NCBI GenBank assembly: GCA_052327205.1
Contig: CM126230.1
Span: forward strand, 42,346,001 to 42,410,000
Length of the DNA: 64,000 nucleotides
Direction: 5' to 3'
DNA from: Somniosus microcephalus
Lineage: Eukaryota
The position numbers and the translations under genes were made by a program. Positions 1-64,000 of the stretch are shown here, one piece after another. Under the pieces are notes generated by a model. That model worked only from the letters and a program-made list of their open reading frames with translations, was not told the DNA's origin and searched no databases. Numbering within the stretch: the stretch's first letter is position 1; each line of letters opens with the position of its first letter.

Positions 1-49
1 TTTTAGTCTGTGATGTAGCTGATTTGTATCGCAAATGTTAAGCTGACTA

Positions 50-470
50 ATCAATGTAAGCTTGAGGAACAGCACCTCCTCTTTCGATAAGGCATTTTAC
101 AGCCTTCTGGACTCAACATTGAATTCAACAATTTCAGATTATAACCCCCTCATTTTTTTCAGGTGGCAGCTGTTGATGATTTTGCCATCCCCATTTGCAA
201 CATTTAACCACTGCTGCCTTGCAATCTAGCACAGACTGTCCCTTCAGTTCTTTCCTCCCCTCTTTCTCCACCGCCCCCCCCCCCCCCCACCCTTTCCCTG
301 CATCTGCTTAAAATCTGTTACATCTCCAACTTTTTCCAATTCTGAAGAAGGGTCTCCAAGCTGAAACGTTAACTCAGTTTCTCTCTCCATGGATGCTGTC
401 TGACCTGAGTGTTTCCAGCATTTTCTGTTATTTCAGATTTCCAGCATCTGCAGTATTTTGTTATTGTAAT
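50..470 (+). mobile_element. Penelope-like element 3' remnant (endonuclease C-terminus plus pLTR with hammerhead-like motif)
   Basis: Translates to CKLEEQHLLFR*GILQPSGLNIEFNNFR, matching the ORF end at 48532-48640. It is followed by a C-tract and ctgaaga...gaaacgttaact (338-374). Confidence 0.8.
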
Positions 471-1094
471 CAGAAATGGCATTTGTTTAGCACTACTAAA
501 TATGATGACAAAAAGTTAAGGGATTTTTATATTCCTGATTTTCTGCAGACCCTAGTCATGAAGGTGCAGCGGAGGGAATTGAGAACATGGCTGACGCTGT
601 CACACATGCTCGTTTCGTTGGCACAGACCCAGCAAGTGACGAAGTTGTCCTAATGAAAATTTTGCAGGTAATGCAGTCTGTTGGTTAACAGTAAGCAAAA
701 CAGCTGAACCAATTAGTCAGTGGTATTAAAATGAAATCTGGTTACTTGGCTAGTAATTAGAGTAATGATGTATTCAGTTTCATTCAAATCCATGTGGGAA
801 TACCATGTTTTGGCTTCAGGATTTCTCCTTTGTCTTTGTTGTGAGCAAGGGGATTACATAGTACTCTACATTGTTCTGATTAATTGCTTCTCTTGTCCTC
901 AGTTGATTCTGTAAGCCTTTTTTTGGCAATTTTTCCCCCCCTGCTCACCTGAAGCTGGTGACTTATACTGGGGTTCGGTTACATGGGCACAATCGGGATC
1001 AAGCCTCAGTCGCCATTTGTTTGCCATCTTAGATACTGAGCGCTGGCAGACTGTTTAACCAAGACTCCACATGTCCTCAGTTGATGTCCACACG

Positions 1095-1320
1095 TACTTT
1101 CCAGCAGGGGTCACTCGAGACCGACGGGAATGGGGGATCCCGCCTGTTTTTTGTTCCCTCCCTTTACTCCCAACCGAGGCTATTTCTAGTGCCCTGGCAA
1201 ATGCCTTGGTTGAGGCTAGCAAACTTTGCATAAAACAGAGAGTGGGGATTGAAGTTGGGTTCTTTTTGATCTATATGGCTTTGCACTCCATTGCACAGTG
1301 CAGAAACCCATTGAGCCATC
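1095..1320 (-). mobile_element. Degenerate tRNA-derived SINE-like repeat
   Basis: The minus strand begins tggctcaatggg (A-box-like). It loosely resembles 36410-36580 (+) and 51650-51780 (-). Confidence 0.4.
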
Positions 1321-2352
1321 TTCAGGGGGAGTCCTTTAAAACTTATTGAAGTAGAAATCTGTTGAAGGACAAAAGTGATTTTTTTTTTCCCCCCATAAAT
1401 GAAAAGCAAAACCTTTACTGTTACGGGAGATGAGATATAGAACATGGGGGTGGGGAAAGAATACTTATGAAATGCAGTACTTCTCTCTCTTTTTCCCCCC
1501 GCCCCCCCCACACACACATGAAATATGGGTATGCTTTCCAAGTCTGTAATCTTGCTTGAAGTATTTGAGTTTAAAGTCACTTCTGCATGGAAACATGGAG
1601 CTACTGAGCTTTGGGTTCTGTCAGCAAGCAATACTGGCTGGATTCTTCCTGAAAAACATCCAGGACCGAAAGGCTACTGAACAGTCTTGTGCCCTGTGAA
1701 GCTGGTGAATCCTATGGCTGATGTTTGGAAGCCAAAAACAAAAAGTCCTCAAGTAGCAGAAATGACCTTAAATATTGAATACTGTGTGTAAAGTGCAAGG
1801 CTTTTAAAACCTTTTCTGAATTTACCAACAAAGGGGATTACTTAAAACAAAAAACGTCTGCCACACTTAAACCTACTTATTGAAATTCGAGATTCCATTA
1901 ATAATAAAGCTTCTATTTCAAATTGTGGGCTCTACTTTTACAGATCTATAGCACTGCACCCATTCACTATAACAATCCAAATTGCCTTAGTATAAAGTCT
2001 TACTGCAATGCATCAGTATTTCTCCTTTCATGCCTCTTAGTATTTTACAGAATGTTCTTTTATTTCAAAAACTTATTGAAGTCACACGTACAAGAGTAAT
2101 CTGTTCCTCTCCAGTCACATTACAAAATGTTGTTTTTTTGATTGTGTGATATCTGATTTGATGTTGGTTCCAGCAACTGGATCACCGACTTGTAGACACT
2201 AACTTCAGTAGAGCACAAAATGCCTGGACTATGACTGTTGTGATGGAATATCAGTGCAGTTAAGCTTATATCTTCCCAAGAAAGTTTCAAAGAACTTTGC
2301 TGATTCATGTTACACAATTTATTTTTTGCCACATTTGGAGGAATTTTGAATA

Positions 2353-2643
2353 TACAGGAAACTCTCTTTACCGGCACCTAAATAACCGGAAAAATCTCTC
2401 AACCGGCAAAATTCAGGAGTAGGTTCAGGTAAGTTTTACTTTATATTAGTGGCCATGTAACCGGGGTTCCTGGATCTGTGGCTGTGTAACCGGGGTTCCT
2501 GCACCTGTTGCCATGCAACAGGGACGCCTGGATCTGTGGCCGTGTACGGGGCTCTCGTACCTTAGTAAGTATACCTCTCTGTAATCCGGACTTTTTGATC
2601 ATCCAGCACCACGCCGGTCCCGGATAAAAAAGTGTTTCCTGTA
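2353..2643. mobile_element. TA-flanked MITE (Tc1/mariner-pogo type) with an internal ~29-bp tandem repeat
   Basis: TA-CAGGAAACTCTCTTTACCGG ... CCGGATAAAAAAGTGTTTCCTG-TA terminal inverted repeats; gtggccatgtaaccggggttcctggatct-like units at about 2449-2550. Confidence 0.8.
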
Positions 2644-4039
2644 TATTAAAACACTTAACTTGTGCGTGCTTTCAATTTCTCAACTTTCCCTCTGCTGTTG
2701 AAAATGGAGAAAGGAGAAGGACAGATTTTTTTTTTTTCCTGATAGCATTTGAGTCTATCCATAATGACCAGTATATCACTCCGTAACAACAATCCTCGAA
2801 TTTTAACCCAATTTAAATCGCTGCTTCTGATTAAGGCTTTGACTTCATTTAAAAATAGATAAACTGGGATTGGGTTATGTGTTGTCTTATCCATCAGATT
2901 ACCAAAGGGATCACCATTTTTCATTTTGTTGAATTTCATGCTCTGAGTTGAGGATATAGTTTAGGAAACGGGTGATTTTCTGTATGTTAGTCAGCATCTA
3001 CTATATACATTTACCCCAACCTGGGAAGAGCTGTCTCTGCTGTAACAAGCATGATGATCAGCAGACTTCATTTTAGTCCCAATTAGTGCTGAATTAAAGG
3101 AAGCCTTGTGTCTACTGGGAATTGACTTACACTCTCCAAATACATTATTTAACTTTGGCTGCGAGATAAAGAACTTCGATCCTTATTGGTTGGTGCTGAA
3201 TTCAACTGTTGTGATCCCTTATTGTGAATAATCCCAATGGTCAGCAAGGTTGGGAAAATGATAAATTTGAGTTCTTGTGTGCTGTCCATGGGCTGTTGAA
3301 GGCAAGCTTAAATTGGGAACAGTTGCCTGTGCATTCTCTTAGTTGGGGAATAATGTGCGCTGATCTAAAGAGGCAAAAGGAAATAACTTAGAAAATTCAA
3401 TAAGGAAACTAATCCCATCCAAAAAGGCTCTTTTTTTTCCTGCACTCTGTACTTTTCTAGTTAACAGTGCGTATGTCAAAACCTATAATAATTGGAAAGC
3501 ATTTTAGTTTCTACTTCAGGACAGGAGTATTGTACTTGTATTATCAAAAAGGTTGTAATATTGGTGTATTCACTTGCATTTCGGAACATGTTTGTACATA
3601 TGCTTTGTCCTTGTCTTGCATGTGTACTAAGAATGGATTTATTAATATGCTTTCTGGCATTTCCTCTCAACTGTCTTGGAACTTGCAGTAACTGCTCCAT
3701 CAGACCAGCTGCAATCTGGGGAATCATTGTTCAAATTGTATACAGCCAGGAACCACATCGGTGGCCCTTGAATTGAAAACACATAATTACAGATTGAGTA
3801 TATTGCCCGTCAGTTTTTAAAGTTTTGTTAATGAGCTTTGAAGAGTATTAACTCCACAAACTTATTAAATCAGACTGATGCAAGTAGTATTTGAAATACT
3901 ATCTGCCTAATAGACAGCACAACATTCTTCATAAGTTAAACTTACTTTTGGCTTGTTCTAATGATGGGTTTATGTTGATGAAAGAGTTGTGTAGACAGAA
4001 ACATGAATGTTTTATGTAATGTTTGATTCTGTCTTTTAG

Positions 4040-4148
4040 GTCTTAAGAACATTACTACTCACTCCTGTTGGTGCTCACCTAACTAATGAATCAGTCTGTG
4101 AAATAATGCAGTCATGTTTTCGAATATGCTTTGAAATGAGGCTGAGTG
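4040..4148 (+). CDS. GBF1: GBF1 exon, DCB domain ([36 protein letters not shown])
   Basis: ttttag|GTC...AGTG|gtaagt; 109 nt, phase 0 to 1. Confidence 0.95.
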
Positions 4149-5216
4149 GTAAGTTTGTCTTGACTTAATGGGGGAATGGGACTGACTGGATTGCTCTACA
4201 AAGAGCCGGCATGGATTCGATGGGCCGAATGGCCCCCTCCTGTGCCTCTATGACTCTATGATAATGCCTATTTTACCATGATCTATTTGGCTTTTGGTAT
4301 TCTGAGCACCTGCTGGATAAGGGAACTAAATAAGTGGCAACTTCACAGCATCCCACATGCAGACTCATGTCCCACATAGGCTAAGCGTTGAAAATGATAG
4401 CATGTAGTGGAGGTCTATGTGGGTTACATTCTCCAGATTAGCAGTTATGTGCAAGGTGTTCTACTGCTAATGGTGCTTTGCAGCAGTTAAATGTGAAAGG
4501 CCGACAACTTGGGAGTATCTCAGCGCAAAGAAATCATGATGGTCTTTGCATGAGTGTTATTCACCACTGCTGGTAGGATATTCTTTTCACTCTGGCCGTA
4601 CAGCTTAGATTAATTTTGTATGTCATTATCTACTGTGCTACTTGCAATTGGTTTGAGTCCTCTTACAAAGGAGTGCAACTCTAACCAGGAAAAAATGATT
4701 AAGAAACATTACCTATTTCTTGAAATAACTCAGTAAAGTGGTCATATAATATATTTTGTGGCCTTTAAAAATACTTTCATTTCCAGTTGGAAAAACTGCT
4801 AAAATTTGCTATATATATATTCTATCTATATCTGAGTATTTTCAATATATTTTGCAAAATCACAGGGCATTTCTGTATTTGTTGAATAAAATCGGTTTTA
4901 ATTATGGTTTGGACCTAAAGCATATTTTAAGTGTTATTTTCTTGTGCATTACACATCGAGTTTCAAGGTAAGTGCTTGATTATAACTGCAGGAAAACACC
5001 ACGATCGTTGATCCTTTTGTGTGAAAGACTTGAATACACAGTGGGCTGGTGTTCATATTGGCCGTTAGAAGCTAACCATAAACAAAACAGACTGCCATCG
5101 AAAATTGAATGAGTATTTATTTCAGTAGCTGGTGTTTCAAGTCCATAACCATGGCTTCAGATCACTTAGTGTCTTCTGATTCTTAATTAGCGAACTACTT
5201 TGTAATTGCAACCAGT

Positions 5217-5550
5217 TACAGGAAACTTTGTGCTATCCGGCACCGACTGGACCGAGCCGTTGCCGTCCCATCAAAACTGCCGGACGAACCAGGGCTAATG
5301 TTGAAACATACGGAGATTTTGAGCTCCGTATCTGGCAACAAACCCTGCTGCTTAGCAACAGCTTCTAAACAGTCGGCCGTACCTTGCAAGCGTCTCTGTA
5401 GCTTAGCGACAGCTTCAGCGAGACCTTGCAGAGCTTGACTGTTGAGAAAAAAGCAACGAAAAGAAAACCCTAACGAAACGGCTCCTGATCTTTGCCGGTG
5501 GCTCGAGCTTGCCGGACAGTTAGCCTCCGGATAACACACAGTTTCCTGTA
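5217..5550. mobile_element. TA-flanked MITE, copy 1 of 3
   Basis: TA-CAGGAAACTTTGTGCTATCCGG ... CCGGATAACACACAGTTTCCTG-TA; body highly similar to 55517-55840 and 61677-62008. Confidence 0.88.
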
Positions 5551-6730
5551 GTTCTTTTTCCTTAACTAGAAAACATACTGATTCTACAACAGATGAGGAA
5601 ATAATTTTTTTTTTTTCTCTTCTCAAACTGTGGCCACAAGGGCAAGCGACCTGTTTCTGGGTCTCCGCCTTTGCTGTTTGGACTGAGCTCATGCAGGTGT
5701 GTGAGGGCAGCCTGGGCACGACTCTCCCTCTGTTCATTCTTGTCCCCTGCCCACCCACTCTCTTTCTCTTCCCCCCCCCCCCCCCCCCCCCCCCCCCATC
5801 CCTCGCGGTGCAGAAACACCTGGCCTTTCGTGACCACTTTTTACGGCACAGCATCTAGGACCAGGAGTTCAACTGTATCGGGGCTGCAGAGAAGCAATGT
5901 TAAGTTCTGAGAGGTGCTGTAAAATCAGTGTCACTTGGTGAAAAATAATTTTATTGCAGCAGGATTTAGTATATCTGCACAGTCTGATCCCACCATAGGC
6001 TCATAATAGGCATAGTGTAAGTGACTATAAATAGTCTATAGTGGAACAAGATGAGGAGGGAAGACGCCACTGGCCAATTGCTAAGCCTAAGTGGAACAAA
6101 TTTCTGTTATATCCTGTTAGGAATATTTATTTCATGATATTTAGTTAACCTATGATGTATTTATCACCAAGAACTGTTTTGCACAGAAGGTGCATTGCTA
6201 GTTGTGTGGTGTGAAAAGTCTGGTTGCATTCCGTGCAGGTCATCAAAGGACCTTTGCAGCACCATGTTGATCGAAGTTTTCCATTCTAGCTGAAGGATGC
6301 CTTCATGATTTAACCCTTCGGGTACTGACCGAGCATTTCATCACTTAAAAAAATCCTTTGAGTAAGGTCCTAGAGAAGTGTTAAATGACTCTCTATTTCT
6401 CCCAGATTCTATTTTATAAATGTCATACTGTTGGAGATAAATAGGTAATGTTTGCAGAAATATGTGTATTTTATTTTAAAAGCAGTAAAAGGGCATTTAG
6501 TGCTCTGAAGGGATAAACAGACAGCTGCTCACACAATGGCTGACAGTGCTCTAGTGCCATCTTCCTTCTGTTTGTGTCAGACAAATGCATCGAGTTTAAT
6601 TTAAAATGGTTTAATAAGCTCTGCTTAATCCTTGGTAAACAAAACTAGGAGGGAGGTCTACTTGTTGGAGCCTCTTGATAATATCACAATGCATAATGAC
6701 ACCTGTGTTATTTGTTTTCTCTCTCTGCAG

Positions 6731-6791
6731 AGTTATTGAGGAAATCTGCTGAGCACACACTGGTAGACATGGTGCAGCTGCTGTTCTCAAG
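6731..6791 (+). CDS. GBF1: GBF1 exon (ELLRKSAEHTLVDMVQLLFSR)
   Basis: ctgcag|AG...TCAAG|gtagaa; 61 nt, phase 1 to 2. Confidence 0.95.
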
Positions 6792-8635
6792 GTAGAATAC
6801 TGAGATTAACCTGTCACAGTTCTCCCTTGGGGCTAACCAAGGGCAGCTATCTTGTGTGTTGATACCTTAATAAAAAAAGTGGACTTGTTTCATTTAATCC
6901 TGGTATTGCTATTTTATTTTTGAGCAGTGCAAATGTAAGAATTTTTTATTGACCTGAAGAGGTTTTTTTTAATTTTTAATTTGAACCAGCAATAATGTTG
7001 AACAGGTATGTTATTTGAAAGAGTTAGATTGCAACTTTTTCCTGTGTACCCTGCTATGAAAATCCACAGGGTGTGATTTGTTTAAAGTTTTTTAATGTGC
7101 TTTTTATTCCGTTTGGTTCAGAGTTCTGTTTTTTGTTTTATCACCTTTGTGTCCTCCTGCCTCATCATTTTTCACCACCTTCAAATCTCCTCTTTCCATT
7201 CCCTCCGTACCATTTCCCTCGTTGAGCTGACAGGCAGGTGTCTCTTGCTGATATCACTCTTGAGCCAGCCATTAGGGTGTGTATGATGGCGGAGGGACAA
7301 CGTGTCCTCTGACCTTGTTTCATGTATGTGCAGTGTAAGCTGACTGTAATGGACTGGTTGTGCATGGGTGTTCCGTCTGTTTGAAGTGGCTGCCCAATTT
7401 ATTCTTCAAAGCACAGTAAACCAAGCAACTTCACCTTCATTTCCAGGGCCAGCTGTGGCAAGCCAGTTATCTCGTCTGCAGCTAATACCGCAGCTCATTC
7501 TGGCACTCAAATTTAAGTTTCTATGTTAATTGTGATAGAATGTGACGCTGTTATATTGCAACACTAGGATGACCAGCTGGAGTGTGGCTGAGTGGGTTCG
7601 TGACCAAGTGGATTTGGGATCGCCCTTACTGCACTGGCAGGGTCATTTGATATAGCTCCTGCTCATCTGATCCTCCTGGTGCTCTTTATCTGATCCTGAA
7701 TCCCAAACAAATCAGTTGCTTAGAAGGGGATGCTATTTTTCCAATTGAAGTGTCATTTCGTGTCCATCGCAAGTAATACATTTACTATTGAAATGTGTGA
7801 ATTTGGTTTGGGATTCCGATTTTGTCCATTGTAAATGATTATCCACGATGTAACTGCTATACTTTTCCTCCCTCCATGCTGTTTGTCTGTCCCTGTGGGG
7901 AAGTAACTTCCTTCTGTGGCCTGTCTGAAATTGTAAATTTGCAATGCAAGGTAACACGGGCATGAGTCTGTGTTCTGCCATTCGGTGGGATACAGCAATA
8001 ATCCAGTGAAGTGCTCGTGCCACCAGCCTGCTTAATTCCTCGTGTGCATACTTGAAATAAAGTTTTTCTTCCAATGTTGCATGCATACTGTTAATTGTAT
8101 ATATTAATTTCTAAGTGCTTTCTAACATTCCTGTCCAGATTTGCAAATATAATTACTCTTTCTAGAAATTTCACTTTATAAAAAGTCTCTGATCATCATA
8201 GAATATTAGCCGGTGGGTATTATGGAAAAATTATCTGACAGATCCAGAGTAATAACTGTCCATGGATCAGTGATGGTGAGAGTTTACTTTTTAAAAACTT
8301 CCATTTGTTTTTAATATATAATTTTACCTAATATATATATTTTCTATGTCCTGTTTCTTTATTAAAAGCAAACTTGGAATCTCTTTCCTTCTCTTCATTC
8401 TTCCTCCTCGAGTCTCCTGCTGTCCATTTTGAGCACTTTTTAAAAGAAAAATGGTTTGGCTAAGAACCAGCTCCTTGAGTTTGTTCTTTAAAGTAATCTA
8501 AAACTAGGAGTGTAAAAACTGGCAGTTTTATTTCGGACAAGTTGTATGTCTCAAACTGTGAAGGGGTTGCTGGCGATTAGAGTAGGTTTACAGAGATTGA
8601 TATGGGTGGTGAGTAAACTTGTGCAGCATGCTAAA

Positions 8636-9400
8636 AGTTAGAGATATGGTGGATATGGAGAAACTGTTTCCACTTGTGGCTGAGTCCGGAACAAGGGGGT
8701 TTGCATATAAGATAGCCACTAACAGATCAAATAAAGAATTTAGGAGGAATTTCTTTACAGCCGTGTCTCAGTGGATAACATTCTCACTTCTGAGTCAGAA
8801 GGTTGTGGGTTCGAGTCCTACTCCAGAGACTTGAGCCCAAAAATCTAGGCTGACACTCCAGTGCAGTACTGAGGGAGTGCTGCACTGTCGGAGGTGCCGT
8901 CTTTTGTATGAGACGTTAAACCGTCTGCGCTCTCAGGTGGACATAAAAGAGCCGATAACACTATTTTGAAGAAGAGCAGGGGAGTTCTGGCCAATATTTA
9001 TCCCTCAATCAGCATCACTAAAAAAAAACAGATTATCTGGTCATTATCACATTGCTGTTTGTGGGAGCTTGCTGTGCGCAATTGGCTGCTGCGTTTCCTA
9101 CATTACAACAGTGACTACATTTCAAAAGTACTTCATTGGCTGCAAAGCGCATTGGGATGTCCTGAGGTCATGAAAGGTGCTACATAAATGCAAGTCTTTC
9201 TTAACAGAGTGGTGAGAATGTGGAACTTGTTGCCACATGGAGTGATTGCAGTAGATAGGATTGATGCATTTAAGGGGCTGCTTGATGCATGCATACGGGA
9301 GAAGGGAATAGAGGGATATGGGGGCAGGGTGGGAAGAGGTGATTAGAGTGGGAGGAGTGTCCTGTAGAATATAAAATATATGTGGAGCCTATGTAAATTC
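8636..9400 (+). mobile_element. CR1 LINE 3' fragment interrupted by a SINE
   Basis: EKLFPLVAESGTRG...FRRNFFT is followed by the SINE, then resumes with agagtggtgagaatgtggaac (RVVRMWN). Confidence 0.75.
8760..9202 (+). mobile_element. tRNA-derived SINE, SacSINE1/DeuSINE-like
   Basis: A box-like gtctcagtgg, B box ggttcgagtcc, central atgagacgttaaaccg...ctctcaggtggac core and taaatgcaagtctttc tail; multiple copies in the window. The family name comes from recall. Confidence 0.8.
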
Positions 9401-12400
9401 TGTCTTTCTGAAAGTATAACTATCTTGATCTTTGGTAATTGTCAAAAGCTTCAGTGCGTTCCTTTCTGGTTACTGGAAACATGGCATCTCAACAAGTTCG
9501 TTCAAGTCCAATTCACAGACTAATTGTCACTATACTTGTGTTTATTTATGAATTCTTTGCTCTCATTACGGCAGTTTTGTTTCCTCTGCCTCTTCACTGT
9601 TGCACCCACCCCAAATTCTGCTTCTGGTTTTCATTGCTTCTCCAGCCCACATTTGTGATCTCTTCTAACAACCTATTTAATGCGTACTGCCACAGTTTTA
9701 ACTTCACCGCCACTTTCCAAATGTCACCACTGAGTTCTTCAGACATGCAATATAAATGAAAATCTTTTTCAATTTCAATAGCACTTTTACCATCTGTTAA
9801 AATTTGGTGATTTGTTTTGTCAAGTATTGGAGATTTTTGTACTGATGTGTACACGTGTCTTCTCTGCGTTCTGTGGTGAGGTAGCATCAACATTTCTCAT
9901 CCTGTAATATATTGGGAATTATTCAGACGCTTTGTATATGAGAAGCGCAAAAATTAAGTATGGTCCATCAGTTATTGTGTAACGTGCAAAAGGTTAGAAC
10001 CAATCCTTAACTTTTTACTACACACTGTTAAGACCAGAAGCAGAGACACCTTTCTATGGTGTGGGTGTGGTTTTTAATGCTAGTACATCTTGCTGAATAC
10101 TTGATGACTTTTCTCCAACGGTAGAGTTTTGTTCAGTCGGATGTTGGGGGACCTGAAAGAGATGCTTATTTTGTATTCACATGATTGCTCTTGGTAGTTC
10201 TGTTCCATGCGCATTGCTGATGAAGAGAGCTTATGGGAGGAGCAGATGTTGTGGAATTAGGACAATCACAGCACAAGTGGTAAAATACAAGATTAAATTG
10301 TACGGTGGGATTTAGAACATCAGATCTGTTTATTCTAAAGCTGTTTGTGGAGCAGCTTGTTGGACACTGCACTGATGCCCTTTGTTTTTGACCACCCACC
10401 TAATGCCTGATCTGTTAAGTATTGAGTTCTTCTATAATAAAGCAGCACAATTGACACAAATTGCAGTCACTTAATGGCTGTAGAGATTAAGTATTCTTAA
10501 AGAAGTACGTGGGCACTGCAACTAGAATAAAATTAAGAGTCCTATCATGCCTCAACACATTGACCAGTTGTTGCTTATATTTGTCAGTTACAGATTGGCT
10601 TTATAAAGTGCTAAGTATGAACTGTTACAGTTGACTGTAATAAGCAAGTGTGTTAAGACTATACCAAGGCATAATTTTTAAAAAAGTAAGTCCCTGATAG
10701 TTTATGGGATTTAAACAAGTGTCCTTTAAAGAATATAAATGCCGTCAAATAATTTATAAAGAGAATTATATGAAGTTTTTTTTGACTCGTTTTCCACTAT
10801 TTTGAAATTACCATATTTTCTCCTGTGCTGTGAACCCTTTTTCAGCCAATTAGGTAGGCAGACACCAGGCTACCAAATTCCTCCTGATACCCCTCTTGAG
10901 CCAGAAGTGAATGATCGTTGTCCAACCAAATGCATTGTCTAGTTTTCCATCGCTGCTTATGAGGAAGTGTCTGGTCTTGGCTTGATGATCCCTCTCTCAG
11001 ATGTAAGCTCACTTTATGCAGAACGGATGGGTGACCCCTTGCCCTATGACTTTGTGGTGCAGTGTATCGGTGCATTAATGAACTTTACCAGTAGATTAAA
11101 TTACAGCTAATGATTCCTAACCTATTAGTTGTTTCTGAATGTGGCAGAAGTAGTTGCTTAAACTTTATAGAAGCACTTTCTTCCTTTTTTAATTTTAAGT
11201 TTCTTTGTTACCAATCTTGAAACAAGACTCAAAGCAAGCAGAGGCATCTGTATATTGGTTGGACAGTAATGGATGTGTGGGAGTAAAGTACATTGTACTT
11301 TGTGACCAGTGAGTCCTTCATTCAAGCAGAAGTCTTCCATTGACAGTGTGATGTAATTCGATATTCAAAAATGTTATTTCCAGGTCCTGTTTTTAAAAGG
11401 ACATCATGTCTTTGGTTTCGAGAAACATTAGAGAGACAAGTGTGAAATGAGACTTTTTAAACAATGTTCATATCCTAGCTGTTAGTATTTCTTTGGCTTG
11501 TAAACAGTCACAGCAAAGTTAGTAATTTGATTAAAAATAAACCAGCCGTAATGCATTGCTTTCTTTGGTTCCATTGAGCTACCCAACACCTTGTATATGT
11601 AACAAGTGTAAGCTGAATTGGCATTGTGAATTGGTTCCTCTTAATTGTGCGTTAAAGAACCGGTAAGGAATACAAGGAAACAAATCGGGAATCGGCCATT
11701 TAGCCCCTTGAGCTTGTTGTGGTAAGGTTCTGCAGGATTGGAACCATTGTGTCGCTATTTTAAAAAAGGGCAACAAAATCGACCAGGAAAACTTCAGGTT
11801 CATTGGGGACAAGACGAGAGAGGGATAGCAAATTAAACAACCAACATGGATTTAAAAGGTGAGCATCCCGCTTGACAAACCATCTTTATTTTAAGATGTT
11901 GCAGACAAGGGTGCCCCCATGTCGCACATTTTTACATTTTCACTTTTTTTGTCGAAGTTCCACATGAAAGACTTTTTGAGTTAAATTAAAGGCAGTGGAA
12001 TTCAAGCTAACATGAGATTATACAAGAAACTGGTTAGAAAAGAATGGAAATAAAAAGTACTTGAGAGTTCTAAAGTCAGACAGATGGAAAATGTTGCAGT
12101 TTTGGGTTTTTATAGGGGATATTTTCTCAGGTTCAGCATCCCAGACCAGCGGTGTACATAGTGAGTGTGCCTTTATTCAATATTTAGGTAATGGTAGTGA
12201 GCTCGGGCTGCACAGAATCCTTTTAAGAGGGACCAAAACAAAGGAATTTGAGGCCATTTATGTCCAACACAGAGTTGCTGATCAGGAATGTACTATAAAA
12301 AGGTTCACAGGTGCTTCATATTTGAGTTGAATGGCTTAACCTGGCAGTAGGTAAATCTGTCCCAAAACACTTATGATGTCATGTGTGATGTGTTCCCCAC

Positions 12401-12519
12401 CCAAATAGTTAACAGAGGAAATTCTCTCCCCCCCCCCCCCCCCCAAAGCGACCTGCTAGATGTATTAAATCTTAAGAATGGTTCATAATTTTGAGCTGGC
12501 TGGTATTTTTTTTGTGATG

Positions 12520-12890
12520 TAGAATCATAGAAATTTACAGCACGGAAGGAGGCCATTTTGGCCCATCGTGTCCGTGCCGGCCGACAGAGCCCTCCAGCCT
12601 AAACCCACTTTCCAGCTCTTGGTCCGTAGCCCTGTAGGTTAAGGCACTTCAAGTGCCACATCCAAGCACTTTTTAAATGCGATGAGGGTTTCTGCCTCGA
12701 CCATCCTTTCAGGCAGTGAGTTCCAGACCCCAACTACCCTCTGGGTGAAGAAATTTCCCCTCAAATCCCTTCTAAACCTCCTACCAATTACTTTAAATCT
12801 ATGCCCCCTGGTTGTTCACCCCTCTGCTAAGGGAAATAAGTACTTCCTGTCCATTCTATCTAGGGCCCTCATAATTTTATAGACCTCAAA
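12520..12890 (-). mobile_element. CR1 LINE 3' fragment
   Basis: Reverse complement of GNFFTQRVVGVWNSLP with a (ttcta/tg)-type tail. Confidence 0.8.
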
Positions 12891-13114
12891 GGTCTATTGA
12901 AATATGTACACTTTTTTGTTTTGGAAATTTCCATCTGATTGTCTTTTATGTTTGCTCATAAGTTGTCTGCGTCCTTCATGTACTTGGAGATATTGACGAG
13001 CATTGATTATATAGGTTGCATAGTATATTAGCAGGATGTAGTGCATTTTTGGGTGTAATTATAACATATAACTAACACACACTGGACAATTATTATAACA
13101 TATAACTAACACAC

Positions 13115-14362
13115 ACACTGGTGTTCCCCAGGGTTCAGTGATAGGACCACTGCTGTTTTTGATATACGTTAATGACTTGGACTTTGGAGGTACAGGCAAC
13201 GTCCCCCATAAGCTGCACCGCCTCCTTCGCTGCTTGCATCCCCTAGTGCACGGCCCATTCAAGGTTTTGCGCATGCGTGGTATCTATACAATGGGAAAAG
13301 CTGTTGAGCAGCCTGCTCGGGAACTTGCAGATGACTGCGCAGCTTAGCGGAGACTTTGGGTGCAGGGCACAGTTTTGAAATTTGCAGATGACCAACTTGG
13401 AAGTGTAGTAAACTGTGAGGAAGATATTAATAGACTTCAGGAGGACACAGACAGGCTGGTGGAATGGGTGGACACACGGCAGATGAAATTCAGCGCAGAA
13501 AAGTGTGATGTGATGTATTTTGGTAGGATGAATAAGGAGAGACAATAAAAGCTAAATGGTACAATTTTAAAGGGGGTGCAAGAACAGAGAGACCTGGGGG
13601 TGTTTGTGCACAAATCTTTGAAGGTGGCAGGACCGGTTAGAAAGCTGGTACTAAAGCCTATGGGATCCTGGGCTTTATAGACAGAGGCAGAGAGTACACA
13701 AGCCAGGAAGTTATGCGAAACTGACATAAACACTGGTTTGGCTCCAGCTGGAGTATAGTGTCCAATTCTGGGCACCACACTTTAGGAAGGACGTGCTGGC
13801 TTTGGAGAGGCTACAGAAAAGATTGACTAAAATGGTTCCAGGGATGAGGGATTCCAGTTACATGGATAGACTGGAGAAGCTGGGGTTGTTCTCCTTTAGA
13901 GCAGAGAAGACAAAGAGGAGATTAGAGAGAGGTGTTTAAAATCATGAAAGGTTTAGATAGAGTAAATAAAGAGAAACTGTTTCCAATGGCTGATGGGTCG
14001 ATAACCAGAGGGCACAGATTTAAGGTGATTGGCAAAAGAACCAGAGGCGACAGGAGGAAAAACTTTTACGCAACCAAAATGTATCACCTCGCACTTTTCT
14101 GCTTTGAATTTTCATGTGTCCACCCACTCCACCGGCCAAATGTTAGGTTTTGGAATGCACGGCCTGATGGGATGGTGGAAACCAATTTAATAGTAGCCTT
14201 CCAAAGGGACTTGGATAAGTACTTGAACTAGAAAAAATTGCAAGGCTATGGGGAAAGAGTTGGGGGGGGGGGGGGTGGGACTAACTGGATTGCTCTTCGA
14301 AAGAGCCGGCGCAGACTCGATGGGCTGAATGGCCTCCTTCTGTCCTGTACTGTTCTATGATT
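13115..14362 (+). mobile_element. CR1 LINE RT/3' fragment, degenerate, with an internal inverted segment
   Basis: GVPQGSVIGPLLF, KFADD and EKLFPMADGSITRGH motifs; ttctatga tail; near-identical to 24066-25018 in reverse orientation. Confidence 0.9.
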
Positions 14363-14477
14363 CTTTACATAAAATGTATATAATATATACGTATGTAAGA
14401 CAAAAAGGATATTTATTTCAAAAACTGTTCCCTGATTCTCTCTTTGCTAATTTCTAATGTTTGCTAATTTTCTATAG

Positions 14478-14532
14478 GTTACCTCAGTTTAAAGAAGAAG
14501 CCAAGAGTTTTGTGGGAACCAGTATGAAGAAG
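14478..14532 (+). CDS. GBF1: GBF1 exon (LPQFKEEAKSFVGTSMKK)
   Basis: ctatag|G...AAGAAG|gtagta; 55 nt, phase 2 to 0. Confidence 0.93.
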
Positions 14533-15829
14533 GTAGTATGATATTACTTTTTTTGATTGAGTCCACAGTGGCTTTTTGCTTAAATACAGCAGTGTGTTTA
14601 ATTTACTCCATCCTGTTTTTGTGTGTTTTCTTTGCTTGTATGCATTAAGATCTTATTTTGACTGCGTTGTGCTTGGCATTGGTTCCTCGCTGTTTCTCAG
14701 AGTTCAGAATTTTGAATAAAAACATTTGAAAGGGTGCAATGACGGTAAATCATTATTTGACAGGAAATTGAGGATTGAGTGTTCTTTGGAATTTTCCCAA
14801 TGTAAAATCTGATGTGCCCTTTTTTATTGGTAAGAGGCAAGCAACGCAGCCTTAACAATTATCTTGGGCATCCAGTGATCTCACCTGCTCTCCCTGCTTT
14901 CGAGAAAGTAATTCTAAGTACTGGTGCAAGTGCTATACTGATAACAAATCTCCATAATTTTTCTACAAGGTTCAGATGTATGCAGTTTTATATAGGGAGA
15001 ACAAATGTTGCCTACCAGTTCATATCTGATGCCAATGTTGTACTTGTAATATAAAGTTTGTGTTGTTTTGAAATCAGGGAAAGTAGCAAGTGATTTTGAA
15101 CCAAGTATGAAAAACATATGGAGAGTGCAAAATTGCTCGACTTCTTTCGCCAAGCATGTTTTTGTAGTTCTGACTGATCTGAGGTGTTGCTAGTGCAGAT
15201 CAGTAGGCACGGTGGAAGATGGTCCGAAGCAAAGCCAACCTTCGTGTTTGAAATTACAATCCTGCTGGTCCGAGAGCTGTTTCAGTTCTCGCATTTCCAT
15301 TTAAATTATAAGCATTTTCACTGCGGTGTAGGCATCTTGGAAATTGTGGAAACTTCTGGAATTCTTCCCAGATTTTAAACGTTCCAAAGACTTCAAGAAC
15401 TAGGAAAGAGCGGAGTAAGTGCAGAACAAGGAAACCCTCACTCTCCTCTTCTCCTGCACACTCACTTTCTCTTAACTATCACTCTTTTTCTCTCACTCAC
15501 CCATTTCCCCCCCACCCCCTTCAGCCTCTCCAGTGCACACACATGCCTTTTGTTGTTTTTCTGAGGGATCCAGGATTAGGACCTCAATTTTACCCCTCCA
15601 CTTCCAGCATTGTTCACTCCCCAGAACCGGAGTCAAGAACTACAGACCTAACTGTTTGGAGCTGGCCAACATCAGCTGTTGGACGAGTTGAAATTTCTTT
15701 CAACTCAATATTGATAAACAGAAGTCACCCTTTTACGCTTCTGCTAGCATTTACTTACCTGTGGCACAATCAACTCCCTGGTTGCCACCTCCAGATAAAC
15801 CCTAAGCTGCAGAACTTTGCCATCCTTTT

Positions 15830-16370
15830 CAATCCTGAACTGAGATTTCTACTCCATATCTTTTCTTTTGTCTCATCTCCCTCACCGCTGCTGAAACCCT
15901 AATCCAGGCCATCATCACCTTGACACTCAGTTTATCAGGTGCTTGCCTTGCTGGCCTTCCCACCTCCACTAAATCCACCTTTGAACATTGTACTGTCATC
16001 ACCCCCATCCTTACCAAACTCCACTGGTTTCCTTTCCACCATCAAATTGATTTTCAGATTCTCATCTTTGCTTTCAAATCCCCTCCACGGCTTCGCAACA
16101 TCCTACCTGAAGGAGGTTCTCCACCTGGACATCCCTGCATGCATCGTAATTCCTCTGACACTGGATTACTACTTGTTCCCAACTCCATCATTAGTGACTA
16201 TTCTTTCAACTGCTGTGCTTGTGTCCTCTACAAAAAAAACTCCTAAAACCCCTCTCTTCAGCTACCCCAATTTTTTTCTTCTTCTGTCTTCCTACATAGT
16301 GTCCATCTTTTCTCATCCCTATAAAGCACTCGGACCTTTTTTTGTGAAGAACACCGCAGAAATATAAATT
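15830..16370 (+). mobile_element. L2-like LINE 3' fragment, old
   Basis: ITPILTKLHWFP...IDFQIL..FKS motif; related to 42195-42556 and 63505-63946. Confidence 0.65.
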
Positions 16371-18739
16371 GTACTTTCACCAGTACTAGTAGAGAATTTG
16401 TGTCACTAATAAATTACTGCATTCATTCCAAAATTGTGGCACAAAATACTTAGTCCTGAGTTCATTATAATACCTTTCCGCTGTATATAAATTAAAAAAA
16501 TAAAGCTGCACTTTTTAAATGCATGGGTGAGCATGCTGAGAACTTGTAAATGGTTTCGGAGTATGTGTAAGATGGCATGTAACGTGGTAATATTTGAGCT
16601 TCTCGCTCTGAAGATCAGAATACATAGCTTCTGTACCCGAGGTAGTAGATAGTAGAATAAGAAATGGATAAGCACAAAATGACCTGCTGGTATTTGCAAA
16701 GAAGCACTACCGTAATGTATATAAACAATAGTTGAGCTTCCAGTTAAGACTTTGGTAATTGGCTTGTCTTGTTGAAGTGCAGGTAAATGGTAATTCCAAG
16801 TAAGGCAAAGAGGTAGCACTTTGAAATGGTCTATTGTGTCCTCATTATAAAGCCTTTAAATATGGTGCATGGTTTTCGTCAACTACTGCATGATGTGGTG
16901 CTCGTGTTTTTGGGGCTTCTCGTTCAAGTGAAGTTTGGCTAAAATGGATAACCCAAGGCATGAATATCTGTCTTAAATTCATACAAGGGTGCATTATAAT
17001 GAGGATCTTTAGTTTCATGAGCTTTCAAATTTTAATTAACTAAATAACTGAACATTATATTTAGTTTAGAGTTTAAGTTTAGTTTTTTTTTAACCCCTTT
17101 ATCACAAGTCATTTTGCAACTTATATTTTTTTATTTACTGGCAACTGCAATTTTTTCCTCCGAGGCTTACACTATCTTGTGGAAAAACAAACGAGTGCAG
17201 GTAAGGATGTTACACTGATGCAAGCTGTGTCAGTCCATGGAAGGTCACCAGATCTTTCCCGATGGTTCAAGGCTTTAACTGCGTTTACACTGGCGGGGGT
17301 GGCGGGGGGGGGTGGTGGAAAAGAGGGGTGTTGAATAGCAGTAACTTTATCAACAATGCTCAATATTCTTAAAGGTTGGAGGTCCTATGATGAAAGAACT
17401 GTTTATTGAAAGTTAATTTAAAATACGTTTTTATTCTGCATTTGATTTGTACCATCCTCCCCCAGAAATACCACATCCGCATGTATTGGGCGTATACCAA
17501 ATAAGCGTACTTCTGCAAGAACAGACGCTGTGCTCTCGTGCCATTTCCGTGTTGTGCTTTGTCAGGGTGTGAATTCCAATTACTGATACACACCGCACTG
17601 TTGTACCCAATCCATCAGATGCCAGTCACTTGAAACTGCCATTAGCTGAGCACTGGGTTGATCTGTGTGCCGCCACCTTGGATATACTGGCAGATGTACT
17701 GGACTGCTCGAGATCTGTTGCCCAGAGATTTTTTGCTCTAACCTTTACACTGATAGCCACCTGTAGATAGGGTGTGTGCTTAAACACTGTTTCTCTGCAT
17801 GTCACAGAATAAATGACAACCTCCATACATAACTGCATACTGTACTAAAATGTAAGAATCTGTTTGCAGATTTGCTAGGACATGCTGCTACTCAAGCACT
17901 CGGTTTTCTGTACTAATCATAAATTTTCTTTTACACTCGATAGTTGGAGGTTACTTTTCACCAGACGTTGATAAATGTTCTGAGATTTCTTGCGAATTGG
18001 ACTTGAGAAAATTTATTTAATTTTTGGGGAAAAAGTTAGTTCACTTGTGAAGACTTCTGTAATTCTCTTGAAGAACAGTGAAGAGTTTAATGATGCTGCA
18101 CTAATTTATTGCAAAAGAAGGTCTGTGTTGACTTGGTTTAGAGACTTTACGTAGAATAGCTGTATTTAACCAAAAAGTGGGCTTGTCAGCAATAACGGTG
18201 GGTATGATTAATAATGTAAGGATAATAGCAGTTATATTACTGTACAAACAAGGCAGAAGAGTACAAAATACAACAGCGCAAATAGTATAAACATTATAGC
18301 AAGTTCATCATACACTAGTCATGATTACAAGCATGTTTCAACATTAAAAAAGCACATGAACTGTTTAAATATTGGTAAAGATTAGGACTGTTTGTTACCC
18401 ATGAGTTATGTGGGTCGGCAGCAGAAAACGCAAAAGGCGATTTACAGTTGTTTCACAGTTTAACAAGAAGGCAGTTAAAGTTGCAGCTAATGTAAGGGCA
18501 CTGTGATTGCTGCATCCTGTTGGGAATGCTGAAAGCAAGACGGATAGAAATTCACCGCAATAGGGAAAGATTGTGTGCAGAGAGCGACATATACTGAAAC
18601 TGAACGTGTTCTCTTAGTCCGTGCATTCTTGCAGCTTGCACTGGTGCCGCATTCTAAAAACAAGTGAACTGATTATATCCTTCGGGTGACTGTCACATTT
18701 ATAGTTTTGTTTAATTTATTTACCTGCACAATCCATTTA

Positions 18740-19990
18740 GAAATATAGAAACATAGAAGATAGGAGCAGGAGTAGGCCATTCGGCCCCTTGAGCCTGCTC
18801 CGCCACTCAATGAGATCATGGCTGATCATCCAAATTCAGTACCTTGTCCCTGCCTTCTCCCCATACCCCTTGATCCCTTTAGCCTTAAGAAATATATCTA
18901 ACTCCTTCTTGAATATATTTAATGAATTGGCCACAACTGCTTTCTGTGGTAGAGAATTCCACAGGTTCACCACTCTCTGGGTGAAGAAATTCCTCCTCAT
19001 CTCTGTCTGGAATGGCTTACCCCTTATCCTTAGACTGTGACCCCTGGTTCTGGACTCCCCCGCCATTGGGAACATCCTTCCTGCATCTAGTCTGTCTCGT
19101 CCTGTTAGAATTTTATAAGTTTCAATGAGATCCCCTCTCATTCTTCTAAACTCTAGCGAATATAAGCCTAATTGACCCAATCTCTCCTCATAAGTCATTC
19201 CTGCCATCCCAGGTATCAGTCTGGTGAATCTTCGCTGCACTCTCTCCATGGCAAAAACATCCTTCCTCAGATAAGGCGACCAAAACTGCACACAATACTC
19301 AAGGTGTGGTCTCACCAAGGCCCTGTACAACTGCAGCAAGACATCCTTGCTCCTGTACTCTAATCCTCTCGCTATGAAGGTCAACATACCATTTGCCTTC
19401 TTAACCGCCTGCTGCAGCTGCATGCTTACCTTCAGCGACTGGTGCACAAGAACACCCAGGTCTTGTTGCACTTCCCTTTTTCCCAATCTATTGCTGTTCA
19501 GATAATTTGTCTTCCTGTTTTTGCTACCAAAGTGGATAACCTCGCATTTATCCACATTGGGCAGATGCATGGCAAATGCAGTATAATCACCCAACCTGTC
19601 CAAATCGTACTGGAGTTTCTCTGCATCCTCCTCACAGCGCACACGCCCACCCAGCTTTGTGTCATCTGCAAACTTGGAGATATTACATCTAGTTCCCTCG
19701 TCTAGATCATCATTTATATATATTGTGAATAGCTGGGGTCCTAGCACCGATCCCTGCGGTACCCCACTAGTCACTGCCTGCCACTTGGAAAAAGACCCAT
19801 TTATTCCAACTCTTTGCTTCCTGTCTGCCAACCAGTTCTCTATCCAAGACAGTACCTTACCCCCAATCCCATGTGCTTTAACTTTGCACGCTAATCTCTT
19901 ATGTGGGACCTTATCGAAAGCCTTCTGAAAGTCCAAATACACCACATCCACTGGTTATCCCTTATCTATTCTACCAGTTACATCCTCAAA
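18740..19990 (-). mobile_element. CR1 LINE, 5'-truncated, open RT C-terminal ORF (18836-19951, 371 aa)
   Basis: [43 protein letters not shown]; (tttctatg)n tail. Confidence 0.95.
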
Positions 19991-20109
19991 AAAAATTTAA
20001 ACTGCAAATGAGGTATTTTCAAAAATATATTATTGACTGTATGCAGTTTGTCAACTTTTCTTCTTTCTTGGCAATGCACATAGAAATTAATTTTAATACT
20101 CTCAAATTG

Positions 20110-20295
20110 AAACAAAAATACTGAATATGCAGAGAAGGTCTGCCAGCACCCGAGTAGAGGAAAGATGGTTTAATGTTTCAGGTATTAATCCTTCATCAGA
20201 ACTAAAGGCTCTGAACCTTAAATGTTGTTTGTCTCTTTTCAGAAGTTGACAGACCAGCATTTTCAAATATGTTTGTTTTCCAGCATTTACAGTTT
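20110..20295 (-). mobile_element. Degenerate Penelope pLTR-derived repeat with a decayed hammerhead-like motif
   Basis: The minus strand reads agttctgatgaaggattaatacctgaaacattaaacc (about 20169-20204). Confidence 0.55.
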
Positions 20296-20324
20296 TCACT
20301 TACATTTACATAAAATGACCTAGA

Positions 20325-20960
20325 CCATACGGCACAGAAACCGGCCATTCGGCTCAACCAGTCGATGCTGCTGTTTATGCTCTGCTCGCAGCTCCTCCCA
20401 TTCTTCCTCATCTAACTCGAGCAGCATAACCCTCTATTCCTTTCTCCCTCATATGCTTGTCTTGTTCCCCTTAAATGCATCTATACTATTCGCCTCAACC
20501 ACTCCCTGTGGTAGCGAGTTCCACATTCTCACTACTCTCTGAAGAAGTTTCTTCTGAATTCTCTAATGGATTTCTTGGCGACTATCTTATATTGATGGCC
20601 TCTAGTTTTGCTCTTCCCCACAAGTGGAAACACTCTCTCTGTATCCACTCTATCAAAACCTTTCATGATTTTAAAGACCTGTTAGGTCACCCCTCAGCCA
20701 TCTCTTTTCAAGAGAAAAGAGGCCCAGCCTGTTTATCCTCTCCTGATAGGTATAACCTTGCAGTTCTGGTATCATCCTTGTAAATCTCTTTTTTTGCACC
20801 CCCTCCAGTGCCTCTATTTCCTTTTTATAATATGGCGACCAGAACTGTACTCAGCACTCCAAGTGTGGTCCAACCAAGGTTTGATACAAGTTTAGCATAA
20901 GTTCTCTACTTTTCAGTTCTGTCCCTCTAGAAATAAACCCTAGTATTTGGTTTGCTTTTT
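20325..20960 (-). mobile_element. CR1 LINE 3' fragment
   Basis: ANQILGFISRG...LYQTLVGPHLEC on the minus strand. Confidence 0.8.
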
Positions 20961-22425
20961 TTAATACTCTCAAAGCTGTTACCACAGACGACTTTACGTA
21001 CACAATTTGTGGTTTTAAATGGCTATTGTAGTCCATTTTGGCACAATTGTGATTTATTTTTAAAGCTGCATATATGCATATATTTAAATCTGTGTTTTTG
21101 CCCCATGGAACAAGCTAAGCTTACCTGGAACCACTTAAGATGAACAGATACTCCTCCCCCCCCCCCCCCCCCCCCCCACTTCCCCAAAATCTCTTCAAAT
21201 GTGTAATTTATAGAAGGGTTTTCATCAAATGATTCTGCTCTGGCCAACAGCATCTTTGAGCATTCTGTCTCCTACAGTATCTTGAGCTGTCACATTGATT
21301 CGCCTTGCGGTAAATTTAGATTTAGATGGTGCAGTGGAACTTAATTACCTTTGGCGGAATAAATTATTGGGCGAGTGCTCGTGTTAAAATATTAAATTTA
21401 TGGCAATCTCCAGCTTTACTTGGAAGTCTTTAATTTCTATAGTATCGCTGCATTCTACAGAATACGGACTACTCCTGATAATTCCAAGGTTTTTTTAAGT
21501 TAGATTTAGTTGCAGCACACAAGACCAACTTTGGCGGTTCTTGTTGCAGCTGCTTCTGCCATTCTTACATTTACACTTGGGTATGCTGCCGCAGTGACTG
21601 GTGGTTGTGCAGTGAAGGAGAAAGATTTTTTTTTTTACCTGGGTCGTCTTTGTTCTTTAATAATATGCGTCCTCCAGACTATGATCCCACCCATTTTGGC
21701 TCTGCAAGGCTTTTGGATGAGGATTAGATAAATGGCTATTTAATTTCAGTTTAGCTTCAGATCAAAGTGAACTGGTGCGGTGGCTTAAGTGATAAGATTT
21801 TGTACGACATGATAGTCTCGACAGAGTCATTCTATTTTTTCCATGTATGCTCAGCATGTGATTTATCCAGAACCAATCAACCTAGGCTAGACTCCTTTGC
21901 TGTGTCTGGAATGCACTTAATTCAAGGATTGAATAAGACCCTACCAGTTATGTAATATCTTTTCTCGAATGTGCATACAAAGTTGAAAAAGTATAAACTA
22001 TATATTTAAAAACAATATTATTTCAAGGATAAAATCTGATGCTAGAGTTCAGTTCACAATTGTGAGCCAGTGGAGAACTACACTCCTTAGTTTATAGTCA
22101 CTTCTGAGCATCTTAATCTGATTATAACCTTCTGGTCACTCTCAGATCAGTGCTATACTTTATCTTTTTTATCTTTAATTGTGGTGTAGGCATGGTAACA
22201 TTGAAGGGAGAATTTCATTCTGTAGAATTGTTTTTAGAATTTCTAAAATGAATGTAACAGAAAAACACTATCTTCAATTTGATTTTGAATTTCATACACT
22301 GAGCATCACCCACTGCAAAAAAAAAAAAAGCTAAAGGAAATATGCAAACCGGGAAAAATCTTTGTCTGGATCTCAGTATTTTAAAGCAGTGCTCATATCA
22401 CCGTGTGTTTTAATCCAACTTGCAG

Positions 22426-22603
22426 CTTAAAATGAGAGCAGGAGGAATGAGTGACTCGTCAAAGTGGAAAAAGCAGAAGAAATCCCCACGGCCATCTCGT
22501 CACGCCAACAAACTTCCCCTCACACCGGAGCAGCAGTCAGTGCCAGGCCAGGTTTTGCACAGTTCAATAGGTGCTGTACCTCCGCTCTTGAACAATCATC
22601 CAG
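22426..22603 (+). CDS. GBF1: GBF1 exon (LKMRAGGMSDSSKWKKQKKSPRP...NNHP)
   Basis: ttgcag|CTT...CCAG|gtatgg; 178 nt, phase 0 to 1. Confidence 0.93.
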
Positions 22604-22769
22604 GTATGGTTTAGCTTTTTGCCCTTTGTTCCTGAAAAGGAAATCTTGCAATCAGTCCTCCTTTTTGTTTCAAATTTTGCTTTTGGAATATTCATCGTTT
22701 CTCTTGAACAGCAGCAGTGCTACCCGTGCAACAGTCTTAAAGGTATTACCGAGAATGAATTTGAAAGAG

Positions 22770-23048
22770 CACAAATTTAAGGTCATTGGCAAAAGAACTA
22801 GAGGTGACGAGAGGAAAAACTTTTTTACGCAACAAGTGGTTAGAATTTGGAATGCGCTGCTTGATAGAGTGGTGGAGGCAGATTCAATAGTAGCCTTCAA
22901 AAGGGAAATGGATAAATACTTCAAAGAGAAAAATTTGAGGGATATGAGGAAAGAGTGGGGGAGTGGGACGAACTGGATTACTCTTCGAAAGAGCTGGCGC
23001 AGCTTTGATGCGCCAAATGGCCGCCTCCTGTGCTGTACTATTCTATGT
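22770..23048 (+). mobile_element. CR1 LINE 3' fragment
   Basis: HKFKVIGKRTRGDERKNFFTQQVVRIWNAL; ttctatg tail. Confidence 0.82.
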
Positions 23049-23186
23049 AGAGGTGAAATTAGTCCGAGTTAATGGCAACTCATTGATGATTGAGTCATCT
23101 CACATACTATCCGAATCTGTAATCATTTCCAACCAGCTCCCTCAATGTAATCAGTGGTTCCTAATTTTTAAAAAAACAATGGAAAG

Positions 23187-25430
23187 ACTAAGAACATAAG
23201 AAATAGGAGTAGGCCATTTGGCCCTTCAATAAGATCATGGCTGATCTTCTACCTCATCTCCACTTTCCTGCACTATCCCCATATCCCTTGATTCCCATAA
23301 TATTCAAAAATCTTACCGATCTCTGTCTTGAATATACTCAATGACTGAGCCTCCACAGCCCTCTGGGGTAGAGAATTCCAAAGATTCACCACCCTCTGAG
23401 TGAAGAAATTTCTCCTCATCTCAGTCCTAAATGGACGACCCTTTATTCTGAGACTGTGACCCCTGGTCCTAGACACTCCAGCCAGGGGAAACATCCTCCC
23501 TGCCAAGCCCTGTAAGAATTTTGTATGTTTCAATGAGATCACCTCTCATTCTTCTAAACTCTAGAGAATATAGGCCTAGTCTGCTCAATCTCTCCTCATA
23601 GGACAATCCCCCCATCCCAGGAACCAGTCTGGTGAACCTTCATTGCACTCCCTCTATGGCAAGTATATCCTTCCTTAGGTAAGGAGACCAAAACTGTACA
23701 CAGTACTCCAGGTGTGGTCTCACCAGGGCCCTATATAATTGCAGCAAGACATCTTGACTCTTATACTCAAACCCTCTTCTAACAAAGGCCAACATACCAT
23801 TTGCTTTCCTAATTGCTTGCTGTACCTGCATGTCAACTTTCAGTGGTTCGTGTACAAGGACACCCAGGTCTGAACACCAACATTTCCCAATCTCACCATT
23901 TTAAAAAAAAAAAAAAAAAAAATACTCAGCTTTTCTGTTTTTCCTACCAAAGTGGATAACTTCACATTTCTCCACATTATATTCCATTTGCCATGTTCTT
24001 GCCCACTCACGTAGCCTGTCTAAATCCCCTTGAAGCCTCCTTGCATCCCCCTCACAACTTAAATTCATAGAATAGTACAGGACAGAAGGAGGCCATTCAG
24101 CCCATCAAGTCTGCGCCGGCTATTTCGAAGAGAAATCCAGTTAGTCCACTCCCCCGCTCTTTCCCCGTATCCTTGCAATTTTTTCTAGTTCAAGTATTTA
24201 TCGAAGTCCCTTTTGAAGGCTACTATTAAATTGGTTTCCACCATCCCATCAGGCCGTGCATTCCAAAACCTAACATTTGGCCGGTGGAGTGGGTGGACAC
24301 ATGAAAATTCAAAGCAGAAAAGTGCGAGGTGATGCATTTTGGTTGCGTAAAAGTTTTTCCTCCTGTCGCCTCTGGTTCTTTTGCCAATCACCTTAAATCT
24401 GTGCCCTCTGGTTATCGACCCATCAGCCATTGGAAACAGTTTCTCTTTATTTACTCTATCTAAACCTTTCATGATTTTAAACACCTCTCTCTAATCTCCT
24501 CTTTGTCTTCTCTGCTCTAAAGGAGAACAACCCCAGCTTCTCCAGTCTATCAATGTAACTGGAATCCCTCATCCCTGGAACCATTTTAGTCAATCTTTTC
24601 TGTAGCCTCTCCAAAGCCAGCACGTCCTTCCTAAAGTGTGGTGCCCAGAATTGGACACTATACTCCAGCTGGAGCCAAACCAGTGTTTATGTCAGTTTCG
24701 CAAAACTTCCTGGCTTGTGTACTCTCTGCCTCTGTCTATAAAGCCCAGGATCCCATAGGCTTTAGTACCAGCTTTCTAACTGGTCCTGCCACCTTCAAAG
24801 ATTTGTGCACGAACACCCCCGAGTGTGTCTGTTCTTGCACCCCCTTAAAATTGTACCATTTAGCTTTTATTGTCTCTCCTCATTCTTCCGACCAAAATAC
24901 ATCACATCGCACTTTTCTGCGTTGAATTTCATCTGCCATGTGTCCACCCATTCCACCAGCCTGTCTGTGTCCTCCTGAAGTCTATTACTATCTTCCTCAC
25001 AGTTTACTACACTTCCAATTTCCCACCCAGCTTTGTATCATCAGCAAACTTGGATATATTACATTTGGCCCCCTCATCCAAATCATTGATGTAGACTGTG
25101 AATAGCTGAGGCCCAAGCACTGATCCTTGCGGTACCCCACTCGTTACAGCCTGCCAACCCGAAATGACCCATTTATTCCTACTCTGTTTTCTCTCCGTTA
25201 ACCAATCCTCAATCCATGCTAGTATTTACCCCCAATCCCATGAGTCCTAATTTTGTTTAATAACCTCGTGTGGCACCTTATCGAAAGCCTTCTGAAAATC
25301 CAAATACACCACATCCACTGGTTCCCTCTTCTCTATTATGCTAGTTACAACCTCAAAAAACTCTTCAAACACGATTTCCCTTGCATAAACCCATGTTGAC
25401 TCTGCCCAATCCTATTATTATTTTCTAAAT
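23187..25430 (-). mobile_element. CR1 LINE host element split by a nested CR1 at 24066-25018
   Basis: RT motifs continue across the insert: ctcacaactt...|...tcccacccagctttgtatcatcagcaaac; (aagaacat)n tail at 23190. Confidence 0.85.
24066..25018 (-). mobile_element. Nested CR1 fragment, inverted near-duplicate of about 13399-14360
   Basis: ORF 24185-24484(-) is nearly identical to ORF 13932-14231(+), including the aberrant ATKM(Y/H)HLALFCFEFSCVHPLHRPN segment. Confidence 0.92.
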
Positions 25431-25891
25431 AACTAGAACCGTTCCAGAGGAGGTATGGGTGAATTCTTCTCACAGTTGTTGGATAATGACACCTGAGACC
25501 CTTTAAGCAAGGAGTTTCCAGACTTTTTTGTCTTTGTTGACTGCCTTGGAAACTTGGGGGGGGGAGGGGGACACTTGTAAATTTTAAATCGTGTTCCCAT
25601 GAATTTGCATGAGCTGTGGATCTAGATCTTCTGGTCCAGCAATGAAGCAGTAGCTCTGAGAACAACATTTTTCCAAATGCAATACAAACCAGGGAATAAG
25701 AAATTAAAAACACAAATAGAACTGTGTTGCCGTGGGGTAAGTGAACCGGAAATGGCCCATAGCCCAGAATTTGGACACTCTTGCAAATATAACATCAAGT
25801 ATCATGAGTTGAAGGCAAGAATTGAATAATTATGAATTTTAAACTTGTGATTTATAGATCTATAATTCTGATATCTTGGTTGCTTTTAAAG

Positions 25892-26151
25892 ATGAAGCAC
25901 CTTTCCTGGAACATTCAGTTGTATCTGCAAGCAGTGCAACTTCCACTTCAACCACTGTTTCTGAAAATCTGTCCACTGTCTCGAGCCCCACCACAGACAG
26001 TGGTATGGAACTTTCTTCAAAGACAACGTCAAAAGAAGACCTTACTGACCTTGACCAGGTCAATTCTGCAGGCATCACTCCAGCAAACACCCCTTCCACT
26101 GAGCCTGGTGAAGAGAAAATGATCGAACCACATGCACAGCAAGAGTCTCAG
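25892..26151 (+). CDS. GBF1: GBF1 exon, Ser/Thr-rich linker (...SPTTDSGMELSSKTTSKEDLTDLDQ...QQESQ)
   Basis: ttaaag|AT...TCTCAG|gtaaat; 260 nt, phase 1 to 0. Confidence 0.9.
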
Positions 26152-26189
26152 GTAAATGCTGCTGCAGATAGAGGTTTTTTAGCAATTAT

Positions 26190-26470
26190 TTTTGGGTGGT
26201 ATTGGTTGAGAGATAAATGTTGGCCAGGACATGGGAGAACGCCCCGGCTGTTTTTTAAGTTACTGCAATGGGATCTTTTACATCAACCTAAATAAGCAAA
26301 ATGGGCCTTCGTTTAAAGCCTCATCCTGAAGATGGCACCTCCGATAGTGCAGCAGTTCCTGTCTACTGTATTGGAGCGCCAGCCTAGATTATGTGTTCGA
26401 GTCTCTGGAGTGGGACTTGGACTCAAAGCCTTCTGCCTCAGAGCTTAGAGTGTTACCAGTCAAGGCTGAC
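26190..26470 (-). mobile_element. DeuSINE-like SINE, degenerate
   Basis: Reverse-complement similarity to 8760-9202 (ctggagtgggacttggactc...ccttctg). Confidence 0.65.
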
Positions 26471-27216
26471 AAGACAAAAATTTGGTAACATTATGACTGG
26501 GATACCATTACAGTGCATTGTCCCAAGTTAGCTAATGTTTTGAAGTTGCCATGTACTCTCTTTATTCCCTCTAAGATAGCTGCATAGCCATGATACTGCA
26601 TCACATTATTGGCCTGTTATAAGAATTTAAGAATTAACAGAGCCAGAAAAGAGGATAGTAGTTCCTCTGACTGGTACTAACGTTCCAAAAAATACCATAC
26701 TATGGTTTGTTTCTTCTGTTCATTGGATTGATTTTTTTGAACAAAAAAACTATCCATTAGCCCCTCAAATTTACCAATCCTGTCCTCCTCAACTGTCTCC
26801 CTGAGTAGTCTGTTCCATACATTCACCATTCTGAAGTAGTTCAATCTGAACTACCTGTTTACACCCTCTCTTCTGAGGTCAAGTCTGTGCCTTCTGGTTA
26901 GAGTGCTTATGGTCATGTCAAACAATTTTTTTCTTTCAGTTTATCTATACCCCTTAGTCTAGTTTGAGTACTTCCCAGTAAAGATCTTGTTGTATGTCAG
27001 TAGTGGCTAAGTAAGTTTTAAAAACTCATTAGGTTATTTATAATTGAGAAGGTTGGTCCTTTGCTGTACATGGGTGGTGAGCTTCCTATTCCTCAAGTAG
27101 ACCGTTAGACCTTGACCACATAGGAGCTTTGTTGTTCACAGATGTACCATAATAAAGGATTTATAATATAATTGTACTATACAGTTGAGTTAACTTGAAG
27201 CTTACTATTTTTCTAG

Positions 27217-27412
27217 AAGAGTGGAAGAATGGAAGGCTTTTTACCAAAGGAAGAGAAGGCTAAATCCACATCAGTGGAATCTATTCCAGAAGTATTAGAA
27301 GATCGTGATTCCCTTACAGAAACATCTGATACTGCTTCAATCCATGAAGTACACGACATGGACTATGTTAACCCTCGTGGAGTTAGGTTTACACAGTCAA
27401 CACAGAAGGAAG
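27217..27412 (+). CDS. GBF1: GBF1 exon (KSGRMEG...SVESIPEVLE...DMDYVNPRGVRFTQSTQKE)
   Basis: ttctag|AAG...GAAG|gtttgt; 196 nt, phase 0 to 1; an alternative AG lies 3 nt downstream. Confidence 0.92.
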
Positions 27413-27508
27413 GTTTGTGTTAGTACTCGTATATCCTGGTATTAAACACAGTGTGCAAAATGGTGATAGAATGGTTGCTATTAATTGTAATCCTGAATCA
27501 AGAACTGA

Positions 27509-27810
27509 CATAGAAACATAGAAGATAGGAGCAGGAGTAGGCCATTTGGCCCCTCGAGCCTGCTCCGCCATTCAATGAGATCATGGCTGATGATCCAGAT
27601 TCAGTACCCTGTCCCTGCTTTCTCCCCATATCCCTTGATCCCTTTAGCCTTAAGAAATATATCCAACTCCTTCTTGAATATATTTAATGAATTGGCCTCA
27701 ACTGCCTTCTGAGGTAGAGAATTCCACAGGTTCACCACTCTCTGGGTGAAGAAATTCCTCCTCATCTCAGTCCTAAATGGCTTACCCCTTATCCTTAGAC
27801 TGTGACCCCT
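27509..27810 (-). mobile_element. CR1 3' end, same subfamily as the copies at 18740 and 39370
   Basis: Almost identical to 18745-19045. Confidence 0.88.
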
Positions 27811-27859
27811 GACGAAAAGTCATCGACCTGAAACGTTAACTCTTTGTTTCTCTCTCCGC

Positions 27860-28205
27860 AGATTGAAAGGTTGTGGCTTTTTTCTTTAAAAAAGAGAAGA
27901 CTTGAAGGAGACCTGATGGAGGACTTTAAAATTATGAATGGGTTGGACAGGGTAGATGTGGAGAGAAGGTTTCCACTTGTGGCAGAATCCAAAACTAGAG
28001 GCTATAAATACAAGATAGTTACTATTAAATCCAATAGGGAAATGATGAGAAATTTCTTTACTCGCAGGAAGTGGCGAGGCACATGGCTTAGATGCTTTCA
28101 AAAGGAAACCGAGAGAAATGGAAATAGAAAGATATGCTGAAAGGCTGAGATGAGGTAGATGGGGCCGAATGGCCAGTTTCTGTGCTGTATATTCTATGTA
28201 ATTTA
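27860..28205 (+). mobile_element. CR1 3' fragment, old
   Basis: LFSLKKRRLEGDLMEDFKIMNGLDRVD...RNFFT. Confidence 0.75.
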
Positions 28206-28233
28206 GACTCATGTATGAGTGTCTCTCTTTCAG

Positions 28234-28445
28234 GTGCAGCTCTGGTTCCATATGGCTTGCCTTGTATACGGGAGCTATTCCGTTTCCTTATATCCCTCAC
28301 CAATCCACATGACCGCCACAACTCTGATGTGATGATTCATATGGGCTTGCAGTTGCTTACTATAGCATTGGAATCGGCGCACATTGCCAACTATATATCA
28401 TTGCTTGGTCTTGTTAAAGATGAACTCTGTCGGCACCTGTTCCAG
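28234..28445 (+). CDS. GBF1: GBF1 exon, HUS domain (GAALVPYGLPCIRELFRFLISLTNPHD...LCRHLFQ)
   Basis: tttcag|GT...TTCCAG|gtaaga; 212 nt, phase 1 to 0. Confidence 0.95.
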
Positions 28446-28547
28446 GTAAGAATTTGGTATTTCATGAGATTTTTTGGACTGAGCACATTTAGTGACTTTG
28501 TATCTGAGGATATTCAACAAAGGTGTTGCATATTGTTTGTTTTTCAG

Positions 28548-28646
28548 CTGTTAATTGCAGAGCGTCTTAATTTGTATGCCACTTCTCTCCGGCTGTGCTT
28601 CCTTTTGTTTGAGGGTATGAGGGAACATCTTAAGTTTCAACTTGAG
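28548..28646 (+). CDS. GBF1: GBF1 exon (LLIAERLNLYATSLRLCFLLFEGMREHLKFQLE)
   Basis: tttcag|CTG...CTTGAG|gtaggt; 99 nt, phase 0 to 0. Confidence 0.95.
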
Positions 28647-29747
28647 GTAGGTGGAATTTAATGATGGAATTGAGTTTCAACAGAGTAGTCTCGTTTGGTC
28701 GAACCTGCTTCGCATATACATTAATCAGCATTCCCTGCAACTGACCGTGATGATCATCCTAATCCCTAGTTTAATCTTGGTATGGAGATACCGTCCTTCA
28801 GTTCAGGAGACCAAATTCTTGCACATTACTTTTTGATGCTTGTTCATTTTAAACTCAGTGATGAACAAATTGTGGTATCTTCTTTTTCATAGGATTATAT
28901 TATGATTGTAGCAAAAAAAAATGAGACGTGCTAAACGATGCAGAAAGGGGCGATTGTGTGCTGGTCCTGAAAGGGCATTGATTCAGAATAATTGGGTTAT
29001 AAAATGGATCTCTGCAATAATGGGCATAACTTTCAACTTTAGCTGGGGTGTAAAACAGGCGGTAGTGGATCAGCCGCCCATTATACACCCTGACCGATTA
29101 TTCTTTCCACTGATCTCTGCCCAATAACTTCCTCCTTGTTCTTCTGCAGTGATGGAGATGATGGCTTTAATTGGTAAACGAGTTGCAAAACCGTCTTCAA
29201 TGTTTCCATCAGTAGGGCTGTTTTTTTTTAATAGCCCACTGTAGGCAGGAAGGATTTGATGATTTCAAGATGCATTTTGTTTCGGGAAAGATTTTAAGCT
29301 CCCTACCTATTCCCGATGAGACAATTTTATGCATCTATTAACAGCGAAGAACCCGAGTTACATTTATCCAGTATTCTGCATGAAATCACAGTTTATCTTG
29401 CAGCTAGCTTATTTGCAAATGATGTGGCAAATATAGGTTTGTTTAACAGGCTTTGACTTCCACAAAGATGCTTCATTGGAGTTGATTTGTTGTGTTCGAG
29501 TTAGAAATTATATCAAAAACGGTGGGGACGCTGTTCAAAGTGAATTAACAAATTGGTATTTTTCAGTAAGAAAACTTTCTGTTGTCCACTTGCACTGTGA
29601 CAAGAATATGTTTTGCAGCTGTAGTTGGGAACAGTGTTTAGTGCCTTGCTGATTGAGGCCGGCTGCAGGTCTGAGATGAGTTCTGTAAGGGTTTGGAAAT
29701 TGTGACTGGCACTACGTGTGGAAAATTTATGTTTTTTTCCCCCCTAG

Positions 29748-29942
29748 ATGTATTTGAAAAAACTAATGGAATTATTCACCTCTGAGAATCCCAAAATGCC
29801 ATATGAGATGAAAGAGATGGCTTTGGAGGCGCTCGTTCAACTGTGGCGAATCCCAAGCTTTGCCACCGAGCTGTACATCAACTTTGACTGTGATTTCTAC
29901 TGTTGTAATCTTTTTGAAGATCTTACCAAACTCCTTTCCAAG
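29748..29942 (+). CDS. GBF1: GBF1 exon with the HUS box (MYLKKLME...[24 protein letters not shown])
   Basis: ccctag|ATG...TCCAAG|gtacat; 195 nt, phase 0 to 0. Confidence 0.96.
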
Positions 29943-30516
29943 GTACATTTTGGTAAACAGACTCTAGGGAATTATTGGCCAAGTCAAATACAGGGTCTCC
30001 CTTGCCACATTAAAGTAGTAGTTTTTGGTCTAATTCATCAAATAAGGGTGTTTTTTTTTAAAGAAATTCAATATCTGTAATGCTTTAATAATTTACTGGA
30101 ATGATTCTAAAACGGGAAAGTGGGTTTTAGAAATTCCGTTACAGAACAACTCTGTTGTGTGCCATTCACTGGAAATACACAATTTATTAATTGGAATTTA
30201 AGCTACATAATACTTTGCAAGGAAACATATTAAGTCCAAAACAACAAAGTCTTAGATGAGAATTAGCATAGTTGTTCCTGCTTTTCAGGACTTCCCTACA
30301 TTAAATATATACTTTATATGCAAGTCCGTTTCAACCCATCCTTCCTTCAAGGTGCAATGTTTTCTAAATTCACAGTCTTTTATGATTGTAAGCAAAGTGT
30401 AAAAGAATATCAACCAAACAATCTCATTGAATTATTGATGAAAATGTGATTCATTTAGAGCTTTTGTATCTGCTCTGCCAGCTTTACTGAATTTCTCTTG
30501 CTGGTTCTTTTTGCAG

Positions 30517-30703
30517 AATGCTTTTCCTGTATCTGGACAACTGTACACCACTCACTTGTTGTCACTTGAGGCTTTGTTAACCGTTATTGACAGCACTGAG
30601 GCTCATTGCCAAGCCCGGGTTCTCAATAATACTCTGCAGCAGGACAAAAGAGATGGAGGCACTCCGACAATAGAAATGAACCAGAGCAAAGACATCACTA
30701 ACG
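30517..30703 (+). CDS. GBF1: GBF1 exon (NAFPVSGQLYTTHLLSLEALLTVIDSTEAHCQ...DITN)
   Basis: ttgcag|AAT...AACG|gtaagg; 187 nt, phase 0 to 1. Confidence 0.95.
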
Positions 30704-30714
30704 GTAAGGAGTAG

Positions 30715-32335
30715 TTCCAGTGTTGGCTCTCGGTAAAATAATGGGACTCAAGGCGGATAAATCACCTGGACCTGATGGCTTGCATCCTCGGGTCTTGAGG
30801 GAAGTGGCGGTAGGGATTGTGGATGCATCGGTAATAATTTTCCAAAACTCCCTGGACTCAGCAAAGGTCCCGGCAGACTGGAAAACTGCTAATGTAACAC
30901 CCTTATTTAAAAAGGGCAGTAGACAGAAGGCTGGAAACTATAGACCGGTTAGCCTAGCATCTGTGGTAGGTAAAATTTTGGAGTCCATTATTAAGGAGAC
31001 AGTAACAGGACATTTGGATAATCATCATTTAATAGGACAAAGTCAGCATGGTTTTATGAAGGGGAAGTCATGTTTGACAAATTTGCTGGAGTTCTTTGAG
31101 GAAGTAACATATAGGGTGGATAAAGGGGAACCAGTGGATGTAGTGTATTTAGACTTCCAAAAGGCATTTGACAAGGTGCCACACAAAAGATTATTGCTTA
31201 AGATAAAAAATCACGGGATTGGGGGTAATATTCTGGCATGGATAGAGGATTGGCTATCTAACAGAAGGCAGAGAGTTGGGATAAATGGTTCATTCTCAGA
31301 CTGGCAATCAGTAACTAGTGGTGTTCCGCAGGGGTCAGTGCTGGGTCCCCAACTCTTTACAATCTATATTAACGATTTGGAGGAGGGGACCGAGTGTAAC
31401 ATATCAAAGTTTGCAGATGATACTAAGATGGGAGGGAAAGTAGTGAGTGAGGAGGACATAAAAAACCTGCAAGGGGACATAGACAGGCTAAGTAAGTGGG
31501 CAGAGATTTGGCAGATGGAATACAATACTGGAAAGTGTGAGGTTATGCACTTTGGCAGGAAAAATCGCAGAGCAAGCTATTATCTTAATGGCAAGAAACT
31601 GGAAAGTACTGAAGTACAAAGGGATCTGGGGGTCCTGGTGCACGAAACTCAAAAGGTTAGTATGCAGGTGCAGCAAGTGATTAAGAAGGCCAATGGAATG
31701 TTGGCTTTCATTGCTAGGGGGATAGAATATAAAAATAGGGATGTATTGCTTCAGTTGTACAAGGTATTGGTGAAACCGCACCTGGAATACTGCATACAGT
31801 TTTGGTGTCCATACTTAAGAAAAGACATACTTGCTCTCGAGTCAGTACAAAGAAGGTTCACTCGGTTAATCCCGGGGATGAGGGGATGGACATATGAGGA
31901 GAGGTTGAGTAGATTGGGACTCTACTCATTGGAGTTCAGAAGAATGAGAGGCGATCTTATTGAAACATATAAGATTGTGAAGGGGTTGGATCGGGTGGAT
32001 GCGGGGAGGATGTTCCCGATGATGGGTGAAACTAGAACTAGGGGGCATAGTCTTAGAATAAGGGGCTGCTCTTTCAAAACTGAGATGAGGAGGAACTACT
32101 TCACTCAGAGGGTGGTAGGTCCATGGAATATGCTGCCTCAAAAAGCTGTAGAAGCTACATCATTACATAAATTTAAAACAGAAATAGACAGTTCCCTAGA
32201 AGTAAAGGGAATTAAGGATTACGGGGAGCGGGCAGGAATTTGGACATGAGTCTAGGTTCAGATCGGTCATGGCCCTGTGGGTAGCGGAGCGGGCCCAGGG
32301 GCCGTGTAGCCTGATCCTGCTCCTATTTCGTGTGT
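30715..32335 (+). mobile_element. CR1 LINE, 5'-truncated, with an uninterrupted RT-domain ORF (30720-32249, 509 aa)
   Basis: [39 protein letters not shown] and PHLEYC are all in one frame; no endonuclease domain. Confidence 0.96.
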
Positions 32336-32824
32336 CTAATTCTGTTAGATTCAGGAGATGGTTCTGTGATAGTAGATTGGCGGTTAGGATCAGATCAGCC
32401 ATGACCTTGTTGAATGGCAGAGCAGGCTCGAGGGGCCGATTGGCCTACTCCTGCTCCTATTTCTTATGTTCTCTCTACTCCTCAGATAGGCAAGTCCCAC
32501 TAGAATGATTGTCATGCTTTTGACGAGCTCTATTGTTGAAAAGTAATAATGCTTGTACAAATAACCATATGTGTTAGATGAAGGTAATTGCAACACAGGA
32601 AACCAATTCAAGACAAATTTTTGTTCCAAATATCTGTCATTTGTTCTAGGTATCATTTGGAATGTGTAGGCTAAGGCTTGCTATTTACTTTGCAACTGAA
32701 GCTTAGGTTATATGATCTGCATGCTGGCAGTTATTGATATTGTGTCAATGCTCAAGGCAATACATTTTCCTACAATTCACTTTTAAAAACCAAGCAAAAA
32801 TCCGAGCTGTCAGCATGTTAGTTG

Positions 32825-33265
32825 TTCTGATCTGGAACGCACTGCCTGAGAGGGTGGTGGAATCAGATTCAATAATCCCTTTCAAAAGGGAATTGGATAT
32901 ATACTCAAAGGAGAAAAATTTGCAGGGCTATGAGGAAAGAGCAGGGGACTGGGACTAATTGGAGAGCTCTTTCAAAGAGCTGACATAAGCATGATGGGCC
33001 GAATGGCCTCCCTCTCCTGTAAGGTTCTATGAACACCAGACAAATCGCAGGTGTGCCATTTTCACCCGAGAGTCAGTCGCATCCCAAGACTTCGCTTTGT
33101 GCTACAAAATACAAATGGTTAATAGTGGCAAGCTACCTAGACACACAAGGCATCAAGGGGTATGGGGAGAGCGGGAATATGGTATTGCGATAGAGGATCA
33201 GCCATGATCATATTGAATGATGGAGCAGGCTCGAATGCTCCTATTTTTCTATGTTCTATGTTTCT
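32825..33265 (+). mobile_element. Two short CR1 3'-tail fragments (about 32825-33032 and 33135-33265)
   Basis: IWNALPERVVESDSI...; gccatgatcatattgaatg...ttctatgtttcta tail. Confidence 0.7.
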
Positions 33266-35012
33266 AAGCTGCACCCCTCACATGGGTTAAGGAGGTGGCC
33301 TGTCCTGAATTTAACCTGAGTTCCTGTCGTATTAGCTCAGATATGGCTGCCTTGAGTCACTGAATTTCTTCAGTTATTAGTGACTGAGTTGCATCACCAG
33401 GTTTACCACTGATCGCAACTTGATCAGAAATCACTTGAGAAGGATGGACATTGGCTGCAGTCTGGATACCGCTGATGCTGCATTCTGCCAGAGGTACAGA
33501 AAGTTTAAAGAAATCTCAGGTTGCCTCCTGTACCAACATTCTCATTTTAGCGATGGAAAGAAACTGTCTATATTGTTTGTTGATTATTTTAATCAGTAAA
33601 AATCCCACTGGGTTTGGGAGACAGTGGGCAGCGCTGCATGTTCGAGTGCCATGAATGCAGCCCTGCATCACAATGATGAGAGCAGAAAGTGAAAGCAAGG
33701 TTCTCATTTGAGTAGCTTGACAGTAACTTTAAATAGGCACATCACACTGAATCCAGACATAATCCAGTTATTTGAACGATCTGGATTATTGTCTTGAAGT
33801 TCACTGAAAGATTTCCATTGTCCTTTCATGTACTCGGAAGATACAATATTACTTTGTATATATTTGAAAACTCAGTTACTCCTGCAGGCAACATATAGTT
33901 AATTTACAGGCGTATTTTTATTAGGCTTCAGCAGTTATCCATTATTTTGTACTTTGGACAGTTTTAGTGGGGTGCCTAAGAAATTAGTGTTTGGAATTTT
34001 TATTACTGGTAAATGCCAATGTGCTCGTGACACCTGGATGTCATCAAGTCATATGTTTAAGGATTGCAGGACAAGCGTTAAGTAAATATTAATGCAATAG
34101 TTGAACAAAATTATTGGCCGTAATTGCAAGCAAGGTTGTGGATTGCATCTCTCTCCAGTCTCCAATAGAATACAGCACAGGTGAAACCAGTTTACTTGTT
34201 GCGGAAATGAACGAGTCACATTTTCACCGCTTCTAAGTTTTGAGGGTCAGTGAAGATGTCTGTCAAATACTAAATATTTTGAAAAGTTTATATCCTAAAA
34301 AGCAGTTTCTATGATGATTTGAAGTTTTAAAGTTTTAATCTATATACTTTTATTGTTGCCATTGTCCCGCTGGAGATCTGATGCAGTTTGAAGATTCACG
34401 GCTTGTGAAGGAGTTGCTGAGTTTGTGATGTAGGACCTGCCGTCTCTTTTTGTGAAGGTGGATTACAGGAAAACACATCAACTCATGTTCCTAATAAACT
34501 GCAGCATTTCTAGTTTATTCTGCAAAAACGAACGATAATTAACATTTGTTCCACCTCTTGCTCAGGTGTTCTCAAAGACAGACTTATGCAGCACATAAAA
34601 TCATTCCAAATGTTTTCCAAGTTGCAGAGGAAGGTTCATGATCATTCCCTCATTTGCTAATGTATTAGAATTTCATGACCACAAACTGCAATGTTTGATG
34701 CAAAAACCAACTCTGGACGTAGAAAGAATTTTGTTGGGAGAAAGTCTATGTAGCCCTTATATTTTTTGCAGATTACCGAGCCTATGTACTCAACCTCTAA
34801 ATTGTCTGCAAGGTGAGTGATTTGAGACTGTGTTTGAGAACTGGGATTTACAGCTGAGCTTGAGAGAGAATCAGGTTATGTAAATGATTGTAGTTTGCTC
34901 GAGGAAATATTGAATTGAAGAAAGATATTTTACATTTTTCTATATAGATTATTGAAATAAAATGATTGATTTTTGCACCATGTGTATTCTGTGAAATTTA
35001 GCGATGCATTGT

Positions 35013-35467
35013 CGGCCATGGCTCAGTGGGCAGCACTCTTGCCCCTGAGTCAGAAGGTTGTGGGTTCAAGTCCCACTCCAGACTTGAACACAAAATCTAG
35101 GCTGACACTCCAGTGCAGTACTGAGGGAGTGCTGCATTGTCAGAGGTGCCATCTTTCAGATGAGGTGATAAACCGAGGCCCCGTCTGCTCTCTCAGTTGA
35201 AAATAAAAGATCCCATGGCATTATTTTGAAGAAAAGCAGGTTCTTCCTGGTGTCCTGGCCAATATTTAACCCTCAATCAATATCACTAAAACAGATTATC
35301 TGGTCATTATCATATTGCTGTTTGTGGGAACTTGTTGTGTGCAAATTGGCTGTCGCATTTCCTACATACAACAGTGACTACACTTCAAAAGTACTTCATT
35401 GGGTGTGAAGTGCTTTGGGACGTCCTGAGGCTGTGAAATGCGCTGTAAAAATGCAAGTCTTTCTTTT
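35013..35467 (+). mobile_element. DeuSINE-like SINE, full length
   Basis: tggctcagtgg A box, ggttcaagtcc B box, same core and tail as 8760-9202. Confidence 0.85.
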
Positions 35468-35480
35468 ACTTCCTGTGTAG

Positions 35481-35618
35481 GTATTGAAAGGACAGGTACT
35501 AGTGGCAGCTCACCTCCTTTGGATATGGAAACGTCACTACCTCACCCCCCAACCAGCGGTCACCTTATGGCTCAGAAAATGAAACTGGGACGGCAAGTTG
35601 CAGATGATAGTGAAACAG
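35481..35618 (+). CDS. GBF1: GBF1 exon, linker (GIERTGTSG...PPTSGHLMAQKMKLGRQVADDSET)
   Basis: gtgtag|GT...ACAG|gtaaag; 138 nt, phase 1 to 1. Confidence 0.88.
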
Positions 35619-35927
35619 GTAAAGCTTCCAGCTCAGTAGAAAGGACCTGGGTTGTTTTTATATTATTGTGTGTGCCATATCATTAGAGTTTTGACAAAAG
35701 TGTGAAAGTCTTTGAAAAAATCTTATTGGTCACTCTGCTTGCAACTATCCCTTCTGGCAGTGGTTCCCTTTGGTATGTGATGTGGGCAAGAGGAAATTTC
35801 TGTGTGAGACAAATGCAGTAAGTTTGAATTAAATGATGGGATAGAGCTTTACTTAATTTTAGTACAGACCAGTTGGGAAAATAGCTGAATTGTGCGTCAG
35901 ATAGACATTTTTTCCCTATGCAATTGC

Positions 35928-36341
35928 AAAATACTGCGGATGCTGGAAATACTCAGCAGGCCAGGCAGCATCCGTGGAGAGAGAAACAGAGTTAACGTTT
36001 CAGGTCTGGGACCCTTCATCAGAACTGGAAAAAGCTGGAGATGTAACAGATATTAAGCAGGTGCAGAGACAGGGGGGGGGGGTTAGGAGGGGAGGAAGAA
36101 ATAGAAAGAACATACTGTACTTTTGGAAGAGGCAGGAAATTCCCATTTGCAACATTTTATCTTTCCTGCCTCTTACAAAAGTACAGGATGTTCTTTCTAT
36201 TTCTTCCTCCACTCCTAACCACCACCCCGACCCCCCCCCCACCCCGCCTCTGCACCTGCTTAATATCTGTTACATCTCCAGCTTTTTCCAGTTCTGATGA
36301 AGGGTCCCAGATCTGAAACGTTAACTCTGTTTCTCTCTCCA
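35928..36341. mobile_element. Penelope pLTR pair in inverted orientation, forming a long hairpin
   Basis: 35975-36139 is the reverse complement of 36162-36341; the sequence is near-identical to 48845-49040. Confidence 0.88.
36290..36326 (+). ncRNA. Putative minimal type I hammerhead ribozyme motif (antisense twin at 35990-36026)
   Basis: AGTT-CTGATGA-AGGGTCCCAGATCT-GAA-ACGT-T-AACT. Confidence 0.6.
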
Positions 36342-36749
36342 TTTCTTCCCTATGGTTTGGACTTGGATTAAAAAGTAAGAGATGGCCCTTTCCTGGTGAA
36401 TTACGCGTTGTACTTAGTGACTGAGGCCAGGAAAGCCCCCAGGGTTAATACGTGGTCTGTGCTGAGCTAGCCAGTATCTCAGCTCAAGGTGAAATGGAGG
36501 TGCTGCATTTGGTTGCAGTGTCCATGGGGAGGGAGAAATTGGTTGCGGTTCCCATTCCTCATCCAGCAGCCCCCTATGTGTTATAGTGTTGGTGACCAGA
36601 TTATGCATGGCTGGTGTGATCCACCCATGGCCAAAGAGATTGCATTTGTGGAAACCATACTATGTCACCTCAGTATCTTGAAAACCTTCGATATCACAAC
36701 AGCTGCCTGTGGTTCCTTCTGGAAATGAGATGGATGGAAAGGAGAAGTT

Positions 36750-36940
36750 TATTATGTCCGTGTGTAATTGAGACACGGACTGCAGGAGTGGGTTACAACA
36801 GGTCTTTACTGAGTGGAGACAAACTGAAACTAACTATGCAAAGTTACTACACAGGCTTATATACAGGGGTGGTCACTACTGGTACTGCAGTATACAGGGG
36901 CTGCAGAATATAGTTCCTTCTGCAAAGTACATACACTACA
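36750..36940 (-). mobile_element. Candidate solo LTR (191 bp)
   Basis: Flanked by an aagtt direct repeat (36745-36749, 36941-36945). The minus strand starts TGTAGTG and has tatataag followed by agtaaa; the far end reads ...ATA rather than ...ACA. Confidence 0.5.
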
Positions 36941-37153
36941 AAGTTCAGCTTTGTATTTCTAAGATGTGTCCATTCAGTACTTCCTTTGTTAAAATCCTTC
37001 CTTATAGAATCAGGATTCACACACGAGATTCTGCTTTGTACCGAATATATTTCTGGTCAGAAAATCAGGAGTTAAAATGCATTCCTTATAGTATATATCG
37101 ACATGCTTTCAATATTAACATAAGGTTTCAAGCTCTGATATGTTCTTTTACAG

Positions 37154-37242
37154 TAGAGAAGAGGACTTCCAAGAAACCACCTCGATTTTCTTCTTTCCTA
37201 CCAAGTGCTAAAGAATTATCGGAGATTAAAAGCAAGAAGAAG
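37154..37242 (+). CDS. GBF1: GBF1 exon (VEKRTSKKPPRFSSFLPSAKELSEIKSKKK)
   Basis: ttacag|TA...AAGAAG|gtaagt; 89 nt, phase 1 to 0; CAGTAG tandem acceptor. Confidence 0.92.
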
Positions 37243-38789
37243 GTAAGTGATTTATAAAATTGTGAGCATTTATTACAAAGTTAGTTATGCCATTGAAGCA
37301 AGAGTAAAACAGTCATTCATTTTGTTCGAATAACTTGCATGCATCCTGTTTCAATTCCAATTTGTACTTAATCTTTTAAAATCACTTCTCTTACTCTACC
37401 CTCCCAACTGCAACTGCTTTGTCCATGAGCTGGAGAATACTAACCTTGTTGCATTAGTACAGGTACAGGAAAATTGCTACTTGAATAGACTTAATACCAT
37501 TGAGGCTTGGAGTGGCTTCCTCCTTTCTACACCTTGATGCTACCTCCATAAAACCCTCAGAGTCTGTTATTTGGAGGAATTTCTCTTCTTTCTCCCCCAC
37601 CCCCTCCTCACCTCCCAATTTAGATTTCTTCATGCCTGACAAGTGTCAAACTGCTCCACAGCTGTCACTCATGAGCTGTGTGAATGTGGCCCATGTCATT
37701 CAGTTTTCCATCCCTCCTTTGTTTAATTGGGAACTTGCTGTGTGAGGAACTCTTAAATGTTTACTGCCAATATTTGAGTAAAATGCATCCAATAGGTATA
37801 AGTAACTGTTGTGTGACAAGACATGTATAAAGTATCTAATACCTGTTAAAATAAGTAACATAAAATGAAAGGGAGTTTCGAAAATTACTGAGTGATGTTA
37901 ATAATGATGCTATGAGGCAAAATCAAGAACCTCACCACTGAAAGATGTCGAAAAAGACTGGATGGAACAGAAAGATCTCAATTTCTCCATCCTCCTCTAT
38001 TCCCATCTCCCCCAAAATTGTGCACAAAACCATGTAGGGAAAAAGCTGGCAATGGTGGTTGTGAAAATAAGTATTAAATGAATAGACACAACATGATTAA
38101 ATACCTTTTCTGGTTTGTCCCTCCCTATCTCCGTATGCTCCTCTTCCCCACAAACTCTCCGTTCCTCTGACTCTGGCCTCTTGTGCAATCCCCCTGTTCA
38201 CCTACCATTGGCAGTCCTGCCTTAAGGCAGCTAAATCGCTCCACCTTCCCGCACCTTGTCTGTTATGACCCTCCTTAAAACTCTTCACTTCTCCTTCCTA
38301 TCTTGTCCAAACTTATGTGGTAGAGAATCCGTTGCAGATTGACACGGTTTTCAAGTTGCGCTGTTGTGCAATCTATCATATAAACAGCTTAATGCAACTG
38401 TTCTGAGCTCGAGGAGATGATCTCATGCCAAATGAGGTTTTGCCCCAGCTGTATTATTAAACAAAAAGTTTAGTAAGGTCCCTGTGGATTAGCTTTAAGT
38501 TTTTAATGTTAATAAAGTGTGGGCTCTTTACTGGCAACAACATTTCAGAAGCATTCGGATTCTGGTTGGCAGAGATATTTATCAAAATATGCATGGTCAG
38601 GGATTTCCCCTGACTAAAGAGCAGTACTTGTGAGGCAGTGTCCGTTCTGGCTGCTTGTGCAACTTTTAAAGCAGATGCTTGTGTCAAACCTGCATAATTG
38701 CATCAGTAGAAAGCACATTTTGAAAAAAAGTAGCACGTTTATGCACTTCAAAAATGTGATTTTTTTCTTTCTTGTTTTCCCTCGTTAAG

Positions 38790-38992
38790 TTGCTTATTAC
38801 AGGAACGGAACAGTTCAACCAGAAACCAAAAAAAGGCATTCAATTCCTTCAGGAGAAAGGCCTGCTCACTTCCCCTATGGACAACAGCGAAGTAGCTCAG
38901 TGGCTGAGGGAAAATCCACGACTGGACAAAAAAATGATCGGCGAGTTTATCAGTGATCGGAAGAGTATTGAGCTCCTGGACAGTTTTGTTGG
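38790..38992 (+). CDS. GBF1: GBF1 exon, Sec7 N-terminus (LLITGTEQFNQKPKKGIQFLQE...LDKKMIGEF)
   Basis: gttaag|TTG...GTTGG|gtattg; 203 nt, phase 0 to 2. Confidence 0.95.
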
Positions 38993-39369
38993 GTATTGAA
39001 ACTTTTTTGAAAACTTTATAAAAAAAAAAAAAAAAAAGTATATATATTTTCATATGAGTATCCTGTTTATGCAAATATTAACTGGACAGTAGGTCCATGG
39101 GGAACCCATTGGTTACACGGGAAAAGCCAAAGCAGTCTTTATTTTGGCCGTCGCCTATCGTAATGAGTGTACAGGTGGGCATGGCTACCTGCCCTCCCAC
39201 TTTGAGACGCCAAAAAGCTAAGCTTTCAGTGCTGGGACAGACCCCATTGATTCCACCAAGCACCGATGTCCCTACATGTGTAATTGATTGCTGTTAATTC
39301 TATAAACTGTTTTCAATTTATTATTGAGATACATGGAATACAGTTGTTCATGTCATACATGGGACAGAA

Positions 39370-41305
39370 TCATAGAAACATAGAAACCTAGAAGATAGGA
39401 GCAGGAATAGGCCATTCTGCCCCTCGAGCCTGCTCCGCCATTCAATGCGATCATGGCTGATCATCCAAACTCAGTACCCTGTCCCTGCCTTCTCCCAATA
39501 TCCCTTGATCCCTTTAGCCTTAAGAAATATATCTAACTCCTTCCTGAATATATTTAATGAATTGGACTCAACTGCCTTCTGTGGTAGAGAATTCCACAGG
39601 TTCACCACTCTCTGGGTGAAGAAATTCCTCCTCATCTCTGCCCTAAATGGCTTGCCCCTTATCTTTAGACTGTGACCCCTGGTTCTGGACTCCCCCGCCA
39701 TCGGGAACATCCTTCCTGCATCTAGTCTGTCTATTCCTGTTAGAATTTTATAAGTTTCAGTGAGATCCCCTCTCATTCTTCTAAACTCCAGCGAGTATAA
39801 GCCCAATCGACCCAATCTCTCCTCATACGTCATTCCTGCCATCCCAAGTATCAGTCTGGTGAATCTTCGCTGCACTCCCTCCATGGCAAGAACGTCCTTC
39901 CTCAGATAAGGTGACCAAAACTGCACACAATACTCAAGGTGTGGTCTCACCAAGGCCCTGTACAACTGCAGCAAGACATCCTTGTTTCTGTACTCGAATC
40001 CTCTCGCTGCGAAGGCCAATATACCATTTGCCTTCTTAACGGCCCGCTGCACCTGCATGCTTACCTTCAGCGACTGGTGCACAAGGACACCCAGGTCTCG
40101 TTGCACTTCCCCTTCTCCCAATCTATTGCCGTTCAGATAATAATCTGCTTTCCTGTTTTTGCAACCAAAGTGGATAACCTCACATTTATCCACATTATAC
40201 TGCATCTGCCCAATCACCCAACCTGTCCAAATCATACTGGAGTTTCTCAGCATCCTCCTCACAGCGCATACGCCCACCCAGCTTTGTGTCGTCTGCAAAC
40301 TTGGAGATATTACATCTAGTTCCCTCGTCTAGATCATTAATATATTGTGAATAGCTGGGGTCCGAGCACCGATCCCTGCGGTACCCCACTAGTCACTGCC
40401 TGCCACTCAGAAAAAGACCCGTTTATTCCAACTCTTTGCTTCCTGTCTGTCAACCAGTTCTCTATCCAAGTCAGTACCTTGACCCCAATCCCTTGTGCTT
40501 TAACTTTATACGCTAATCTCTTATGCGGGACCTTATCGAAAGCCTTCTGAAAGTCCAAATATACCACATCCACTGGTTCTCCCTTATCTATTAGAAACAT
40601 AGAAACATAGAAGATAGGAGCAGGAGTAGGCCATTCGGCCCTTCGAGCCTGCTCCGCCATTCAACGAGATCATGGCTGATCATCCAAACCCTAGCACCCG
40701 GTCCCTACACCGACAGCCATCCCACCCAAGCCCTATCCCCGTAACCCCACGTATTTAATCCCCCCTAACACTAAGGGCCAATTTTTTTATCATGGCCAAT
40801 CAACCTAACCCGCACATCTTTGGACTGTGGGAGGAAACCGGAGCACCCGGAGGAAACCCACGCAAACACGGGGAGAATGTGCAAACTCCACACAGACAGT
40901 CACCCGAGGCCGGATTTGAACCCGGGTCCCTGGCGCTGTGAGGCAACAGTGCTAACCACTATGCCACCGTGCTGCCACGGTTCTACCAGTTACATCCTCA
41001 AAAAATTCCAGTAGATTAGTCAAGCACGATTTACCTTTTGTAAATCCATGTTGACTTTGTCTGATCCTGTCACTGTTTTCCAAGTGCTCTGCTATTACAT
41101 CTTTTATAATGGACTCTAGCATTTTCCCCACTACCGATGTCAGGCTTACCGGTCTGTAATTCCCCGTTGTCTCTCTACCACCTTTTTTGAATAGTGGGGT
41201 AACATTAGCTACCCTCCAATCCATGGGAACTGTTCGAGTCTATAGAATTTTGGAAGATGACCAGCAATGCATCTACTATTTCTAGGGCCACTTCCTTAAG
41301 TACCC
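39370..41305 (-). mobile_element. CR1 LINE, frameshifted RT, interrupted by a SINE chimera at 40592-40978
   Basis: ORF pieces 40952-41224, 40337-40660 and 39471-40298 carry NYRPVSL, DFQKAFD, FADD and PHLEYC; sister of 18740-19990. Confidence 0.93.
40690..40978 (-). mobile_element. HE1-like (V-SINE) tRNA-derived SINE
   Basis: The minus strand begins ggcagcacggtggcatagtggttagcactgttgcctcacagcgccagggacccgggttcaaatcc; V-domain gtgtggagtttgcacattctccccgtgtttgcgtgggtttcctccgggtgctccggtttcctccca. Confidence 0.88.
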
Positions 41306-41571
41306 GAATCATGTTTCACCAATCCTGCTGATTAATGCGAATGTTTCACGTGGGTTTTAAGTCCTTGGATGCAGCTGGTTGCCTGGTTGTTCATTTTTTT
41401 CTGTTCCTACACTGGTACAGACACGTACCAAAGAGCTGTGCCTGATCCAAGAGTTCACATGGTAAAGGTGTTTTGAGAAATTGACTTCGAGTCTTTTGTG
41501 CACTTTCTTCGAATTATGACCACAGTTTACGTTTTACACTGGCCTCATGTAGTTGCCAGGGGAGCACGCCT

Positions 41572-41826
41572 AAGAAAGAAGGACAGACTTGCATTTCTGT
41601 ACCGCCTTTCATGACCACCGGACGTCCCAAAGCGCTTTACAACCAATGAAGTACTTTTTGAAGTGTTGTCACTGTTGTCATGTAGGAAACGCGGCAGCCA
41701 ATTTGCGCACAACAAGCTTCCACAAACAGCAATGTGATAATGACCAGATAATCTGTTTTTGGTGATGTTGGTTGAGGGATAAATATTGGTCCCAGGACAC
41801 GGGGGAGAACTCCCTGGCTCTTCGAA
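41572..41826 (-). mobile_element. DeuSINE-like SINE, 3' half
   Basis: Reverse complement of about 8965-9202. Confidence 0.8.
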
Positions 41827-42194
41827 ACTGCACACAGTACAGTTGTGTACTAATGTCAAAAGATTTGTTAAATACTGAGCTTCTTACACATGGCTGCCTG
41901 CTGTTACAGACAGAGGGGTCACATATTGTTTTGTATAAAAAGGTTTAAAAAAAACTTCATTTGGCAACTCGTGGTTCCCGTACGGCATTAACTTGATTAC
42001 CTTCTGATCAGAAACCAGCCAGTTCCACATAGCGCTACTTTCTGATATCAGCACAGGAATATCACTTTTAAAAGAGAGGCAACTTTAAATGGTGGGTCTC
42101 CGTGGGGCTAAAATACAAGAGTGAAATTAAGAATACCTCGTATGAGGAGATTTTGACATTTTTTGCATTGCAGATTCAGTTGTGTTTTGCATTA

Positions 42195-42556
42195 AAAACA
42201 TCCTCATTTTCAAATCTCTCCATGGCCTCGCCCCTCCCTATCTCTGTAATCTCCCCCAGCCCCACAACCCCATCTCTAATTCTGGCCTCTTGCGCATCCC
42301 CGATTTTAATCGCTCCACCACTGGCGGCCGTGCCTTCAGCTGCCTGGGCCCTAAGCTCTGGAATTCCCTCCCTAAACCTCTCCGCCTCTCTCTCCTTTAA
42401 GACGCTCCTTAAAACCTACCTCTTTGACCAAGCTTTTGGTCATCTGCCCTAATATCTTATGTGGCTCGGTATCAAATGTTGTTTTATAATGTTCATGTGA
42501 AGGCCTTGGGACATTTTACTACGTTAAAGGCGGTGTATAAATACAAGTTGTTGTTG
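42195..42556 (+). mobile_element. L2-like LINE 3' end
   Basis: ILIFKSLHGLAPPYLCNL...GGRAFSCLGPKLWNSLP; tataaatacaagttgttgttg tail. Confidence 0.82.
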
Positions 42557-43129
42557 ACAAAATTGAATTGTCTAATACTTTGAACTAAGCAATCGAAGAA
42601 CAGCAAAATGGGAATTTAGTGCTAAAAATTTGAATTGTCAAATAATTTGAACTCATTGACTGTTGAATTAAGAGGAGTTGACTGTATGATGGAAGTGCTT
42701 TTTATTGTAAGTTGCTTTACATTTTATCTTTTTAATTTTCGCGAGTTTTATTTCTGACATAGTGAAGATGATGCAGCTGCTCCTTCTGCTATTTCTATTC
42801 TATGTGAAGTAAAACTACCACACAGCAAACCCCGTGCTGATCAGGCATTCATTGGCTCATCCTTACCAAAAATATGCGTTTACAATGAAATAAAGAAAAT
42901 GGTATTTTTCTGCAATCTCATAGAAGTGTGGTTTGTTTGAGCCAGATGGGTTTTGAATTTTCATATTTTGTTTGTACGAAAGAAGTGCGGATTTGTACAT
43001 TGGTCCAAAATTGCTACCGTTCGGATTACATTGTGTGCTACAGTAAAGATTAACATAGACTAAAGAACTTTCTAACGTTATTCTAAAGAAGCTAACAGTT
43101 ATTGACTGGTGCTTTTGTTTAAATACTAG

Positions 43130-43253
43130 GACGTTTACTTTCCAAGGATTGAGAGTTGATGAAGCATTGCGCTCATATCTAGAAGCCTTCCGACTCCCTG
43201 GTGAAGCTCCTGTCATTCACCGATTACTAGAAGTCTTCACAGATCACTGGCAC
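43130..43253 (+). CDS. GBF1: GBF1 exon, Sec7 catalytic motif (TFTFQGLRVDEALRSYLEAFRLPGEAPVIHRLLEVFTDHWH)
   Basis: tactag|G...TGGCAC|gtatgt; 124 nt, phase 2 to 0; glutamic-finger codon GAA at 43203-43205. Confidence 0.97.
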
Positions 43254-44218
43254 GTATGTACTCTGCAAACTAACAAATAACAAGTTGTGAATAGTTAGAG
43301 GCTTGTATGATGAAGGTAATCCTGAAGAATAGTGAAATTGTGCAGGTACTTGCTGGCAGCTATTACCAGCATGTCAGACGATTTCTTTACCATCTCTTTA
43401 TGCTGTTGGTGTACCTTCCAGAATGACGGCTGGCAGATTCCTGTTAAATAAACTGTTCGACTTATCTATTAGTACTAGCTTTTAGGGATCTATGTTTGTA
43501 CTTAACACTGTAACAGAGTGGTAACGTTTCCTAATGTGGCATGTTCCAGTCTCGGTGCTATCCAGGGAGATGCTAAGTGGGAGGCACACTGCTTTACCAC
43601 AGGCGGGAGGGAAAAGTGGGATGGATGGTGGGAGTCTCTGAGTGCACCTCCTGGGGTTGGATGAATAGCAGCTTTGGTGGAGGCTGGGAACATTTTATTT
43701 ATATTCTTGGCTGGAAGTAATTTGTGATGCAAGAGGCAAGATTTTGATGCAGTCTATTCTTAATTCAAAGTTACTAAATTCAAATTAATTTTAATTCTAA
43801 TTGAAATCATGTGCAAAAGGACACTTGCACTGTTTCACAAAAATATTTAATTGGAACTATTGGATAATTGTTTTTTGAGTAAAAGTGACTGATTTAATGG
43901 GAGTAATTGACTGCTGTTTTGTTTTCTCGCTGTAAGATGAACAGCAAATTTGTTCACAATGTTTTTAACCTGTTGCTGCATTGGATTGCAATCAAAATGC
44001 CATCACACAAATATCTTCAGTCATTGGCTGCGTGTTTGCAGTGGCTGGTGATAGAGGGAAAAGAGAAAGATACGTGGCCGCATAACTTGAAACGAGCCAT
44101 GACTTTGTTTATTGAAATTATTAACCTGTGTGTTGATTCTGGTTGCAAAGTATCCTTTTGAACCAGTTGTTGCATTTTTGAGTGGGAAATTTCTGCATTT
44201 GCCTCTTCCTCTTTACAG

Positions 44219-44344
44219 AAAATTAACGGCTCACCATTTTCCAACAATGATGCCTGCTTTGCACTTGCCTACGCCGTAATAATGCTCAATACGGACCAGC
44301 ACAATCACAACGTTCGTAAGCAAAATGTGCCAATGACACTGGAG
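44219..44344 (+). CDS. GBF1: GBF1 exon, Sec7 motif 2 ([42 protein letters not shown])
   Basis: ttacag|AAA...CTGGAG|gtgagt; 126 nt, phase 0 to 0. Confidence 0.97.
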
Positions 44345-45245
44345 GTGAGTGGATCAGGGGCTTTGTTGGTAAATGAATTTTTGCAAATATTGATTTACTT
44401 CTCCTCACACCGGTTATGTGGTATTATTGTTAAAAAGATAATAGAACCTGAGAGAGCATGGAAACCAGGAAAGGCTTTCCAGCTCAACCTCCCCAAATAA
44501 ATGTGCAACCTGTCAATTTAACAAGTACAAAAACCACTGAATGCTGTCCTCGTAAGCGTTTGTATTACAGGAGCCATAATAGTTATATGGTCTTCCTACA
44601 GCCCTGCTACATGTAGTGCTTCATTGTGAAATCGTTCCTCTCGCCACCCTCCCATTATTAGCAGCAGTTTATATTCTGGGAAAAGGTTAATTGTTAATGT
44701 GTTTTCTGGATCTTTTGTGCCATGGGAATCAATAATAGCACAGGATTGTCTTGTGTAGATCCAGAACCCGCCGTAACATGTGAGAATTACTGAGCTTTTT
44801 TGTATGGGATGTTTGTTGTTCTGTTGCAGTCCATTATCCTAGGTTAAACAGGTAAATAAATTGGATTTGATGTTAACAAAGGGTTGTCTGATGATGACTG
44901 AAAATAGAATTTAACCACCATACAAGATATGATGGCAGAAAAGTTGTCTGTGGTTTTTAAGTTATTTTTGAGCATTGTGTCCTGACCTAATTTGTTTTGT
45001 AATTTAATGTGTGTATTTAATATTTGAGGCATTCACTTTAAAATCCACTTGTAGAGGACAATAAGGCTAGTGCCACACCCTGTCAGATTAAGGCTGCAGA
45101 TGGACACAGACCACCAACTTCTGTCAGTTTTAAACTGCTACTCCCTGCAGGCCTGATGTTTAATTAAAATTTTAAAGGCCACTTAACCCTCTTTGCCACC
45201 TTGCTGATGATTGCACATGAGAGAAAATTCTAATAGAGTTACTTT

Positions 45246-46074
45246 GGTGGTACCTCTCCAGTGCTTTGAGGTGCCTGCTGTACATGGTCCATGTCTCTGA
45301 GGCATACAGCAGGGCGGGTATCACTGCTGCTCTGTAGACCACGAGCTTGGTGCCGGGTTTGAGGTCCTGGTCTTCAAACACTCTCTTCCTCAGGCAACCG
45401 AAGGCTGCACTTGCACACTGAAGGCGGTGTTGGACTTCGTCGCCGACGTCTGCCCTTGTTGACAGTAGGCTCCCGAAGTATGGAAAGTGGTCCACGTTGT
45501 CCAAGGCCTTGTCGTGGATTTTGACTCCAAGGTCCTGCAAATCCATTGGCAGGATAGGTGCACCAACGTCCATGTTCTTGCTCAGGCCAACATCCCCAGC
45601 ATCGAAGCTCTGACCACGCTCAATCAGCTCCGATGGATGGGTCACATTGTCCGCATGCCCGATATGAGACTCACAAAACAAGCGCTCTACTCGGAGCTCC
45701 GGCATGGCAAGAGAGCCCCAGGTGGGCAGAGGAAACGCTTCAAGGACACCCTCAAAAAAAAAAAAAAAAAAAAAAAAGTGTAACATCCCCACCGACACCT
45801 GGGAATCGCTGGCCCAAGACCGCACAAAGTGGAGGAGAAGCATCCGGGAAGGCGCTGAACACTTCGAGACTCTTCGCCGGGAGCAAGCGGAAGCCAAGCG
45901 CAGGCAGCGCAAGTCAACCCAAGCACCCCACCCACCCGCCCCTTCAACCACCGTCTGCCCCACCTGTGACAGAGACTGTAGGTCCCGCATTGGACTCATC
46001 AGTCACCTGAGAACTCATTTTTAATGTGGAAGCAAGTCATCCTCGGTTCCGAGGGACTGCCTAAGAAGAAGAAG
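45246..46074 (+). mobile_element. RTE-clade LINE fragment with an inverted 5' segment and an 11-bp TSD
   Basis: Plus part: QLRWMGHIVRMPD...LYSELRHGKRAPGGQRKRFKDTLK, a C2H2 motif and a (aag)n tail. Minus part: VDHFPYFGS...PALLYASETW. TSD agagttacttt at 45235-45245 and 46075-46085. Confidence 0.9.
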
Positions 46075-46389
46075 AGAGTTACTTTATCAGTGACTGCGTT
46101 TTAGAGCAGTCAGGGTTGCAGTGCTCCTCGGAACATTCCTGATGAGTTGAGAGCTGTTTATGCCAGTGTCATTTGAAAGGGGCGTCGTCATCTCTTGGGA
46201 AGATTTAATCCAGTAACGCCATCATGTGGCTGTCAAGAAAAGTTTGTTTTAATTTAAAGATGACGACATTTTGCAGTGTGGTTCTTGCATTTGTTGGTTT
46301 CCGGGATTCATTGCTGTAAGTTCGTATCTCTCATTTAACAGTTGGATACATTTTGTTAACGGAATTTGGATGATGGTTCCTTTGAGAAG

Positions 46390-46802
46390 AAAAAAATTAC
46401 ATTTATATAACACATTTCACATGCTCAGGATGTGCCAACGTGCTTCACAGCCAATGAATTACTTCTGTAGTCATTGTTTTGTAGGCATGTATGGCAGTCA
46501 ATTTGCGTGGATCAAGGTCCCACAAACAGCAAATGAATGAATGATCAGATAATCTGGTGTTGGTTGAGGGAGGGATGTTGGCTGGAACACTGGACCAAGC
46601 CCCTGTTCTTTGAATAGTGCCCTGGGATCTGATCATGCAGCTGGGGCCTTGGCTTAACATCTCATCTGAAAGATGACCATTGATCAACAGTGCAGTACTG
46701 TGCTGAAGTGTCATCCTAGATCTTCTGCTCTAATCCATTGTGGAGCTTGACCCCACGACCTTCTGACTTGGAGGCAGTACTGCTGACAACTGAGCCAAGC
46801 GG
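46390..46802 (-). mobile_element. DeuSINE-like SINE, old copy
   Basis: Reverse-complement similarity to 35013-35467 along most of its length. Confidence 0.7.
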
Positions 46803-47607
46803 ACAGCGTGCGAGTTGGGGTCCTGTCAGGTGCTGCTGTGGCAACATCATTTGCACCTTTGAAATTGGTTGCCGCACATTCTAGCCCAGAATAAATTCAG
46901 GCAGCCATTTACTGTCCCATCTCTGGAATCATACAACCTAAAACACAGGAAAGTCCATTCCATTTTTGGACTATAATACCTGTGGAACATATCCTTTTTT
47001 CAGGTGTAAGTAGTTAACTATCTAATGGAGTAGACTTTTGAAGAAATATGTCTTTTGATGCCCTTTCTAAGCTCCATACTGACTCAAATTATTTGTGGTA
47101 ATTCTGTAAGATCATTGCTTCATTTTAAATAATAAAATGACTATTCCATCCTAATGGAAAGATGAAGAAGGTTTCAATTTTACTAACATTGTCAAGATCA
47201 ACATTGAAGTCTACCGTTTAAAACTCCAAGTGAAAGATACATTTTCTTTGACAGACAAAGTCAACAGTAATTACACTTGTTCACTGTAAAATAAGCTTTT
47301 AAATCCCTATACATACCTAAAGTGGTGCTGCGTTTCATCAGATAGCCTGCTTGACCTATTCCCTGAAATCAGTTTAATAAACTGAAAGCTAAAATATGTA
47401 CCAGGACTGCACCTGTCCTTCATGTTGTTTATAGTAAGGAAAGTGAGTGATAGATTTTTAATGTTAATACATTAAGGTGACTTTCATAGTGTGTCTTATC
47501 CACCCCTTTTTTAATGTTGATTTGGGTAGGTGGGAGCAATATCAACTACCTGGCGATTATACCAAGAATTTTTGGTCTTAGTTTTGTTACCTTTTTTCCT
47601 GCTGCAG

Positions 47608-47690
47608 CAATTCAAAAAGAACTTGAAAGGAGTCAATGGTTCTAAAGATTTTGACCAAGATATGTTAGAGGACATCTATAACGCAATCAA
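47608..47690 (+). CDS. GBF1: GBF1 exon (QFKKNLKGVNGSKDFDQDMLEDIYNAIK)
   Basis: ctgcag|CAA...ATCAA|gtaagt; 83 nt, phase 0 to 2. Confidence 0.95.
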
Positions 47691-47889
47691 GTAAGTAGGT
47701 TTCACTTAAAACTTTCACTTCCAGTCAGCTTTTAATTGCCTCACCACGTCAGCTTTTAATTGCCTCACCACCTTCATAGTTTTAACAGCAATCTACAGAG
47801 TGAGCTGCAGATATGGGTAAATTCTTCTGTTTATTTTGATAAAGGATATTTCTAAACCATGTTTTAGAAGTAAACTTTATACGATGGAA

Positions 47890-48255
47890 AGGAAAAGAAA
47901 GACTTGCATTTCTATAGCCCCTTTCACGTCCTCAGGATGTCCCAAAGCGTTTTACAGCCAATGAAGTACATTTTTGAAGTGTAGTCACTGATGTCAAGTA
48001 GGAAACGCGGCAGCCAGTTGCGCACAGCAAGCTCCCACAAACAGCAATGTGATAATGGCCAATTAATCTGCTTTTTTGATATGTTGATTGAGGGATAAAT
48101 ATTGGTCAGGACACTCTGGGTAACTCCCCTGCTCCTCTTTGAAATAGTGCCGTGGGATCATTTGCATCCACCTGAGAGTGCAGATGGGGCCTCGGTTTAA
48201 CGTCTCATCTGAAAGACAGTATCTCCAACAGTGCAGCACTCCCTCAGCACTGCAC
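47890..48255 (-). mobile_element. DeuSINE-like SINE lacking its tRNA head
   Basis: aaagaaagacttgcattt...cctcggtttaacgtctcatc...cagcactccctcagcactgcac. Confidence 0.82.
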
Positions 48256-48395
48256 GGGACAATCCGCGGGTAGCGCGGTTTATGCACGGCCGCTGACGCT
48301 CCCCCACCCGCTCTGTGTCTCGGGCCGAGCGGTTGTGAGTCCCGGCCCGAGTGACCCCAACTCACCTCCCACTCCCGGAGCCGCAATGTCGCAAA

Positions 48396-49061
48396 GGGAG
48401 GGGGGGGGTGGTTAGGAGGGGAGGAAGAAATAGAAAGAACGTCCTGTACTTTTGTAAGAGGCAGGAAAGATAAAATGTTGCAAATGGGAATGGCAAAAAT
48501 CATACTGCATGAAAAATGGGGGCAGGGATAATTATCTGAAATTGTTGAACTCAATGTTGAGTCCGGCAGGCTGTAAAGTGCCCAATCGAAAGATGAGGTG
48601 CTGTTCCTCGAGCTTACGTTGAGCTTCATTGGAACAATGTAATAGCCCGAGGACAGAGAGATCAGAGTGGGAGTGGAGCGGTGAATTAAAGTGACAGGCG
48701 ACCGGAAGCACAGGGTCACCCGTACGGACTGAACGGAGGTGTTCCGCAAAGCGGTCGCCCAATCTGCGTTTGGTCTCCCCAATGTAGAGGAGACCGCATC
48801 GTGAGCAGCGAATACAGTATATTAAATTACAAGAAGTACAAGTAAAGTACAGGATGTTCTTTCTATTTCTTCCTCCCCTCCTAACCACCCCCCCCCCCCC
48901 CCCCCTGTCTCTGCACCTGCTTAATATCTGTTGCATCTCCAGCTTTTTCCAGTTCTGATGAAGGGTCCCAGACCTGAAACGTTAACTCTGTTTCTCTCTC
49001 CACGGATGCTGCCTGGCCTGCTGAGTATTTCCAGCATTTTCTGCTGTTGTTTCAGATTTCC
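48396..49061 (-). mobile_element. Penelope-like retroelement fragment: GIY-YIG endonuclease C-terminus (-) with an inverted pLTR (+)
   Basis: TCTSCNLIYCIRCSRCGLLYIGETKRRLGDRFAEH...EQHLIFRLGTLQPAGLN (48532-48845); 48399-48455 is inverted relative to 48845-48900. Confidence 0.9.
48951..48987 (+). ncRNA. Putative minimal type I hammerhead ribozyme motif
   Basis: AGTT-CTGATGA-AGGGTCCCAGACCT-GAA-ACGT-T-AACT: intact core, stem I AGTT/AACT, stem II AGG(G)TC/GACCT. Confidence 0.65.
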
Positions 49062-49674
49062 AATAGATAGATAGATTCGAGAGAGAGAATTATAAAGGAG
49101 TCTTACTTGCCACAGGGATTGAGGGTGTATTTACACTATAGGGTAAATTAGTGAGACCCTGCACTGAGAGCTGGTGCATATTCGAAAATCATAGCGAGCA
49201 GAATTTCTCCTTAAAGCTTTGCTGCGAAAGTGAACCAGAAATTATTTCGTGATACTGAGGTGGTCTGTAAATGCACTCTCAATTGCCCTCACTCTTTTAC
49301 TTCTTCCTATCCCCCCTCTCTCTCTCTCGCTCCCTCCTTTCTTTCCCACCCTCTCTTATCCTTTTCTTTAAAGGGCAACAGCCTTGAGGTTCAGGTGGAG
49401 GCAGAATAGCAGTGGCTGCTGAGGCATGGTGGGATGGGTGTCATTGACACTGCTGTATGCTGGAGGTGGGGAGCCTGCTGTTGGATGTAGGGGCCAGAGC
49501 TGTTGGCAGCCTCAGGTTCTGTCTCTGTGAGTCTGTCTCAGTCAGTTGCTCCAAGCTGGGTTATTGCTCTCCTCCCACACCCAGTACAAATTTATGCAAA
49601 TTTAAAATTAAAAGAAATTCTCGGGTAGTGATTGGGGCTTTGTCAGCAGGAGTGCACCAGATTGAACTACAGCG

Positions 49675-50206
49675 CCTGGTCCCGCCAGTGCTGCTGTCCT
49701 CCAGCCAGGCCCTTCCCGAGGAATCCACAATACTGCAGCTCCTGGTCCCGCCAGTGCTGCTGTTCCTCCGGTCAGACCCTTCCCGAGGAATCCACAGTAC
49801 TGCAGCTCCTGGTCCCGCCAGTGCTGCTCTCCTCCGGTCAGACCCTTCCCGAGGAATCCACAATACTGCAGCTCCTGGTCCCGCCAGTGCTGCTCTCCTC
49901 CGGTCAGACCCTTCCCGAGGAATCCACAGTACTGCAGCTCCTGGTCCCGCCAGTGCTGCTGTTCCTCCGGTCAGGCCCTTCCTGAGGAATCCACAGTACT
50001 GCAGCTCCTGGTCCCGCCAGTGCTGCTCTCCTCCAGCCAGGCCCTTCCCGAGGAATCCACAATACTGCAGCTCCTGGTCCCGCCAGTGCTGCTGTTCCTC
50101 CGGTCAGGCCCTTCCTGAGGAATCCACAGTACTGCAGCTCCTGGTCCCGCCAGTGCTGCTCTCCTCCAGCCAGGCCCTTCCTGAGGAATCCACAGTACTG
50201 CAGCTC
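49675..50206. repeat. Minisatellite, 8 units of 66/67 bp
   Basis: Units begin cctggtcccgccagtgctgct at 49675, 49741, 49808, 49874, 49940, 50007, 50073 and 50140. Confidence 0.95.
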
Positions 50207-51921
50207 TTGATTGAGTTAGGGATCCCTGTGTGATTTTCCACAAGCCCAAGGAGATTGAGGCCAGTTATACCCCCCTCAGCTCCTTGGCTGACGAAAAAAA
50301 CGTGCATTTATTTAGCAACTTATCACGTCCTCCGGGAGGACTAAGCAAAGACCAGGGATTGAAGCTCAAATTTTCTGATTTAGGGACACCAGTGCCACAC
50401 CGCTTGCTGTATCTACTCACTGTGAACTGTTGGTGTAACCTTATAAAGTAACTCTTTAAAGAAGTATTTCTGTGGCTAATAGCGATTTTCAATTGGCAAG
50501 AAGGGTGAAGTTTTGCCTTTGGAGATAGTTCAATCACAGTTGGAGAGAGTGAACCCATTGGTGACCTGTTTCAGAAATGTAAAAAATGTATTTAATTCAC
50601 TTCAAGGGCAAACCACTATAGTTAATAAATGAAAGACCACCGCTCAAGTATGAATAACCGCGTAACAAGCTAAAGCAATATTTGGCCACTGGCATTTGGT
50701 CCAGTTCATATGTTCCTCATAAACCTGGGTGGCTGTGATGTGGTTTTAAAAATAGAACTGCGGAGTATTAACGCTGTTTGAAACGCCAGTCAGATGTTTG
50801 CAAGCTATTTATATTGTTACCCTTCCTATCATGGGAGTCATTTCACTGTGGTCATACTTACCAAATGGCTCACACAAATACGTATGTTTTGATGCTTCAA
50901 TGTTTATAAATTTATAATTTTTTGGGAAGGAAGAACTTGCCAAAGATTTTAGAAATATGGTAAATATATATTCTTGATTTAATTTAGTCTAATGCCCGGG
51001 ATTGGTTGCTTGGAAGATTAAGAGCTCAAAGTGCCTGAGACGCAGGATGTTCATATTGCCTCAGATGGTTTCAATCTGGGACACATGCAATTCATAATTA
51101 TTGAAAGCTACTTAACTTTTGCATTTAGTATTAAAATCTTTTATCTGCACCATATACAGAGATTAATGACTCATGGGAACATTTTATATTTCTAAAATTA
51201 ACTCTGGGTGGGGTGAAAGTGCTGAGCATTTATAAAGTAACTTATCACATCCTCCGAGTATCCCAAAGCACTTTGCGTCCAATGAATTACTTTCTAACTT
51301 TAGCCGCTCTTGTTACGAAGGGACACGTAAGTTGAATATTTTACATGATCCAGTGTTGTAACTCTGAATATTGGAAGTTGTTGATCAGCATATGCTGACC
51401 TGTAAAACTGCAAAAAGCGTCTGAACAGGTTGAAAAAAAAACAACTCAAAAACAGCTCTGAATATCGGCCAATGACCGGAGTCATCGGTTTATGGTTACT
51501 GGATAAGTTCAATTCTTGTTATTGCGTGGGATTCTAGGATAGTTGTTGATTTTTTTACCAGTGTTTTCAGAATCACATTTGGTCCATTTATCTATGAAAA
51601 CTAAAGCTAATTGGCCTGCTTGAGTGATTTTTATCAGAAAATGCAGATCCCAGTCAACAAGCCTTGCCGAGAGTAATGCTGATGGCTGATGTGAATGCAC
51701 TCCAGGGACTGAACCTGGAAAAGTCTTTGTGTGTGGCTCAGTACCGCAGCAGGTGTGGAGCATTTACCCAATGAAATGCCAACATTTCTTAAAATCGTAT
51801 TTAATAGATTCGCTGCTGTTCATTAATTTTGATTAAACCACCTAACTAAAAGACAAAAGTAGTTGTAAAGGGGCTGGAAGGTTGCAGAATGTGGCAACTA
51901 AATTTTGGTTTACTAATTAGC

Positions 51922-52240
51922 ATATCATAGAATGATACAGCACAGAAGGAGGCCATTCGACCCACCGTGCCTATGTCAGCTCTTTGATCGAGTTATCCAA
52001 TTAATCCCACTCCCCTGCTCTTTACCCATAGCCCTGTTTTTAAAAAAAAAAAAAAAAAAAATTCTTGTGAAGTATTTATCTAATTCCCTTTTGAACATTA
52101 CTATTGAATCTGCTTCCACTGCCCTTTCAGGCAGTGCATTCCAGATCACAACAACTTGTTGTGTAAACAGTGTTTCCTAATGTCACCTCTGGTTCTTTTG
52201 CCAATCACCTAAATCTGTCTCTTCTGGTTACCGACCCTCC
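51922..52240 (-). mobile_element. CR1 3' fragment
   Basis: Same family as 22770-23048, reverse strand. Confidence 0.78.
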
Positions 52241-52607
52241 AAAATAGTTCTTATTTTTGCAGTAACTTCAGATTTTACAACCATGTTTGATGTTGCCCCT
52301 TGCTTCCATTTTGTGGATTGCATCTGGGCCAGATGAATGTTAATTGTACTTAATTTCCCTGTACAAGCTGATGTACAGTGCACAAATTGCAAAATAAACT
52401 TCTCAATTTTTTCCTCCTACCCAAAATGAAACCTTTACAAAATTTGACAGGAATATTTATTTTACCATTGGGGATAAAGTGTTAATTAGAAAATAGGCTC
52501 AAACTGAATTTACTTATTATTTACAGAGCCAAATGTGCCGTATCATTCCTGGGTTGCTGTATGTGCTAGTACAATATCTCAAATAATTTTCTTTTTTTTT
52601 ACCCCAG

Positions 52608-52844
52608 GAACGATGAGATTGTGATGCCAGAGGAGCAAACCGGTTTTGTGAGGGAGAACTACATATGGAACGTACTTTTGAATCGTGGGAGTTCATCAGA
52701 AGGCATTTTCCTCCACGTACCTCCTGGAAGCTTCGATCACGACCTATTCACCATGACTTGGGGTCCCACCATAGCTGCGCTTTCCTATGTTTTTGACAAG
52801 AGCTTGGATGAAACTATAATACAGAAGGCAATATCCGGTTTCAG
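52608..52844 (+). CDS. GBF1: GBF1 exon, Sec7 end and HDS1 start ([12 protein letters not shown]...[15 protein letters not shown]...AISGFR)
   Basis: ccccag|G...TTCAG|gtaaaa; 237 nt, phase 2 to 2. Confidence 0.96.
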
Positions 52845-53620
52845 GTAAAAGTTATGGAACGTTAATCACTTGTGTGTCTTAAAATTAGTGCATATTATAA
52901 AGGAAGGGATCTCTATGGTAGAAAGCAGGTATTCATGTTTGGAAAAAGTGCATGTGTAGAAAAGGAGCTCAGTCATGCCACAGTTGATTTTGGTGTGGAG
53001 CAGTGATGGCTGATGATCTTGTGTGTATGATGCTAAGGAGGACCTTCAGCTGAGTGAAGCACTCCGCTTCACCTCTCGCTTTAATCAGCTTTGTTCCTTA
53101 TTGCAACACAAAACGCATTCCAACACTGATTATACTTGTGGCTTTGAGTTGTAACACGCTAAGCCAAACCTTATAGTGAATCTTCATGGACTCTAATTGT
53201 AGATTAGGGAGATTGTCGCCATCAGTAACTCTTAAATCGAATATTAAGAATTTAGATGAACGCCTGTTTTTCTGTCATTCAGTTTTGCTTTTTGTTTTAT
53301 TTGAGCATTCTGATAATTTCAGAGTGGAAATTGTTTGATCAGCGTGTATCTGTACAAGGGAAAATATTGAAAATTAATAAGACATATCGTTTAACTTGAA
53401 CTCATTTATTCAGGTATCTTAGTATGTGTATTTCCATGTTCACTGAAATTGTTAATAACTGTTATGTTCCATTGAACTTGCGCAAGCCTGGCCATTCGGA
53501 GTGTTCGAGCTTAAGTGTATGATCAAATCATACTCGATGTTTACCCTTTTCCATAGTTAGAACTTGAAAGACTGATTAATCTTTCAGTGCAGTGATCATT
53601 TTTCTCTCTCCCACGTTTAG

Positions 53621-53714
53621 GAAATGTGCAATGATCTCTGCTCATTATGGACTGAGTGATGTGTTTGACAACCTTATCATTTCCCTGTGCAAGTTTACAG
53701 CTCTCAGCAGTGAG
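53621..53714 (+). CDS. GBF1: GBF1 exon ([31 protein letters not shown])
   Basis: gtttag|G...AGTGAG|gttggt; 94 nt, phase 2 to 0. Confidence 0.96.
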
Positions 53715-55322
53715 GTTGGTGCTTTATAATACTTCGCTGTTTCACCTAACTGCTGAGATTGTGTCCTGACAGGTACTGAGGTAACTGATACCCTGTACCA
53801 CTTGTGCTTTGCTTTTGTTAACATTAGTAATGAAGAAATTAAAAAATATATATATTTTGGGTCAAGAATTTCTGCTCATTTGAATCTTTTGCTTTCTCTT
53901 ATACAGGAGGCTAGTGTAAATGCAGTTAATTTTATTACATGGTGCAGTATTCATGATGGGTGATTTACAGTACTGATTATTCCACTTTGCTCTTGGCAAG
54001 GAATAATGCAGTATAATTGTCAGGCCTCTGTTAGACATATTTATCCAGTAGTGTATATTTTTGAGTGCGATATGAGGTCTATTTGATATCCTAACTGGGC
54101 CTTGATAATGAACAAGAAACAGTTTAAAAAAAAAAAAAAAAATATTTTTTTTTAATAATTTGTTTTTGAAGCTATGCAAGATTCATTTGACAGACTGTAA
54201 ATGATTTTGTGGAAATGATGACAAAATTGCTTAAGTTACTGTCATAGTCATATATATCGATATCTGTGTTCTGGCAGCAAACACTTGGATCCATAGGTGG
54301 CAGGCTATGGAAAACGGCTTGAGCAGCATAAGCATTGGGTGCCAGGCTCTCAGAATCCAAATTGCAATATAAAAGCAGCCTAAGGGTAACAGAGTGTGGT
54401 GAAGAAAAGCAACCACTTTTGAACGTATTGTCTGTGTTTCAGCTATAGCTCTTCTGCTTCAACGTACATGACACCAGGGAGCATATTATCCACTTGTTAA
54501 ATAACACTAGTGCGTTTATTACATCATGAGCCACATTGTTCAGACCTTCAAATAATTATCATCTTCGGCTTTAGCTGTCCCCTTTCAGTGCATCTTTAAC
54601 AAGTGGATGCTGATGTTAGAATCAAATTTAAAAGAACAGTATAAAAGCAACTTTAATCGTGTATCATTGTGACCACAATCCCCCTCTTGTCACATAATCT
54701 GCCCACCAAATTACATTGTCTGATGTGGTACTATAATTGTGGGCAGGGAATTATATGTAAATAATTTAATCTAAAATATATTCAGAAATTTCAACATCAA
54801 ATTTATTTAGGTACAGTGTTAATGGGAGCTGTATCTTAAAGTTGTATTCATTTAAATTCCTTTTGTGTTTCTAAATGTTTATGTAGTCAATTTAAATCTT
54901 CCTTACTTAAATACCGGTGTACTGCTTTGAATTGGATGATCAAGATTGCCCAGAAAAATCCATTTGCCGCAGCACTAGAACTTGAAAGATTTAACAATTT
55001 ATCTGCTAAAACTTGCTTTCAAGAATTGTCAAACAAAAGTAAGCAAAAAAGTTTGTGGAGGAGAGAAAACTTCAGGAAAGTTCAGAATTAATTAAAACTT
55101 TATGTAAAATACCATTGGCCTGTTTTAAGGTGAGGACATTTTGAACAAAGTAAATGACAATATGGCGTTATGATCTGTAATGGGAGTTTTAACGTGGTGC
55201 ATATGTAGTTGGAGAATTTAGTCGAGTTGGTGCTTGTGAGCAAAACCACTTGACAGGACATTCACAAGATCTACAAATGCAATGTGAAAGTTAAAATGGA
55301 GATATGAAAGTAAGTTATTGAT

Positions 55323-56130
55323 TCATAGAAGATTCACAGAAACAGCATAGGAGGCTATTTGGCCCATCGTGCCTGTGCTGGCTCTTTGAAAGAGCAGCCG
55401 TGTTTAGTCCCACACCCCCGCTTTTTGTCCGTAACCCTGTAAGTTCCTCGTCCTCAATACCTGTCCAACTCTGTTTTAAAATTATTGATGGGACCAGCTT
55501 CCACCACATTTTCAGGTACAGGAAACTTTGTGCTATCCGGCACCGACGGGACCGAGCTGTTGCCGTCCCATCAAAACTGCCGGACAAACCAGCGCTAATG
55601 TTGAAACATACCCATATCTGGCAACAAACCCTGTTGCTTAGCAACAGCTTCTAAACAGTCGGCCGTACCTTGCAAGCGTCTCTGTAGCTTAGCAACAGCT
55701 TCAACGAGACCTTGCAGAGCCTGACTGGTGGAAAAAAAAGCAATGAAAAGAAAAAAAACCTAACGAAACGGCTCCTGATTTTTGCCGGTGGCTTGAGCAT
55801 TCCGGACATTTAACCTCCAGATAAACCAAAGTTTCCTGTAGTGTGTTCCAGATCCCGACAACTCTGAGTGAAAACATTTCTCCATCTCCCCTCTAGATCT
55901 TTTTCCAGTGATTTTGAATCTATGACGTCTTATTGACCCACTCGCCAGAGGGAATAGTTTTCCCTTATTTACTCTATCAAAAAATCTCTCATCATCTGGA
56001 AAACCTCCATTGGGTCACCTCTTAACCTTCTCTGTTTCAAGGAGAAGTCTTAACTTTTCCGACCTCTCCTAACTGAAATCACTCATCCCTGCTAACATCC
56101 TGGTAAACCTCCTCTCTACCCTTTCTACTG
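55323..56130 (-). mobile_element. CR1 3' fragment split by a MITE
   Basis: The CR1 tail sequence ttttcaggTA|gtgtgttccagat is continuous across the MITE. Confidence 0.75.
55517..55840. mobile_element. TA-flanked MITE, copy 2 of 3
   Basis: TA-CAGGAAACTTTG...CAAAGTTTCCTG-TA. Confidence 0.88.
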
Positions 56131-56964
56131 CATAAGTACACTGATAATACAAAGCTTTTTGCACTTTTTTGTTTTAACTAATCATTTGAAATTAAGCAAC
56201 ATAAATAGCACGCCACAGTGGGGACTGAGCACTTAAATAAGAGATAATTAAACTGAGGAGTAGACTGTACATTATTAGAAAACTTGCACGTGAACTTCAA
56301 AAACATCGGAGGCATTTGATAGTGCAATGATCTGCCATTCAGATTTCTCCTCCATCCTAATTCATCTTGAATTTTACAGTTAACCTACAGCACCCTTTAG
56401 ATCCAGAACTGCCAAATGTAAACTAGTCAGCTGCCAGTGGGTCATTTCACCAGATGGTCCTACTGGTGTGGACACGTGAGACACGAGCTTTAACATTCTA
56501 GCCCCAATTCAGCAGCTCATGCTATCAATACCATCCCCACTGTCGGAAATCTGGAATAAGATCTGCTTTGATAAAATAGTGGGATATAAAGTTCTGCTAC
56601 CTCATTTAACGGACTTGCTGGTGAAGCATGTTTCTCTGTCAGTTTGAGAGCATGACGACAATTTTGCTGCTCCTTGTTGGCCTCGTCCCTTCTGCCTACT
56701 GCTGATGCCGTTTCCCCTTATGGGCCTCAAATTTGTGTCATTCCCTCTCCCTGCAATCCACATTGTTCTTGTTCCTCTTCCTGTCTATGTTGCTCAAAGT
56801 CTAATTGAAACTCATGCTCTTTCGGCTCAATCTCGCTCCTTCATTTTTTCGTGGATTGCCAACCATGCCAACTTAAGCTCGATCCCTTTTAATTAAATCA
56901 GTTGCAGTCACCACCATGCTTTTTTTTTGCTGCTAATCCATTGTATTGTGCTCTTTTTCTGCAG

Positions 56965-57141
56965 TCTGTAGAAAATCTTCCAAATGTTTTTGGTAGCAAT
57001 GCAAAGGCTCAACTGGCAGCCAAGACCGTGTTTAATTTGTCGCATCGTCATGGTGACATTCTCCGAGAGGGGTGGAAGAACATTATGGACGCAATGCTGC
57101 AGCTTTTCCGTGCGGAGCTTTTGCCCAAAGCCATGGTGGAG
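56965..57141 (+). CDS. GBF1: GBF1 exon (SVENLPNVFGSNAKAQLAAKTVF...HGDILREGWKNIMD...AMVE)
   Basis: ctgcag|TCT...GTGGAG|gtaagt; 177 nt, phase 0 to 0. Confidence 0.96.
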
Positions 57142-57679
57142 GTAAGTATTTCCTCCTGAAGTACTTTTCATTGTTAAGTTAAATTCCGGTCAATACTTGT
57201 AACCCACGCACAAAAAAGAAATTTGACAAGTTTATGCTAAAATATGTGGCTGTTGTGACGTTTGTTTCTGTAAATCAATTAATCTTTGGCAATCATATAA
57301 CGACATCAAGATAGTTATTGAGATGCGACAAAAGCATGCTTAATGTATCACGGTAAATTTTTCAGAAAATGCTGGTGCACTTTTAGCACAATCCTAATAT
57401 AAATGCTAAAATGAAGAACTAATGCTGGTAGACAAGAATCTAATTTGAATTGCTTTCTTGAGTTTCTCAACTTCATTGTGCACAGATGTTCAAACAAAGA
57501 AGAATCTGGTGATGGTCCAAGTACAATAGCGGGTGGTGGTTCATATTTATTCTTTGGGAGTGAAGGATGTTTTCACTGCTTGGTGGAAAAATAATTCACT
57601 TGAATAAAGAATAAATGTACACAATAGTTGGCAGGAACGTTCCCCCCCCCCCCCCCCCCCCCTCCCCAAAACCCGGCAT

Positions 57680-57838
57680 ATCCTAAACAGCACTGGGAGC
57701 TCCTTCCTTCACCTCATGGACTGCAGCGGTTTAAGGCGACGACCCACCACCACCTTCTCGAGGACAACCAGGGATCGGCAATAAATGCCAGCCTTGCTAG
57801 CGACGCCCATATCTCACGAATGAATTAAAAAAAAAAAT
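57680..57838 (+). mobile_element. Probable LINE 3' end
   Basis: cagcggtttaaggcg...caccaccaccttctc...aataaatgccagcc...gaattaaaaaaa ends in an A tail; recognised from recall only. Confidence 0.5.
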
Positions 57839-58134
57839 CAGAATTAGAAAGATCATTCATTTCTGAAAACAGAATATCTGAGCGTGGTGAGTCCTGGGAA
57901 TTCTTTCAATAATACGCAAGAACATCCTTACTATTTAAAGAGTGGCGTGATGTCATTTCAAAGCCCTGTACAAGGAAGTTTCTCCCCCCGATTAAATTTG
58001 TTGACCGGGTCATGCCAGTGATGTCCAGGACCCTCTGCGCCAAATGCTGCAGTGAAGATTTGTGGAATTGGTATGGAGAATCTCTCAAAGTCAATAAAAT
58101 GTATTAAACCGAAGTTAAATAAAAGATCGGGCAG

Positions 58135-58900
58135 CAAATGCTGGAAACATACAGCAATGTCCATCAACATCGGAAAAGAGCCCAGATTGATTAACATTGG
58201 GTGGAAACTGTTATTCAGAACTGGAAAAAGATATGTGAGGCTGATGTAAGAAAACTACTAGGCACTTGGTCTAAGCATTAAACAAAGCTTTAATCAACTG
58301 TTTTACAACATGGAGGTCTATTTGTGTCCTTCACTAGTTCCTGTTAAGAATGTCCTACGCAAGCTGGGCCCGTGCCCGAGTATTTATACTCTCCCTGGAC
58401 AGCGCCACCCGCAGGCCACTCAGTATTATTTCATAAGTCTTTCTTTCATGAATGACTGATTCATGTCAAGGCCCTTTATAGGATTGACTAACATAAAGAG
58501 GGAGGGGACAACGAGAGGTGAAGTCAACGATACTAACAAGTTAATGGCAGTGTTAAAAATCTGGAAGAGCTGAAAAGTACCGGGTAGCGCACACAGGTTA
58601 TCGCAGTCAGGCTGTGGAAAAGCGCGAGAAAGACATACGACGAGTACAGTAATTCCGTAATAGAAGGGAACAATGTGGGAACGTAAGTGGGAGAAAGAGC
58701 TCGGGTCAGAAATGTATAAAATTGGTGTTGAGACCGGAGGGCTGTAGAGGGGGCAAGGGCAAGGAAGTTGAGACTCTGTTGTTCAGGTTTGCATGGAGCT
58801 CACCGCAGGAGGCTAAGGATGGAAAGTCAGAGTGGGAATGAGGTGGGGCAGTCGCAGTGTTAACCAGTGGGAGGTTGGCCTCGCACTGACCGGCAATGTT
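58135..58900 (-). mobile_element. Highly degenerate Penelope-like remnant
   Basis: PLQPSGLNTNF on the minus strand (about 58710-58750) resembles TLQPAGLNIEF; pLTR-like aaatgctggaaa...cagaactggaaaaag. Confidence 0.55.
58242..58468 (-). mobile_element. Candidate solo LTR (227 bp) nested in the Penelope remnant
   Basis: TG...CA ends, 4-bp direct repeat aggc (58238-58241, 58469-58472), minus-strand TATAAATA (58381-58388) upstream of ATTAAA (about 58289-58294). Confidence 0.5.
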
Positions 58901-61262
58901 TAACAAACCATATATGCATTATTACCATTATATCTTTAAATTGTGTTTTTGATCAAACAAAATACATGGCACTATCGTCCTATAGTAGTTCCACCTACAC
59001 AAACAAGCTTTGTACAGAAGTACCTAGAGGCCACAATTTGAATTTCATTATTCTCATTTTAACTTTCCTTATCTGCTTAATGCCCTTACTTCTTCCTTAA
59101 ATCGCTGTAAACCTACTGGTTCCATTTCTTGTGCAGTTGAGTTGGGAGGGGCAGAAACAGTTCTTTGTGGAATGTAGGTGCCCGACATTAGAACGAGAAA
59201 AATCATAACTCTGCGTTCAAGTGCCCATTATTGGTGAAATTGTAGTTCTATCAGTGTCCAGTCATGCTTCTGTGGTTATCTCCCTGTTCATCACCTGACC
59301 TCCCAAAGGTTAAGCATTGAAAGTTCAGTTAATCACTGTGGCAAGATGCTGGTTTTATTAATCTGCTGAAATCCGAGCTAGATGTTAATCTCGGGTACAT
59401 TAACAGATTGCCATGATTTGAAATTTGCTAAGCGCCAAATTAGCGCTCAATGGTTTGAATTGACTCCTGTTTATTCCGGCTTGACAAGTCATAAATCCTT
59501 CGTCAGAAACTAGAGCATAATTTGAGAAGCAGATTTCAGTGAAAAGCAGCCACTTTTTCCCCCGTCAGAATCGCTAAATTGTTGCATTTCAAGCTAACAT
59601 TAAGTAATGTTGTAATAATCACACCCTTGCAGAAAAACATACATGTTTTTTTTCAGTGAAATTCCACTGTGGTGGACTGGTGATGATATTGCAGATTTAG
59701 CCTGTTGAAAGTGATGGGACAGCACTTTCAATTCAGTCAGAATGGTTAGAAGCATGAATAGATTGAGTACAAGCCATGTCTTTCATTTTTGTGATGTGGC
59801 TGAAATTCCCTGTGCATACTGTAAATCTTGGATTATGATGCACATCTGCGCTTCAAACCATGAGCTCTAAGGAAAATTTAGTACTGTGCCTGATACTGCC
59901 TCCGCCCACCCCACACTCAAGTATTTTACCAAGACCAATATTGCAGCAGGGAAGCTTACGATAGTTGAGTGCACTGAGTTGTAACCATTAGGGCCAATGA
60001 CAGGGTTCCAGTGAGACTTTGACGAGGTTCTTAAAAGAGAAAATCGACGAGATCATTCTGTGGAATAAAAATGTTTAAGTGCAGCCAGCGAGCTTAACGT
60101 CTGCAAAGAGAAATGCTGCATACCTAACATAGACGTCACTGAATCTGAAGGAAGATGGACTTCGACTACATCAAAAACAGCACCCAGGATGACGATGCTA
60201 GTCCATGCGCAGGATTTAGCTGATGCTATCTATCATGTTCTATTCAAATCTGATGATGGCTTCCAACCTTCAATGGGAAACACCCCCACAGCATTCATAT
60301 CAGGCAATGGGTTGCAACTATAGACGGGCTGGAGAACAGTGGGTCCCTGGGAAGCCAGGCTGGGAAATTTGCAAAGGCGGATTTCTCCGTCTCCCAGGCT
60401 GGTCCAAAGTTATGAGCCCTTGTTGCATGTGGCTCGTATACTTCAGTTTGCTTGTATCCTTACCTGTTGTGTGTCAACATTTGAAATGTGTTAATGTTCT
60501 CTAAATGAACAGTGGAAAGAAGACAAAGAAACGGCTTTAATAAAGGAAAGCCTCTCGTTCTGATCGAACTTTGCTCATAACAGGGTGACACTGCCACCTG
60601 CTGTTCAGTTCCCAGATCATCAATTTTTAAAAACCATTTGGTATCTTTCTCCTCTTTCATTGAAGTGCTGTTACTTGTCAATGCGGTACGATTTAAGTCT
60701 GGGCTCTCCAGATCTGCTGCTACTTTGGTGGAGAGTCAGTGGGACACCACAGAAACAGCATAAATAGCCGTTAACGCCACTCCAGGGTTTCTGCTGACGG
60801 GACATTGGGGGAACCTGGACAGAAATTCTACCCCATTGCTTCTGCTCGTAATGATTAACGGCAGTAGGAAAGATTTATCTTACGGATAGACATTGCTAAT
60901 TCTCTATAAAGCTAATGGTGCTTCAGTAAATCAAAGATCGTCGGATGAAACAGTAGGTAAAGTGCCCAGACTTTGCAAGCTCTTGAATAAATATGTTGCA
61001 TGTATTTTCATCTAAAACAGTTGTTGTAGTGTGGAAACAGATGAAGTGCTTGATCGTGCGCATGAGATTAACTATAAGATCAGTCATGATCTCATTGAAT
61101 GGCGGAGCAGGCTCGAGGGGCCAAATGGCCGACTCCTGCTCCTATTTCTTATGTTCTTATGTATTGTTGGTGTTGGTATAAGCAGCAACGGAATCATCAG
61201 TTATTACCTGTTCCACTGATGTTTGGGAAAGGTTTAGTGAAAGACGATTGTACAGTTAAAAA

Positions 61263-61387
61263 CAATGTTCCCTCTAATTTATTTTTCGTGCGCGGCCCCT
61301 TTAAATTTGGTATCTTCCAGTGGCAACAGCTGGTGAGTGCCTGCACAGGACCTCCCGATTGATGCGCGCACCTTAGGGGGAACATTG
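61263..61387. mobile_element. hAT-type MITE (125 bp)
   Basis: TIR caatgttccctctaa / ttagggggaacattg; 8-bp flanks gttaaaaa / gttgaaaa (1 mismatch). Confidence 0.8.
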
Positions 61388-61676
61388 GTTGAAAATGCTA
61401 AGAAATTATATTTCTGACAGATTGATGCATTTCTCAATTATCAGTCTTTTTCAATCAGTTCAGTGTTGCTCTGTTGAAAGCTTATGGGAAGTTTTTGCGA
61501 ATGTACTGTAACTAGAGACAATAACTCCCAAGTATGGCATTCTCCTGCCAAGATTTGAAATTCCATTATGACATTCATACAGTATTCCAAATATTTTTGC
61601 CAATGTTTAAATCTTCATTTTTTTTTTGAAAACGTGATCATTTTGCTATGAAGTGATGTTTCACTCTGGCCCTTGC

Positions 61677-62008
61677 TACAGGAAACTTTGTGATATCCAG
61701 CACCGACGGGACCGAGCTGTTGCCGTCCCATCAAAACTGCTGGACAAACCAGCGCTAATGTTAAAACATACGGAGCTTTTGAGCTCCGTATCTAGCAACA
61801 AACCCTGTTGCTTTAACAGCTTCTAAACAGTCGGCCGTAGCTTGCAAGCATCTCTGTAGCTAAGCAACAGCTTTAGCTAGACCTTGCAGAGCCTGACTGG
61901 TGAAAAAAAAACGAAAAGAAAAAAAACTTACTGAACCGACTCCTGAATTTTGCCGGTGGATCGAGCATTCCGGACAGTTAACCTCCGGATAAACCAAAGT
62001 TTCCTGTA
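61677..62008. mobile_element. TA-flanked MITE, copy 3 of 3
   Basis: TA-CAGGAAACTTTG...CAAAGTTTCCTG-TA. Confidence 0.88.
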
Positions 62009-62195
62009 TTTAATCTCTTAATGTTCTCAGTGCCTATTGTACCTGTTTGATATTGCATAATTACTTAGTTATGCTGACAGTTCTAGTTTAAAACCATTTT
62101 TAAACTGTGTTCTGAAAGCATTTGGATAAAATACAACTGACTGATTAAGATTCTGAAAGGCATTCTGTCATCAAACAATCTTTCTGTTCCTGTAG

Positions 62196-62260
62196 GTAGA
62201 AGACTTTGTGGAACCCAATGGGAAAATCTCTCTCCAGCGCGAAGAAACCCCCTCAAATCG
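62196..62260 (+). CDS. GBF1: GBF1 exon (VEDFVEPNGKISLQREETPSNR)
   Basis: ctgtag|GTA...AATCG|gtagga; 65 nt, phase 0 to 2. Confidence 0.94.
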
Positions 62261-62721
62261 GTAGGAGGCATATTTACATTGTTGAGTGATCTGAGAAGAT
62301 TCAAATTGTGCTCGTCTGATGTTCGATTTTGAGTTTTGCCGCATTATAATCACTTAAAACCTCCACCTGTCCTGTTCATTTCCCAAGTGTTCCGTTTGAT
62401 TTAGAGTATCAGTCAGTCTCCCATAGCATTGCTCTAGTGGAGTTGAGACCAGATGCAGTATTCAGGTCAGGCAGAGTTAGAAAGAGGGGATAACTAGACC
62501 CAGATAAGGGAGAAGGCAGCTGCAGGGGGAGAGGGCGAGGCATTGGGAGAGAGAGGGATGGGGAGGCGAGGAAAGGGGTTGAGGGGATATTGCTAGAAGG
62601 TGGAAAGAGGGGAGGGATAGGTGAATGGGAAGGCAAGGATAGGGCAAAGGGGGGACCGGGGGAGGGGGAATAATAGGAGGAGGGCAGGGAGGTGGAGGAT
62701 ATTTGGATGATTAGTGGAGGG

Positions 62722-62977
62722 TGGGGTTACCAACTCTGCTTGGACATATTCCCGGAGACTTCATCACCTGACCCACAGCCTCCGACCACCCCGCCCAGTC
62801 AAACAGCTTTTCTTCCCCATTTCCAATATTTTTGTAACAAAAGAGTTCATTTAAAAAATAAAAAATAAAAATTTAATGCCCCGATGAATTTTCTCAAGTT
62901 TGCTCACCGCAGTGTCCAGGAGATTAATCTTCAATTCCTGGAAACTCCAGGGCAATCCAGGAGGGTTGGTAACCCAG
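62722..62977. mobile_element. Probable hAT (Blackjack-like) MITE
   Basis: Inverted ends gggttaccaactct / agggttggtaaccc; TSD not cleanly resolved. Confidence 0.55.
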
Positions 62978-63504
62978 GAGGTGGTGAGGGTTGGGAGTGA
63001 GAGGGTTGGGTAGTTTCCCAGGGCCTGTTTTAACGTCGTTTGGAGGAGAGGGTCACAGGGCCAAGGACGATTTCCTTGTTCATTGCTTTAGGGTCATGCT
63101 TTACACCTTCACTCCTTGGCCGATGAGTAACATGGTCGGATATGTACTAATCGGTATTAAAAGAATGAACAGTTCAAGGGTTAATTATGTTCTGCTCTTG
63201 TAGTGTAAAGCTACTATCATAAAATAAGTAATTTCCTCCAATCCTACTGTAAATTTTATAGATACTGATATTAAAATGCTTTGTGCTACCCTCTATGTCC
63301 TTATGCAGTGCCATTCAAAATTATCACCATTAAGTAGAATGATATTGACTCTGATTTTAAATATTATATACAAAAACTGAACAGTTTCAACAAAAAGCTG
63401 GACAACACCATTTTAATAGCTTAAAGGATGTAAACATTTCTGCCATAATTTTTGTCAATTTTCTATACAACAAATACACTTCTCAGAATTCCTGGCAGTC
63501 CAGT

Positions 63505-63946
63505 TAACCCATCACCTATGTGCTCGCTGACCTACATTGGCTCCCGGTTGAGCAACGCATCGATTTAAAAATTCTCATCCTTGTTTTCAAATCCCTCCAT
63601 GATCTCGCCCCTCCCTAGCTCTCTAACCTCCTCCAGCCCTACAACTCTCCAAGATCTCTGCGCTTCCCTAATTCTGGCCTCTTGAGCCTTCCCGATTTTA
63701 ATCGCTCCACCATCGGTGGCCGTACCTTCTGTTGCTCTGGAATTCCCTCCCTAAACCTCTCCGCGCCTCTCTCCTTTAAGACGCTCCTTAAAACCAACCT
63801 CTTCGACCAAGCTTTTGGTCATCTGTCCTAAATTCTCCTTATGTGGCTCGGTGTCACATTGTGTCTGGTAACGCTCCTGTGAAGCGCCGCGGGACATTTT
63901 TACGACTGTACGTTAAAGACGCTGTATAAATGTAAGTTGTTGTTGT
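63505..63946 (+). mobile_element. L2-like LINE 3' end
   Basis: atcacctatgtgctcgctgacctacattggctcccggtt...; close to 42195-42556; tataaatgtaagttgttgttg tail. Confidence 0.85.
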
Positions 63947-64000
63947 AAAATCCGATATTTTTGTTTTGAAATGTAGCGGTGAATCCACAGTTCTGAGCTT

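Follow-up and report, generated by a model that had tools for sequence, protein, structure and literature searches.

Can hammerhead-ribozyme motifs lying in the introns of a host gene cut its pre-mRNA? The question is raised by GBF1 of Somniosus microcephalus, within a stretch of 64,000 nucleotides (hereafter the window; contig CM126230.1 of GCA_052327205.1, positions 42,346,001 to 42,410,000). A sequence-only reading of this DNA placed six copies of a minimal hammerhead motif inside the GBF1 pre-mRNA. It proposed that the two sense copies at 36290 and 48951 could join to form the stem III that each lacks, and so cleave the introns or release the RNA between them.

The placement in the gene is correct. 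Using tblastn with three shark-group GBF1 proteins, we located 20 exon blocks on the plus strand of the window, and all motif copies are intronic. A query with a GBF1 exon fragment matched GBF1 proteins, and those from cartilaginous fishes ranked among the nearest. The whole gene spans approximately 203 kb. A 705-nt inverted repeat (13566-14270 and 24146-24850, 97% complementary) flanks the exons at 14464 and 22423 and could favour back-splicing. In an upstream GBF1 intron, 10 kb before the window, locus L029 contains open reading frames that we take to resemble a DNA transposase and the pol of an LTR retrotransposon.

Table 1. Motifs, element pieces and neighbouring exon in the window.
Feature	Coordinates	Strand	Basis or remark
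Minimal type I hammerhead motif, intact	48951..48987	+	sequence anatomy
Intact sense motif, stem II with one additional G.U	36290..36326	+	sequence anatomy
Intact antisense motif, sequence identical to the 48951 copy	35990..36026	-	sequence anatomy
GBF1 exon, end of Sec7 domain, 5' of the intron holding 48951	47605..47691	+	tblastn; next exon from near 52606
pLTR piece: 3' UTR, hammerhead, start of tail	48844..49062	+	92% identity to L047
Inverted arm of the 48951 insertion: GIY-YIG C-terminus and 3' UTR	48396..48846	-	97% identity to L047
pLTR fold-back insertion	35922..36341	.	long-tailed minus-strand part 35922-36139; plus-strand part 36139-36341
Older PLE 3' end (EN end, 3' UTR, tail)	51..468	+	about 78% identity to L047; holds 338-374
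Fragment (55 nt) from a related subfamily, with truncation at C3	27809..27863	+	without stem I
Decayed pLTR fragment	20100..20204	-	palindrome lost

A hammerhead-like core is present at every one of the six sites, but they do not form a uniform set: the copies at 48951, 36290 and 35990 are intact, those at 338, 27809 and 20169 defective. The anatomy described for 48951-48987 is there in full. Stem I (AGUU/AACU) joins 48951-48954 to 48984-48987; the core is formed by CUGAUGA (48955-48961) and GAAA (48976-48979), with one extra A. Stem II pairs 48963-48967 with 48971-48975 over 5 bp (G.U, GC, GC, UA and CG) and is closed by the loop CCA. Stem III is reduced to the palindrome ACGU (48979-48982), and the triplet GUU (48981-48983) sets the predicted cut between 48983 and 48984. 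A GUU triplet is weaker than GUC. As for the defective copies, 338-374 carries an A.C within stem I, with only three of five pairs left in stem II; the 27809 motif, truncated at C3 and devoid of the 5' strand of stem I (one pair of four), has an A.C in stem II; and the palindrome of the 20169 motif has become ACAU.

The core CUGAnGA...GAAA...UH is thus found in the type I topology, together with the traits of minimal hammerheads (min-HHR): a short stem I, a stem II, an extra nucleotide after A9 and a palindromic stem III. The pair 10.1-11.1, G.U in the 48951 copy, is always purine-pyrimidine among 31 rows (GU 20, AU 5, GC 5, other 1). The proposed search of Rfam gave no hammerhead family among the 15 cmscan hits in the window at E<=10; matches to miRNA families at 36050-36265 fell below the gathering score and were discarded as a product of the fold-back found there. 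Two of the 30 sampled loci (L072:1501-1526 and L084:1501-1526) belong to a subfamily with a shorter stem II, a G10.1-C11.1 pair and a GUC triplet, features by which it may be the more active form.

The motifs derive from the terminal repeats (pLTRs) of a young Penelope-like element (PLE), probably of Neptune type, which encodes a reverse transcriptase (RT) and a GIY-YIG endonuclease (EN). The sequence-only reading had pointed to minimal type I hammerheads with palindromic stem III in Penelope pLTRs, and both the element and the motif anatomy bear it out. Across the genome of 6.45 Gb, an exact 41-mer occurs 4,096 times, with the strands balanced, against 0 for the control; the descriptor CTGANGA-N10-22-GAAACGT matches 50,121 times against 1,902, some 48,000 above control; and the 68-nt context of the motif has 2,326 exact copies. 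The EN stop codon of family copies precedes the motif by about 185 nt. An 881-aa frame at locus L036 shows RVT_1 at 406-532 (E=2e-4, below the cut-off), followed by GIY-YIG at 784-817. Two direct motifs, about 3.1 kb apart, surround the RT-EN frame at 3 of 20 long-ORF loci, and several of the 20 have inverted motif pairs. Before EN, the family ORFs carry the linker CKRRRCNTC (CX4CxxC); a CX2-5CxxC linker is given as a Neptune/Nematis trait in the available part of PMC8557442.

The same partial source describes usual PLE insertions as having pLTR partial tandems, inverted 5'-truncated copies and a tail of 30-40 bp (PMC8557442). Partial pLTR tandems, inverted 5'-truncated copies and two clusters of 3' ends, traits of EN+ PLEs, are seen in this family, and the window insertions follow the ordinary pattern as far as that text sets it out. 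Mapped on the full-length copy L047, the window pieces resolve into five separate truncated insertions, of which the two young ones (48396-49062 and 35922-36341) are both inverted. The inverted arm of the former holds a stop codon at 48532-48534 and stops short of its own hammerhead; its GIY-YIG domain (window 48535-48843, minus strand) scores 23.7 bits with Pfam PF01541, for a cut-off of 22.6. The window contains 5 motifs where 0.5 are expected, and the flanking 220 kb contain 2 where 1.7 are expected; since the excess is restricted to the window, we take it as a selected cluster. About 600 bp past the 48951 insertion, units of 66 and 67 bp alternate in a tandem array (49666-50209) that has long open frames.

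In subfamily A (48958-48960 in the window, L043, L047), the core includes an ATG (A6-U7-G8) in frame with RT, 26 nt before the cut. Cleavage as a remover of the start codon was considered; the idea is weakened because subfamily B is without the in-core ATG and an ATG at about +50 is common to A and B (7 loci).

Would such motifs act on GBF1? Joint action of 36290 and 48951, in which each completes the stem III of the other to cut the pre-mRNA or free the RNA between them, draws on two intact sense copies with core and ACGU palindrome preserved and on the weak dimer activity of PLE hammerheads (Cervera and de la Pena 2014, PMC4209133, excerpts). The predicted folds, which are equilibrium structures without protein, speak against it. 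The antisense partner of 36290 sits 264 nt upstream and is transcribed first; region 35922-36341 is predicted to form a 370-nt fold-back of -305 kcal/mol, in which 36290 is 99.9% paired to its own antisense copy (P=0.999). The shared ACGU helix contributes only about -1.7 kcal/mol. The two copies are 12,661 nt apart with five GBF1 exons between them, so releasing the intervening RNA would destroy the mRNA. Nor are sense copies depleted: intact-core matches across GBF1 number 6 in sense and 1 in antisense (p=0.125, small n), with no sign of purging. Even full-length elements, with motifs 3.1 kb apart, show no pile-up of ends. We consider this joint action exceedingly improbable.

In the sense pre-mRNA, 35975-36341 makes a long, near-perfect fold-back, and its predicted structure might be edited (A-to-I) or processed by Dicer. 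In addition, the PLE pieces at 35940-36082 and 48895-49037 constitute a 143-nt inverted pair, 99% complementary, on either side of the five exons; its antisense arm is mostly occupied by the local hairpin.

The 48951 motif is a perfect sense copy outside the predicted fold-back, and the only other near-intact sense copy in GBF1 lies 109 kb upstream; both facts count against a set of copies that does no cutting. Lone copies of this kind might instead be cut slowly in trans, through ACGU, by an RNA-protein particle of the PLE wherever the element is expressed. Partners would abound, with about 48,000 above-control core matches having the same palindrome, and family RNA occurs on both strands in two RNA runs. 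The hammerhead of PAc, the Poseidon element of Anolis carolinensis (Frangieh et al. 2024, PMC11167929, excerpts), also cleaves with protein assistance; this help is tied in the excerpted text to binding within the ORF, which is mostly absent from the 48951 copy. The 4-bp helix is moreover weak, and stem I of 48951 is unstable in context, forming with P<0.01 in the predicted folds of both 77 and 237 nt. Read ends do not pile up at the cut among the six pile-ups listed, a weak objection as cDNA libraries miss such ends. Trans cutting of lone copies is accordingly judged very unlikely. Its genome-wide extension, by which tens of thousands of intronic ACGU half-ribozymes, completed in trans by the element particle, nick host pre-mRNAs including that of GBF1, is highly improbable; if true, trans-cleavage of host introns would be a new route for a transposon to affect host RNA throughout a genome. 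Altogether, the motifs probably do not cut GBF1 pre-mRNA.

Whether the motif is under constraint at all was asked by comparing its core with the flank, and the core is indeed the more conserved, contrary to the equal conservation that would have spoken against the sequence-only reading. When 11 core sites are left free, differences occur in 700 of 6,742 copies (10.4%), as against 791 of 3,922 (20.2%; p=2e-43) when the free sites are 11 composition-matched ones of the 5' flank. This corresponds to a change per site of about 1.0% and 2.0%, respectively. The flank excess is partly made of recurrent subfamily variants, one change being found in 7 of 24 variant rows among the first 100 listed, and the flank may itself be functional. 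In copies anchored on EN (76 of 84 loci kept, 8 removed with flanks missing or deleted), the difference has the same direction (p=0.08, n=76); CpG decay strikes the palindrome in 10 of these 76. The sequence pattern fits constraint in the lineage of the element, that is, selection on transposing lineages and not on inserted copies.

The stems are paired in 93.5% of cells, compared with 10-47% in slid controls. The covariation that the sequence-only reading had suggested looking for in the stems is not significant: 214 of 500 shuffles reach as high on pairing and 152 of 500 on the covariation score, and the changes are mostly wobble.

It could be argued from these data that the motif has lost its ribozyme function even within the element and persists for another reason, be it a signal for protein binding or structure, or an overlap with coding sequence. 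The ends of genomic copies do not mark the cut, 10.1-11.1 is mostly G.U (20 of 31 rows) where G-C is usual, the triplet is GUU, and the in-core ATG of subfamily A is in frame with RT. Coding is opposed by subfamily B, where three of the four copies checked have a frameshift and a stop in the frame through the core; the core is retained despite the broken frame, which points to constraint at the level of RNA. Furthermore, the constrained sites are the catalytic ones, N7 and loop II being those that vary between subfamilies, and the homologous PAc motif cleaves, with rescue of C3G/G8C, according to the excerpts of PMC11167929. A loss of ribozyme function appears very unlikely.

The ends of genomic copies give indirect information on the template of reverse transcription. 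Counted from C3, 3' ends (ungapped walk; 20 loci selected for intact motif) fall at +90-104 in 54 of 103 cases and at +130-139 in 30, with 3 at +25-34, around the cut (+29). The 5' ends of ORF-bearing copies are scattered, and the entire 5' core is retained in 50 of 89. These come from 90 loci out of 551 matches, all mapped except L172, and a few pairs resemble duplications. One of the 89 ends lies exactly at the cut, and four lie within -7..0 for about 2 expected (p ~0.17). L036 had suggested that full-length copies begin at the cut site, an idea rejected on these counts. As ends are not gathered at the cut, templates were presumably for the most part uncut, or cut and rejoined. A cut-and-religate circle route would be compatible with the genomic ends, and religation would restore the motif; identity between 5' and 3' pLTRs within elements (n=3) is uninformative on this route.

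Family RNA was detected in the two RNA runs, which come from a matching or related species. With reads placed on L047, none of the 6 pile-ups listed is at the cut (1669/1670), and this negative is weak because standard cDNA libraries miss such ends. No GT..AG joint was seen among the 15 joints listed out of 22, also a weak negative. On the plus strand, 48920-48952 combines a CTTAAT resembling a branch point with a pyrimidine tract and an AG end placed exactly in stem I. This splice-like arrangement is reminiscent of a D. virilis intron whose end falls at helix I (PMC4209133, excerpts).

We now propose that the GBF1 motifs are, very probably, hammerhead-shaped pieces of PLE terminal repeats brought into the introns as five truncated insertions, with likely no meaningful cutting of GBF1. 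In the full-length element, with about 3.1 kb between direct motifs, the motif would cleave weakly as a dimer sharing ACGU, probably with the assistance of the element protein; this step relies on the anatomy of the element and on published PLE hammerheads. To judge from the mapped ends, reverse transcription would start about 60-105 nt 3' of the cut site, for the most part on RNA left uncut or rejoined after cutting. With such a template and such a start, nearly all truncated 3' ends would bear an intact-looking motif. Once inserted, copies decay, the core gathering about 1% change per site.

How does this family compare with known hammerheads? Like those of RECK, C10orf118/CTCL and DTNB in amniotes, the GBF1 motifs are type I, in sense and in a host intron (excerpts of PMC6155905 and PMC10761166). 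The RECK type occupies single loci there, is shared across classes and is depicted with tertiary contacts, whereas GBF1 copies are young, multicopy and minimal, with element flanks and no helix III. A domesticated RECK-type hammerhead was rejected, given that the 68-nt context recurs exactly 2,326 times and that helix III is missing. Non-LTR retrozymes are also pLTR-derived and hammerhead-bearing, and are reported in the one chondrichthyan sampled (bioRxiv 10.64898/2026.07.22.740005, seen in part). The window copies differ from them in being PLE ends, either truncated or inverted, of which two have EN coding sequence attached, and in making no tandem monomers; a retrozyme was dismissed, since on the full element the copies correspond to distinct pieces, truncated or inverted.

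By sequence, the GBF1 motifs possess the features of known PLE min-HHR. In the excerpted text of PMC4209133, these are type I, with a 4-bp stem I, an extra nucleotide between 9 and 10.1, a palindromic 15.2-16.2 and no loop III. They reside in pLTRs of fish Xena, Poseidon and Neptune elements, mostly as single truncated copies, and occur in opposite-strand pairs 100-700 bp apart, all as here. Monomers are described as inactive and dimers as having low activity. The shark pair 10.1-11.1 is mostly G.U or A-U, unlike the conserved G-C published there, and stem II has 5 bp, unlike the 7-8 bp in Schistosoma. Our count of about 48,000 core matches may be set beside about 4,000 in coelacanth and about 9,000 in Xenopus, obtained with different descriptors. 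Sharks are not named among min-HHR hosts in those excerpts, and our literature search on hammerhead, Penelope and shark found no shark case in the portions of papers available, whose supplements may list shark families.

A further parallel is PAc (PMC11167929, excerpts throughout). There, too, the hammerhead stands at the pLTR-ORF junction, with the cut 26 nt after an ATG (here in subfamily A), 3' ends form two clusters 30-40 nt apart (the tail), and uncut RNA is the main template. The PAc hammerhead requires protein, is dispensable for insertion in vitro, and has no RNA-seq ends at its site in the text consulted. The shark family differs by its CX4CxxC linker before EN and by ends at about +90-105 and +130-139 from C3. 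For GBF1 the motifs matter little. For PLE biology their value is modest: a young vertebrate family of very high copy number, with constrained catalytic sites and ends that are not at the cut, makes a good test case for whether PLE hammerheads act by a cut-and-religate circle, and its genomic ends match the in vitro result for PAc.
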